Origin: Acutalibacteraceae bacterium
GTDB lineage: Bacteria > Bacillota > Clostridia > Oscillospirales > Acutalibacteraceae
Direction: 5' to 3'
NCBI GenBank assembly: GCA_045586465.1
Contig: JAZNAI010000253.1
Coordinates: 1 to 39,866 of the forward strand
Length of the DNA stretch: 39,866 nucleotides
Below the pieces are notes generated by a model. It was not told the origin of the DNA, searched no databases, and saw only the letters and a program-made list of their open reading frames with translations. Of this stretch, positions 1 through 39,866 are shown one piece after another. Made by a program: the position numbers and the translations under genes. Numbering within the stretch: the first letter of the stretch is position 1; every line of letters starts with the position of its first letter.

Positions 1-1
1 G

Positions 2-1168
2 AAGACAATAGTAGGCCTCAACTCCTTGGCCCACAGAACGACATGGCTACGATCCGACTTCGGCGGTACGGAAAAGGACTTTTCCGCAGTAAGGCTTAAT
101 AATGACAAGGTAAGAATTACCGCCCTCAAAAAAGCTCAGGACTCCGACAGAATAATTTTCCGCGTTATGAACAGTTCGGGAGAAAAAGCGGAATCCGTTG
201 AAGCAGCCTTCCCCTTGCCCGTAAAGGAAGCTTATGAGGTAAGAGGCGACGAGATTGAGCTTGATGCTTACCCCGTATCGGACGGAAGACTTCATTTCAG
301 CATCGACGGAAATTCAATAAGAAGCTTTGCTCTCGTTTTTGAGGGTCAGAAGGAGTGTACGGAAGCAGGCACTCCTCTGCAGATTAAATGTAATGCAAGG
401 GGCATTACATCGGACAATGACAGAGAAAGCTCAACACTTAAAAACGGAGTATCCGTACCTCTTGAAATTACACCTGACGAGCTTTTATATGCAGGCGTCA
501 GATATAAGCATTCAAAGGAATCCGGCAATAATGCTCTGGTCTGCGACGGAAGCACCTTAAAGGCAGATGGTGACAAGTTATATCTTCTTCTTACATCTCT
601 TTCGGGAGAAAAGAAGGTAAAATTCACAAGCGGCAGCAAGGAAACTGAGGTTACCGTTCCCGGCTGCTTCGCTCCCCTCGGACACTGGGATCTAATGCAG
701 CAGGGGCTTACAGGCTTTATAAATCCCGTTCCTCAGGCACATACCTTTACCCACACTCACAATAAAAACGGCAATATGACTGCAAAACAGTTCTATGTTT
801 TCAGTGTTGAAATCCCCCTTGACGGAAACGAGTTAATTCTTCCGAAGGATTCCGATATAGTCATTTTTGCCGCAACTGCTTCTTGGGGAAACGGCATATT
901 CATAAAGGGAGATGAGCATTTTGACTCTCTTGCAAAGCGTGAATTTGACTACGAATTCTCCGATTATGCAAAAAAATATATGTCCCCCAACAAAATCGAG
1001 CTATTCCTTGACAAATTCATAGACAGAACCTTTTCAATGTATGTAAAGCTTGGAGAATTCCATAACAAATATGCTTTTGATGAAGCTTACTACATACTAA
1101 GAAGTCTGAACCACAGACGAACCTATAAAAAGGATGCGGAAAAACTCAGAAACAACCGTAGAAAATAA
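2..1168 (+). CDS. C-terminal part of a GH38-type alpha-mannosidase-like glycoside hydrolase (5' end lies outside the window)
   Basis: The frame is open from base 2, with no stop before the TTG at 26 used by the ORF track, so the gene starts upstream. 'VRITALKKAQDSDRIIFRVMNSSGE...EAYEVRGDEIE' resembles the C-terminal beta-sandwich pattern of GH38 enzymes. This is a family call from memory only. Confidence 0.45.
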   Translation, partial: KTIVGLNSLAHRTTWLRSDFGGTEKDFSAVRLNNDKVRITALKKAQDSDRIIFRVMNSSGEKAESVEAAFPLPVKEAYEVRGDEIELDAYPVSDGRLHFSIDGNSIRSFALVFEGQKECTEAGTPLQIKCNARGITSDNDRESSTLKNGVSVPLEITPDELLYAGVRYKHSKESGNNALVCDGSTLKADGDKLYLLLTSLSGEKKVKFTSGSKETEVTVPGCFAPLGHWDLMQQGLTGFINPVPQAHTFTHTHNKNGNMTAKQFYVFSVEIPLDGNELILPKDSDIVIFAATASWGNGIFIKGDEHFDSLAKREFDYEFSDYAKKYMSPNKIELFLDKFIDRTFSMYVKLGEFHNKYAFDEAYYILRSLNHRRTYKKDAEKLRNNRRK

Positions 1169-1235
1169 TATTTTTATTGTAAACTGTTACACTATTTGCT
1201 AACATAAAATTAACAATATTTTCGGGGTGATATTT

Positions 1236-2834
1236 ATGGAAAACAACAATTCTTCGAATGCAAAAACCTTTGAGGAACTGCGCCTCAAAGAGCAACAGTT
1301 TTATGTAGGCGAAACGCAGGACCGCCGTTATGTCGGCGCAAAGGAAACTCTCGGCTTCGTTATCTGGGATGCCGCACAGAGCTTCAATATCAATACCTAC
1401 TCCACCCGTTTCATTACGAGTATCGTAGGGGTTGATCTCGGACTTCAGACAATCGTAAATTCAATCAACAGCGTATGGGACATTGTAAACGACATCTTTT
1501 TCGGCACTATCGTTGATAAAACCCGTACCCGTTGGGGTAAGTTCAGACCTTACCTTCTCTTCCTTGCAGTTCCCGGATGTATTCTTACATCAATGTACTG
1601 GCTTATGCCCTATTTCTTCGCAGGCACGGCACAGACAAATATGATAAAATTCGCGTTTTATCTTCTTCTGACGGTTGTGCGTGAAGGTATAACCACCTTC
1701 CAGACAATTTCAAGAACGGGTCTTATGTCAACCATAACACCGCATCCGAATGACCGAACAAGGCTTATAACAATGGCAAATTTCGCCTCCGGCTTCTTCG
1801 GGGAAAAGCTTCCCGAGCAGGCTGTAACCATTCTGATTGATGTTCTGAGAAGTAAATATCTTGAAAATTCCGAACAGCTTTCAAAGGCATATACGGGTCT
1901 GTTTTCCGGTATGGGTGTCTTCACAACTCTCTGTTCAAGTGCTTCCTCCTTCTGGTTCTTCAGAATGTCAAAGGAAAGAGTTATGCAGTCCATAAAATCC
2001 CCCAGTGTTCTCATGTCAATAAAATCAGTCATAAACAACAAACCTCTTCTTCTCATCACACTTTCTGACTTCTTAAGCGGATTCGCAATCAAGGGCAGCC
2101 AGGATGACTACTACACAGATGTTCTTCACTTCTCTTCAATGACACTTGTTGCAGGTATTCCTGCCGCACCCATAAGCCCTGCCAGCTATGCATGGGTTCC
2201 CTGGATGAGAAGACATTTCTCAAGCCGTCTGCTTTACATCCTTGCAAAAGAAATCGGTAACATCCTTTACATCCCCGTATTCTTCTTCGGCTGTCTCGGT
2301 ATGAAAAAGGACTTTTCGGGCGGTATGTATCAGAAAATAGTTCCCATGGGTATTGCAATGGCTCTCTGGGAAATTATATGGACACTGTTCTTCGGTCTTA
2401 AATCCGTTATCGGCACGGAAATGTACAACGAAGCAATGGACTACTGCGAATGGAAAAACGGTTACCGAACAGAGGCTATGGCTTCCGTTACAAAGGATAT
2501 TGCAGCAAAAATTTCATCAAATACAAGCAATGTTGTTACAACCGCAATCAAGAAGCTTGTGGGCTACGAGGTCAACGCCTTCAGACAGGGCACGGAGCAG
2601 ACCGATAAGGTTAAGTTCTACCTCTTCGCAATGTTCACCATCATTCCTGCCGTTACGGGCTCTCTCGGTATTATCCCCATGCTTTTCTACGATCTCAACA
2701 ACGAAAAGAAGGAAGCTATGTACAAGGAGCTTCTCGCGCGCCGTATGATGATGACCAAGGTTGTTGAAAATGCAGATGCCGAAACTCTCGAATCTATGGC
2801 GGCAGAGCAGATTACCATTGATTCTAAAAAATAA
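1236..2834 (+). CDS. GPH/MFS-type glycoside-pentoside-hexuronide:cation symporter family transporter
   Basis: Polytopic hydrophobic protein of about 530 aa with a GPH-like N-terminus ('LGFVIWDAAQSF', 'DIFFGTIVDKTRTRWGKFRPYLL'). I prefer the ATG at 1236, which has a GGGGTGA Shine-Dalgarno 5 nt upstream, over the GTG at 1227. Confidence 0.7.
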   Translation: MENNNSSNAKTFEELRLKEQQFYVGETQDRRYVGAKETLGFVIWDAAQSFNINTYSTRFITSIVGVDLGLQTIVNSINSVWDIVNDIFFGTIVDKTRTRWGKFRPYLLFLAVPGCILTSMYWLMPYFFAGTAQTNMIKFAFYLLLTVVREGITTFQTISRTGLMSTITPHPNDRTRLITMANFASGFFGEKLPEQAVTILIDVLRSKYLENSEQLSKAYTGLFSGMGVFTTLCSSASSFWFFRMSKERVMQSIKSPSVLMSIKSVINNKPLLLITLSDFLSGFAIKGSQDDYYTDVLHFSSMTLVAGIPAAPISPASYAWVPWMRRHFSSRLLYILAKEIGNILYIPVFFFGCLGMKKDFSGGMYQKIVPMGIAMALWEIIWTLFFGLKSVIGTEMYNEAMDYCEWKNGYRTEAMASVTKDIAAKISSNTSNVVTTAIKKLVGYEVNAFRQGTEQTDKVKFYLFAMFTIIPAVTGSLGIIPMLFYDLNNEKKEAMYKELLARRMMMTKVVENADAETLESMAAEQITIDSKK

Positions 2835-2849
2835 TTCAAGGATATAATT

Positions 2850-4013
2850 ATGGAAGTAAGATATCTTGCCAATGACAGTGAGGCAGTTGAATACCTGAAG
2901 GTATCCGCCGCTTCATTTATATGGAAATTTGATAAAAATGAGGACACACACTGTGAAATGCCCGTGCTCGGTGCATTTCACGAGGGTAGGCTCATAGCAG
3001 GTGTGGAAATATTTGATTTTCAGACCAACTTCTGCGGCAAAGCCTTAGGAAGCGTTATTGTAAGCGGTGTCTGTTCTCAACCTGAATTCAGACGTATGGG
3101 CGGAATAAGGGAAATTTTCGATAAAATTGCAGAAACGGCAGAAGACAATAACCGGGCAATCGGTTTTTTGCATCCCTTTTCGATTTCATATTACGAAAAA
3201 TTCGGCTATGCGAATCTTAACCGGATGTTCGCAATAAAGGTTCCTTTTGAGAATATCAAAAATATTCCCCGTAATACCGATGCCGTTCTTTTTACGGGCG
3301 AACAGCTCCCCGAGCTTTGCGAGCTGCACAATAAATGTGCTCTGAAAGAAAATCTTATCTGCTTCAGAAACGATAAAAAGCATTTCTGTGACACACCTCT
3401 TGAAAGCGCAGATTACACCTATCTTCACTATGACAAAAACGGTACCGCTGACGGTTACGTAAGATTTACCGTCAAGCGTCCCGAGGTACTGACTGTTGAA
3501 GAATTATTCGTACTCTCCCCCGAGGCACTTCTCGGACTTGTGGGTTTTCTTCGCAACTATGACGGTCTTGTGAAGTATCTTATGGTAAAAAATCAGTATC
3601 AGGGCTCACCCTTTGCTATTATTGCCGACCGCATTGACGAGGTGCGATATGAGCACGGCGGCGGTGTTGCGGCACGTATTTACAATCTTAAAGCAGTTCT
3701 TGAAAATAATGCTTATCCCCGGGAATACGGAAAATTCCGCCTTAAAAGCATTGACCCCATAAGCCGTAACAACGGTGTATTTGAGGTTGAATACGAAAAC
3801 GGCAAGGCAGAAATAACCTATAAAGAAGACGGTGACTATGACATTGCCCTTACGCCCCCTGCTGCCGCAAAGCTTCTTCTTGCAGGTGAGGGGCACAACA
3901 GGGATTCTGCCGTTTTCATTGACGGTGTTGATCTGAAAAACGATGCCGAAGGCTTTTTCCGGGCATTCCCCCACCGCATCACACGTTTTGCGGACAGCTG
4001 TTGGTCAATTTAA
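2850..4013 (+). CDS. Eis-like GNAT N-acetyltransferase with C-terminal SCP2-like domain
   Basis: Acetyl-CoA binding motif 'VCSQPEFRRMGGIREIF', then 'FLHPFSISYYEKFGY'. The roughly 390 aa length and C-terminal beta-rich domain are typical of the Eis/three-domain GNAT family. AAGGA RBS upstream. Confidence 0.6.
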   Translation: MEVRYLANDSEAVEYLKVSAASFIWKFDKNEDTHCEMPVLGAFHEGRLIAGVEIFDFQTNFCGKALGSVIVSGVCSQPEFRRMGGIREIFDKIAETAEDNNRAIGFLHPFSISYYEKFGYANLNRMFAIKVPFENIKNIPRNTDAVLFTGEQLPELCELHNKCALKENLICFRNDKKHFCDTPLESADYTYLHYDKNGTADGYVRFTVKRPEVLTVEELFVLSPEALLGLVGFLRNYDGLVKYLMVKNQYQGSPFAIIADRIDEVRYEHGGGVAARIYNLKAVLENNAYPREYGKFRLKSIDPISRNNGVFEVEYENGKAEITYKEDGDYDIALTPPAAAKLLLAGEGHNRDSAVFIDGVDLKNDAEGFFRAFPHRITRFADSCWSI

Positions 4014-4033
4014 ATTTTTGAGGAGAGATAAAA

Positions 4034-5965
4034 ATGATAAGGGCTAAAAAATTTCTGAGTCTCGCACTGACTTTTTGCATTGCCTTTTCCCTGCTTGTAT
4101 TTGAAGGCTTTTCTGCGGAAAATACTGATTTTGATATAACAAAAGCCGTTATCGTAAAAAGCGAAAATTCAAGCATAACAGACAGCTATGCGGCAGAGAG
4201 ACTGAAATATTACCTTGACGAAATCACGGGCGGTAATATTGAGATAATCACGGATAACAGTGAAGCGGAATATGAAATTTCGGTCGGTGCAACCCTTCGT
4301 TCCGATTTCGACTTCACGGATGCTCCCGACGGAAGCTACAAAATAACCTCTGACAGTAAAAGAATAATCATCGGCGGTGCAGGAAGCAAGGGTACAATAA
4401 ACGGTGTTTATTATTTTCTCGAAACCTACTGTGACTGTCATTGGTACGAGGCTGAGGTTATAATCATCCCCGAAAACGAAAATCTTTGTGTGCCCTCTGA
4501 TATAAATATCAGCTATACTCCTTTCTTTGAATATTCGGAAACCGATACAAACAGCTCAAGAGACCCAGAATTTGCAGTAGCAAACGGTGTTACGGGCGGC
4601 ATTTACAAAAAGCTCTCCCCCGAGCAGGGCTACACCGTAGATTACATCGGCGGCTCAAGCCACACCCTTGTAAACCGTTATTGCAAGCCCTCAATATACT
4701 TTGAATCCCACCCCGAATATTATGCTCTTGTTGACGGCACACGTGTACCCGACCAGCTCTGCCTTACCAATGAAGAGGTAAAAAATATCGTTACTCAGGA
4801 GGCTTTGGCACTTCTTGAAGAAAAATACAATCCCGATGCTCCCCTGCAGATTCTTTCCGTCACTCAGGCAGATAACGGAAATTACTGCACCTGCACTACC
4901 TGCAAGGCTCTTGACGATGCAAACGGTTCTCAGGCGGGCACAATGCTGACCTTTGTAAACGAAATCGCGGCAAGAATCAGTGCAACGGGCAAATACCCCA
5001 ACCTTGCAATTGATACCTTTGCATATCAGTACACAAGACAGGCTCCTTCAAATGTTGTTCCCCGTGATGATGTTATTGTCCGTCTTTGCTCCATTGAGTG
5101 CTGTTTCGGTCATACTCTTGACGATCCGGACTGCAAGGAAAATGTAAAATTTATGGAAGATCTCAGGGAATGGAGCAGCATCTGCGACAGACTTTATATC
5201 TGGAACTACAATCTTAACTGTGACGAAAGCGTAAATATCTATGCAAATTTCGGTACTCTTCAGAGAAACACTCAGATTTTCTATGAGCACAACGTAAAGG
5301 GTATTTATCAGCAGGGTATTTTCTACATAGACGAATGTGACGCTGAGTTTGCTGAAATGAAGACCTATCTTCTCTCAAAGCTTATGCAGAATCCTTATCT
5401 TGATTATGAAAAGGAAATGACAGGCTACCTTATCGGTGTTTACGGTCCCGGAGGAATTTACCTCAAGGAATTCATTGATATAGTAACCGAGCATGCCGTA
5501 ACAAAAATCTCACACCTTTATCTTGAGCAGGATTCACGCTTCTCCCTTCCCGGAATGACAATCTGTGACGTGAACAGATGCGACGAGCTCTGGGAAATGG
5601 CAAAAGCCGAGGCCGAAAATGAAGAGCAGATGCAGCAGATTCTCCGCTCCGAGCTTTGCTGGAGATACTGGAAATGCTCCAATATGTACTCCGAATTTTC
5701 AAGATTACAGCACCCCTACCTCTGGATGAAAGCAAATAAGGATCTCTATAACGATTTTGTGGCAATGGGTGTTACCCGTATGGGTGAACGCGTAGGTCAC
5801 GACCTTTCAAGCAACGATTTAAGACATCTGACAAGAAGAATCTACACCTGGATAACCCTCTATGACGAGCCTATATGGGATGCAATTAATCCTTACGCCG
5901 TTATGGCATACGAATTCCTCGAAAAAACCTACGTTTTCTTCCACCCCATGTCCTATTCAGAATAA
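4034..5965 (+). CDS. Secreted DUF4838-family (GH20-like fold) putative glycoside hydrolase
   Basis: N-terminal signal peptide (MIRAKKFLSLALTFCIAFSLLVFEGFSAEN). 'ITSDSKRIIIGGAGSKGTINGVYYFLE' and the following TIM-barrel-like region match my memory of DUF4838 proteins. GAGGAG RBS. Confidence 0.5.
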   Translation: MIRAKKFLSLALTFCIAFSLLVFEGFSAENTDFDITKAVIVKSENSSITDSYAAERLKYYLDEITGGNIEIITDNSEAEYEISVGATLRSDFDFTDAPDGSYKITSDSKRIIIGGAGSKGTINGVYYFLETYCDCHWYEAEVIIIPENENLCVPSDINISYTPFFEYSETDTNSSRDPEFAVANGVTGGIYKKLSPEQGYTVDYIGGSSHTLVNRYCKPSIYFESHPEYYALVDGTRVPDQLCLTNEEVKNIVTQEALALLEEKYNPDAPLQILSVTQADNGNYCTCTTCKALDDANGSQAGTMLTFVNEIAARISATGKYPNLAIDTFAYQYTRQAPSNVVPRDDVIVRLCSIECCFGHTLDDPDCKENVKFMEDLREWSSICDRLYIWNYNLNCDESVNIYANFGTLQRNTQIFYEHNVKGIYQQGIFYIDECDAEFAEMKTYLLSKLMQNPYLDYEKEMTGYLIGVYGPGGIYLKEFIDIVTEHAVTKISHLYLEQDSRFSLPGMTICDVNRCDELWEMAKAEAENEEQMQQILRSELCWRYWKCSNMYSEFSRLQHPYLWMKANKDLYNDFVAMGVTRMGERVGHDLSSNDLRHLTRRIYTWITLYDEPIWDAINPYAVMAYEFLEKTYVFFHPMSYSE

Positions 5966-5966
5966 C

Positions 5967-6006
5967 GAAAAAAGTGATTGCAGAGCTTATCTGTAATCAC
6001 TTTTTT
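5967..6006. terminator. Bidirectional intrinsic terminator between convergent genes
   Basis: 10-bp stem gtgattgcag (5974-5983) / ctgtaatcac (5991-6000) with one G.U pair and a 7-nt loop, flanked by an A-run (5967-5973) and a T-run (6001-6006). Confidence 0.6.
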
Positions 6007-6018
6007 GCTGTCTGTTTT

Positions 6019-7395
6019 TTATCTGAATCTTTTTACAAATTCCTTATAGAAGAGGACACATTCGCCGATATTTTTAATCTTTATGTGCTCGTTGGCGCTG
6101 TGAATTGAAGCAAACTGCTTTTTATCAAGGTCAATGGGCGCAAAACGGAGAATACTGTCCGCAACGTCAGAAAATCTTCTTGCATCCGTGCCTGCCGTAA
6201 GAAGGAAGGGAGCTACGATTACATCGGGGAAATGCTCATTCATAATCTCCTTCAAAAGCTTATAAGGCTCAGAGTCAAAGGATGAGGGCTGACAGTAATC
6301 TCTTTCAATTTCTTCAATTTCCGCTCCGTATTTCTCAGCAATTTTCTTTATTTTTTCAAGACCTCTGAGCAAATCATCCTCACGCACACAGCGAAGGAAC
6401 ATTGTTGCTTCCGCTTCCTTTCCCCTTATCTGAGGGTCTTCCTTCGTGCCGGCAAAGATATTGGTAAAGGTAATGCTTGTGGAAAGCATAGCCTTTGTCT
6501 GGGGAATACCCAGCATTATTTTTTTGATAAGAGGAGAAAACAGCGTAAGATTTCCGAAAAGGATATTAAGCGGAAAAGACATATAAGGAGCGTGTGTTTC
6601 GAAGGTGCCTCTTACCTCAGAGGAGAATGCTCCCTTATATATTTTCCTTGTGCTTACCTCATTTATAAATTGAGTAAGCCTTAAAATAGCACTGTCATCG
6701 GATGGATTGAGACCGCCGTGCCCCTTGGCGCTTGCCTTGGTTTTTACCTTATAAAGATGACGGCTTTTTTCGTGAACGGCTACCATTGCGCTCTTATTTT
6801 TCACACCGGGAATCATTCCCTCGGTAATAGCTCCGCCCTCGTCAAGCACAGCATCAAAGTGTATGCCGTTTTCCTTAAAGTAACGGGTTGCAAGCACCAT
6901 TCCCTCACCGCATACCTCTTCGTTATCGGAGGAGCCTATATATACGTTTACACCTTCAAAGCCGTATCCTTCCGAGAGCAGCTCCTCACATGCCTGAAGC
7001 TGAGCAAACAAGGGAGTTTTTGTATCAATGGTACCTCTGCCCCACAAGGCATCATCCTTTATAACTGCATTGAAGGGGTCTGTTTCCCAGGAATCATCCC
7101 CTTCTACGACGTCGTGATGAGACATAAGCATTATATTCTTCTCGGCATTTCTGCCCCTTATAACGTAAACAAAACAGCCGTCACCGAAAACAAGCTTCTC
7201 TGCCTTTTCTGAAATTAAAGGAAAGGTCTCCTTAAGAACTGAATAAAATTTCTCATATTCCGACCTGTTTTCACCGTTTCTTGTAAAAACGGTTTTACAG
7301 TCAATCATCCTTTTGAGCTTTTGGGCATATTCCTCATTTTTTACGGAGCTTACATTTTTACGGTTTTCTTCACCCGATAAATTTCTTTTTTTCAT
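6019..7395 (-). CDS. M20-family metallopeptidase / amidohydrolase
   Basis: 'MLMSHHDVVEGDDSWETDPFNAVIKDDALWGRGTIDTK' and 'SSDNEEVCGEG' are the M20 metal-ligand/catalytic motifs (H-x-D, D, EE). The start ATG overlaps the upstream transporter stop by 1 nt (TAATG). Confidence 0.7.
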   Translation of the reverse strand: MKKRNLSGEENRKNVSSVKNEEYAQKLKRMIDCKTVFTRNGENRSEYEKFYSVLKETFPLISEKAEKLVFGDGCFVYVIRGRNAEKNIMLMSHHDVVEGDDSWETDPFNAVIKDDALWGRGTIDTKTPLFAQLQACEELLSEGYGFEGVNVYIGSSDNEEVCGEGMVLATRYFKENGIHFDAVLDEGGAITEGMIPGVKNKSAMVAVHEKSRHLYKVKTKASAKGHGGLNPSDDSAILRLTQFINEVSTRKIYKGAFSSEVRGTFETHAPYMSFPLNILFGNLTLFSPLIKKIMLGIPQTKAMLSTSITFTNIFAGTKEDPQIRGKEAEATMFLRCVREDDLLRGLEKIKKIAEKYGAEIEEIERDYCQPSSFDSEPYKLLKEIMNEHFPDVIVAPFLLTAGTDARRFSDVADSILRFAPIDLDKKQFASIHSANEHIKIKNIGECVLFYKEFVKRFR

Positions 7396-8786
7396 TATTT
7401 ACTTTCACCTCTGTACTTTTCAATGGTTGAGGTAACCTTTTTATCGTTATAGAAGACAAAGATAACAAGAGAAAGAAGGCTGAAAATACCTGCAAATACA
7501 CCCGTAAGCTTAACGCCCTGAAGACCTACGGATTCACCCTCAAGGGCACCGACGGCCAGAATACTTGAAACACCCATCATTGCAATAGCCGAGCAGATTT
7601 TCTCTATAAAGGTCTTTACGGCAGAAAATATGCCCTCACGGTTAACACCGTTTACAAGGCAGTCGCACTGAATAATATCGGAAACAACAGACTGAGGAAG
7701 AATGTTTATTGCGGCAAAGGGGAATGAAACTATAACGCCCATTGCAAGACCTATAAAAAGCTCATTTCCGGGAGCAAGAGCGGCAATTTTGTCACCGAAA
7801 TAAATAAGTCCGAAAACTGCTGTAAATACCACGCTTGCAATTATAAGGGAGAGCTTTTTGTTGTATTTTCTGCTCATTTTGATTATCAACGGGAACAGAC
7901 ATATTGCAACGGCTATAGCCGAGAGCATAACAAGGAAGGACTGCGATTCGGGCACGTTCAGAAGCATTGTTATGTAATAGAGCATTGCTGTCTGGAAAAA
8001 TGCCATTGAAACACCGCTGAAAAGGACACCGAGGCTGAAAATAACGAAATTCTTATTCTTGAAAACAAGTGCAAAGGACTTAAGCATTGATTCCTTGGGC
8101 TTCGTGTTTTCCGTAACGTATTCCTTTTCATTGAAGGCATAAGCACTCAGAAGCAGACAGGTAATGCCGATAGCGGCAAAAACGGCAAACACCGTTCTCC
8201 ATGCCCACAAGGGTGAAAAACCTGCATTCTTAAGCATATCAACAAATAAGGTTGCCGCATACATAAATGAGCTTGAGCCCATAAAGAATACCGTGCTGAC
8301 ACCGTAATAGCCGACTCTTACCTTAGCGTCGGGAATAATCTCAGGAACAAGTGCATTTTTGGGAATAAAATAGAAGGTATATGAAGTATAGTAGGTTACA
8401 AGGAAGAAGCCGACCCATAATGCATTAAGCGCCGAGCCCTCCTTAAATGGAGCAAAGAAAATAAGAAGCACGGACAAAGCGTAAGGGATGGCGGCATAGC
8501 GGAGAAACGGCATTCTTCTGCCTGCCTTGTGCTTACATTTATCCGAGAGAGAAGCCACAATAGGATCCGTTACGGCATCCACAATTTTACCGACAGCGGT
8601 AATAAGTGCCATAACGGTAATGAAGCCGAGAAGCTTGTTTTCGGGAAGAAGCACGGGAAGTCCGCTTTTTACAGTCGGCTGAAAGAAATAAAGAAGGTAG
8701 TTACCTATCATACCGTTGAATAAGCCCTTTGCAATATCAGCAAGGCAGTAACGGTACATTTTGCTTTTTGGCAATGCTTTTGTCAT
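7395..8786 (-). CDS. GPH/MFS-type sugar:cation symporter family transporter
   Basis: About 12 predicted TM helices with a GPH-like 'DAVTDPIVASLSDKCKHKAGRRMPFL' loop. I prefer the ATG at 8786 (GGTGA RBS 5 nt upstream) to the GTG at 8795. Confidence 0.7.
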   Translation of the reverse strand: MTKALPKSKMYRYCLADIAKGLFNGMIGNYLLYFFQPTVKSGLPVLLPENKLLGFITVMALITAVGKIVDAVTDPIVASLSDKCKHKAGRRMPFLRYAAIPYALSVLLIFFAPFKEGSALNALWVGFFLVTYYTSYTFYFIPKNALVPEIIPDAKVRVGYYGVSTVFFMGSSSFMYAATLFVDMLKNAGFSPLWAWRTVFAVFAAIGITCLLLSAYAFNEKEYVTENTKPKESMLKSFALVFKNKNFVIFSLGVLFSGVSMAFFQTAMLYYITMLLNVPESQSFLVMLSAIAVAICLFPLIIKMSRKYNKKLSLIIASVVFTAVFGLIYFGDKIAALAPGNELFIGLAMGVIVSFPFAAINILPQSVVSDIIQCDCLVNGVNREGIFSAVKTFIEKICSAIAMMGVSSILAVGALEGESVGLQGVKLTGVFAGIFSLLSLVIFVFYNDKKVTSTIEKYRGESK

Positions 8787-8887
8787 TTTAATCACCTTTT
8801 CTGTGAATATTTATTCATAAAATACATTTTATCACGAATATTGCATTATTATTTCCTAAAAAGAAGAATAAAGATTTAAACAAAAAA

Positions 8888-8908
8888 GAGCAGGTAAATT
8901 ACCTGCTC
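8888..8908 (-). terminator. Intrinsic terminator after the Ntn-hydrolase gene
   Basis: Perfect 9-bp stem gagcaggta/tacctgctc with a 3-nt loop. On the minus strand it is followed by a T-run (forward A-run 8882-8887). Confidence 0.6.
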
Positions 8909-8923
8909 AAAAATCAATAATAA

Positions 8924-9997
8924 TCATTTTGCACTGTACGTATAAACATCCTCATAATTCATATCTGCGCAAAGATTAAGCGTAGCCGCAGTAAGATCGT
9001 AAAGGGAGGACCATTGTGTAGAATACACTCTTCCCTTTTCATCAGGGTCGGTTCCCTTGATTCTCACTGCCTCAAGAAGCTCCATGCCCTCTTTTGCACT
9101 GAGAACGGATTTCTTTTCAGTAAGAGTGCTTTCAAGAATCTCATAGCGGTCAAGCCCCTGCTTTTCATATTCAAAGGGAACGTCGTGAAGATAGAAATTT
9201 GTTGCGGCAATAAAACCGTTTTCTTTTTCTGTTATTATCATTTCATTCTCGACATAAGAAACAACCACACTCTTACCCGCAGCATCCGCAATCTGGAAAT
9301 GATAACAGCCCTTTGCTGCGGCAAACATATCAAAGCCCCTGAGAAGCTCAATTGCTTCGTCTGTAGTAGCACACTTATCAAGCATTGCTCTTATGGCAAG
9401 TGTTGTGCCGACGTCGGGTTTTCCGTTATCCTGTGCAGTAGCAGGAGCCTGAAGCTGCAGCACGCCTACTGCAAGACCTTTTTCATTCACACCGTCAAGG
9501 GGGAAGTATGCAGTTGCAAGCATATTTATTCTGTCAAGAAGCTGATCGGGAGTATATTCCGTATTATAGCCGAGAAAGCTTAAATTAACAACTGCAACAG
9601 AGCTGTAGCCGTCCTTGGGCGCAGTTTTAACCACGCAAAGGTCAGTTGTCTGATTATCAAGATTTCTGCCGAAAATATATCCTTTTTCAGGAGTTTGTGC
9701 ATAAAAAGTCGAACAGGCAAGATTCGGAATCTCATAAGGCACTTCAATAGGAAGACCTTTAAGCATAGTTTTGATTATATACTGCACAAGCTGATCCTCC
9801 GTTGAAGCACCGCCTGCATCAAGAAGCTCCTGAAGCTTGTAATCTGCCGCATAATTGATTTCATAAATGCCTGTATCTCCGTTTTCCTTCACGGAAAGCA
9901 GGGTTCTTGCCTCACCCTGAAAAACTGCAAGTGCCGCAATTACAACAACAAGTAAGACTGCCGCAACAGCAATAAGTATTTTTTTTCCTTTTTTCAT
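8924..9997 (-). CDS. Membrane-anchored Ntn-hydrolase superfamily protein (C45 / choloylglycine-hydrolase-like linear amide hydrolase)
   Basis: N-terminal anchor 'KKILIAVAAVLLVVVIAALAVF', then a pro-region and a candidate nucleophile Cys in 'PNLACSTFYAQTPEKGYIFGRNLD'. The start is set at M33 of the track ORF because GGGAGAAGAG lies just upstream. Confidence 0.5.
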   Translation of the reverse strand: MKKGKKILIAVAAVLLVVVIAALAVFQGEARTLLSVKENGDTGIYEINYAADYKLQELLDAGGASTEDQLVQYIIKTMLKGLPIEVPYEIPNLACSTFYAQTPEKGYIFGRNLDNQTTDLCVVKTAPKDGYSSVAVVNLSFLGYNTEYTPDQLLDRINMLATAYFPLDGVNEKGLAVGVLQLQAPATAQDNGKPDVGTTLAIRAMLDKCATTDEAIELLRGFDMFAAAKGCYHFQIADAAGKSVVVSYVENEMIITEKENGFIAATNFYLHDVPFEYEKQGLDRYEILESTLTEKKSVLSAKEGMELLEAVRIKGTDPDEKGRVYSTQWSSLYDLTAATLNLCADMNYEDVYTYSAK

Positions 9998-10034
9998 AAT
10001 CTCTTCTCCCTTTTTCTTAAAGTATATATTGATA

Positions 10035-11393
10035 TTATTCTGCAGGTACCGTGAATACAATTTCACCTGATTTCTGCGTCTTATGGTAGGCACTTTCTGC
10101 TGTTATTTCAAGAAGGTAATCCTTACCTGTCTCGAGTATTCCTGCAGGAACGTTTATTCCTGAGGTGTTATCTTCATCAATTATGTAATAGTCAGCTACA
10201 AACTGCTCTTTATAAAGCTTTTTTCCCTTTGAATCAGATATTTTCACGGTATAATTCTGAACAACAAAGCCCTCGGCGGCATCAGCCTCGGTAAATTCCA
10301 CTCTGTAGCCTCCGTCCTCATTTGCCGTTGAAGTTACGTTGATTTCTGACGGAAAAACGGGAGCAGTATCGTGAGCCTTAAGATTCTTATAGGTATAAGC
10401 GAAGGTGCTTCTGTCGTTAACGTTTTCAATGAAATAATCACAGAAGAAGGTACCTGAAATCACATCGTAGCCTCTGATTCTCACACGTCCCGTGCTGTCT
10501 GCTTCAATAACCGCAAACTGTATTGCATCCTCATAGCCTTCGGGATGCTGACCTACCACATAGTTTTTGTCAAGCTCAAATCTTGCCATAGCACCGACAC
10601 CGACAGATGTATAGACGGACTGATTTATGCTTCTGGGGTCATTCATGGGGAAATGTGAGTGTCCCGAGAAATCAACAACCTTGCTGTGCCCTGCAAAAGC
10701 GGTATTAATCTGAGGATTGCACCATATAGTACTGCCGTAAACGGTACCGAAGGGATGGGGATGCTGAAAAACAAATATCGGTCTATCACCTGCTTTTTCC
10801 TCAGCTTTTTCAACTTCACTACTGAGCCATTTTACGCTTTCGGGAGAAACAGTCCACTCAGTAAGCCATCTTTCACCGGAGAAGGCAATACAGGTAAAGC
10901 CATTAATTTCTGTTACGGTATTAACGTCGTGCTCAAAGTGTTTTACAAAATACTCCGGGGCTTCAGCGGTCTTCATTTCGTGGTTACCCAGCACATTTAT
11001 CATAATTGTATCTTCCCTGACACATTCGTCGAGAGCCTTTTTGTATTCAATAAAGTCATTTTCTCCGCCGACTGATGTAAAATCACCAAGCCCGAAGAAA
11101 GCATCGACTCCGTAATACTGTCCGTCATCTTCAAAAAGTGCATAAGCGGCATTTATTGCCTGCTTCACATTTTCGTTTTCATTGTGTGTATCGGTAAACG
11201 CAACAATTCTGACCTCGGGCACAAAATCATCGGGAACTACGGGAAGAGCTTCCGTAACCTCACCTCTTGACATCTGCACAAGAGACCAGGCGAGAGTTAC
11301 GGCGCAAAGCAAAGCAGCCAAACCTATAATGCCTCCGAGAATACCGAAGATAGCTTTAATTACAGTTTTCACAATTTTTATAATCTTTTTCAT
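10035..11393 (-). CDS. Membrane-anchored calcineurin-like metallophosphoesterase with C-terminal Ig/FN3-like domain
   Basis: N-in signal anchor. Phosphoesterase motifs 'VAFTDTHNE', 'GLGDF', 'GNHE', 'VFQHPHP', 'GHSHF'. Beta-rich C-terminal roughly 130 aa. Confidence 0.7.
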   Translation of the reverse strand: MKKIIKIVKTVIKAIFGILGGIIGLAALLCAVTLAWSLVQMSRGEVTEALPVVPDDFVPEVRIVAFTDTHNENENVKQAINAAYALFEDDGQYYGVDAFFGLGDFTSVGGENDFIEYKKALDECVREDTIMINVLGNHEMKTAEAPEYFVKHFEHDVNTVTEINGFTCIAFSGERWLTEWTVSPESVKWLSSEVEKAEEKAGDRPIFVFQHPHPFGTVYGSTIWCNPQINTAFAGHSKVVDFSGHSHFPMNDPRSINQSVYTSVGVGAMARFELDKNYVVGQHPEGYEDAIQFAVIEADSTGRVRIRGYDVISGTFFCDYFIENVNDRSTFAYTYKNLKAHDTAPVFPSEINVTSTANEDGGYRVEFTEADAAEGFVVQNYTVKISDSKGKKLYKEQFVADYYIIDEDNTSGINVPAGILETGKDYLLEITAESAYHKTQKSGEIVFTVPAE

Positions 11394-11417
11394 AATAGCA
11401 ACCCCACTGTTTATATG

Positions 11418-12545
11418 TCAATCTGTAAAAACTTCTTTTATTGCTTCAAGATATCCGTAGCCGTAAAGATCATCAGGCTGAAGATAACTGGTTTCAGTCC
11501 ACTCATTCCAGCTGTTGACTGTAATCAGCGGTGCCTTCATAATGCCTTTTTTTATTGACTTATCGGCAAACGCTTTTACTGCCTCGCAGGCTGCCTTAAA
11601 GTTTTCGGGGGTATTATTTTCAACAACACCCTCCATAAAATTATAAAATCTTACGTTATTATCCCATCCTACGGAGATATTGGGATAGAAGGGTACAGAA
11701 AGCTTCGCCGATGCCTCTTCCGTTATTTCAATATATTTTTTTGTAAGCTCCTTGTATTCCCCATCAAAATAAACACTGCCGCCCCAGTTGTAATTGGTTA
11801 CGGAGTCAATACCGAGATAGCTGTAAACGTCATATATGTGCTTTCCCTTATTGATATCACCGTCAGAAAGCCAATCACAGCGACGGTCTCCCCAGTAGAC
11901 AACCTGAAAATGAAGTCCGGGGAAGCCTGCTTCTACAGTCTTTTTTCTGAATAATTCAAGTCCGTCTTTACACTTTTCTGTTGTGCCGAAGGTACGGATA
12001 AAATTATCAAAATCAAATATCATATATACGGGACAGCCGTCAATTGTGTAATAGTTTTCTTTCTTAAAATATTTTTCAATTGTACTGTCGCATATATTTT
12101 CAAAGATTTCGGGAGTTACAACACCGCTCCAGATAACAGTATCAAGATCCCTGTCAGAATTTCTCTTATCCCACAGATGTGTGGCATTGTGATTTGCCCA
12201 CATAAGATAAAATTTCATATCCTTATTATTCCGTGCCTTAAGGAAGCCGTCGTTAAGGCAGTTTTCAAGGAAGGGACGGTTATCATACCAGTACCAGTCA
12301 TAAATAAAAACGTTTACACCGTAAGATACGGCACAGTCAATCTGCATTTCCATAACACGGCTGTCTGCTTCGTTCACATAACCCCACGTGGGAATTCTCG
12401 GCCAGCGGCAGCCCTTATAGCCCTTATCGGTCATTGCCTTCACGGTCTGCCATTCACCGTAGCCCTCGGGCCAGAAAATACGGGAACGGGGCTCATCACC
12501 CGTATATGACGGCCAGATAAATGCTGCTATATCATATTTGCCCAT
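11418..12545 (-). CDS. GH99-like / WbsX-family (PF14307-type) glycoside hydrolase-like protein
   Basis: 'IAAFIWPSYTGDEPRSRIFWPEGYGEWQTV' and 'YGVNVFIYDWYWYDNRPFLE' mirror the 'AFYxPQFH...WW..GFTEW' and 'GFxxYHYWF' pattern of the WbsX/GH99-like family. GGAGG RBS. Confidence 0.55.
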   Translation of the reverse strand: MGKYDIAAFIWPSYTGDEPRSRIFWPEGYGEWQTVKAMTDKGYKGCRWPRIPTWGYVNEADSRVMEMQIDCAVSYGVNVFIYDWYWYDNRPFLENCLNDGFLKARNNKDMKFYLMWANHNATHLWDKRNSDRDLDTVIWSGVVTPEIFENICDSTIEKYFKKENYYTIDGCPVYMIFDFDNFIRTFGTTEKCKDGLELFRKKTVEAGFPGLHFQVVYWGDRRCDWLSDGDINKGKHIYDVYSYLGIDSVTNYNWGGSVYFDGEYKELTKKYIEITEEASAKLSVPFYPNISVGWDNNVRFYNFMEGVVENNTPENFKAACEAVKAFADKSIKKGIMKAPLITVNSWNEWTETSYLQPDDLYGYGYLEAIKEVFTD

Positions 12546-12645
12546 AATTTTTCCTCCGTTATTTTATAGTTAAAATATATCACACAAAAAAGTATATAAC
12601 AAGTATATTTCTGATGATTTACATACAATTTCACTAATTTTGAGG

Positions 12646-12674
12646 TTGTTATAATTAATTTTTTATGCTAAAAT
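12646..12674 (+). promoter_or_regulatory. Candidate sigma-70-type promoter for traX-family gene
   Basis: TTGTTA (12646-12651), 17-nt spacer, TG-extended TAAAAT (12669-12674), about 30 nt upstream of the AAAAGGAG RBS. Confidence 0.4.
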
Positions 12675-12705
12675 ACAACCGAGAGAATAAAAAAGGAGTA
12701 CAAAA

Positions 12706-13485
12706 ATGAAAGAACTTGTCAAGCGCTTACCGAAAAACAGTCCCCTCGGGAATAAAATTCCCTTTGGGGGAATCACTTCAAATATACTGAAGCTGATTGC
12801 CGTCATTTTAATGCTCAGCGACCACATATGGGCAACGGCTATGAGCTTCGGTGACTGGATGACATATATCGGCAGAATGGCATTTCCCATATTCGCTTTT
12901 CTTATTGCAGAGGGCTTCGTTCACACCTCGAATTTCAAAAAATATGTAATACGACTTTTAGGCTTTGCGGTTATTACGGAAATACCCTTCAATCTCTTCT
13001 ACAGCAGCCGTTTCTTCAATCCATACCATCAGAACGTGCTTTTCACACTGCTTCTCGGTCTTCTTGCAATATATGTAATTGATAATCTTAAAAAGAATCA
13101 TAGTGCAAAAAACATCGGACTTTCAGTGCTGTGGTTAGTTCTCATCTCAATTGCAGCAACAATCGGATTTGTCGATTACGGCTTCCTCGGAATGATAACT
13201 GTCGTAATGTTCTACCTGTTAAGAGACTTCCCCTTCGCCTGGTTTTGTCAGCTTATTGCGATGGTACTTATAAACATCGTATTCTTTGAGGGACTTGTTG
13301 TTCCCGTTGAAATTTTCGGACATACCTTTGAAATTCCCACTCAGGGCTATGCGGTATTCTCACTTATTCCCATATGGCTTTACAGCGGCAGAAAGGGACG
13401 TTCCCATAAGGCATTACAGTACGGCTTTTATGCCTTCTATCCCGTACATATGCTCATACTCTATCTCATTAAATACTTTGCATAA
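12706..13485 (+). CDS. TraX-family membrane protein
   Basis: 'LKLIAVILMLSDHIWA...GRMAFPIFAFLIAEGFVHTSNFKKY' is the characteristic TraX N-terminal signature. Polytopic. Confidence 0.7.
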   Translation: MKELVKRLPKNSPLGNKIPFGGITSNILKLIAVILMLSDHIWATAMSFGDWMTYIGRMAFPIFAFLIAEGFVHTSNFKKYVIRLLGFAVITEIPFNLFYSSRFFNPYHQNVLFTLLLGLLAIYVIDNLKKNHSAKNIGLSVLWLVLISIAATIGFVDYGFLGMITVVMFYLLRDFPFAWFCQLIAMVLINIVFFEGLVVPVEIFGHTFEIPTQGYAVFSLIPIWLYSGRKGRSHKALQYGFYAFYPVHMLILYLIKYFA

Positions 13486-13527
13486 AATTTTCCCGCTGTC
13501 GGATGTCTTTCCGAGAGCGGGATTTAA

Positions 13528-14112
13528 TTATATTTTCTTTTTCATAAGACCGTGTCTGTTACAGTAAATATACAGATATCCTCTGCCTCTCAGCGAAAAA
13601 CGGGTTTCGGCATTTCCCTCGGGATAAAATTTTTGAAACTGAATTCTGTCGGTTGTGATATGTGCAATAAATGAAATAAAATGTGTTTTTGTCATATCAT
13701 GGCTTACGGTAACAAAATACTCATCTTCAACCTTTTCAATTGCTATTTTATGCTCTTCGTCCGTTTCCTCTGCTTCAAGGGGCGGAAGAGTTATTCCGCA
13801 GCAGCTCACAAAAGCTTCTCCCGTTGCACTTATAACATTTCCGCAGACAGGGCAGACATAGAAGCTTGAACGAAGCATATTTGAAGAAGTATTTTTATTT
13901 ATTACCGTATCTCCCGACATCAGCTCCATAACCGAAACACCGAGAGCTTTTGCAAGCGGTTCAATAAGACATATATCCGGAAGCCCCTTTGCCGTCTCCC
14001 ATTTTGATACAGCCTTACAGCTGACACCTATCATATCAGCCAACTGTACTTGTGTAATTCCCTTTTTTTCTCTTAAACGTTTTATTGCAGCACCTGTAAT
14101 ATAATTGTCCAT
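13528..14112 (-). CDS. XRE-family HTH regulator fused to a complete desulfoferrodoxin (Dx + superoxide-reductase) module
   Basis: N-terminal 'IKRLREKKGITQVQLADMIGVSCKAVSKWETAKGLP' is an XRE HTH. It is followed by the desulforedoxin Cys set 'CPVCGN...SCCG' and SOR centre-II ligands 'EEHK', 'SHDMTKTH', 'YCNRHG', comparable to 'EKHVP','AHPMEEKHW','YCNLHG' of Dfx. Confidence 0.75.
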   Translation of the reverse strand: MDNYITGAAIKRLREKKGITQVQLADMIGVSCKAVSKWETAKGLPDICLIEPLAKALGVSVMELMSGDTVINKNTSSNMLRSSFYVCPVCGNVISATGEAFVSCCGITLPPLEAEETDEEHKIAIEKVEDEYFVTVSHDMTKTHFISFIAHITTDRIQFQKFYPEGNAETRFSLRGRGYLYIYCNRHGLMKKKI

Positions 14113-14194
14113 ACAACACTATCCTTTCTGCATTTATCTTACATTACATTGAAGGATACTGCAACCTACGGAGCGTGGAAGCATTTTCTGTTAC

Positions 14195-14230
14195 ATAAAA
14201 ATGTGACTGCAGATTTTTCCGCTGTCACAT
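14195..14230 (-). terminator. Possible intrinsic terminator ending the 8-gene operon (may overlap regulatory DNA of the HTH-SOR gene)
   Basis: 7-bp stem atgtgac (14201-14207) / gtcacat (14224-14230) with a long 16-nt loop. On the minus strand it is followed by TTTTTAT. Confidence 0.35.
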
Positions 14231-14238
14231 TACATTTT

Positions 14239-15117
14239 TTATACCGCTTTCCATAAAAGCATATTATCTTCAATAACAAAATCTGCCCTGCCGTTATTTT
14301 TAAGATAGGTAAGATATGATCGGACTGTGCTTCCCACAAGAACATACTGCTGAGCTGAAAGCTTGAGACCATACTCGTCAAAAAGCAATTTAAGCAGCTC
14401 GTCGAAGCATACAGGAGAAGCGATCAGCTCACAGATTTTATCTGCAATTTCCGCTGTGCAGTCAATATTATACTGCACAATATCTTCTATATCCTCAGAT
14501 GCTTCAGCATGCGACGGGACGAAATATCTTGCGTTGATGCCTTTAAGCTGCTCCAGCGTCTCAAGATACTCTCCCACATCGTAAAGAAAGCCTATGCGGT
14601 ACTTATTAAGAGTTTCTTCAGATGAAAAGCTATCAGCAAGAAAGACAACGTCGTCAGGTGTTCTTATTCCTGCCATATCAAAAAAATGTCCCTTAAGACT
14701 TAAAATTTCAAAGCCGGCGGGCAATACGTCGGGTGTAAGCACTTCGGCACTACACTCCTGTGCCATTAAAAACTTATGACGCAGATCCGAGAAGGGGTTA
14801 CCGCCCCAAAGAAAAGCAGGCTCAAAAACGGGAGAATTTATAAATGCACACTCACGCCCGGGAGCATAAATTTTACAGCCCGTGCGCTCCTGCAAAAACC
14901 TGTTTCCGCCCGTATGGTCTGCATGTGAATGAGTATTTATTATAAATTTAAGCTTCCACCCGTTTGCATCAAGAATTTTCAGTACCCTTTTTCCCGTATC
15001 CTTATCATTTCCGCTATCTATAAGAAAAACGTCTCTTTCCGAAAGCTTAACAATTCCTATTTTTGCGGGACACTGTATATAATAGCAATTATCAGTTATC
15101 TTAATCAGCTCGTACAT
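14239..15117 (-). CDS. MBL-fold metallo-hydrolase
   Basis: 'FIINTHSHADHTGGN' (HxHxDH). The start overlaps the stop of the upstream 712-aa gene by 17 nt. Confidence 0.75.
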   Translation of the reverse strand: MYELIKITDNCYYIQCPAKIGIVKLSERDVFLIDSGNDKDTGKRVLKILDANGWKLKFIINTHSHADHTGGNRFLQERTGCKIYAPGRECAFINSPVFEPAFLWGGNPFSDLRHKFLMAQECSAEVLTPDVLPAGFEILSLKGHFFDMAGIRTPDDVVFLADSFSSEETLNKYRIGFLYDVGEYLETLEQLKGINARYFVPSHAEASEDIEDIVQYNIDCTAEIADKICELIASPVCFDELLKLLFDEYGLKLSAQQYVLVGSTVRSYLTYLKNNGRADFVIEDNMLLWKAV

Positions 15118-17239
15118 CTTCTTCTCCTCGGAACTCTTTTCTCAGATTATGATTATAATCAAGAATAAGACCGGTATTTACGCCGTTAACAACTATTTTC
15201 TCTGCTTTTCGGGGTGAACGGCAGAATATGCTGTCATAACGGTCAAATTCGGTATTCTGTTTTTCTCCGTTAACGGTGAATTCTCCGTCAAAAGAAGCAA
15301 AAAGAGCACCGTCCGCAGTTTCATAATAAACACTTCCGTTTTCTGAAAAACGGATTTTATTTTTCATTATTCTTTCTCTGAACTCACTGAAGCTTTCTGC
15401 TTCTTCATCGGAAAGCTCCGTAATATAAGTATGATAATTTCCTCCCTTGCGGATTAAATCAAATTCACCGGAAGGAATAAACTCTTCAGGAAAGCTTTTG
15501 TTTTTCAAAAGCCCCTTCAGACTCTTTTCATCAAAAGGAAGAAATTCCTGTTCGCCATCAGCAATAAAAGCAACAAATACGCCGTTTTTTCTTGCAAAAA
15601 CAACATTTTCAGATAGTATAAATTCATCATAAAAACACTTCGGCATATAAGCGTGGGTAATGTCTGTTATACCCGTTTCGCCGAGCCTTGATTTTTCGGG
15701 GAGCTTATATATTGTGATATTGATATTTTTATGCTGAACACTAAAAGGCCGTCTTCCGTTTCCTATCCAATAGCCGGGTGATGACCCGTATCTGCCCTTT
15801 CCGTTTCCTGCAGGATGAGTTGTAAAAAGGGTAAGATTCTCACCTAAGTCGGCAGTCCATACGTGCTCCTGCGCACCGCACATACCGACTGAGTTATTCA
15901 CAGCAGTTGACAGCATATAACGAGCAGTGCGGTAAGCATAAACGTTACCTCTTCCCGTTGCAATACCGTGAGGCATTATATTGTGCTTTCGGGCAAATTT
16001 TCTCCAATTAACAAATCTTAATACCGTGATATTCAAAAACTTAAAATATCCGATAAAGGAATTTCGGTAAAGCTTATTTTCTTTCACGTATGCGAGAGTA
16101 CTTTCAATTGCCTCAGGATTTGTAAAGGTCTCGGCACCCCATTGTGCCATAATGCCCTCGGGATTTTTCCCGATAAATCCTTCATTTTCCATATCACGGG
16201 AAGAAAGTCCGCAGCTCATTTTTGAAACAAAGCTCTCTTTATAAAGCGCAATATCCTTTATAGCCTCGGGGAACGTGTAAATTCCCTTTTTTACAATATC
16301 TGTAAAGCATATAAGAATGTGACCGGGCTGTTTTTCACAAGAAATCCGCACAAGTGCCTTTTCCGTCTCGGATAAACGGGAGTTATTCAGCAGGTTCTCT
16401 GCAATCTCTCTGCCCCATAGAACATTCATAGCGCTCTGTATACTGTTGCCGTAGTAATTACCTGCTTTATTATTACCGTACATCCGGGAGCTTACGGCAA
16501 CAAAACGGTTATTTACGGAATTTAATGCCACGTCAAGCCACAGAATATCCATAATCATTTTCATTCTGTTCACCGATTCTTCATTACGGCAGTAAGCAAT
16601 GTAATTTGCCATAGGAGAAATATCCTCAGCAAGATAATTGTTGCTGAGATATTCAGAAAAGCCGTAAAGGAATCTGTGGCGCATCCATATTTCAATGCGC
16701 TCTTCTGCCTTTTTGCGGTGCTCTTCACCTGTCATCCCGTTATTGGTAAATTTTTCTTTTGGCCATTCCTGCCCTGCCAGATATTCTGCGACAGCAAACA
16801 TAATCTGATGGTTTTCAGACCAGTAACACATACTGTCATCCCCCGGCTCATCCATAAAGTACTTGAAGCCGAGGAAGGTGTTTTTTATAAGCTCACGGCA
16901 TCTGCTGCTTAATTTTTCACCGCAGTCCTTATATATCTTAAACAGAAGCTGAGCCCTGAAATCCGCACAGTCAAAGCGTTTTTCCATATAACTGCAGTGA
17001 CGAAGGAGCATTTCATACGTATCGCTCTCCGAAAAGAAGGGAGCAGTATCATCTCCCGAAAGAAACATATAAAGCTCCTCAAATTTTCTTCCGTCCGGCA
17101 ACGAGGAATAATATCCGCTCTCGCCTTTATCGGGAAGCTCCTTTGCGGGCTTTTTCAGTATCAATATTGTAATTTCGGCAACCGTCAGAAGAATTATAAT
17201 GCCGACGATACCGAGAATGATATACAGAATAATATCCAT
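15101..17239 (-). CDS. Uncharacterised 712-aa protein with a single N-terminal TM helix (family not recognised)
   Basis: Long uninterrupted ORF with an ACGGAG RBS. The N-terminal helix 'IILYIILGIVGIIILLTVAEITILIL' is followed by KK. Notable segment 'MCYWSENHQIMFAVAEYLAGQEWP...GFSEYLSNNY'. Confidence 0.6.
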   Translation of the reverse strand: MDIILYIILGIVGIIILLTVAEITILILKKPAKELPDKGESGYYSSLPDGRKFEELYMFLSGDDTAPFFSESDTYEMLLRHCSYMEKRFDCADFRAQLLFKIYKDCGEKLSSRCRELIKNTFLGFKYFMDEPGDDSMCYWSENHQIMFAVAEYLAGQEWPKEKFTNNGMTGEEHRKKAEERIEIWMRHRFLYGFSEYLSNNYLAEDISPMANYIAYCRNEESVNRMKMIMDILWLDVALNSVNNRFVAVSSRMYGNNKAGNYYGNSIQSAMNVLWGREIAENLLNNSRLSETEKALVRISCEKQPGHILICFTDIVKKGIYTFPEAIKDIALYKESFVSKMSCGLSSRDMENEGFIGKNPEGIMAQWGAETFTNPEAIESTLAYVKENKLYRNSFIGYFKFLNITVLRFVNWRKFARKHNIMPHGIATGRGNVYAYRTARYMLSTAVNNSVGMCGAQEHVWTADLGENLTLFTTHPAGNGKGRYGSSPGYWIGNGRRPFSVQHKNINITIYKLPEKSRLGETGITDITHAYMPKCFYDEFILSENVVFARKNGVFVAFIADGEQEFLPFDEKSLKGLLKNKSFPEEFIPSGEFDLIRKGGNYHTYITELSDEEAESFSEFRERIMKNKIRFSENGSVYYETADGALFASFDGEFTVNGEKQNTEFDRYDSIFCRSPRKAEKIVVNGVNTGLILDYNHNLRKEFRGEEDVRAD

Positions 17240-17270
17240 TAAAATTACTCCGTTTATTTATTTTCTTTAT

Positions 17271-18074
17271 TCATTTCCCTTGTACGGCAAGACGTATGCT
17301 CCAGCCGTTTTCATCCAATAGCTCTTCAGCCATTTCTTCATCACATCCGAGAATCTCCGTAACAATTCCTATCATTCTTTTTCTCAGCTTTTTGTTGGTA
17401 GGCTTCAGGTTAATCATAAGATTTTCATACACACAGCCGCACTTTACCATAGATACGGTAGAAATCATATTAAGAATGATTTTCTGTGCTGTGCCTGCCT
17501 TCATTCTCGTTGAACCCGTAATTACCTCGGGTCCTGTATCAGCACAGATATCAACATCCGCCACCCTTCCAAGCTCCGTATCGGGATTGTTTGTAATTGA
17601 AAAAGCCGCCGCACCTATGCTTTTTGCGTAATTTACAGCCGAAATAACGTAAGCCGCAGAGCCTGAGGCGGAAATACCTATCAGTACGTCTTTACAGCAA
17701 AAATCACGTTTTTTAAGGTCAAAAATGCCGTTTTCAGCATTGTCCTCTGCATTTTCTGCGGCCTTGAACATACAATTTTCACCGCCTGCAATTATGCCGT
17801 TAAATAAATCGTAAGGCACACCAAAGGTGGGAGGACATTCTGCGGCATCACACACGGCAAGTCTGCCCGAGGTTCCGCTTCCTACATAGAAAACTCTGCC
17901 GCCCTTACTGATTGCTTCAGTTACTGCGTCACAGACAGCGGCAATCTCAGGCAATGCCTTTTCAACGGCAAGGGTAACCTTGGCATTTTCGTTATTTATT
18001 ATACCGAGCATTTCTTCCGTGCTCATTTTATCGATACTGCAGGTATCGGGATTTCTTTTTTCCGTATTTAACAT
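17271..18074 (-). CDS. murQ: N-acetylmuramic acid 6-phosphate etherase
   Basis: Near-colinear with E. coli MurQ from memory: 'EKRNP...ID.MST.EM...IN.E...V..AV...LP.IA', 'GSGTSGRL', 'AECPPTFGV', 'ITGSTRMKAGTAQK..LNM'. About 30 aa shorter at the C-terminus than enterobacterial MurQ. Confidence 0.85.
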   Translation of the reverse strand: MLNTEKRNPDTCSIDKMSTEEMLGIINNENAKVTLAVEKALPEIAAVCDAVTEAISKGGRVFYVGSGTSGRLAVCDAAECPPTFGVPYDLFNGIIAGGENCMFKAAENAEDNAENGIFDLKKRDFCCKDVLIGISASGSAAYVISAVNYAKSIGAAAFSITNNPDTELGRVADVDICADTGPEVITGSTRMKAGTAQKIILNMISTVSMVKCGCVYENLMINLKPTNKKLRKRMIGIVTEILGCDEEMAEELLDENGWSIRLAVQGK

Positions 18075-18976
18075 AATTTTTCTCCCGTAAGCTTTTGTGC
18101 CTTTGAAACCGCCGCCCTTACCATTGGCTCAGGGTTAAAGGCAAGGGACACGTCATCGGCAAGATATTTTTTTATAAACGGCAAAAGAATATCCTGCTGT
18201 TTTGCAAGACCTCCGCAGATAGCTGCGTTTTTTTCGGTAAGCCCGGAAAGCTTAAAAGCACCGTTTATTATGTCGGCAATTTCCCTTGCATTTCTCTCAA
18301 TTATTTCGGCGGCTTTTCTGTCACCAAGGCTATATGCATCAAAAACAACAGGAGCAAAAGCTGCAATATAGGACGGGCCGCCCTTATATATCTCACATAC
18401 ACCCTCTTCTATAGCTTTCCCCAGTCTTTTTTCCACAAGCTTCAATATTGCTTCACTGCCGCCTCTTCCGTCAAGAAAGCTGAAGGCAGAGTTTAATGCA
18501 TCGGAGCCGAAATGAAATCCGCTGCCGCCCTTGTCAATCAGATACCCTCTTCCTCCTGTGCGGAAAAGCTTTTCACCGTTTCTTGCAACAGCAACAATGC
18601 CCGTACCTGCAATTACGGCAACACCGTTTTTACCGTTAAACCCGAGTTGGAGTGCAAGCTCAATGTCACTTCCGCAAGAAAACCGTGAAAAGCCGAAGTC
18701 TGAAAGATAATCGGTTATCAGCTTTTCATTGTCCCCTGCTTTAGCCCCTGCAATACCGGCATATACAGAGATTTCAGAATAATTAATACCTTCACAGCTT
18801 CTCTTTATCCCTTCTGAAAGCACATTGCAGGAATTCACAATTCCCGTATTAACGGGATTAGAACAGCCGAGAATAATTCTCTGTATTTCCTGACCGAGTA
18901 TATCCGTCAGGAGAAATTCTGTTTTCGTTCCGCCTCCGTCAATACCGAGAAGGTATTTCACTTCATTTTTTATCAT
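18068..18976 (-). CDS. murK: BadF/BadG/BcrA/BcrD-type ATPase, MurK-like MurNAc/GlcNAc kinase
   Basis: 'LGIDGGGTKTEFLL' phosphate-1 motif and 'VIAGTGIVA' phosphate-2 motif. It overlaps murQ by 7 nt, the arrangement described for Clostridium acetobutylicum MurK-MurQ. Confidence 0.65.
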   Translation of the reverse strand: MIKNEVKYLLGIDGGGTKTEFLLTDILGQEIQRIILGCSNPVNTGIVNSCNVLSEGIKRSCEGINYSEISVYAGIAGAKAGDNEKLITDYLSDFGFSRFSCGSDIELALQLGFNGKNGVAVIAGTGIVAVARNGEKLFRTGGRGYLIDKGGSGFHFGSDALNSAFSFLDGRGGSEAILKLVEKRLGKAIEEGVCEIYKGGPSYIAAFAPVVFDAYSLGDRKAAEIIERNAREIADIINGAFKLSGLTEKNAAICGGLAKQQDILLPFIKKYLADDVSLAFNPEPMVRAAVSKAQKLTGEKLC

Positions 18977-19000
18977 TTCTTTTCCCCGTTTTCAGTAAAG

Positions 19001-19438
19001 CTATATTTCTTCGCTGTAATATTTTTTTATCAGGTCGGAAATATTATCAGCAATCCTACGTGATTCAAAAAGCTCGTGCTCCCAGATATACACACCGCTG
19101 TCATCAGTTTTGCCGTCAGGTAAAACTTTGTAGCAGTAATAGTCCCCGCATCCGTTAGTGGCAAAGAAAATAAATCGGTTGACCTTTTCTTCGAATTCTT
19201 CGGACTCGAGATATTCGGGAAAAATCTCACGGTTTGTTTTTACGTTTTCCCTGATTTCCTCAGAGGACATTAAAAACCAGTGATCGCCGTCTGTCTCACG
19301 AAGTAAATTCTTAAGGTCATCCGGAAAGGAGTAACCGACATACTTTTCCGTTTCCTGAATTTCCTCTTCTGCGCAAGGCTTTTGCAGTCTTGCCCAATTA
19401 TGGCCTTTTATGTAGCCCTCAAGCAATTCTCTGTACAT
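19001..19438 (-). CDS. SMI1/KNR4 (SUKH-1) family protein
   Basis: 'EEIQETEKYVGYSFPDDLKNLLRETDG' and C-terminal 'NGCGDYYCYKV...GVYIWEHE' fit the SMI1_KNR4 pattern. GGAG RBS. Confidence 0.7.
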   Translation of the reverse strand: MYRELLEGYIKGHNWARLQKPCAEEEIQETEKYVGYSFPDDLKNLLRETDGDHWFLMSSEEIRENVKTNREIFPEYLESEEFEEKVNRFIFFATNGCGDYYCYKVLPDGKTDDSGVYIWEHELFESRRIADNISDLIKKYYSEEI

Positions 19439-19452
19439 AGGCGCGCTCCGAA

Positions 19453-19632
19453 TTATTCACCGTACACAGGAGTAACAACGGGCTTCCCGTCTCTGTCAAG
19501 AAGAGGTGTAAGTCCCCCGGCATAGCCGCCGGCGTGAAAAAGATAATTTACACCTGTTTCCTTATCAACCCATATTTCCGTAGAACCAAGACCTTGTGAA
19601 TAAACTTTTTCGAATCTGTTGTTTTTTGCCAT
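19453..19632 (-). CDS. Small conserved protein (DUF6440-like, about 59 aa)
   Basis: 'IWVDKETGVNYLFHAGGYAGGLTPLLDRDGKPVV' matches my memory of a small Firmicute family. The ATG at 19632 has GGAGTG 8 nt upstream. The GTG at 19641 in the track lies inside or too close to the RBS. Confidence 0.45.
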   Translation of the reverse strand: MAKNNRFEKVYSQGLGSTEIWVDKETGVNYLFHAGGYAGGLTPLLDRDGKPVVTPVYGE

Positions 19633-19637
19633 TATTA

Positions 19638-20159
19638 TCACACTCCGAAATCAATATCAAAATCGTAGTTTTCATCAATAAGAACGTAATTTACCTTATA
19701 GCCTTCTGCCGCTTTCAGCATCTGAGCATTGTCTTTCATAACACCTTCAATTGTACAGTCGCTGTCGTCAAGACGGTTTTCAATGATATTCGCATACCCT
19801 TTTATATCGTCAAAATGATTTCTTATGTAATTTTCACTCATTATGAGGCAGACGAAACGGATATTCTTAAGATATTCCGCATCAAAATCATTATCCCAAT
19901 CAAAAGGAATATAACAGCCCTCAACTATGAGATTCTGTCCGTTTTCTATGGCGGTTTTTATCATTTCACGCACTATTGGCCAGAGTAAGGCTGTCAGCTC
20001 CCCGTCATCGCTAAGAGGAGTAAGTGACGTATTACCGCTTCTTATCAGTCCCATTTTCAGGTGATCGATTGAAAGGTAAGGGAATTTATATTTTTCGAGA
20101 AGCCTCTGTGCAAGAGCAGTCTTGCCCGTATGAGAGGCTCCTGTAATCAGAATAATCAT
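19638..20159 (-). CDS. Small P-loop kinase-like ATPase (2-phosphoglycerate-kinase/AAA_33-like)
   Basis: Walker A 'ITGASHTGKT' at the extreme N-terminus, 'LSIDHLK', Walker-B-like 'NLIVEG'. AAGGTG RBS. Substrate unknown. Confidence 0.6.
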   Translation of the reverse strand: MIILITGASHTGKTALAQRLLEKYKFPYLSIDHLKMGLIRSGNTSLTPLSDDGELTALLWPIVREMIKTAIENGQNLIVEGCYIPFDWDNDFDAEYLKNIRFVCLIMSENYIRNHFDDIKGYANIIENRLDDSDCTIEGVMKDNAQMLKAAEGYKVNYVLIDENYDFDIDFGV

Positions 20160-20168
20160 TATAACACC

Positions 20169-22613
20169 TTATTTTGCGCTGATATTCAGCACTATAGCCT
20201 TTTCCCCGTCGGGAAGAGGTATTGTGAAGCCTTCCGACATAAGCTCGCTTCCCTTATATTCTTTAGCTTCAATAATACCGTCAAAGTCGGAGATATTATA
20301 AACCGCATCGGGGTTGTGACCGTTAAGAGTAAGCTTATATTCGGACTTATTAACCTCGGGTCTCTTATAAACAAGCACAACACCCGTAAGTCCGTCTTCT
20401 GACATATACTGCATAGCATGCATCTTATTCTTATCAAATGAACCGAAATCGAGAGGATAGTAATTGCCCGTCATAAGCTCACGCTGAGTGTGGAAAAGGT
20501 CAAAGAACTCGGCATAATTAGCATAGAAATCCATAAGAACAAGAGGCGTAATTGCAGACCTTAAGGAATATTCGCTTACCGCATTCTGGGCAGTACCTGA
20601 AATGGGAAGCCAGAAGGATAAGCCGTAGGTCTGTGACTGCGTAGCCTCAAAGAGGTCGGAATGAACTGCACAGTTGTAGTCACTTCTCCAGAAGGGAATA
20701 CTGCGGTAGGTCATTTCAAGGTCAAGTCTTTTTCCGCCCGATGCACAGTTATCGATAATAAGCCCGGGAATATTTTCAACAATATAATCAAGGAAGCGGT
20801 AAAGGTTTGTTACATAACGGTTTTCACAGATACCTGTTCTGCCGCCGTAATATTCACTGTCTGCCTTCTGCCAGTATTCGTAAGGTGCAAAATTAAAGTC
20901 CTGACGGTAAACGGTAACTCCGTTTTCCTTCATTGAAGCTGTAAGATATTCGCAGTAGTACTTAAGCGCTTCCTCGTCGGCAAGGTTCCACATAACGTGG
21001 TCGTCGCCCGTATCAATAAGCCACTGCTCGTTTTCTATACCCTTATTGTAGAAAACAGTATTGCGGAATACTCTTTCGGGCTCATACCAGAGCACATGAC
21101 CGAGTCCCTTATTCTTAGCATAGGTTGACAATTCAATAATACCGTTATCATATCTCCCGGTATCAACTGTCCAGTTGCCTACACCGTCATACCAGCCTTC
21201 ATTATAGCTGTACCAGCCTGCATCCATCCAGAAGGCATCCGTCTGAGCAAACACATCGTCGCTGATCTCATCAAGAATTTCTATAATTTCATCTGATGTT
21301 CTTGTTGACATAGGACCTGCAATCTCCATAACGGTGTAATGTCCCTTGGTGACCTCTTCGGGATAAACACAATCGGTAATCCAGCCTCTGAACTGATTAA
21401 AGCCCTTAAGAGCGTTTTCATTATCGTAGAAGGTAAGAGAAACAAGGGGTGAGCGCACCTCTTCACCGGGAAGAAGCCAGGCATTGAAGTTCTGCTGTCT
21501 GACCTTAACTGCCGTATTGCCGTCAGTGCAGGAAAATTCAGCTTCCCACTGTCCCGTCCAGCCGATACCGAATACGATTCCCGCATTTTCACCGTTTACG
21601 TTGAAATAAGGCAGATATTTTTCCGTGGGCTTTCCCTCGTTACCCGAGAAGGCTTTTGCCGATGAGTAAAGAGTTTTCTTTACAAGGGAGAAGTCCCCTG
21701 CCTGAGTGTCACTTCCCATAGAATAATAAATATCTGCTTTACCCGTGTTGAAGCCTGAATCAAGTGCATAGAAATCACTGATAACACCTGAATTTTCAGT
21801 GCCGTTATTTTTGATATAAACTACCCACTGAGAGGATGCATTATTTTCAAATACGGTAACCTCTGCAGTAACCTCAAGACTATCCTTTGTAAAGGTGATA
21901 TATGTTGTTTTCCCGCCGCTGTAAATTTCCTCTTCTGCCTCCTTTACGGTCTTTTTCCAGGAAGCAGGCTCAAACTTTTCACCGTCAACAGAAAAAGTAA
22001 AGGGGAAGCTTTCAGATGAAAGAAAATTATTTTCTACCCATTCGGAATTCTTCTTGTTTTCAGCATCCGTAACATTTATTTCCTGAGCCGTAAGAGTGCC
22101 GAACTGCAGATTTTTCTTATATTCAAGAGCCTTTATGTTTTCTTCATTCATAACAACAAGACCGCCTGCAGAAACAATGAAATAAATAACGGCAAAAATT
22201 ATATTCACAGCCTTATATTTCGTTCTCGCCCTTAAAATAAACGTCACAAGTCCGAGCACGGCAGTAAGAATAAAAACCAAAGTAAAGGTCTTTATGACAA
22301 CCGGCTCGTTGTCAACACAGGATTCATTGATTTTTGAATTTACTCCCCATATAAAGCCGTGAAGCAAACCGTTTCCTGCAAAAAATGCAATAAGCCTTCC
22401 GATTATACCTGTTTTTGGTAAAGCTTCACCGACAAAAAGGGCCATAAACCAACCGAGACATAAGCCCGTAAGTCCTGTATAAAGATGCACATCGGCACCG
22501 CTGTCGGTACCGTAGAATATATACCATAAAGAGTAAGCAGCATAAATCGTCAGTCCGAAAAGAATGAAGCTGACAGCTGTCTCAATTATCTGTTTTGTTT
22601 TTTCATTTTTCAT
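20169..22613 (-). CDS. GH36-clan (alpha-galactosidase-like) glycoside hydrolase fused to an N-terminal 5-TM domain
   Basis: Five hydrophobic helices in residues about 12-165. Catalytic-domain motifs 'VYRQDFN' (compare K-x-D-x-N nucleophile), 'IDNCASGGKRLDLEM' (compare C-S-G-G-G-R) and 'FWRSDY' (compare SD acid/base). Confidence 0.5.
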   Translation of the reverse strand: MKNEKTKQIIETAVSFILFGLTIYAAYSLWYIFYGTDSGADVHLYTGLTGLCLGWFMALFVGEALPKTGIIGRLIAFFAGNGLLHGFIWGVNSKINESCVDNEPVVIKTFTLVFILTAVLGLVTFILRARTKYKAVNIIFAVIYFIVSAGGLVVMNEENIKALEYKKNLQFGTLTAQEINVTDAENKKNSEWVENNFLSSESFPFTFSVDGEKFEPASWKKTVKEAEEEIYSGGKTTYITFTKDSLEVTAEVTVFENNASSQWVVYIKNNGTENSGVISDFYALDSGFNTGKADIYYSMGSDTQAGDFSLVKKTLYSSAKAFSGNEGKPTEKYLPYFNVNGENAGIVFGIGWTGQWEAEFSCTDGNTAVKVRQQNFNAWLLPGEEVRSPLVSLTFYDNENALKGFNQFRGWITDCVYPEEVTKGHYTVMEIAGPMSTRTSDEIIEILDEISDDVFAQTDAFWMDAGWYSYNEGWYDGVGNWTVDTGRYDNGIIELSTYAKNKGLGHVLWYEPERVFRNTVFYNKGIENEQWLIDTGDDHVMWNLADEEALKYYCEYLTASMKENGVTVYRQDFNFAPYEYWQKADSEYYGGRTGICENRYVTNLYRFLDYIVENIPGLIIDNCASGGKRLDLEMTYRSIPFWRSDYNCAVHSDLFEATQSQTYGLSFWLPISGTAQNAVSEYSLRSAITPLVLMDFYANYAEFFDLFHTQRELMTGNYYPLDFGSFDKNKMHAMQYMSEDGLTGVVLVYKRPEVNKSEYKLTLNGHNPDAVYNISDFDGIIEAKEYKGSELMSEGFTIPLPDGEKAIVLNISAK

Positions 22614-22634
22614 ATAAACACCGCCTTTGGGGTA

Positions 22635-22663
22635 ATTTTACCATATAATTCAAAATAAAACAA
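22635..22663 (-). promoter_or_regulatory. Candidate promoter of the GH36-like...MBL operon
   Basis: Minus strand reads TTGTTT (22663-22658), 17-nt spacer, TG-extended TAAAAT (22640-22635), about 20 nt upstream of the RBS/ATG at 22613. Confidence 0.4.
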
Positions 22664-22689
22664 CCTGACAGCGATATTTTCTGTCAGGT
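22652..22689 (-). terminator. Intrinsic terminator after the small hypothetical gene
   Basis: 9-bp stem acctgacag (22663-22671) / ctgtcaggt (22681-22689). On the minus strand it is followed by TTGTTTTATTTTG. Confidence 0.55.
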
Positions 22690-22694
22690 CAACA

Positions 22695-23000
22695 TTATAT
22701 ACCGAAATGGATAATCCATTTATTTTCTCTTTTTGCCGTCATTGTAAGCTCATAAAGCTGCGATAATCCGTTTTTGCCTTTTATAACATAAGCAAAATCA
22801 GACAATACTTCGGGAGGTATCAGCGTTATTCCGACGTAACAGATACCCTTACCCTTTATGTCCGTTGTGTGCCAATAAAAATCTATGTGATCGAATTCCG
22901 CTATAATATCCTCTAAATAATCGTCGTTTACCGATATACAGTTATATTTTTCAGGCTCATATTCATCATAGCGTCTCCCCTTTTCGGGAGGAATTTCCAT
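22695..23000 (-). CDS. Hypothetical protein (about 101 aa; start uncertain)
   Basis: The track ORF (to 23207) overlaps the upstream MFS gene by 95 nt. An internal ATG at 23000 ('MEIPPEKG...') or a TTG about 24 nt upstream, preceded by AAGGTGA, is more plausible. No recognisable family. Confidence 0.35.
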   Translation of the reverse strand: MEIPPEKGRRYDEYEPEKYNCISVNDDYLEDIIAEFDHIDFYWHTTDIKGKGICYVGITLIPPEVLSDFAYVIKGKNGLSQLYELTMTAKRENKWIIHFGI

Positions 23001-23112
23001 AATACCGAATCCGTGCTTTGCCAAAGCTATCACCTTCTTATGATAATTATAACACCGGGGAAAGCACAATTCAAGAAAAATTGTCCCCACGAAAGTGAGG
23101 ACAACATAACGG

Positions 23113-24567
23113 TTATTCTGTTTCGGCAAGTCTTGCTTTATTTTCAGCACGGATAACCTCAAGCTCTGCCATAATCTTTTCCTTGCGCTTGCCCGTGAAA
23201 TTATCAAACATCATAATAAGACCGGGAAGAAGATTTCCGAGAATTCCGGGAACTACAACAAGAAGGAAAATACCGTGAAGTGTTTTGGGAGTCTGAACAG
23301 CCTCAACCATAACACCGCCTACGTTCTGGGCGCTCTTGTAGCCGATAAGGGAAAGTCCGCCGTTAATAAGAAGCTCCTTCCAGAGAGCGGAAATTCTTGA
23401 AACCATTGTGCTGAACGCAAATACCATACCCTCGTTACGGGATGCAACACCGTATTTCTGATGGCTCTTCCACTCCATATAATCCGTTGAGTCTGCAAGA
23501 AGAATTCTCTTTGCGGCACTCATTGCGGCATTGGGGAAACCGCCGAGTGCAATAAGAATACCTACAATCCAGAGATGCTTATAGCCGAATATTGAAAGAA
23601 GCGTATAGCAGATACCCGTATGCATATAACCTGCGACAACGATATCTCTTGAGGAAAGCTTTCTGCCAACAAAGGGGACGGATGCAAGACCGCAGTAAGA
23701 AAGAGCAGAGCTTGCAACCTCAACATAGGTCTTCATTCCGTAGTTATTAAGTGTCTGCTTATAGAAGAAAGGAAGTGAATTGTAGCAAACCTGTCTTACG
23801 GAGTCGATTACGTTACATAAGCACAGAAGAAGCAAGGGTCTGTTAAGGAAAATAAGTCTCAAATCAATATTTACCTTCTTGTTATCCTTGGGAGGAAGAA
23901 CAAGGTTTTTCTCTTTAAGTGTAAGGCAGGGCACAAGCATTGTGAAAAGACCTAAAATTCCGAAGAAAAGAGCAACAGAGAAAAATGCCCACTTTTCCTT
24001 TGAATAATCGTCGCCCATTAAATCGATAATAACGGGAACAAGACCTCCCGGAAGCATTGAGCCGAGAGTGGATGCCACCTGCGCTATCGTATAGAAGGTT
24101 TTTCTTGATTTTGCATTAGGTGTCATACGCACGGAAAGTGTTGAAAGTGCAACGTCAAAGAACGTATCCGCAATATTGAAGGTAAGATAAAGAATAATGC
24201 TCCAGATAACGTTAAACATCTGCGAGGCAGAGGGAACAAGAAACAGAAGTATTGATGACAGAGTAAAAGGAATTGCCGACGCCATCATAAAGCTTCTCGC
24301 ATTTCCCTTGCCTGAGCGGTTACCGTCAAGAAGTGCACCGACAATGGGAGCAATAACAATATTGAGACCTGTCGTAGCAGTTTTCATTGCAACAAGGTGC
24401 CTTGATTCAAGTCCCATATAGTCATACATAAACTGATCGGTATATGTAGAAACGGAGTCCTGTCCCATACAGTTTCCGAATACACCTGAAACGTAGCCGA
24501 CCTGTTCTTTGAAATCAACCTCGGGATTATTCTTTATTTCAAGAAATTTTTCTTTAAGCTTTCCCAT
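23113..24567 (-). CDS. GPH/MFS-type sugar:cation symporter family transporter
   Basis: Polytopic, with 'PIVGALLDGNRSGKGNARSFM' (GPH-like D-x-x-R/K loop). AAGGAG RBS. Confidence 0.7.
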   Translation of the reverse strand: MGKLKEKFLEIKNNPEVDFKEQVGYVSGVFGNCMGQDSVSTYTDQFMYDYMGLESRHLVAMKTATTGLNIVIAPIVGALLDGNRSGKGNARSFMMASAIPFTLSSILLFLVPSASQMFNVIWSIILYLTFNIADTFFDVALSTLSVRMTPNAKSRKTFYTIAQVASTLGSMLPGGLVPVIIDLMGDDYSKEKWAFFSVALFFGILGLFTMLVPCLTLKEKNLVLPPKDNKKVNIDLRLIFLNRPLLLLCLCNVIDSVRQVCYNSLPFFYKQTLNNYGMKTYVEVASSALSYCGLASVPFVGRKLSSRDIVVAGYMHTGICYTLLSIFGYKHLWIVGILIALGGFPNAAMSAAKRILLADSTDYMEWKSHQKYGVASRNEGMVFAFSTMVSRISALWKELLINGGLSLIGYKSAQNVGGVMVEAVQTPKTLHGIFLLVVVPGILGNLLPGLIMMFDNFTGKRKEKIMAELEVIRAENKARLAETE

Positions 24568-24608
24568 TTGTTTTTCTCCTTAAAAGATATTTTTACAAAT
24601 GCCGGGAT

Positions 24609-25697
24609 TTATTTATGATTGTATATTTTTTCAGAAGCAAAGGTGCCGTTTTCTGCAATTTTCAGAAGCGTACAGCCCTGAATCCATTCATTTTCGGGAG
24701 CATCAAACTTTGTCTGCATATTATATGCACCATATCCCGAGGGCTGGATATAGGATAAAATAATATCCTCATACATAACACCGAAATCATTCAGATGGTC
24801 ATGTCCGAAGAAAACCGCCGAAGCACTTCCCTTTTCAAGCATTGCATCCATAATTCCCGCATCAAAGCCCGATTCACAGACACCTTCTCTTTTATCACCG
24901 TAAAGAAATTCACCGTCAGCGTATTCCCTTTCGGCTTCAAAGGGAGGAATGTGCATTACAGTAACAGAACTGAATTTTCCGTATTCATTTTCAATTGCAT
25001 CGTGTTTTTCCTTATACCAATTGACCTGAGAGGTCTTTACTCCGTCATAAACATCGTCTTCCTCGGTCACACCGTATTCAAGCTTTGCTTCTTCTGTCAT
25101 ATAGCCGCCCGAATCAAGCAGGAAAAACACCTCTCTTAAGCTGCCGTCGGAATTCAGTATATTTATAGTACAGTTACCGTATCCGTCAATATCCTCTCTG
25201 CCGGCAGTCAGCAAGCAGTGCTCGTAAGAAGAATATAACTCTACAACTTCATTTCTCGGAAGCATCATAAAGCCGTCACCCTCATGATTACCGAGAACGG
25301 CAGCCCAATATACACCGAGCTTTTCAAAAAGCTCACAAAGCTGAACGTTTCTCTTTTTGTTAAAGCCGTAGGTAACGGTATCTCCGCCTAAAATAACAAG
25401 GTCAGGCTCCTGCTCTTCAATATTTTTCACCATAAAGGATATTGTTGTATTATCAAGCTCTTTATCACCCTTAAGATGGGTATCGGTGAACAACAGAACT
25501 CTGAATTCACCCTCGCTCTTTGTCTTAACGGTGACACTGTCTTCAGCAGATGAAATTACTTCAATATCACTTTCTGTTCCTTTTACAGAAGAAATATCAT
25601 AAGAAATTCCTTTTGAGCTCTGGAATAAAGCATAACCTCCTGCCCCGGAAGCCGCAACAATAAGAACTGCAAGAATTAACACTAATGCTTTTTTCAT
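24609..25697 (-). CDS. Exported/membrane-anchored calcineurin-like metallophosphoesterase
   Basis: Signal anchor 'KKALVLILAVLIVAASGAGGYALF'. Motifs 'LLFTDTHL', 'GGDTV', 'GNHEGD', 'VMHIPP', 'GHDHLND'. I prefer the ATG at 25697 (GGGGCGG RBS) to the GTG at 25703. Confidence 0.7.
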   Translation of the reverse strand: MKKALVLILAVLIVAASGAGGYALFQSSKGISYDISSVKGTESDIEVISSAEDSVTVKTKSEGEFRVLLFTDTHLKGDKELDNTTISFMVKNIEEQEPDLVILGGDTVTYGFNKKRNVQLCELFEKLGVYWAAVLGNHEGDGFMMLPRNEVVELYSSYEHCLLTAGREDIDGYGNCTINILNSDGSLREVFFLLDSGGYMTEEAKLEYGVTEEDDVYDGVKTSQVNWYKEKHDAIENEYGKFSSVTVMHIPPFEAEREYADGEFLYGDKREGVCESGFDAGIMDAMLEKGSASAVFFGHDHLNDFGVMYEDIILSYIQPSGYGAYNMQTKFDAPENEWIQGCTLLKIAENGTFASEKIYNHK

Positions 25698-25784
25698 ATA
25701 CACCGCCCCATTTTATTATATTTTTATAGTACATCTATTTTATTAAGATTTCCTTGAATATTTTGATATATTAACAGCGTTTTC

Positions 25785-25813
25785 TTGACTTTTTTGATAT
25801 TAAATGCTAATAT
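25785..25813 (+). promoter_or_regulatory. Candidate promoter of the AraC-family gene
   Basis: TTGACT (25785-25790), 17-nt spacer, TAATAT (25808-25813), 27 nt upstream of the ATG at 25841. Confidence 0.5.
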
Positions 25814-25840
25814 CAATTTATAAAATACGGAAGTGACACT

Positions 25841-26647
25841 ATGAATCTTATTAAATTTGACCCCGACGACAGCTTTTACTTTCACAAGGGCATAAGCAAG
25901 CGTGTTTCTGAAACAGGAACCTCCTGGCCTCATTATCACGGTCTTTATGAATTATATTTTATGCTTGAGGGCAATTGCACATACTTTATTGACAATAAGG
26001 TTTATAACGTTCAGCCGGGAGATATCGTAATTATTCCCGGGGGAACAATTCATCACACGAGATATGAGAATATAAAGCATTCGAGAATTCTTCTTAACTG
26101 CTCCGAAAAATATATTCCGTCGGCATTCATACCCGACACACCGGATAATAACTATCTTTACAGAAATCCTTATATTGCTGATGAAGCACAGAAAATATTT
26201 GAAAAAATTGAAAGCGAATATAAACGGAATGATTCACTTTCCGATGAAATACTTGTCTGTCATACAAATTCCCTGTTCTATCTTCTTATGAGGAATAAGG
26301 AATTCTGCATAAGAGTCGATGACAGCAACACCGTAATTGAAAAGGCAGTTGCATACATAAGGGAAAATTTCCGTTCGAATATAACTCTTTTATCTATTGC
26401 AAAAAAATTTTCAGTAAGCCCCGAGCATTTTTCAAGAACCTTCAAAAAGGAAACGGGCCTTGGCTTTTCGAAGTATCTGAACTCCTTAAGGCTTCAATAT
26501 GCAGAACAGCTTCTTCGAACCTCAAAGGAGCTGAATATTACACAGATTGCCGAATACTGCGGCTTTGAGGACAGTAATTACTTCTCAAAAAAATTTAAAG
26601 AAATTTACGGTGTTTCTCCGAAAAAAATGCAAAAAGGTACGAAATGA
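25841..26647 (+). CDS. AraC-family transcriptional regulator (cupin sensor + HTH)
   Basis: N-terminal cupin ('HYHGLYELYFMLEG...GDIVIIPGGTIH') and C-terminal double HTH ('SPEHFSRTFKKETGLGFSKY', 'GFEDSNYFSKKFKEIYGVSP'). It is divergent from the phosphoesterase-transporter unit. Confidence 0.85.
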   Translation: MNLIKFDPDDSFYFHKGISKRVSETGTSWPHYHGLYELYFMLEGNCTYFIDNKVYNVQPGDIVIIPGGTIHHTRYENIKHSRILLNCSEKYIPSAFIPDTPDNNYLYRNPYIADEAQKIFEKIESEYKRNDSLSDEILVCHTNSLFYLLMRNKEFCIRVDDSNTVIEKAVAYIRENFRSNITLLSIAKKFSVSPEHFSRTFKKETGLGFSKYLNSLRLQYAEQLLRTSKELNITQIAEYCGFEDSNYFSKKFKEIYGVSPKKMQKGTK

Positions 26648-26653
26648 TAAAAA

Positions 26654-26673
26654 CGCTCCCGACCCCGGGAGCG
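26654..26673. terminator. Bidirectional intrinsic terminator (AraC gene / DUF1622 gene)
   Basis: GC-rich 7-bp stem cgctccc (26654-26660) / gggagcg (26667-26673), with T-runs on both strands. Confidence 0.55.
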
Positions 26674-26680
26674 CTTAATT

Positions 26681-27052
26681 TTATTTTTCTGATTTGTTTT
26701 GTGAGGCATTTTCCTTTTCCTCAAGGCGTATTTCCCAATGGATAATAACAGCCAGCAGAGCACGTATTACTATTACAACACCGAGAATTGCAAGCTCTTC
26801 AAGATCGTGGATTATAACGGTTTTTATAATCTCGGCACCCATCTTAAATTCAAGCGCAAGTGCCAATGCCTTACCAAGCTCAACAACTACATTCAGGGGC
26901 TGTTTTTTTATAAGACATCCTATTACTCGGAACAAAGCACGGAAAGAGCCTATAAAAATAATGACAATACCGATAAGCTCAAGTGTGCTTGCCGTAATTT
27001 CAGCAACAGGAAAAAGAAATTCCCTGAATAATACTGCAAAATTTTCAAGCAT
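26681..27052 (-). CDS. DUF1622-family small membrane protein
   Basis: Three or four TM helices. 'LELIGIVIIFIGSFRALFRV' and 'LGKALALALEFKMGAEIIKT' fit the DUF1622 pattern. It starts 14 nt after the apbE stop. Confidence 0.55.
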   Translation of the reverse strand: MLENFAVLFREFLFPVAEITASTLELIGIVIIFIGSFRALFRVIGCLIKKQPLNVVVELGKALALALEFKMGAEIIKTVIIHDLEELAILGVVIVIRALLAVIIHWEIRLEEKENASQNKSEK

Positions 27053-27066
27053 TTTGTGTACCTTCC

Positions 27067-28104
27067 TTATTTTTCATAGTTTTTCCAGCCTTCGGAATAT
27101 GTTTTTGTTCCGTCTTCACTTACCCACATAGCCTCTGCATCAGGCATCTCCTTAATAAGCTTCAAGCCTTCTTCAAGCGGCAGACAGAAAAGCGTTGTAG
27201 AAAGCACGTCGGCAAGTCCCGACTCCGTACATACAACAGAAACCGATAAAAAGCCCTCAGAAGGCATAAGCGTCTCGGGATGGATTATGTGATGATAGGG
27301 CTTTCCGTCAACGTAATAAAAACGCTGATATGAGCCGCTTGTAACGAGAGACTGACCGGAAAGTCCGAGATATGAAAGATAGTCTCCGCCGTCGGGATTT
27401 TCTATTCCCACAGTCCAGGGAGAGCCGTCTCCTTTTGTACCGATGCTGCGGACATTTCCGCCCACGTTCAGCACATACCCCGTAATGCCTCGTTCCTCAA
27501 GGTCTTTTGCTATACACTCAACAGCATAACCTTTTGCAACAGCCCCTACGTCAAGCTTCATTCCGGGGTCTGTCAGAGTAACAGTATTGTTTTCTTCATC
27601 AACAACCATTTTTTCAATATCGCAGTGAAGAGCTGCCTCTTTAAGCTTTTCCATAGGAGGAAGTGATGCTTCTGAAGGGTTATCCTTGCCTATTGTACGG
27701 TAATCATGCCACAAGGACAGAACGCTTCCCATTGCAACGTTCATAACACCGTCTGTCTTATAATACATTTCTTTTGCAAAAAGAAGCATATCAATAATGC
27801 GTCTGTCAACCGTTACGGTGCGATGCTCACCGTCTGTAAGCTCGTTTATGGTGCAAAGATTCTCCATTCCCTCAAATCTGTGATAAATGGAATAAAGGCG
27901 GTGATATTCACCCAAGTCAGACATAATTCCTTCTGCAACCTTATCAAAATCTTCCTGTGATTTTTCATACCCCGTTATTGTCGTAAGGGTATCAAAATAA
28001 TCCATTGTATAGGTTGAAAATTTTTCTTTATTCTCCGTGCAGGCACACAAGCTGCATACCAAAACACAAAGAATCACAGCAATACTTAAAATTCGTTTAA
28101 TCAT
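27067..28104 (-). CDS. apbE: FAD:protein FMN transferase (ApbE/Ftp family) lipoprotein
   Basis: Lipobox 'SLCAC'. ApbE signatures 'MDYFDT', 'DVGAVAKGYAV', 'NVGGNV', 'VTSGSYQR', 'HIIHPETL'. The start is either ATG 28104 or TTG 28110, with no clear SD. Confidence 0.85.
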   Translation of the reverse strand: MIKRILSIAVILCVLVCSLCACTENKEKFSTYTMDYFDTLTTITGYEKSQEDFDKVAEGIMSDLGEYHRLYSIYHRFEGMENLCTINELTDGEHRTVTVDRRIIDMLLFAKEMYYKTDGVMNVAMGSVLSLWHDYRTIGKDNPSEASLPPMEKLKEAALHCDIEKMVVDEENNTVTLTDPGMKLDVGAVAKGYAVECIAKDLEERGITGYVLNVGGNVRSIGTKGDGSPWTVGIENPDGGDYLSYLGLSGQSLVTSGSYQRFYYVDGKPYHHIIHPETLMPSEGFLSVSVVCTESGLADVLSTTLFCLPLEEGLKLIKEMPDAEAMWVSEDGTKTYSEGWKNYEK

Positions 28105-28120
28105 AGTCAATAAAACAAAA

Positions 28121-28142
28121 AGAGAGAGAAAATTCTCTCTCT
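28121..28142 (-). terminator. Intrinsic terminator between the lipoprotein gene and apbE
   Basis: Minus strand reads AGAGAGAGAA-TTTT-CTCTCTCT followed by TTTTTGTTTT. Confidence 0.6.
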
Positions 28143-28164
28143 TCTTTTAATCTGTTGAATTTAC

Positions 28165-29172
28165 TCAGATCTTGGAAGCAGCCTTAACAAAGCCGGAAAC
28201 AATGATTGTGCAGCCTGCAGTCTGAAGGTCTGCTACACCCTTACCGTCTTCAGCAACGAGAGTAGCAATTTCAGAAGCTGTCTTGCCAACGCAAGCAGCG
28301 TCAAAAGCAGCAGCCTGCTCGTTCCATTCCTTTGTTGCACCGCCGTAAGCTACCATACCGTAGTCAGCACCCTGAGTCTTCTTGGAAACAACTTCCTTAG
28401 TTGTGTCAAGAGTAGAAGCGCCGGCTGTTGTGAATGTGAAGGAAACCTCTACACAGTCGGAAGCACAAGCAACAACCTTGCCTTCAGCGTTAACAGCAGC
28501 AGCATAAACATATGTTGCAACCTTGTTTGAGCCATCCTTATCCTCTGTAGCATCTGTGCAGGTCTGCTCTGTAGCAGCTGTAACCTTAAGAGTATCCGCA
28601 GCTGTAACAGCAGATTCAGCAGCAGCATTGTAAGCCTTTTCGATAGCAGCGACGAATTCGTTGATCATAATTGTGCAGCCTGCAGCTACAACTTCATCAT
28701 TACCCTTGTTCTCTTCAGCAACAAGAGCCTTAACCTCGTCAAGAGTCTTGCCTGCAACGAGTGTTTCGAAAGCGTCAGCCTGCTCGAACCATTCCTTTGT
28801 TGCACCGCCGTAAGCTACCATGTTGTAGTCGTTACCAAGCTCGTACTTTGTCTTGAACTCTTCCTTAGCAACAGCCTTACCGTCAGCGGTAAAGTTTACT
28901 GTGTTGCTTGATGTGTCAAGAGCACATGAAACGATCTTGCCTTCTGCGTCAACAGTAACGGCAGCAACGGTTACATCAACCTTACCGGAACCGTCCTTAT
29001 CTTCTGTAGCATCTGTTACAGAAGGAGCAGTAACATATAAGCCTGAACCGAACTTAAGGGTTGTTTCTGTGGGAGCAGTTGTTTCTTCTGTGTTTGTTGT
29101 GTCACCGCAGCCTACGAACATTACGGAAACAGCCATAATGAGACATAATGCAATAACTAAAGCCTTTTTCAT
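28165..29172 (-). CDS. Lipoprotein with two tandem FMN_bind-like repeats (non-canonical AGCT motif)
   Basis: Signal peptide plus 'FVGC' lipobox. Two repeats of about 155 aa each contain 'DATEDKDGS.KV', 'V.AEGK(I/V)V.CA.D', 'MVAYGGATKEW.EQA.AF', 'GKT..E(V/I)..LVAE' and 'AGCTI'. GGAGG RBS. Confidence 0.6.
   Translation of the reverse strand: MKKALVIALCLIMAVSVMFVGCGDTTNTEETTAPTETTLKFGSGLYVTAPSVTDATEDKDGSGKVDVTVAAVTVDAEGKIVSCALDTSSNTVNFTADGKAVAKEEFKTKYELGNDYNMVAYGGATKEWFEQADAFETLVAGKTLDEVKALVAEENKGNDEVVAAGCTIMINEFVAAIEKAYNAAAESAVTAADTLKVTAATEQTCTDATEDKDGSNKVATYVYAAAVNAEGKVVACASDCVEVSFTFTTAGASTLDTTKEVVSKKTQGADYGMVAYGGATKEWNEQAAAFDAACVGKTASEIATLVAEDGKGVADLQTAGCTIIVSGFVKAASKI
28205..28821 (-). repeat. 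Internal gene duplication with a 465-nt period, preserved at nucleotide level over the motif-coding segments
   Basis: attgtgcagcctgcag occurs at 28205-28220 and 28670-28685. The 33-mer ccattcctttgttgcaccgccgtaagctaccat occurs at 28324-28356 and 28789-28821. Both pairs are exactly 465 nt (155 codons) apart. Confidence 0.85.
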
Positions 29173-29207
29173 TTGTAAATTCCTCCGTTTATTTTTTAAC
29201 CGTGCAG

Positions 29208-29236
29208 ATATTACTATATATTAATAAAATTGTCAA
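29208..29236 (-). promoter_or_regulatory. Strong candidate promoter of the lipoprotein gene
   Basis: Minus strand reads consensus TTGACA (29236-29231), 17-nt spacer, TAATAT (29213-29208), about 35 nt upstream of the ATG at 29172. Confidence 0.55.
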
Positions 29237-29291
29237 GCATTATTAAAAAAATTCATAATTTATTCTAAAATAGTTGCAAATTACAGAATAT

Positions 29292-29795
29292 TCATATTAA
29301 TTTGTCCGGAATACGCTTAATAAGCAAGGCTCCGCAAAGCCCTATAAATACACCTGCAACAGTTCCCGTAACAGCGAGAACCGCAAGATAATAACCAAGC
29401 TCTGATGTTTCCAGAAGAAGTGCAGCCATTATAATCTGTCCGATGTTATGAGCAACTCCGCCTGCCACACTTACTCCCACAGGAGAAAGGAAATTGAGCT
29501 TTCGGAGAATTATCATCACAAGAAGACTCAGCACACCGCCCGCAAGACTGTACATAAGTGCCATCATATTGCCGAAAAGCATACTCACAAGCAGAATTCT
29601 TACAAGAGAAACAATTCCCGCAAATACCGGACCTTTTCTGTAAAGGAGAAACACAATTATAATATTGGGAAGCCCCATTTTAATTCCCGGAAGTGATGTA
29701 AATAAAGGAGGAATCAGAACTTCTATGTAAGCGAATATCAATGCGAGTGCAACACATATACCGCCGAAGGCAACGGTTTTTGATTTCTTTTTCAC
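29292..29795 (-). CDS. Gx transporter family membrane protein (PF07456; historically mis-named heptaprenyl diphosphate synthase component I)
   Basis: 'VAFGGICVALALIFAYIEVLIP...PGIKMGLPNIIIVFLLY' and about 5 TM helices. GTG start with GGAGG 6 nt upstream. Confidence 0.65.
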   Translation of the reverse strand: MKKKSKTVAFGGICVALALIFAYIEVLIPPLFTSLPGIKMGLPNIIIVFLLYRKGPVFAGIVSLVRILLVSMLFGNMMALMYSLAGGVLSLLVMIILRKLNFLSPVGVSVAGGVAHNIGQIIMAALLLETSELGYYLAVLAVTGTVAGVFIGLCGALLIKRIPDKLI

Positions 29796-29805
29796 GCAAG
29801 ACCTC

Positions 29806-30207
29806 CTATATAATCACATCCGGGCCGTCCGTGCCGGCATCCCGGGTAACGGTAATTACAACACGGTTCGGAAGACATACGATGCTTTCACCGTCACGGA
29901 AAATACTCTTATGAGATACACATATTCCGTCGGGACAGGTAGCAGTTTCCATAAATGCCTTACCGTCCTTAATTACGAAACGGTTGTGATTCTCATTGTT
30001 GTCCCCGGAATAAATATCTTCGCATATATCCCGGGAAAGCGAATAAACTCCGTACACTTCCCCGTCAACCGTTACCGTAACAGAGTCCCCCGGACTGCGG
30101 AAAAAATTAAGATAAATAAGACCGATAACCGCCGCAAGAATTACGGCGGTAATCAGAATAATATCGTTCCTTAAGTTGTGATTTTTTTTATTTTCCCTGC
30201 TATTCAT
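29806..30207 (-). CDS. NusG domain II-containing membrane-anchored protein
   Basis: TM anchor, then 'VTVTVDGEVYGVYSL...RFVIKDGKAFMETATCPDGICVSHKSI...GESIVCLPNRVVITV' (NusG_II pattern with CPD.ICV...CLPN). The start is set at ATG 30207, 1 nt after the rnfB TGA. The longer track ORF overlaps rnfB. Confidence 0.7.
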   Translation of the reverse strand: MNSRENKKNHNLRNDIILITAVILAAVIGLIYLNFFRSPGDSVTVTVDGEVYGVYSLSRDICEDIYSGDNNENHNRFVIKDGKAFMETATCPDGICVSHKSIFRDGESIVCLPNRVVITVTRDAGTDGPDVII

Positions 30208-30208
30208 A

Positions 30209-31042
30209 TCAACTGAGCAGATCCTCACTGCTGACATCAGCAGGAATATCGGGGAAGAATGCCGTTTTGAGACAGCCCGTGGGACATTCCTTGACACAGG
30301 CTTCACAGTGAACACACTTTTCATAATCAATAACTGCACAGTTATCAATTACCTTTACAGCACCGTGAGGACAAGCCTTTTCGCACTTTTTACAGCCGAT
30401 ACAGGCATTTTTGCAAGCCTTCTTGGCATCAGCACCCTTCTGCTTGTTGCTGCACATTACAACAGTAGCAGTTTCCTGAGGAATCATATTGATAATTCCC
30501 TTGGGACAGGTTCTTGTGCAAAGACCGCAGCCGAGACAGCGTGCAGTATTAATATGAGCAATACCGTCCTTAATGCATATAGCCTTTGCAGGACAAGCAG
30601 CCGCACAATCGCCAAAACCGAGACAACCGAAACGGCAGGAATTATTACCGCCGTAAATCATTGCTGCGGCATAGCAGGAGCTTACACCCTCGTACTCTGC
30701 AATCTTGGAGGTTGCATCGCAGTTACCGTTGCAGGAAACAAATGCAACAACGTCCTTGAAGGGCTCAGCTTCAACACCGAGAATACCGCCGATTTCATCA
30801 GCAACACTCTGAGCGCCGGGAATACAGAGATTGGGAGCAACACCGCCCTCTGCAAGAGCAGCGGCATAGTCATCACAGCCCTTATATCCGCAGGCACCGC
30901 AGTTGATACCGGGAAGACAGGCACGGATTTCACCCTTAAGAGGATTCTCGGGTACAGAGAAGAAATGAGAAAATACGGTAATAAGAATACCTGCAACGAG
31001 GGCAACGCCTAACATTACGAGAAATGCAATTAAAATATCCAT
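30209..31042 (-). CDS. rnfB: Rnf electron-transport complex subunit B (polyferredoxin)
   Basis: N-terminal TM, then 'CLPGINCGACGYKGCDDYAAAL' and four CxxCxxCxxxCP ferredoxin motifs. Confidence 0.85.
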   Translation of the reverse strand: MDILIAFLVMLGVALVAGILITVFSHFFSVPENPLKGEIRACLPGINCGACGYKGCDDYAAALAEGGVAPNLCIPGAQSVADEIGGILGVEAEPFKDVVAFVSCNGNCDATSKIAEYEGVSSCYAAAMIYGGNNSCRFGCLGFGDCAAACPAKAICIKDGIAHINTARCLGCGLCTRTCPKGIINMIPQETATVVMCSNKQKGADAKKACKNACIGCKKCEKACPHGAVKVIDNCAVIDYEKCVHCEACVKECPTGCLKTAFFPDIPADVSSEDLLS

Positions 31043-31057
31043 CGTCCGTCCCCCTTA

Positions 31058-31657
31058 TCAAGCAAATATATTTTCAACAATACCGCTGAATCCCATAAAT
31101 GCAAGGGATATAAAGGAAGCAGCAATGAGAGTAACGGCAAGACCGCGGAAGGGTGCAGGTACCTTTGTATCGTCAATTCTTGAACGTATTCCGGAGAAAA
31201 GCACCATTGCAAGCAGGAAGCCGAGTCCGCAGCCCAGAGAGCTTACCATTGATTCAATAAAGCTGTAGCCGTCAATTATATTATTGATTGTAACACCGAG
31301 CACTGCACAGTTTGTTGTGATAAGAGGAAGGTAAACACCGAGTCCCTTATAAAGTGAAGGAGAGAACTTTTTAAGAACAAGCTCGAGAATCTGAACGAGA
31401 GTTGCAATTATAAGAATAAACGCAATATTCTGAAGATAACCGAGACCCAGAGTATCAAGAACGAATTTCTGAATGGGCCAGGTTGCAGCAGTTGCAAGAA
31501 GCATAACAACCGTTACGGCAACACCCATTCCTACTGCCTGATCGATTTTCTTGGAAACACCGAGGAAGGGACAGATACCTAAGAATCTGCTGAGAACATA
31601 GTTATCAACAAGCACGGATGAAAGAAGTATAATAATTAAAATCTTGAAGCTTTCCAT
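31058..31657 (-). CDS. rnfA: Rnf complex subunit A
   Basis: 'VLVDNYVLSRFLGICPFLGVSKK' and 'LPLITTNCAVLG' are canonical RnfA/NqrE motifs. Confidence 0.9.
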   Translation of the reverse strand: MESFKILIIILLSSVLVDNYVLSRFLGICPFLGVSKKIDQAVGMGVAVTVVMLLATAATWPIQKFVLDTLGLGYLQNIAFILIIATLVQILELVLKKFSPSLYKGLGVYLPLITTNCAVLGVTINNIIDGYSFIESMVSSLGCGLGFLLAMVLFSGIRSRIDDTKVPAPFRGLAVTLIAASFISLAFMGFSGIVENIFA

Positions 31658-32346
31658 CAGTTCTCATCTCCTTTCTCAGAGCAATTTCCGCCCTGACAAT
31701 TTGCCGCATTGGGACAGCCCTCACAAGAAAATGACTTTTTAAGAGGAGCTCTTCCGTGAGTAACGGCATAAATAAATGCAATAAGAAGTCCGTATACAAG
31801 AAGTCCGCCGGGTGCCTTTGTGAAAAATTCGATTTTGTAATTCTGAAGGAAGGGAATTTCAATTCCGAAGAATGAGCCTGCACCGAATACCTCACGGATT
31901 GTTGACATCATAGTAAGTGCAAGGGTAAAGCCGAGTCCCATACCGATACCGTCAAGAGCGGATGCAACAACACGGTTCTTGTTAGCAAACATTTCGGCAC
32001 GTCCGAGAATTATACAGTTAACGGTGATAAGGTCAAGATAAACACCGAGAGTCTCGTATAATTCGGGAAGATATGCCTGAACAAGCATTTTTACAATTGT
32101 AACGAAGCCTGCGATAATAACGATATAACAGGGAATTCGCATTGATTCGGGGATTTTCTTACGAAGAAGAGATATGAATACGTTTGAACAGATGAGAACA
32201 GCCATAGCTGCAAGTCCCATACCGACAGCACCCTTGACGCTGGTTGTTGTTGCAAGTGTGGGACAGGTGCCGAGAATGAGCACCAATACGGGATTTTCCT
32301 TCAGTATGCCGTTAAGCAGTACTGACATAGAGGATTTTTCTTTCAT
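31657..32346 (-). CDS. rnfE: Rnf complex subunit E, with a Cys-rich C-terminal tail
   Basis: 'LKENPVLVLILGTCPTLATTTS' and 'LITVNCIILGRAE' are RnfE/NqrD motifs. Extra tail 'SCEGCPNAANCQGGNCSEKGDEN'. Confidence 0.9.
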   Translation of the reverse strand: MKEKSSMSVLLNGILKENPVLVLILGTCPTLATTTSVKGAVGMGLAAMAVLICSNVFISLLRKKIPESMRIPCYIVIIAGFVTIVKMLVQAYLPELYETLGVYLDLITVNCIILGRAEMFANKNRVVASALDGIGMGLGFTLALTMMSTIREVFGAGSFFGIEIPFLQNYKIEFFTKAPGGLLVYGLLIAFIYAVTHGRAPLKKSFSCEGCPNAANCQGGNCSEKGDEN

Positions 32347-33524
32347 TATCGGGCACCTCCGTTCATAGTAGTGATTGCATTGAATGCACGCTCAATAGCC
32401 TGAGTGTAACCGTTTGTTGTTAAGGTTGCACCGCTTATAGCATCAATTTCCTTGTAGTTTTCGTCTGTTTTTCCTACAAACTGACTGTAGAAGCTTTCGT
32501 CTGCACAGGCGTCACCCAGTCCGTCGGTTTCAGCTTCGGAAACAGTAAGACAGTCAATAATTCTGAAATCGGGTGTTACGGAAACACGTACAATAATATA
32601 TTCGCCCGAAGCGGGATGGTATTCATCGCCGCCCTTAATACCGTAGCCTGCACCCTTTGTTTCAAGCACGAAGTTTCCGGAAGCGGTCTTCTTAGCAGAA
32701 ACTACAGTCTTTTCAAGACCTTCATAAGCAGAAATGTCAATATCCTCGAGTGTGCTTGCCTTGATTGCAGCAACAGCATCGCTATAAAGAGCCGTATCGG
32801 CAACGCCGTCGGTAACTACCGTACCGTCAGCATTCACACCGATGAACTGTTCACCGGAAACAAAAACATAGCCTGCCTTGTTTGTTGCTTCGTAAACTGC
32901 GTCAACACCTTCAATGAGTTCTACCATAAAGAGCTTTTCGAATGCCTTTTCACCTGCAGGGAATGCAGCATCCAGGTTATCTGCAAGAATTTCTTCCTCT
33001 GTACGGATATCAACAGAACCGCCGCCGAGGATAATTGCTGCATTAAGAGCATCCTTTACCGCATTCTTGTATGCCTCGGTAGTCTTTGTAGCACCCGAAA
33101 TAGTATCAACTGCTTCAACACCTGCGGCATCCTTATCGGTAAAGTTTTCACCGTAAGTTTTTTCTTTACTAAGGGTTTCATTAGAAGAAAGACATACGGC
33201 ACCTGTTACAACACCGTCTGAGCTTACGCCGCACATAATAACGAAATCTGAGCCGTAGCCTGCGGTAGTGAGCTTTACAACGTAACCGAGCCCCGATGTT
33301 TCTTTGTGTACTTCAGTTACTGTTGCAGGCAATGAAAAAGTGCTGATATCAGCTGTTTCAAAGCCCTTGCCCTCGGGCATTACCTCTAAAAGTGCAGCAT
33401 TGGCAGCCGCATTCTGATTTTCGGCAATAACGGGAGCAGTAATAAAGTTTGTAGCTGCAAGAAGTACGGTGATAACCGAGCAGATGCAGACAAAAACAGC
33501 AAGATTCTTAATGTAAGTTTTCAT
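32346..33524 (-). CDS. rnfG: Rnf complex subunit G with two FMN-binding domains (392 aa)
   Basis: N-terminal anchor. Two FMN_bind units end in 'VDTISGATKTTEAYKNAV' (T146) and 'IDAISGATLTTNGYTQAI' (T367). Confidence 0.8.
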   Translation of the reverse strand: MKTYIKNLAVFVCICSVITVLLAATNFITAPVIAENQNAAANAALLEVMPEGKGFETADISTFSLPATVTEVHKETSGLGYVVKLTTAGYGSDFVIMCGVSSDGVVTGAVCLSSNETLSKEKTYGENFTDKDAAGVEAVDTISGATKTTEAYKNAVKDALNAAIILGGGSVDIRTEEEILADNLDAAFPAGEKAFEKLFMVELIEGVDAVYEATNKAGYVFVSGEQFIGVNADGTVVTDGVADTALYSDAVAAIKASTLEDIDISAYEGLEKTVVSAKKTASGNFVLETKGAGYGIKGGDEYHPASGEYIIVRVSVTPDFRIIDCLTVSEAETDGLGDACADESFYSQFVGKTDENYKEIDAISGATLTTNGYTQAIERAFNAITTMNGGAR

Positions 33525-34441
33525 TCTTTATCTCCTCCTGCCGTAAATACCTTACGCTTTGTCCACTTGCAGATGTAAGGATTAAGTATGTTCATAAACA
33601 GAATTGCAAAGGAAACACCTTCGGGATAAGTTCCGAAATATCTGATAAGGCAGGTAAGAAGACCTGCGCCGAGGCCGAAGATAACCTTGCCCCAGGGGGT
33701 GTAGGGAGATGTTGTGTAATCTGTTGCCATAAAGATAGCACCGATAAATACACCGCCCGACATAAGAAGGGAAAGAGCACTTACGGCATCAAAGCCTTCC
33801 ATAAACAATGAGAAGAGGAATACCGTTCCGAGGAAAACGACGGGAATCTGCCAGGAAATAACACGTCTTACGAGAAGATAAACTCCGCCGATAAGTAAAG
33901 CTGCAACGCAGGTTTCACCTATAGCACCGCCGTGTCTGCCAAGGAACAAATCAAGAAGCCCGGGCATTTCTTCTGCTGAAAGAGGAGTAGCAGAAGAAAC
34001 GGAATCTACGGGGAATGAAGGCACAGCCATTGAGCCGAAGGCAACAAGCATAAACACACGTGCCGTAATTGCAGGGTTTACGAGGTTTGCACCGATTCCG
34101 CCGAAGAGGCATTTTACAACTATTATTGCAAAAAGTGAACCGACAGCGCACTGCCAGAGCGGAACGTCAACAGGAAGATTAAGAGCAAGAAGAAGACCCG
34201 TAACTGCAGCGGATAAATCCCCTACCGTCTGCTCCTTCTTTACAATAAGATTAAAAATTGCTTCAAATCCGACAGAGCAAGCAATACACACTGCAATTAC
34301 AAGAAGTGCACGCCAGCCGAATATTACCGTACCTGCAATAGTTGCGGGAAGTAATGCAATCAGAACGTCGCCCATAATACCGGAAGTGGATTTTCCGCTG
34401 TGAATATGGGGAGAAATCATTAATTTTGTAAGAGCACTCAT
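33521..34441 (-). CDS. rnfD: Rnf complex subunit D
   Basis: 'SPHIHS', polytopic, with a flavinylation-site region 'DSVSSATPLS' (T152). Confidence 0.9.
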   Translation of the reverse strand: MSALTKLMISPHIHSGKSTSGIMGDVLIALLPATIAGTVIFGWRALLVIAVCIACSVGFEAIFNLIVKKEQTVGDLSAAVTGLLLALNLPVDVPLWQCAVGSLFAIIVVKCLFGGIGANLVNPAITARVFMLVAFGSMAVPSFPVDSVSSATPLSAEEMPGLLDLFLGRHGGAIGETCVAALLIGGVYLLVRRVISWQIPVVFLGTVFLFSLFMEGFDAVSALSLLMSGGVFIGAIFMATDYTTSPYTPWGKVIFGLGAGLLTCLIRYFGTYPEGVSFAILFMNILNPYICKWTKRKVFTAGGDKE

Positions 34442-35757
34442 TATTTGCTTCCCTCCTTTGCTGCGTTATCCGCTAATAATTTTTTAGAGAGCTTGTTAAT
34501 CTGCACAAGAGGACGGTTTGCAGGACATACAAAGCTGCAGCAGCCGCATTCCATACAGGACTGAACGGAAAGAGCCTTTAATTCGTCCGTGTCCTCCTTT
34601 GAATAAGCCTCTGCTATATTTACGGGTGCAAGGCTGAAGGGACATGTGTTTACACAGGCACCGCAACGGATACAGGCTGTGGTTTTGGGAAGCTTTGCTT
34701 CCTTTTCTGAAAGAGCAAGAACTGCATTTGTGTTCTTAAGCACGGGAACATCGGCATTGGGAACGGTAATACCCATCATAGGACCGCCGTAAATGATTTT
34801 TGCAGGATCCTCTTTAAGACCGCCGCAGAAATCAAACAGTACATTAACGGGAGTACCTATGGGAGCTATCACGTTCTGAGGCTTCGTAACAGCTGCACCG
34901 TCCACAGTTACAAGCTTTTCCGTAAGAGGCATACCCGTTTTAAGGAAAGAACCTATCTGTGCAACAGTTGTGCTGTTAAGAACAATACATCCTACATCAA
35001 TAGGCAGCTTGTTTGCGGCAATCTTTCTGCCCGTGGTATGGTAAACCATAACCTTTTCTCCGCCCTGAGGGTACTTATCGGGAAGAACGCTTACCTTTAC
35101 TTCAAGCTCAGTAAGTGATGAAGCAAGAGACTGCATTGCAGAAACTACCTTTTTGTTGCCCTTTTCAACACCGATAATAACCTTTTTTACACCGAGGTAC
35201 TTATTGATAGCCTTAAGAGCCGCTGCCATATCATCGGCACGTGTCAGCATATTTACTGAGTCACTTGTAACGTAAGGCTCACATTCAGCACCGTTTACTA
35301 TAAGATATTCTATTTTTTCCGTGGGAACATCAAGTTTTACGTGTGTGGGGAAGCCTGCACCGCCAAGGCCCACTATACCGCTTTTCTTAACGGCCTCAAT
35401 AAAGCTGTCTCTGTCGCTGATAACGGGAGGAGCCACAGCTTCATCAACGGCATTTTCGCCGTCTGCCTCAATTATGACAGCAGTCGTGGTTTTGCCTGTG
35501 GCAAGAAGATAGTCCGTAAGCTTTGTAACCTTACCTGATATGCTCGCATAGATATCAGATGAAACTTTACCGTCAGCTTCACCTATTTTTGTTCCGATTT
35601 TAACCATATCTCCAACCTTTACAACAGGAGTTGCAGGCTTACCGATATGCATTGACATCGGAATTATTACAGTCTTCACGTCAGAAAGACGCTCAACGGG
35701 ACTGTCTTTGGTACCTTTTCTGTGGGGCGTGTGTATTCCGAGAAGATAAGAACCCAT
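34441..35757 (-). CDS. rnfC: Rnf complex subunit C (NADH/FMN/Fe-S binding)
   Basis: 'GIVGLGGAGFPTHVK', 'IVNGAECEPY', two 4Fe-4S motifs 'CIRCGACVNTCP' and 'CMECGCCSFVCP'. The start is either ATG 35757 (GAAAGG upstream) or ATG 35778. Confidence 0.85.
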   Translation of the reverse strand: MGSYLLGIHTPHRKGTKDSPVERLSDVKTVIIPMSMHIGKPATPVVKVGDMVKIGTKIGEADGKVSSDIYASISGKVTKLTDYLLATGKTTTAVIIEADGENAVDEAVAPPVISDRDSFIEAVKKSGIVGLGGAGFPTHVKLDVPTEKIEYLIVNGAECEPYVTSDSVNMLTRADDMAAALKAINKYLGVKKVIIGVEKGNKKVVSAMQSLASSLTELEVKVSVLPDKYPQGGEKVMVYHTTGRKIAANKLPIDVGCIVLNSTTVAQIGSFLKTGMPLTEKLVTVDGAAVTKPQNVIAPIGTPVNVLFDFCGGLKEDPAKIIYGGPMMGITVPNADVPVLKNTNAVLALSEKEAKLPKTTACIRCGACVNTCPFSLAPVNIAEAYSKEDTDELKALSVQSCMECGCCSFVCPANRPLVQINKLSKKLLADNAAKEGSK

Positions 35758-35946
35758 AAAAAATAAACCTTTCTTCATAATTTGTTATTATAGTATGCAT
35801 CCGCATAGATATACATATTAATAATAAGTCAAGAAAAAGGCAAAGTCAAGGAATAAGTTTGTTACTATTTTATCAATATCAGAAGCATATACAACAGACC
35901 CAAAATAATACATAAATCGTCGTACACAGAAAAAACCGATGAAGTA

Positions 35947-37020
35947 TTATTCACCGGTTTTTTCTCTTATATTTATTACGATATCTGCTCGTTTTTTTAT
36001 TTCCGTTTTTTCAAAATAGATATTTTCAAGAGGAATCCATTCTGAAAAGAAACGCTTTGCCAATGCAGGAGAATTTCTTTTTTCTATGCGTTTTTTCTGA
36101 AAATCAGGGGAAATATCAAGAAAAGCGGATAAATTATAGTACTTGCCGAAATCGGGATGCATCGAATAAACACCCTCAACAACCGTCAGTTTTTTCGGCG
36201 GGACACTTACCGTATCGCCGAGAGTCTGTAAAGAACAGTCAAAGGGTCTGTAATTTACTGTTTCATTTTTAACCAAGGAGCAAATAATTTCATCATAAAA
36301 ACGCTCTCTGTCAAAATTTCCGCCGATTTCACAAAAACGCTCGGGGGTACGCTGTTCAGGACGTAAAAAGAAATCGTCCGCATGGAAAATACTGCAGTCA
36401 TACACCGACGCCAAAACTTCCGAAAGCGTGGATTTTCCGCTTGCACTCCCACCCTCAATTGCAAGAATTGCATTCCCCTTCGGAAGTAATTTATCAATTT
36501 CAGCAAAAAGACGAATAAAATCAGAATACTTATTGTCAATTACCCTGTATGAAGGCTTATATGTGCTTCTGAAAACCTCGGAATGATGAATTGCAGGACA
36601 GCCTCTCCCCTGCCACTCAGCAAGCTCCTTTTCAAATTCCGCCTTATCAAGAGAAATTTCCCCGTTCAGTATAAGCTCACGGGCAATCTCAATTTTCTGC
36701 GAAAGCAAGGCTTTTCCGTCAGGCTCTTTCTTTGCTGAAAGACAGAATAATTTTGTCAGCGTTTCGGGGGAAAGTCCTGCATTTATCCACGAAAGGTAAA
36801 CCCGGCTGTAATTTCCGTCAAGGGCATCCGTAAAAGGCTCGGCAGCTTCTGACATTTCAGCAAATTCGTTCTTTATATACTGCAAAGCCGTGCCTTCATC
36901 CGTTACAAGATGCTCACAGCCGAATACACTCTGAAACAGAAATTTAAGAAGATCTTCCGCCTGCAGATTCGGGAAGTTTTTATAATGCTTCAACAGAAGC
37001 TCACGTGTGTTTTTATTCAT
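35947..37020 (-). CDS. Two-domain protein: unknown N-terminal domain (about 170 aa) + uridine-kinase/PRK-family P-loop kinase domain
   Basis: Walker A 'AIEGGSASGKSTL', 'FHADDFF', 'VVEGVY' in the C-terminal half. I do not recognise the N-terminal half ('LLKFLFQSVFGCEHLV...'). It starts 1 nt after the S-component stop. Confidence 0.5.
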   Translation of the reverse strand: MNKNTRELLLKHYKNFPNLQAEDLLKFLFQSVFGCEHLVTDEGTALQYIKNEFAEMSEAAEPFTDALDGNYSRVYLSWINAGLSPETLTKLFCLSAKKEPDGKALLSQKIEIARELILNGEISLDKAEFEKELAEWQGRGCPAIHHSEVFRSTYKPSYRVIDNKYSDFIRLFAEIDKLLPKGNAILAIEGGSASGKSTLSEVLASVYDCSIFHADDFFLRPEQRTPERFCEIGGNFDRERFYDEIICSLVKNETVNYRPFDCSLQTLGDTVSVPPKKLTVVEGVYSMHPDFGKYYNLSAFLDISPDFQKKRIEKRNSPALAKRFFSEWIPLENIYFEKTEIKKRADIVINIREKTGE

Positions 37021-37021
37021 T

Positions 37022-37561
37022 TCAGCCTCTCAGTTTAAGAATTTTGGGATTATCAAGAATCATTACTGCAACGGGAATAAGCACGAGCTGTACGATAATC
37101 CCCGGAACGGCTTCCGTAAGGGCACCGGCAAGGAAAGCCGAAAAAGTGAAAGCTCCGCCGTTTATGCTTAAAGCCGTAAACATAGCAGCACCCCACACAA
37201 GTCTTCCTGCAATCATAGCAACAAGAAGCGAAAGATAGATGTAAGGCTTCTTTCGGGGAAGAAATTTATGCATAAGTCCCGATACCGCACCGTAAGCGGC
37301 AAGCTCAAATGCCATACAGACCGCCACAGGAAAAAGCGGAGGCATACCGAGTGTCAGAGAACGGAAAAGCGGAGCTGTAAAGCCGACAGCCATCCCCCAA
37401 TGCCATCCGCACAGGAATCCGCAGAGAAGCACGGGAATGTGCATAGGGCAAAGCATTGAGCCGATTTCGGGAATCTGCCCCGTAAGAAAGGGCATCACAT
37501 AGGAAAGGGCAAGAAAGAATGCAGAGAGCACCATTTTAATAAGCCTTGAGTTGTTTTTCAT
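37022..37561 (-). CDS. ECF-transporter S-component-like membrane protein (PF12822-like), substrate unknown
   Basis: About 6 TM helices. 'LSAFFLALSYVMPFLTGQIP...CPMHIPVLLCGFLCGWHWGMAVGF..PL' is typical of S components. AAAGGAG RBS. Confidence 0.6.
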   Translation of the reverse strand: MKNNSRLIKMVLSAFFLALSYVMPFLTGQIPEIGSMLCPMHIPVLLCGFLCGWHWGMAVGFTAPLFRSLTLGMPPLFPVAVCMAFELAAYGAVSGLMHKFLPRKKPYIYLSLLVAMIAGRLVWGAAMFTALSINGGAFTFSAFLAGALTEAVPGIIVQLVLIPVAVMILDNPKILKLRG

Positions 37562-37727
37562 TATAAGCTCCTTTCAACATACAGAAAAAGGTATCACTAT
37601 CCCTTCTGAGATAATGATACCTTCGTAGTATCTTTTACAAAAAAAAGAATAAAAAAAGGAACTTCTGTCCCGATGCTGTTCTTCTGAACAACGTAGTTAT
37701 TGTATCACAGAAAAACTCCTGAAGCAA
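37562..37727 (-). promoter_or_regulatory. Candidate promoter plus structured leader (three AGAA-capped hairpins, the last being a terminator-like stem-loop before the RBS)
   Basis: Minus strand: TTGCTT (37727-37722), 17 nt, TG-extended TACAAT (37704-37699). Hairpins lie at 37692-37675, 37671-37658 and 37621-37590, the last followed by TTTTTCT and the GAAAGGAG RBS. Confidence 0.45.
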
Positions 37728-37742
37728 GAGAAAACTGAACAA

Positions 37743-39332
37743 TTATTCAGCATTTTCATAAAGACCGACACCTGAAAAATAATTGGCGCCTTTATTGACA
37801 GAAAAAACCGTTGACTTTTCACCGCTTACCTGATTTTCAGGGCCTCTGAAGCCGGGACCGGAAAAGTCATCCGGTCGCTGAGGTCTGTCACCGTTTTGAG
37901 GCATTGATGAAGGTTCTTCTCCCTCAGGCATTTCAGGAGGTATCATACCTTCAGGCATCTGCGGAAAGCTCTCTCCCTCGGGCATCTGCGGGAAGCTCTC
38001 ACCCTCGGGCATTTCGGGTCTTGCATCCGGAGAAAATCCGCCTGCCATTCCGTTCTCTGCACTTACAGCTAACTGCTCACTGCCCTGCCATAAGGTATAT
38101 TCACCGGGAATAAGCTTCTCCCCTGCAATTATCAGATAAGTAAATGCATTTGAGGGGGTGTATTCACTTACGGTTTCACCCTCTGAACTTTTAATTGAAT
38201 AGCTGACACCGCCGTTCTGACGGGAATTAAAGCTGAACACGGCAAAGGTACCGTCTCCCCCTGATATACGGTCAAGCATATTACCCGTAGCAATAACATT
38301 GCCGCCGTTTATATAAATGCCCATATCAGAATCAATGCCTGCATCTCCGCTTACGGAGCAAGCCTGTGCCGTCACGGTACCGCCGTTGATAACAAGCCAG
38401 CCGTTTGAATCAATTCCGTCGCCCTCACCCGTTGAGCCGTCACAGATAATGCTGAGAGCTCCTCCGTTTATTGTTGTTACGGAAACATTATCTTCATTGG
38501 TATTGATTCCGTCATTACCGGAAATTATGTTGATATTTCCGCCGTTGATTGTAAGATGAAGCTCGCTGTCAAGACCTTCATTTTCAGCGTTGATATTAAG
38601 AATACCGTCACCGATATCTCCACCCGTAATATTCATTGTTTTCCTGGAATAAAATGCCGCATCATACTTATGAAGCTTTTTGCTGTCAATAACCTCAGTT
38701 CCGTCCTCATTAAGTTCAACGGATTTATAGATTTTTGCAACATAGGCACCGTTAATATTATTCACGGTTCCGTCGGCAATTATGACATTTGCACCTGCAT
38801 TTTCGGTATTTACGTCCTTCGTTGCATTTTCTTCGCCGGTGTCTGAGCATTCGTAAACATTATAAAAAATAACGGCAGGGGCAACGGTGCAGGTTATATC
38901 AACACCGCCCAGAATAAGCGTTACAACTGCATCGGGATTTTTCTCGGCGTCCTCACCCAAATCTACTGCAATTTGTCCCGAAGACAGCTTTCCGCTGAGA
39001 AAGTATTTTCCGGGTGCGGTAATATGGACAACAGTATGAGCATCTGCCTCAGCCTTACTGTGAGCATCACCTTCGCTGCCTTCACCGTAAGTAAAGTCTT
39101 TGCCTTCCTCATAATACACTATATCATTTGCTGCATAAACCGCCTGCTGTGTATCAGCAGTCACATTTTTTCCGTCAACTAAGATTACATCATCGCTTAA
39201 TGAAATGCTGACAGCATCGGAAAACTCCTGTGCTTCCGTTGTTTCATCCGAAGTTTTTGTCGGAACAGAAGTGCAGGATACAAGCATAACAGCTATAAAA
39301 ATAAAGACAAACGCAGATTTCAGAATTTTCAT
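37743..39332 (-). CDS. Lipoprotein of the Cthe_2159-type carbohydrate-binding beta-helix family (PF14262-like)
   Basis: Lipobox 'LVSC'. 'ISLSDDVILVDGKNVT...VVHITAPGKYFLSGKLSSGQIAVDLG...VVTLILGGVDITCTVAPAVIF' matches the family N-terminal pattern, followed by repetitive G/N/D-rich beta-helix rungs. The C-terminal region is Pro/Glu-rich. Confidence 0.55.
   Translation of the reverse strand: MKILKSAFVFIFIAVMLVSCTSVPTKTSDETTEAQEFSDAVSISLSDDVILVDGKNVTADTQQAVYAANDIVYYEEGKDFTYGEGSEGDAHSKAEADAHTVVHITAPGKYFLSGKLSSGQIAVDLGEDAEKNPDAVVTLILGGVDITCTVAPAVIFYNVYECSDTGEENATKDVNTENAGANVIIADGTVNNINGAYVAKIYKSVELNEDGTEVIDSKKLHKYDAAFYSRKTMNITGGDIGDGILNINAENEGLDSELHLTINGGNINIISGNDGINTNEDNVSVTTINGGALSIICDGSTGEGDGIDSNGWLVINGGTVTAQACSVSGDAGIDSDMGIYINGGNVIATGNMLDRISGGDGTFAVFSFNSRQNGGVSYSIKSSEGETVSEYTPSNAFTYLIIAGEKLIPGEYTLWQGSEQLAVSAENGMAGGFSPDARPEMPEGESFPQMPEGESFPQMPEGMIPPEMPEGEEPSSMPQNGDRPQRPDDFSGPGFRGPENQVSGEKSTVFSVNKGANYFSGVGLYENAE
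37921..38015 (-). repeat. In-frame 27-nt tandem repeat (about 4 copies) encoding MPEG(ESFPQ)
   Basis: The reverse complement of ATGCC(T/C)GA(G/A)GG recurs at 37921, 37948, 37975 and 38002 (27-nt period). The peptide is MPEGESFPQ-MPEGESFPQ-MPEGMIPPE-MPEGEEPSS. Confidence 0.8.
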
Positions 39333-39394
39333 AATTTTCCCCTTTCGGTCTTGGTTTTTACATATTTTAGCAGGTAAACTTTAAATAAACTTAA

Positions 39395-39425
39395 CAAAAA
39401 ACTGCCCTTCGAAAAGAGCAGTTTC
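39395..39425 (-). terminator. Possible intrinsic terminator after the partial membrane-protein gene
   Basis: Minus strand reads AAACTGCTCTTTTCGAAGGGCAGTTTTTTG, an imperfect stem (ACTGC/GCAGT plus CTT/AAG) followed by a T-run. Confidence 0.4.
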
Positions 39426-39431
39426 AAAAAA

Positions 39432-39866
39432 TTACAAATACATACGCGTCCGAGAAAAAAGCTTTTTGAGAAATTCCGACACGGGAAAAACAAGAAGTCC
39501 TGCGATCAGATTTCCGACACCGTGCAATGCATCAAAGGGCAGACCTGCTGTAATCCAGGCAATAAGCTGTTCAAAGTCCAGTCCGAACATAACCGCTTGT
39601 GCAGGTGCATAGAGTATTCCGAAAAGAAAGCCGTGAAGTCCGCAAACGGCAGGATAAACAACACAGGCAGCCTTTTTCGGCATCTTTTTCGGAAGTATCA
39701 TAGTGACCGCCCAAAGAATTGTCCATATATAAAGGTACGGCACCCACCACATTGAAAAACCGCCGTAAAGACCGTTTAACAGCACATATACGTAGATGGG
39801 AATCAAAGCCTTTTTTCTGAGAACAATTGTGTAGGTCATTGTAAGCATTCCCAGAAGATGTATGTT
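39432..39866 (-). CDS. Polytopic membrane protein, ECF S-component-like; 5' end outside the window
   Basis: The frame stays open upstream of the ATG at 39848 to the window edge (..NIHLLGMLTM..). Hydrophobic helices and a 'LPFDALHGVGNLIAGLL' motif. The family is not firmly recognised. Confidence 0.45.
   Translation of the reverse strand, partial: NIHLLGMLTMTYTIVLRKKALIPIYVYVLLNGLYGGFSMWWVPYLYIWTILWAVTMILPKKMPKKAACVVYPAVCGLHGFLFGILYAPAQAVMFGLDFEQLIAWITAGLPFDALHGVGNLIAGLLVFPVSEFLKKLFSRTRMYL

Follow-up and report, generated by a model that had tools for sequence, protein, structure and literature searches.

The window analyzed here, a stretch of 39,866 nucleotides, carries eleven genes on the minus strand: rnfCDGEAB, a NusG_II gene (eetA), a PF07456 gene (eetB), and genes for a lipoprotein, ApbE and a DUF1622 protein (Table 1). 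The locus raises the question of what the genes beyond rnf contribute to Rnf. The explanation that best fits the whole, and which we consider likely, is an energy-conserving Rnf cluster combined with EetAB-dependent FAD export, ApbE and a flavin-carrying lipoprotein.

Layout of the locus

A preliminary description of this DNA had placed all eleven genes, and both its positions and its family assignments hold in profile matches. It had rnfC-D-G-E-A-B joined by overlaps of 1-4 nt; this is correct for C/D (-1 nt), D/G (-4), G/E (-1) and E/A (-1), but 15 nt lie between rnfA and rnfB. The tight spacing reported for the next two genes was measured again as +1 nt between rnfB and eetA and +10 nt between eetA and the start of eetB. 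The remaining gaps are +119 nt (eetB/lipoprotein gene), +54 nt (lipoprotein gene/apbE ORF) and +14 nt (apbE/DUF1622 gene). The candidate flavinylation sites proposed for RnfD and RnfG also lie at the motif positions originally given. The two halves of RnfG are homologous to each other (hhalign 1e-20), and almost all of ~70 orthologues have G-A-T at each of the two sites.

Table 1. Features of the rnf-eetAB-lipoprotein-apbE region, in order of transcription
Feature	Coordinates	Strand	Product (aa)	Matches and remarks
Promoter-like site upstream of rnfC	35821..35849	-		TTGACT-17-TATTAT; consensus scan
rnfC	34441..35778	-	445	TIGR01945 4e-135; PF01512, PF13375
rnfD	33521..34441	-	306	PF03116 2e-108; predicted flavinylation site SSAT, T152
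rnfG, double length	32346..33524	-	392	PF04205 twice; N-terminal membrane anchor; SGAT T146, T367
rnfE	31657..32346	-	229	TIGR01948, PF02508
rnfA	31058..31657	-	199	TIGR01943 3e-77; PF02508
rnfB, polyferredoxin type	30209..31042	-	277	NF005503 1e-65; PF04060 and several Fer4 domains
eetA	29806..30207	-	133	PF07009 (NusG_II) 3e-27
eetB	29292..29795	-	167	PF07456 6e-36; GTG start
Lipoprotein-gene promoter	29208..29236	-		TTGACA-17-TAATAT; consensus scan
Lipoprotein gene	28165..29172	-	335	Lipobox FVGC, Cys22; two repeats, AGCT T167, T322
Intrinsic-terminator-type hairpin and T tract, lipoprotein gene/apbE	28108..28146	-		Stem 28146-28117; predicted leaky attenuator
apbE	27067..28104	-	345 (from ATG 28104)	PF02424 3e-67; ORF reaches TTG 28110
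DUF1622 gene	26681..27052	-	123	PF07784 7e-16
Strong terminator ending the unit	26651..26676	-		11-bp stem, 7 G-C pairs, T run

The two-domain lipoprotein

The preliminary description had a separate strong promoter driving the lipoprotein gene, followed by apbE and the DUF1622 gene. The promoter is present, and orthologues of the lipoprotein gene have one in 71 of 75 loci, with a TTGACA-like hexamer (68 exact TTGACA), a 17-18-nt spacer and TAnnnT, whereas the sequence around it is not conserved between loci. A terminator-type hairpin and T tract follow the lipoprotein gene, however, so that simple co-transcription with apbE does not apply. An A-tract/stem/T-tract hairpin lies between these genes in 45/45 loci inspected, with differing stem sequences. 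A strong promoter followed by a presumably leaky terminator would be expected to make the lipoprotein plentiful and ApbE and the DUF1622 protein scarce.

The lipoprotein has a signal peptide with a lipobox and two repeats that are 50% identical to each other, and its family comprises ~1,366 clusters at 50% identity. No Pfam or NCBIfam model matches it, and the Pfam FMN_bind model fails in all 75 members scanned. By sequence comparison, however, the lipoprotein is distantly related to the FMN_bind domain (PF04205: NqrC, RnfG, PplA). It matches PDB 2KZX of Clostridium thermocellum (phmmer 1.9e-5) with AGCT aligned to the SGAT of 2KZX, and this fragment in turn passes the cut-off for FMN_bind membership (PF04205, 2e-5). 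Comparison with the RnfG domain profile aligned the same threonine (hhalign 3.7e-4, probability only 36%). In the AlphaFold model (pLDDT 94.6) the motif threonine stands four residues before the last helix; FMN_bind proteins share this placement of a conserved Thr, immediately ahead of the C-terminal helix, as well as the topology (helices after three strands), the extracytoplasmic location and the neighboring apbE. The lipoprotein differs from them in having helices inserted between sheet and motif, and in having [A/S]-G-C-T where FMN_bind has S-G-A-T; the canonical D-x-x-[S/T]-G-A-[S/T] is absent, with no Asp in register. Among solved structures, Foldseek matched no FMN_bind protein significantly, the best hits being weak ones to IscU (E 5e-3, TM ~0.4).

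The guess in the preliminary description of a further client gains indirect support from the distant homology to FMN_bind, from a hydroxyl residue that does not vary and from the obligate adjacency to apbE. The lipoprotein is thus a predicted flavin-carrying client, and we lean toward its being flavinylated, with T167 and T322 as the predicted ApbE sites. It is possible, if rather unlikely, that the protein has no covalent flavin and instead binds flavin non-covalently and hands it off, or binds an unrelated ligand; it might, for example, capture EetB-released FAD for ApbE, or scavenge FMN or riboflavin. The altered motif and the failure to match FMN_bind in Pfam or in structure would fit such a protein, and the high expression implied by the conserved promoter and terminator would suit it. 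Nevertheless, Thr or Ser occupies the position aligned with the flavinylated Thr in 319/320 non-gap domains while the preceding residues vary, the pattern expected of a modified residue. Nor is the departure from SGAT prohibitive, given that ApbE still gives ~50% flavinylation after G-to-A or A-to-V changes in the motif and that D-to-A has only a minor effect (PMC12052999). Moreover, like other ApbE substrates, the lipoprotein is encoded directly upstream of apbE, both in 76/79 of the loci surveyed below and in 5/5 remote relatives. With flavinylation as the preferred reading, ApbE probably has a new and abundant substrate in this protein, a member of a large unnamed family that appears undescribed. 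That it carries electrons for Rnf is a more tentative proposal.

Earlier examples of unannotated domains tied to apbE by neighborhood, and having a conserved hydroxyl-containing motif, are DUF2271 and DUF3570 (Meheust et al. 2021, eLife, PMC8238504). Their motif is the canonical [S/T]GA[S/T] and their flavinylation was shown experimentally, whereas the lipoprotein, with [A/S/T]-[G/S]-[C/V]-T, is a candidate substrate.

EetA, EetB and the supply of FAD

The NusG_II and Gx proteins had been described as lacking an experimentally defined role. This is out of date: the Gx protein (PF07456) is EetB, and PF07009 is labeled EetA in the supplement of Rivera-Lugo 2023 (mBio, PMC9973259), which reports FAD-export genetics for EetA/EetB. 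In Listeria, EetB is needed for FAD export and ApbE-dependent flavinylation; deletion of eetB abolishes PplA flavinylation and extracellular electron transfer, exogenous FAD partly restores activity, and deletion of eetA has no phenotype. Recombinant EetB binds FAD, and EetB models as an ECF-S fold. The same source counts 2,169 genomes in which eetB adjoins apbE, 3,328 in which it adjoins eetA and, within Clostridia, 572 in which it adjoins Rnf genes; the dataset includes an Acutalibacteraceae cluster, apbE-eetA-eetB-rnfC. The link of Rnf to genes for FAD export and flavin attachment is already published. The suggestion in the preliminary description that FAD reaches extracytoplasmic ApbE by way of this pair agrees with the present experiment-based model, and very probably the two proteins are EetA and EetB with FAD supply as their role.

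EetA has one hydrophobic segment (residues 11-39) and is predicted to cross the membrane once, with its NusG_II domain on the extracytoplasmic side; it matches PDB 4ESN at 8e-20, with CPDxxC...CLPN common to both. EetB is polytopic, with multiple hydrophobic segments, and a GGAGG preceding its gene overlaps the eetA stop. No ECF-T or ECF-A gene was found in the 40-kb window, so the export machinery is incomplete locally.

Two alternatives to a flavin exporter are improbable: one, also offered by the preliminary description, makes EetA and EetB accessory subunits physically part of Rnf, and the other takes them for a conduit for electrons in the membrane, the initial proposal for the Listeria locus. 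The translational chaining of eetA to rnfB across a conserved 1-nt gap and the conserved cysteines (CPDxxC...C) in EetA's outward-facing domain would fit such roles. But native Rnf of Clostridium tetanomorphum purifies as six subunits of ~250 kDa, leaving the accessory-subunit proposal without support, and the Listeria results on flavinylation, rescue, FAD binding and fold speak against both variants. Further, eetAB also adjoin apbE in clusters without Rnf (PMC9973259), and four loci have eetA with no eetB between it and the lipoprotein gene.

Conservation of the gene neighborhood

The lipoprotein served to recover 80 species-level genomes (the best 80 loci), in which the neighborhood was surveyed. 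The layout is real and is conserved far beyond chance. The association proposed in the preliminary description is borne out: eetB is the gene preceding the lipoprotein gene in 66/74 loci, apbE is the next gene after it in 76/79, and all six rnf genes are present in 64/68 loci with enough flank, the remaining four being cut on the rnf side. Median gaps are 1 nt for rnfB-eetA (74 loci), 11 nt for eetA-eetB and 13 nt for apbE-DUF1622. The DUF1622 gene is present in 56/80 loci, directly after apbE in 49 and divergent, upstream of rnfC, in 7. Some loci have another order, with the lipoprotein-apbE-DUF1622 block before rnfC; finding the same blocks together in a different order argues for selection on co-location. 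Although the 80 best loci are without exception from MAGs of related gut Clostridia, inherited gene order in one clade, with the lipoprotein and DUF1622 having no functional link to Rnf or ApbE, is a very improbable explanation, since blocks stay together despite rearrangement, identities fall to 41-58%, and relatives of the lipoprotein at 35-40% identity, one of them in a spirochete (a Sphaerochaetaceae genome), keep apbE next (5/5) and rnf and eetAB nearby.

Proposed function of the cluster

The region is probably a self-contained cluster for Rnf biogenesis and function in an Acutalibacteraceae-like gut Clostridium. From strong homology, rnfCDGEAB encodes a membrane ferredoxin:NAD+ oxidoreductase whose RnfD and RnfG need FMN, phosphoester-bound to outer-face threonines, and ApbE, itself a lipoprotein, forms that bond with FAD as donor. 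FAD is made in the cytoplasm and has to be exported. Homology and the published Listeria genetics suggest that EetB, chained translationally to rnfB via eetA, is an FAD-binding, ECF-S-like exporter component, presumably working with a housekeeping EcfT/EcfA/EcfA' module encoded elsewhere; EetA, single-pass with its NusG_II domain facing outward, would be its obligate genetic partner. The lipoprotein, linked to ApbE by gene context, would have tandem divergent FMN_bind-like domains to which ApbE attaches FMN. Its most likely job would be that of a flavin electron carrier tethered to the surface, which would pass electrons to and from the flavins on Rnf's outward-facing side; the additional FMN domain of RnfG, here of double length, may be one of its partners. 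The DUF1622 protein is a small membrane protein whose gene is coupled to apbE.

The Rnf-eetB clusters of Clostridia (PMC9973259, Fig. 4C) are similar in that eetA-eetB (PF07009-PF07456) adjoin rnf and apbE, with proposed FAD export to an extracytoplasmic ApbE flavinylating RnfG and RnfD. The present locus differs in the unannotated two-domain lipoprotein, with predicted strong expression, between eetB and apbE, in the DUF1622 gene after apbE and in the double length of RnfG; none of these was found in the part of that paper and supplement drawn on here. For comparison, the Listeria monocytogenes locus (FmnB/ApbE, EetA, EetB, FmnA, PplA, Ndh2, DmkA/B) likewise combines an ApbE-type lipoprotein and EetA/EetB with a surface lipoprotein having two flavin-domain repeats, FMN_bind-like in the present case. 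Here, in contrast, Ndh2, demethylmenaquinone genes and a dedicated ECF-T (FmnA) are all missing, Rnf serves as the membrane redox partner, and the lipoprotein, unlike PplA, matches neither NF041941 nor PF04205 and has AGCT rather than [S/T]GA[S/T]. Multi-flavinylated RnfG proteins, with more than one FMN_bind domain, were proposed to give electrons a second route to extracytoplasmic acceptors (Meheust et al. 2021, PMC8238504); the RnfG found here has only two such domains and lacks a cytochrome domain, and the cluster has a separate candidate acceptor in the lipoprotein.

Gene starts and flanking signals

ApbE has an N-terminal signal with a Cys, as in a lipoprotein. Its start is most likely the ATG at 28104, as called on the source contig, rather than TTG 28110; the gene lacks a Shine-Dalgarno sequence, and its start abuts the terminator T tract. 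The DUF1622 protein is a small membrane protein with hydrophobic segments at residues 12-49 and 78-110. No Shine-Dalgarno sequence precedes the rnfC start at 35778, and translation may in fact begin at the ATG at 35757. The promoter-like site upstream of rnfC comes after a hairpin and T tract ending the upstream gene, and the terminator at the other end of the unit is shared with a convergent AraC-type gene.

Gene content of the Rnf-flavin gene set

Eleven genes make up the Rnf-flavin gene set, and all family assignments in the preliminary description were upheld by Pfam and NCBIfam matches (Table). That description had the rnfC-D-G-E-A-B genes joined throughout by overlaps of 1-4 nt; the C/D, D/G, G/E and E/A junctions do overlap to this extent, but rnfA and rnfB are separated by a 15-nt gap. 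As described, the ATG of the PF07009 gene, here called eetA, lies 1 nt past the TGA of rnfB, and the GTG of the PF07456 gene, eetB, lies 10 nt past the eetA stop codon, which is spanned by a GGAGG sequence. The remaining gaps are 119 nt between eetB and the lipoprotein gene, 54 nt between the lipoprotein gene and apbE, and 14 nt between apbE and the DUF1622 gene. The window DUF1622 protein is also present in NCBI assembly GCA_045630245.1 and on a Logan contig of 63 kb (SRR26714007), and the nearest species representative is an Acutalibacteraceae MAG whose lipoprotein is 86% identical. At the head of the set, on the minus strand, the rnfC ATG at 35778 lacks a Shine-Dalgarno sequence and has a TATAAT box about 10 nt upstream, and an in-frame ATG at 35757 is preceded by AAGAAAGG. 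Because alignment to the family models begins only at residue 14, the true start of rnfC may be 35757.

Features of the Rnf-flavin gene set and of the flanking DNA in the window
Feature	Position	Strand	Length (aa)	Remarks
Rnf-flavin gene set	26681-35778	-		Eleven genes
rnfC, rnfD, rnfE, rnfA, rnfB		-		NCBIfam and Pfam matches; with rnfG, all six Rnf families in one operon
rnfG	32346-33524	-	392	Two homologous FMN_bind domains (hhalign, 1e-20)
eetA	29806-30207	-	133	PF07009, 95 bits (cut-off 29.6)
eetB	29292-29795	-	167	PF07456, 124 bits (cut-off 30)
Lipoprotein gene	28165-29172	-	335	No family match
Hairpin between lipoprotein gene and apbE	28146-28117			T tract reaches apbE start
apbE		-		PF02424, 227 bits (cut-off 25.6)
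DUF1622 gene		-	123	PF07784, 58 bits (cut-off 24)
Terminator	26676-26651			Strong; closes the unit
ECF S component and kinase-like genes	35947-37561	-	179; 357	PF12822; P-loop nucleoside/uridine kinase-like C-terminal half
Mainly carbohydrate-use genes	1-25703; 37743-39332

The threonines predicted to carry flavin were found in place, in S(G/S)AT motifs of both RnfD (SSAT, T152) and RnfG (SGAT, T146 and T367). G-A-T is kept at both RnfG sites in nearly all of about 70 orthologues, the first motif residue being S, G or A. Meheust 2021 (PMC8238504) describes multi-flavinylated RnfG in general and proposes that it opens a second electron path. The ApbE domain scores above the Pfam cut-off, and the protein has an N-terminal hydrophobic segment followed by a Cys, in keeping with a lipoprotein location.

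EetA, EetB and the proposed supply of FAD

The preliminary description considered the NusG_II (PF07009) and Gx (PF07456) proteins to have no experimentally defined role, a premise that is out of date. Rivera-Lugo et al. 2023 (PMC9973259) identify PF07456 with EetB, a protein of the Listeria extracellular electron transfer locus, and use a PF07456 match as the operational definition of EetB; PF07009 proteins are labelled EetA in their data table, which includes an Acutalibacteraceae cluster, apbE-eetA-eetB-rnfC. According to the same paper, deletion of Listeria eetB abolished PplA flavinylation and electron-transfer activity, the activity being partly restored by external FAD; recombinant Listeria EetB bound FAD and was modelled as an ECF substrate-binding (S) subunit; and the authors concluded that EetB exports FAD with the ECF-T protein FmnA and EcfA/A'. 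Deletion of Listeria eetA is reported there to give no phenotype. The accompanying survey of 31,910 genomes found eetB adjoining eetA in 3,328 genomes, apbE in 2,169, and Rnf genes in 572 Clostridia genomes, most eetB genes being without local ECF-T or ECF-A genes. The presence of 'heptaprenyl diphosphate synthase' genes next to rnf clusters had been pointed out in an earlier paper, of 2019.

Two roles had been offered for the pair, as accessory Rnf subunits or as the route supplying FAD to ApbE. The second, the better of the two, is the published model (PMC9973259). Both had been argued from the tight junction with rnfB. Native Rnf of C. tetanomorphum is a six-subunit complex on purification, which gives EetA and EetB as stoichiometric subunits no support. 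Overall, the observations of the preliminary description were confirmed, and its interpretation is partly supported.

The window EetB is polytopic, with several hydrophobic segments, and its length is near the expected ~170 aa; apbE lies two genes downstream, and both the adjacency to eetA and the co-location with apbE are conserved across loci. No solved relative of EetB was found in the PDB. EetA has a single hydrophobic segment at residues 11-39, and its gene is directly upstream of eetB. The EetA soluble domain is close to the structural-genomics entry PDB 4ESN (8e-20), and the two share a CPDxxC...CLPN pattern whose three conserved cysteines point to a metal site or a disulfide. No ECF-T or ECF-A (EcfA/A') genes were found in the 40-kb window. 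At four loci in other genomes (L045, L055, L058 and L074), eetA is kept after rnfB, but the stretch from there to the lipoprotein gene has no room for eetB and does not match it; these genomes may carry eetB at another site or may do without it. The parts are identified by homology and published genetics, and the pair should be annotated EetA/EetB rather than "NusG domain II protein" and "heptaprenyl diphosphate synthase component I". The association of Rnf, EetA/EetB and ApbE in one module is already published; the new elements are the lipoprotein family, its non-canonical motif, its dedicated expression signals and the coupling to DUF1622.

Conservation of the gene neighbourhood

One genome per species was scanned with a 16-sequence lipoprotein alignment as query. 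At least 588 of these species-level genomes have a relative. The 80 loci kept come from MAGs of Acutalibacteraceae, Oscillospiraceae, Lachnospiraceae and Ruminococcus, most of them from the guts of ruminants and other animals. Window proteins were then mapped onto the kept loci for neighbour counts. This comparison found eetB, the lipoprotein gene, apbE and rnf co-located: the next gene after the lipoprotein gene was apbE in 76/79 loci, the preceding gene was eetB in 66/74, and the full rnf set was present in 64 of the 68 loci with enough flank, the four exceptions being cut on the rnf side. DUF1622 was present in 56 loci: in 49 it follows apbE directly, and in the other 7 it lies upstream of rnfC in divergent orientation. 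In 4 of the 80 loci, and in one separately found relative, the lipoprotein-apbE-DUF1622 block stands before rnfC, not after eetB; the blocks have been relocated yet kept together. It is this gene context that ties the lipoprotein to ApbE. We found nothing on DUF1622 (PF07784) in the literature, and a homologue search returned close relatives only; beyond its conserved coupling to apbE we propose no role for it.

Five remote relatives of the lipoprotein (35-40% identity, two to six domains, with ASVT, ASCS or SSVT motifs) all have apbE directly downstream and, on the longer contigs, eetB or rnf genes nearby as well. One of these loci, L087:8001-18410, is in a Sphaerochaetaceae (spirochaete) MAG, and the lipoprotein family therefore extends beyond Firmicutes. 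Here the family member is a 983-aa protein of six domains with ASCS motifs, followed by apbE, rnfC, rnfD, the gene for a 649-aa RnfG, rnfE, rnfA, eetA and eetB; rnfB was not detected in the locus. Another remote relative, at L088:7063-14260, has the order eetA-eetB, a four-domain lipoprotein gene, apbE, rnfC, rnfD, a single-domain rnfG encoding 177 aa, and a gene for a 143-aa unannotated protein. Neither rnfE, rnfA nor rnfB was detected in the L088 locus, which may represent a reduced, three-subunit Rnf-like system. The RnfG lengths at L087 and L088 also dispose of a strict link between the lipoprotein and a double-length RnfG.

The lipoprotein family and its motif

The window lipoprotein has a lipobox Cys at residue 22 and is built of two repeats with 50% identity between them. 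Neither it nor 75 diverse relatives matched any Pfam or NCBIfam model; PF04205 (FMN_bind) gave no match to it or to the 75 family members at E values up to 1, the NCBIfam PplA model NF041941 did not match it, and an exact-sequence look-up returned no record. The family had 3,537 matches among 90% identity clusters, with about 1,366 representatives at 50% identity; the taxa include Clostridia, Erysipelotrichaceae and a Sphaerochaetaceae MAG. Most members are two-domain lipoproteins of ~330 aa, some have four to six domains, and every named member examined is labelled 'hypothetical protein'.

The canonical D-x-x-[S/T]-G-A-[S/T] flavinylation motif is absent from the lipoprotein, which has VVAAGCT and LQTAGCT instead. 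Across 328 domains the four-residue consensus is [A/S/T]-[G/S]-[C/V]-T, with T (300) or S (19) at the last position in 319 of 320 non-gap domains; D86, K109, Y116, M118, E127, W128, Q131 and G141 are at least 95% conserved. The sole sequence link to a known family is through PDB 2KZX (phmmer, 1.9e-5), with AAGCTI placed on ISGATI. The aligned 2KZX fragment exceeds the FMN_bind cut-off (2e-5), and 2KZX is listed in the literature as a PF04205 member. The Thr/Ser of the lipoprotein motif aligns with the SGAT of both 2KZX and RnfG; in an hhalign comparison with RnfG domains from the same loci the same threonines aligned, in a weak match (E 3.7e-4, 36% probability, 41 columns).

Confident AlphaFold models of the full lipoprotein and of a single domain (pLDDT 94.6 and 95.5) show three long strands and then helices; the threonine lies four residues ahead of the final helix. 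Foldseek searches of the PDB with the full model and one domain gave no match with E under 1e-3, and the top 50 contained no FMN_bind entry. The best match was IscU, as would suit an Fe-S scaffold, but with a TM score of ~0.4 and E above 1e-3; further, the one Cys conserved per domain is replaced by V, A, T or I in roughly one domain in four, and this reading was rejected. Returning to flavinylation, ApbE is reported to work about half as efficiently when the motif carries a G-to-A or A-to-V change, and to be little affected by loss of the motif Asp (PMC12052999). Because ApbE tolerates such changes, the AGCT site is a plausible ApbE substrate. The motif would escape standard [S/T]GA[S/T] searches. 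If the lipoprotein is flavinylated, the range of sequences recognised by ApbE is wider, motif and Pfam surveys undercount extracytoplasmic flavoproteins in gut and rumen Clostridia, and Rnf gains a candidate extracytoplasmic electron partner in these organisms.

Expression signals

Upstream of the lipoprotein gene, a TTGACA-like hexamer, a 17-18 nt spacer and TAnnnT were found in 71/75 loci (68 with exact TTGACA), the spacers around the hexamers being otherwise unconserved. Between the lipoprotein stop codon and apbE, an A-tract, a G/C-rich stem and a T tract were present in 45/45 loci inspected, with stem sequences that vary between lineages. The window apbE start, reached by the T tract, is without a Shine-Dalgarno sequence. 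From these signals we infer that the lipoprotein would be highly expressed and that apbE and DUF1622 would be expressed at a low, read-through-dependent level. Such predicted outputs fit a stoichiometric client and a catalytic enzyme. In one locus (L027:11003-11267, between the lipoprotein gene and apbE) an insert of ~200 nt, which folds as a near-perfect long hairpin, separates the two arms of the conserved terminator, the minimum free energy of the whole spacer being -109 kcal/mol. The insert looks like a small palindromic mobile element in the terminator loop.

Proposed mechanism

In the mechanism we propose, Rnf needs FMN bound covalently to RnfD and RnfG on their outer side, and ApbE makes this bond with FAD as the source; the FAD would be exported by EetB, working with EetA and with a housekeeping ECF module whose genes lie elsewhere. 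The lipoprotein would be a further ApbE client, made in abundance and bearing two FMN sites. It would probably be a surface-tethered carrier that swaps electrons with the outward-facing flavins of Rnf, and a candidate point of contact is the additional domain of the double-length RnfG. More speculatively, and on balance unlikely, electrons could pass from the outward flavins of Rnf to the extra FMN domain of RnfG, then to the two covalent FMNs of the lipoprotein and on to external acceptors, a quinone-independent outlet. Its hosts may be these gut Clostridia and at least one spirochaete; the lipoprotein FMNs would then sit at the non-canonical [A/S]GCT sites, and flow may also run in reverse. 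Were this outlet real, the lipoprotein would belong to a new class of ApbE substrates, and Gram-positive anaerobes would have a new, Rnf-based path for extracellular electron transfer. No ndh2 or dmk genes were found among the window genes scanned.

Other genes in the window

Directly upstream of the rnf promoter are genes for an ECF-transporter S component and a kinase-like protein whose N-terminal half had no match. Membership of this pair in the flavin module was considered and rejected, as a hairpin and T tract separate the pair from rnfC and it is kept in only the three closest loci. Neither an FMN riboswitch nor any other Rfam family was found in the window. The carbohydrate-use genes that flank the set include three MFS_2 sugar transporters, GH36 and GH38-like glycosidases, a DUF4838 protein, a WbsX-type glycosyltransferase, a SIS-domain protein with a BadF-type ATPase and a Cthe_2159-family carbohydrate-binding protein, a content that fits a fibre-degrading gut organism.

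Follow-up and report, generated by a model that had tools for sequence, protein, structure and literature searches.

Introduction

A gene in a 39,866-nt stretch of DNA from an Acutalibacteraceae bacterium (contig JAZNAI010000253.1, hereafter the window) encodes a lipoprotein of two repeats next to a gene for ApbE, and each repeat carries AGCT where FMN_bind domains would be expected to have the SGAT flavinylation motif. This raises the question of whether the protein is a substrate of ApbE and, if so, what such a flavoprotein would do at this locus. We approached it by computational comparison of the protein, its family and its genomic neighbourhood.

Lipoprotein and its repeats

The predicted protein consists of a signal peptide with the lipobox MFVG-C22, in which C22 is invariant among orthologues, followed by a Thr/Glu-rich linker and two FMN-bind2-like domains (Table 1). 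As the preliminary description had proposed, the mature protein is built from two repeats of about 155 aa, which are 50% identical over 134 aa (BLASTP, E = 3e-38), and their period of 153-155 aa is close to the ~160 aa given for domains of the FMN-bind2 subtype (PMC11334425). In the AF2 model (pLDDT 90, pTM 0.85), domain 1 has strands at residues 40-47, 61-74 and 80-94, after which come helices at 109-116, 128-139, 144-148, 159-163 and 171-183, and the elements of domain 2 are in the same order. This order of strands followed by helices, with the motif ahead of the last helix, is compatible with the fold of 3O6U, NqrC and RnfG. The whole-chain pTM of 0.85 implies a fixed two-domain unit, and the modelled residues 18-35, with pLDDT below 50, would be consistent with a flexible tether.

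More than 3500 homologues were found, none of them annotated. The family comprises 1366 clusters at 50% identity from at least 551 GTDB species, and at 90% identity the close group by itself already gives over 3500; the only annotation attached to a cluster was 'FMN-binding protein', on a fusion protein of Feifania hominis. Two domains were counted in 128 of 151 proteins, four in 11 and six in 2, while odd counts were mostly from fragments, so that copy number is even, as described for FMN-bind2 (PMC11334425).

Table 1. Positions of the lipoprotein gene, its parts and neighbouring features in the window
Feature	Position	Strand	Evidence or remark
DUF1622 small membrane protein	26681..27052	-	PF07784, E = 7e-16
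ApbE, FAD:protein FMN transferase, itself a lipoprotein (LCAC lipobox)	27067..28110	-	PF02424, E = 3e-67
AT-rich hairpin between lipoprotein stop and apbE start, terminator-like or attenuating	28117..28146	-	consensus scan only
Lipoprotein gene	28165..29172	-	335 aa, ATG start; ORF list
Repeat/domain 2, aa 193-335	28168..28596	-	self-alignment
AGCT motif 2, aa 319-322; T322 predicted FMN acceptor	28207..28218	-	
MVAYGGATKEW element 2, aa 273-283	28324..28356	-	exact 33-nt copy of element 1
Repeat/domain 1, aa 38-184	28621..29061	-	self-alignment
AGCT motif 1, aa 164-167; T167 predicted FMN acceptor	28672..28683	-	
MVAYGGATKEW element 1, aa 118-128	28789..28821	-	probable part of flavin pocket
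Signal peptide and lipobox, aa 1-22, MKKALVIALCLIMAVSVMFVG-C22	29107..29172	-	read from sequence
Promoter-like TTGACA-17-TAATAT	29208..29236	-	consensus scan only
EetB homologue, FAD-binding ECF-S-like subunit of FAD exporter	29292..29795	-	PF07456, E = 6e-36
EetA-like NusG_II membrane protein	29806..30207	-	PF07009, E = 6.6e-27
rnfCDGEAB operon	30209..35778	-	Pfam and NCBIfam matches
RnfG, two FMN_bind domains with canonical SGAT	32346-33524	-	

Linkage to apbE and the rnf operon

The lipoprotein gene lies between genes for an FAD exporter of the EetA/EetB type, in which the role of EetB has been described (PMC9973259), and apbE, 55 nt downstream. The listed EetA-like ORF (29806..30348) overlaps rnfB; its start is probably M48 of that ORF, directly after the rnfB stop. 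Upstream of the lipoprotein gene is a gap of 119 nt, which holds the promoter-like site. The neighbourhood was compared across 80 genome loci, all with orthologues in the 51-86% identity range. Gene order rnfCDGEAB, eetA, eetB, lipoprotein, apbE was kept in nearly all of them, and the lipoprotein-apbE pair in 79 of 80, with apbE 47-259 bp downstream in 75 of these 79; at three loci (L007, L010 and L015) the pair moves as one unit. The DUF1622 gene is the conserved last gene of the cluster, 11-55 bp past apbE in 44 of the 80 loci, and in Feifania hominis it adjoins rnfC.

An apbE gene also adjoins most of the distant family members examined, including P0122, P0127, P0180, P0218, P0121, P0282 and P0300. 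The lipoprotein gene is thus tightly linked to apbE, and the adjacent ApbE of the preliminary description was borne out both by its PF02424 match and by the conservation of the link. A lipoprotein signal and an adjacent apbE, by which ApbE substrates have been operationally defined (Meheust et al. 2021), are both present. Since ApbE is needed for RnfG and RnfD anyway, adjacency in this operon is not proof on its own. For one protein with four AGCT motifs (P0168), followed by ApbE, no Rnf genes were found within 7.5-8 kb. One pair of a four-AGCT protein and ApbE adjoins genes for a flavodiiron protein and rubredoxin.

Relationship to FMN_bind domains

The window protein gave no match to PF04205, even at E <= 10, and only sub-threshold noise against Pfam and NCBIfam; matches to SPRY (23.3 bits, 27 residues), SPASM and BamJ (on the signal peptide) were dismissed as spurious. 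Other family members gave a different result. P0243, with D-x-x-S-G-C-T, scored 25.4 bits over residues 63-174, and P0255, with AGCT in both domains, scored 22.7 bits, both above the PF04205 gathering threshold of 22 bits; in P0243, 69 profile positions are spread over 112 residues. The family profile had a single match in the PDB, 2KZX (E = 1e-6 and 2e-6), which we take to be a Clostridium thermocellum NMR structure. No other solved structure could be detected by sequence. The DAISGAT of 2KZX aligned with AGCT, and the 2KZX segment aligned to the window protein scored 25.8 bits on PF04205. Because P0243, P0255 and this segment all pass, the window protein is a homologue that the current model misses. 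The proposed HMM check therefore failed for the window protein itself and succeeded through its relatives.

Comparison by hhalign with the FMN_bind domains of RnfG (P = 0.0025) placed GKT on GKT and AGCT on SGAT, and two family members (P0237 and P0218) are fused to a canonical PF04205 domain. With the DLASGAT of sister proteins, these comparisons uphold the proposed homology, and the repeats can be assigned on sequence grounds to divergent FMN_bind domains in which AGCT is positionally equivalent to SGAT. The structural check that had been suggested against RnfG and NqrC did not bear this out: Foldseek with the two-domain AF2 model against the PDB gave a best E of 0.028 with TM < 0.2, no FMN_bind structure was among the matches, and 2KZX was not recovered. 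With a two-domain query, this result neither supports nor refutes an FMN_bind fold.

Predicted acceptor threonine and the preceding cysteine

The loop ahead of the last helix reads D159-E-V-V-A-A-G-C-T167 in repeat 1 and D315-L-Q-T-A-G-C-T322 in repeat 2. Neither fits the canonical D-x-x-[S/T]-G-A-[S/T]; Gly(-2) and Thr(0) are retained, and the motif departs at three positions, with the acidic residue at -7 instead of -6, Ala at -3 and Cys at -1. Published mutagenesis indicates some tolerance, in that A-to-V and G-to-A changes keep ~50% flavinylation and the effect of D-to-A is minor (review PMC12052999). Among close orthologues, motif 2 is invariant in 49/49, while motif 1 keeps A, G and C throughout and T in 48/49; both motifs are AGCT in 80/80 genome orthologues.

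In the wider family, 328 domains from 150 representatives were compared. The final residue is nearly always T or S, and at -1 C is commonest, followed by V and then by A or T. An SGAT-type domain used as query returned 32 proteins, mostly fragments, which served for motif comparison. In sister proteins, a domain with DADLASGAT, SSAT or STAT is followed by one with DADLASSVT, and sister clades with the same ApbE neighbour have ASVT, SSVT, SGAT, ATTT or AGIT, always retaining Thr/Ser. The Thr of AGCT is thus close to invariant across the family. These sister motifs and the 2KZX alignment agree with the earlier placement of AGCT at the flavinylation motif in both repeats. RnfG of the same operon carries the canonical motif twice (DTISGATKTTEAY and DAISGATLTTNGY), in line with the RnfG loop-helix given in the preliminary description.

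The Cys before the predicted acceptor had led to the suggestion of a different cofactor linkage. With Val, Ala or Thr in its place in sister clades, this suggestion could not be maintained; Cys-specific chemistry is unlikely because C at -1 is followed in frequency by V and then by A or T, and on account of this exchange a Cys-specific cofactor linkage was rejected as the function of the family. No second conserved Cys that could pair with the motif Cys was found across the family.

A second shared element and DNA identity between the repeats

The MVAYGGATKEW element had been noted for its GAT-type tripeptide, as a possible second acceptor. Its Thr varies, with V/T/K/A/E at the T125 position and T/A/E/K at the T280 position in close orthologues, and GGAT was therefore dismissed as an acceptor site. 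Y116, M118, E127, W128 and Q131 are conserved family-wide at >=90%. The element is probably part of the flavin pocket, a role that we infer from these aromatic and neighbouring residues.

Identity of the MVAYGGATKEW and AGCT elements of the two repeats at the DNA level was confirmed in itself, with an exact 33-mer and an exact 16-mer common to both, each pair 465 nt apart. The argument that this implies strong constraint or gene conversion holds only weakly. Of 65 repeat positions with a shared amino acid, 47 (72%) also share the codon, which makes the DNA identity less telling than at first sight; same-codon runs extend to at most 17 (shuffle p = 0.028). A perfectly identical 33-mer occurs in only 3/45 orthologues, and the idea of a constrained DNA element was rejected on this count and on the codon sharing throughout the repeats. 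Divergence between repeats is lower within a genome than between genomes (3.8 versus 6.2 differences), which hints at occasional gene conversion.

Proposed function and alternatives

We consider it probable that the protein is a lipid-anchored, extracytoplasmic di-FMN lipoprotein, flavinylated by ApbE, which branches electrons from Rnf. The two divergent, long domains of FMN-bind2 type would fold together as one compact unit. The EetA/EetB-type exporter, whose genes lie directly upstream, would export FAD, and ApbE, encoded just downstream, would move the FMN moiety onto T167 and T322, at the end of a variant motif (D/E)-[VIL]-x-x-A-G-C-T that replaces D-x-x-[S/T]-G-A-[S/T], with the conserved Y..M...EW..Q element lining the flavin pocket. 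Covalent flavinylation at the two residues is thus predicted from motif position and conservation. The di-flavin lipoprotein would lie beside the Rnf complex, whose RnfG has an extra FMN domain here, and could exchange electrons in either direction with the outward-facing Rnf flavins, giving a branch to extracytoplasmic acceptors; this role and the partner are suggested by gene order. The flavinylation reading is weakened because PF04205 and Foldseek miss the window protein and the motif is off at three positions.

Those same three departures could mean that an FMN_bind-derived protein is no longer an ApbE substrate and acts as a non-covalent flavin carrier or chaperone, handing surface FAD/FMN to ApbE so that RnfG and RnfD can be matured, as part of a flavin-trafficking module of eetA, eetB, the lipoprotein and apbE outside the electron path. 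The position of the gene between FAD exporter genes and apbE, all of them maturation factors, would suit this, and the conserved Thr could equally bind a phosphate. We nevertheless regard it as unlikely: forms with four or six domains and fusions to canonical FMN_bind look like electron wires, sister domains have a fully canonical DLASGAT at the same position, and lipoprotein-ApbE pairs occur with no eetAB or Rnf nearby (P0300 and P0168).

It is very improbable that the invariant Cys is the functional residue and the Thr secondary, whether through a cysteinyl-flavin bond, a flavin-thiol adduct, a metal or Fe-S ligand or a persulfide. This Cys is invariant in both repeats in 49/49 close homologues and 80/80 genome orthologues and is the majority residue at -1 in the wider family, but it is replaced by Val, Ala, Thr or Ile in sister clades that likewise have ApbE as neighbour and keep Thr/Ser, and a conserved Cys partner was not found across the family. 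An unrelated lipoprotein, solute-binding or structural, with a superficial likeness to FMN_bind, as the lack of Pfam/NCBIfam matches and the Foldseek result with the two-domain model might suggest, is hardly credible given that family members score above the PF04205 threshold across the whole domain, the 2KZX link is significant, the alignment register is consistent and ApbE adjacency holds across the family.

Returning to the di-FMN lipoprotein, flavinylation of T167/T322 would widen the ApbE motif so that it admits Cys/Val at -1 and Ala at -3 as well as an Asp in a shifted position. Surveys based on [S/T]GA[S/T] or PF04205 would then have missed this class, and the design of flavin tags would gain freedom. 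The proposal also provides a testable annotation for a very large 'hypothetical' lipoprotein family of gut and rumen Clostridia. That the gene keeps its place at the end of the rnf operon points to an accessory or branch point of Rnf that has gone unrecognised, which bears on extracellular electron disposal by anaerobes that have neither quinones nor cytochromes. A bolder proposal, which we hold to be rather doubtful, is that [A/S]-G-C-T marks a distinct class of ApbE target with a redox-active thiol, and that this abundant lipoprotein is Rnf's missing outward electron outlet. If so, the thiol would tune or join the flavin redox chemistry, for instance by exchange with extracellular thiols or oxygen, and the outlet would link ferredoxin/NADH pools with acceptors outside the cell or with oxygen scavenging in quinone-less, cytochrome-less gut Clostridia.

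Comparison with known systems

Among the closest known systems are FMN-bind2 proteins (Huang, Meheust, Barquera and Light 2024, mSystems, PMC11334425), for example NTW96865.1 of an Erysipelotrichaceae bacterium. Like the lipoprotein, they have domains of ~160 aa in even copies, are extracytoplasmic and have no InterPro/Pfam entry; by the published description, the lipoprotein domains match FMN-bind2 in size and even copy number. Two FMN-bind2 domains are predicted to pack via their sheets as a pseudo-symmetric two-site unit (PMC11334425); for the lipoprotein, the model with pTM 0.85 implies a fixed two-domain unit. The published description assumes [S/T]GA[S/T], whereas AGCT is found here and sister clades have ASVT or SSVT; the paper describes no link to an rnf-eetAB-apbE operon, which is a feature of the lipoprotein studied here.

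2KZX, an uncharacterized protein of 131 aa, shares Y.MV.YGGA..EW.EQA and the C-terminal loop-helix with the lipoprotein, and differs in having a single domain with canonical DAISGAT. PplA of Listeria monocytogenes, which acts in extracellular electron transfer, had been named as a parallel. Both are surface-exposed lipoproteins containing two flavin domains, and the gene for each lies with eetA/eetB and a gene for an ApbE-type transferase (FmnB for PplA). Unlike those of the lipoprotein, the PplA domains are short canonical FMN_bind (type 1) with SGAT-type motifs, and PplA electrons come from Ndh2 and demethylmenaquinone, not Rnf. The lipoprotein did not match NF041941 (PplA, NCBIfam) at E <= 1, and so the parallel stands as an architectural one only and does not extend to membership of the PplA family. 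Multi-flavinylated RnfG proteins (Meheust et al. 2021, eLife, PMC8238504) likewise bring extra extracytoplasmic flavin domains to Rnf and have been proposed to provide a second electron path to outside acceptors (PMC8238504). RnfG of the window is itself of this type, whereas the extra domains described here are on a separate lipoprotein, belong to another FMN_bind subtype and carry the variant motif.

The lipoprotein and its repeats

All elements listed in the preliminary description, namely the ORF, the repeats, their motifs, the exact DNA pairs and the ApbE neighbour, were recovered in place, and a PF02424 match supports the annotation of the next gene downstream as apbE (see the table of features). 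As read from the sequence, a lipoprotein signal (MKKALVIALCLIMAVSVMFVG-C22) opens the protein, and a Thr/Glu-rich linker separates it from the two repeats, which share 50% identity across 134 residues by BLASTP (E = 3e-38). In the AF2 model (pLDDT 90, pTM 0.85), each repeat has three long strands and then helices, with the motif immediately ahead of the last helix. The acidic residue of the motif lies at -7 (E160, D315) instead of -6, and position -3 is Ala. Repeat 2 has two more Cys, C240 (in SDCVE) and C294 (in AACVGKT); in close orthologues C240 never varies and C294 is at least 90% conserved, and Cys recurs in both columns in many family domains.

Features of the lipoprotein and its genomic surroundings
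Feature	Position	Strand	Remark
ECF-transporter S component (PF12822, 179 aa) and 357-aa protein	35947-37561	-	upstream of rnfC
rnfC, D, G, E, A, B	30209-35778	-	upstream of the EetA-like gene
RnfG, doubled, 392 aa	32346-33524	-	two FMN_bind domains; DTISGAT at 143, DAISGAT at 364
EetA-like NusG_II ORF as listed	29806-30348	-	TTG start; 140-nt overlap with rnfB end
Promoter-like site TTGACA-17-TAATAT	29208-29236		in 119-nt gap upstream of lipoprotein gene
Lipoprotein gene	28165..29172	-	335-aa ORF
MVAYGGATKEW	residues 118-128 and 273-283		lipoprotein
AGCT	residues 164-167 and 319-322		lipoprotein
AT-rich 13-bp hairpin	28117-28146		between lipoprotein stop and apbE start
ApbE gene	27067..28110	-	PF02424, E = 3e-67; next downstream of lipoprotein gene
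DUF1622 small membrane protein gene	26681-27052	-	after apbE
AraC-family regulator (cupin + HTH_18)	25841-26647	+	divergent from cluster end

Gene cluster and its conservation

After rnfB, the same strand encodes, in this order, an EetA-like protein of the NusG_II type, the EetB homologue (PF07456), the lipoprotein, ApbE and finally a DUF1622 membrane protein. EetB acts as FAD-binding subunit in the exporter that supplies ApbE with FAD, and its co-localisation with Rnf is reported for 572 Clostridia genomes (PMC9973259). The true NusG_II start is likely the ATG of M48 at 30207, immediately past the rnfB stop codon (2 nt from its last base). Judged by its sequence, RnfG is a 'multi-flavinylated RnfG' as Meheust et al. 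(2021) use the term. Because of the hairpin and the promoter-like site, the lipoprotein gene may have its own transcription, apart from and stronger than that of apbE.

The order rnfCDGEAB, eetA, eetB, lipoprotein, apbE recurs in nearly all of 80 GTDB genomes of Acutalibacteraceae, Oscillospiraceae, Lachnospiraceae and other Clostridia, with lipoprotein identities of 51-86%. For 75 of 79 lipoprotein genes, apbE lies 47-259 bp further downstream. The DUF1622 gene is found 11-55 bp past apbE in 44 of the 80 related loci. In 7 others it precedes rnfC, some 9 kb upstream, and in Feifania hominis it is directly upstream of rnfC; its product is a conserved, unstudied companion of this Rnf cluster. 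The AraC regulator was present in only 3/80 loci by tblastn, and an AraC gene likewise adjoins DUF1622-rnf in F. hominis (L094). The pair upstream of rnfC is kept in only 3/80 loci; its S component may import a vitamin or flavin, and its 357-aa partner had no Pfam match.

We propose that FAD would be exported by EetAB, that ApbE would attach FMN to T167 and T322, and that the di-flavin lipoprotein would be positioned next to this Rnf complex, in which RnfG carries two canonical FMN_bind domains. Electrons exchanged between the lipoprotein and outward-facing flavins would then branch to extracytoplasmic acceptors, as Meheust et al. proposed for multi-flavinylated RnfGs (PMC8238504). The gene position between eetB and apbE would also suit a non-covalent flavin carrier inside a trafficking module, a role that we regard as rather unlikely, since multi-domain and fused forms exist, as do pairs without Rnf or EetAB.

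Distant family members and their ApbE neighbours
Protein	Domains and motifs	Neighbourhood
P0122	6 x ASVT	ApbE next
P0127	4 x AQCS	ApbE, then RnfC
P0180	4 domains, SKAS/STVT/SKAS/ATVT	ApbE, then RnfCDG
P0218 (Feifania hominis)	canonical FMN_bind + 2 x SSVT	ApbE next
P0121	4 x AGCT	order EetB, P0121, ApbE
P0282	SSAT + SSVT	ApbE next
P0300	single domain, TSVT	ApbE adjacent, without Rnf nearby
P0168	4 x AGCT	ApbE next, without Rnf within 7.5-8 kb; then flavodiiron protein, rubredoxin

Pairing with ApbE independent of Rnf, as seen in gene neighbourhoods, is the strongest argument for these domains as ApbE clients. In three loci (L007, L010, L015) the lipoprotein-apbE pair is relocated as one unit ahead of rnfC; no ApbE was found on the short contigs of P0257 and P0243.

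In locus L096 (7568-12660), the gene for a 760-aa protein with four AGCT domains is followed by those for ApbE, a flavodiiron protein (ODP/Lactamase_B + flavodoxin) and a rubredoxin. Rnf genes are absent nearby, and the neighbourhood suggests that this domain family may be linked to the detoxification of oxygen or NO. A reduced cluster beside relatives in L081 (3189-6419) and L088 (9046-12265) consists of ApbE, RnfC, RnfD, RnfG and an unknown protein of 145 aa. As RnfE, RnfA and RnfB were not called there, it may represent an Rnf-like complex of other composition.

The conserved residue of the motif

The GGAT Thr, put forward earlier as a further candidate acceptor, is V, T, K, A or E among 49 close homologues, and was therefore ruled out. 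In the same homologues, the first three residues of AGCT never vary and its Thr is kept in 48/49 (repeat 1) and 49/49 (repeat 2); AGCT is present in both repeats of all 80 genome orthologues. Among 328 domains of 150 representatives, AGCT accounted for 180, ASVT for 25, SGCT for 15, SSVT for 13, ASCS and ASCT together for 16, TGCT for 6, and SGAT, AGAT, ASAT and ATAT for a few. The final residue is nearly always Thr or Ser while position -1 is C, next V, next A or T; thus, the conserved feature is the hydroxyl residue, and the motif Cys behaves as one among several small residues tolerated at -1. This exchange argues against the Cys-dependent linkage considered possible in the preliminary description and makes Cys-centred chemistry very improbable.

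In canonical site mutants summarised in PMC12052999, about 50% flavinylation is left after A-to-V or G-to-A, and the effect of D-to-A is minor. By analogy with these mutants, the AGCT variant is plausibly still a substrate for flavinylation by ApbE. The strongly conserved Y116, M118, E127, W128 and Q131 are, by inference, good candidates for the isoalloxazine pocket.

Homology to FMN_bind

Pfam and NCBIfam gave no match above noise for the lipoprotein, and none of its >3500 close homologues is named; an exhaustive search of 50%-identity representatives yielded 1366 clusters at E <= 1e-3. Although PF04205 does not detect the lipoprotein itself, four lines of evidence indicate that its repeats are tied to the FMN_bind domain, as had been supposed. 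First, the sole PDB match of the family profile was 2KZX (E = 1e-6 for the whole protein, 2e-6 for a single-domain profile), with Y.MV.YGGA..EW.EQA as a common element and DAI-SGAT set against ...DEVINAGCT; the aligned 71-residue 2KZX segment scores 25.8 bits on PF04205 (threshold 22). Second, two family members pass that threshold across the whole domain: P0243 (25.4 bits, residues 63-174; motifs D-V-D-I-L-S-G-C-T and T-D-L-T-S-G-C-T) and P0255 (22.7 bits; AGCT in both domains). Third, hhalign against an RnfG FMN_bind alignment, although weak (P = 0.0025, probability 12%), placed GKT on GKT and AGCT on SGAT, and a local FMN_bind HMM gave weak co-linear matches in many members. Fourth, some odd-numbered domains have a canonical motif at the AGCT position (DADLASGAT, SSAT, STAT), beside even-numbered domains with DADLASSVT. 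The fold check proposed earlier, Foldseek of the two-domain model against the PDB, returned no significant match. Given this homology, an unrelated lipoprotein is scarcely credible.

DNA identity between the repeats

The exact DNA pairs are one 33-mer and one 16-mer, both 465 nt apart. At positions with identical amino acids in the two repeats, the codon is shared as well in 72%, and the longest shared-codon run, 17, spans the 33-mer (shuffle p = 0.028). Across 45 orthologues, the 33-nt segments differ by 3.8 nt between repeats within one genome versus about 6.2 nt between genomes, whether repeat 1 is compared with 1 or with 2. Residue 125/280, variable and following GGA, is identical between the two repeats for 27 of 61 homologues (T/T 13, A/A 7, K/K 6, E/E 1) versus about 12.5 expected. 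The matching and the closer within-genome segments hint at intragenic gene conversion or a symmetric contact. Of the constraint or gene conversion inferred earlier, the DNA identity retains a modest sign of conversion, atop amino-acid constraint and codon bias. A conserved DNA element was rejected, as only 3/45 genomes had zero differences.

Comparison with known systems

We consider the lipoprotein of moderate interest because it belongs to a very large family that lacks annotation; confirmation would widen the ApbE motif and indicate an accessory of Rnf. In full-text literature searches, the 2024 paper (PMC11334425) was the only one to mention FMN-bind2, and no Rnf-linked lipoprotein of this type came up. 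The parallel with PplA drawn previously holds in part: by analogy, the lipoprotein would work like PplA and multi-flavinylated proteins, but it is not a member of the PplA family. Although its motif is not described in the literature, it fits the description of FMN-bind2 (Huang et al. 2024), which its family resembles in the ~155-aa domain, the predicted compact two-domain unit and the even counts (two domains in 128 of 151 proteins, four in 11 and six in 2).
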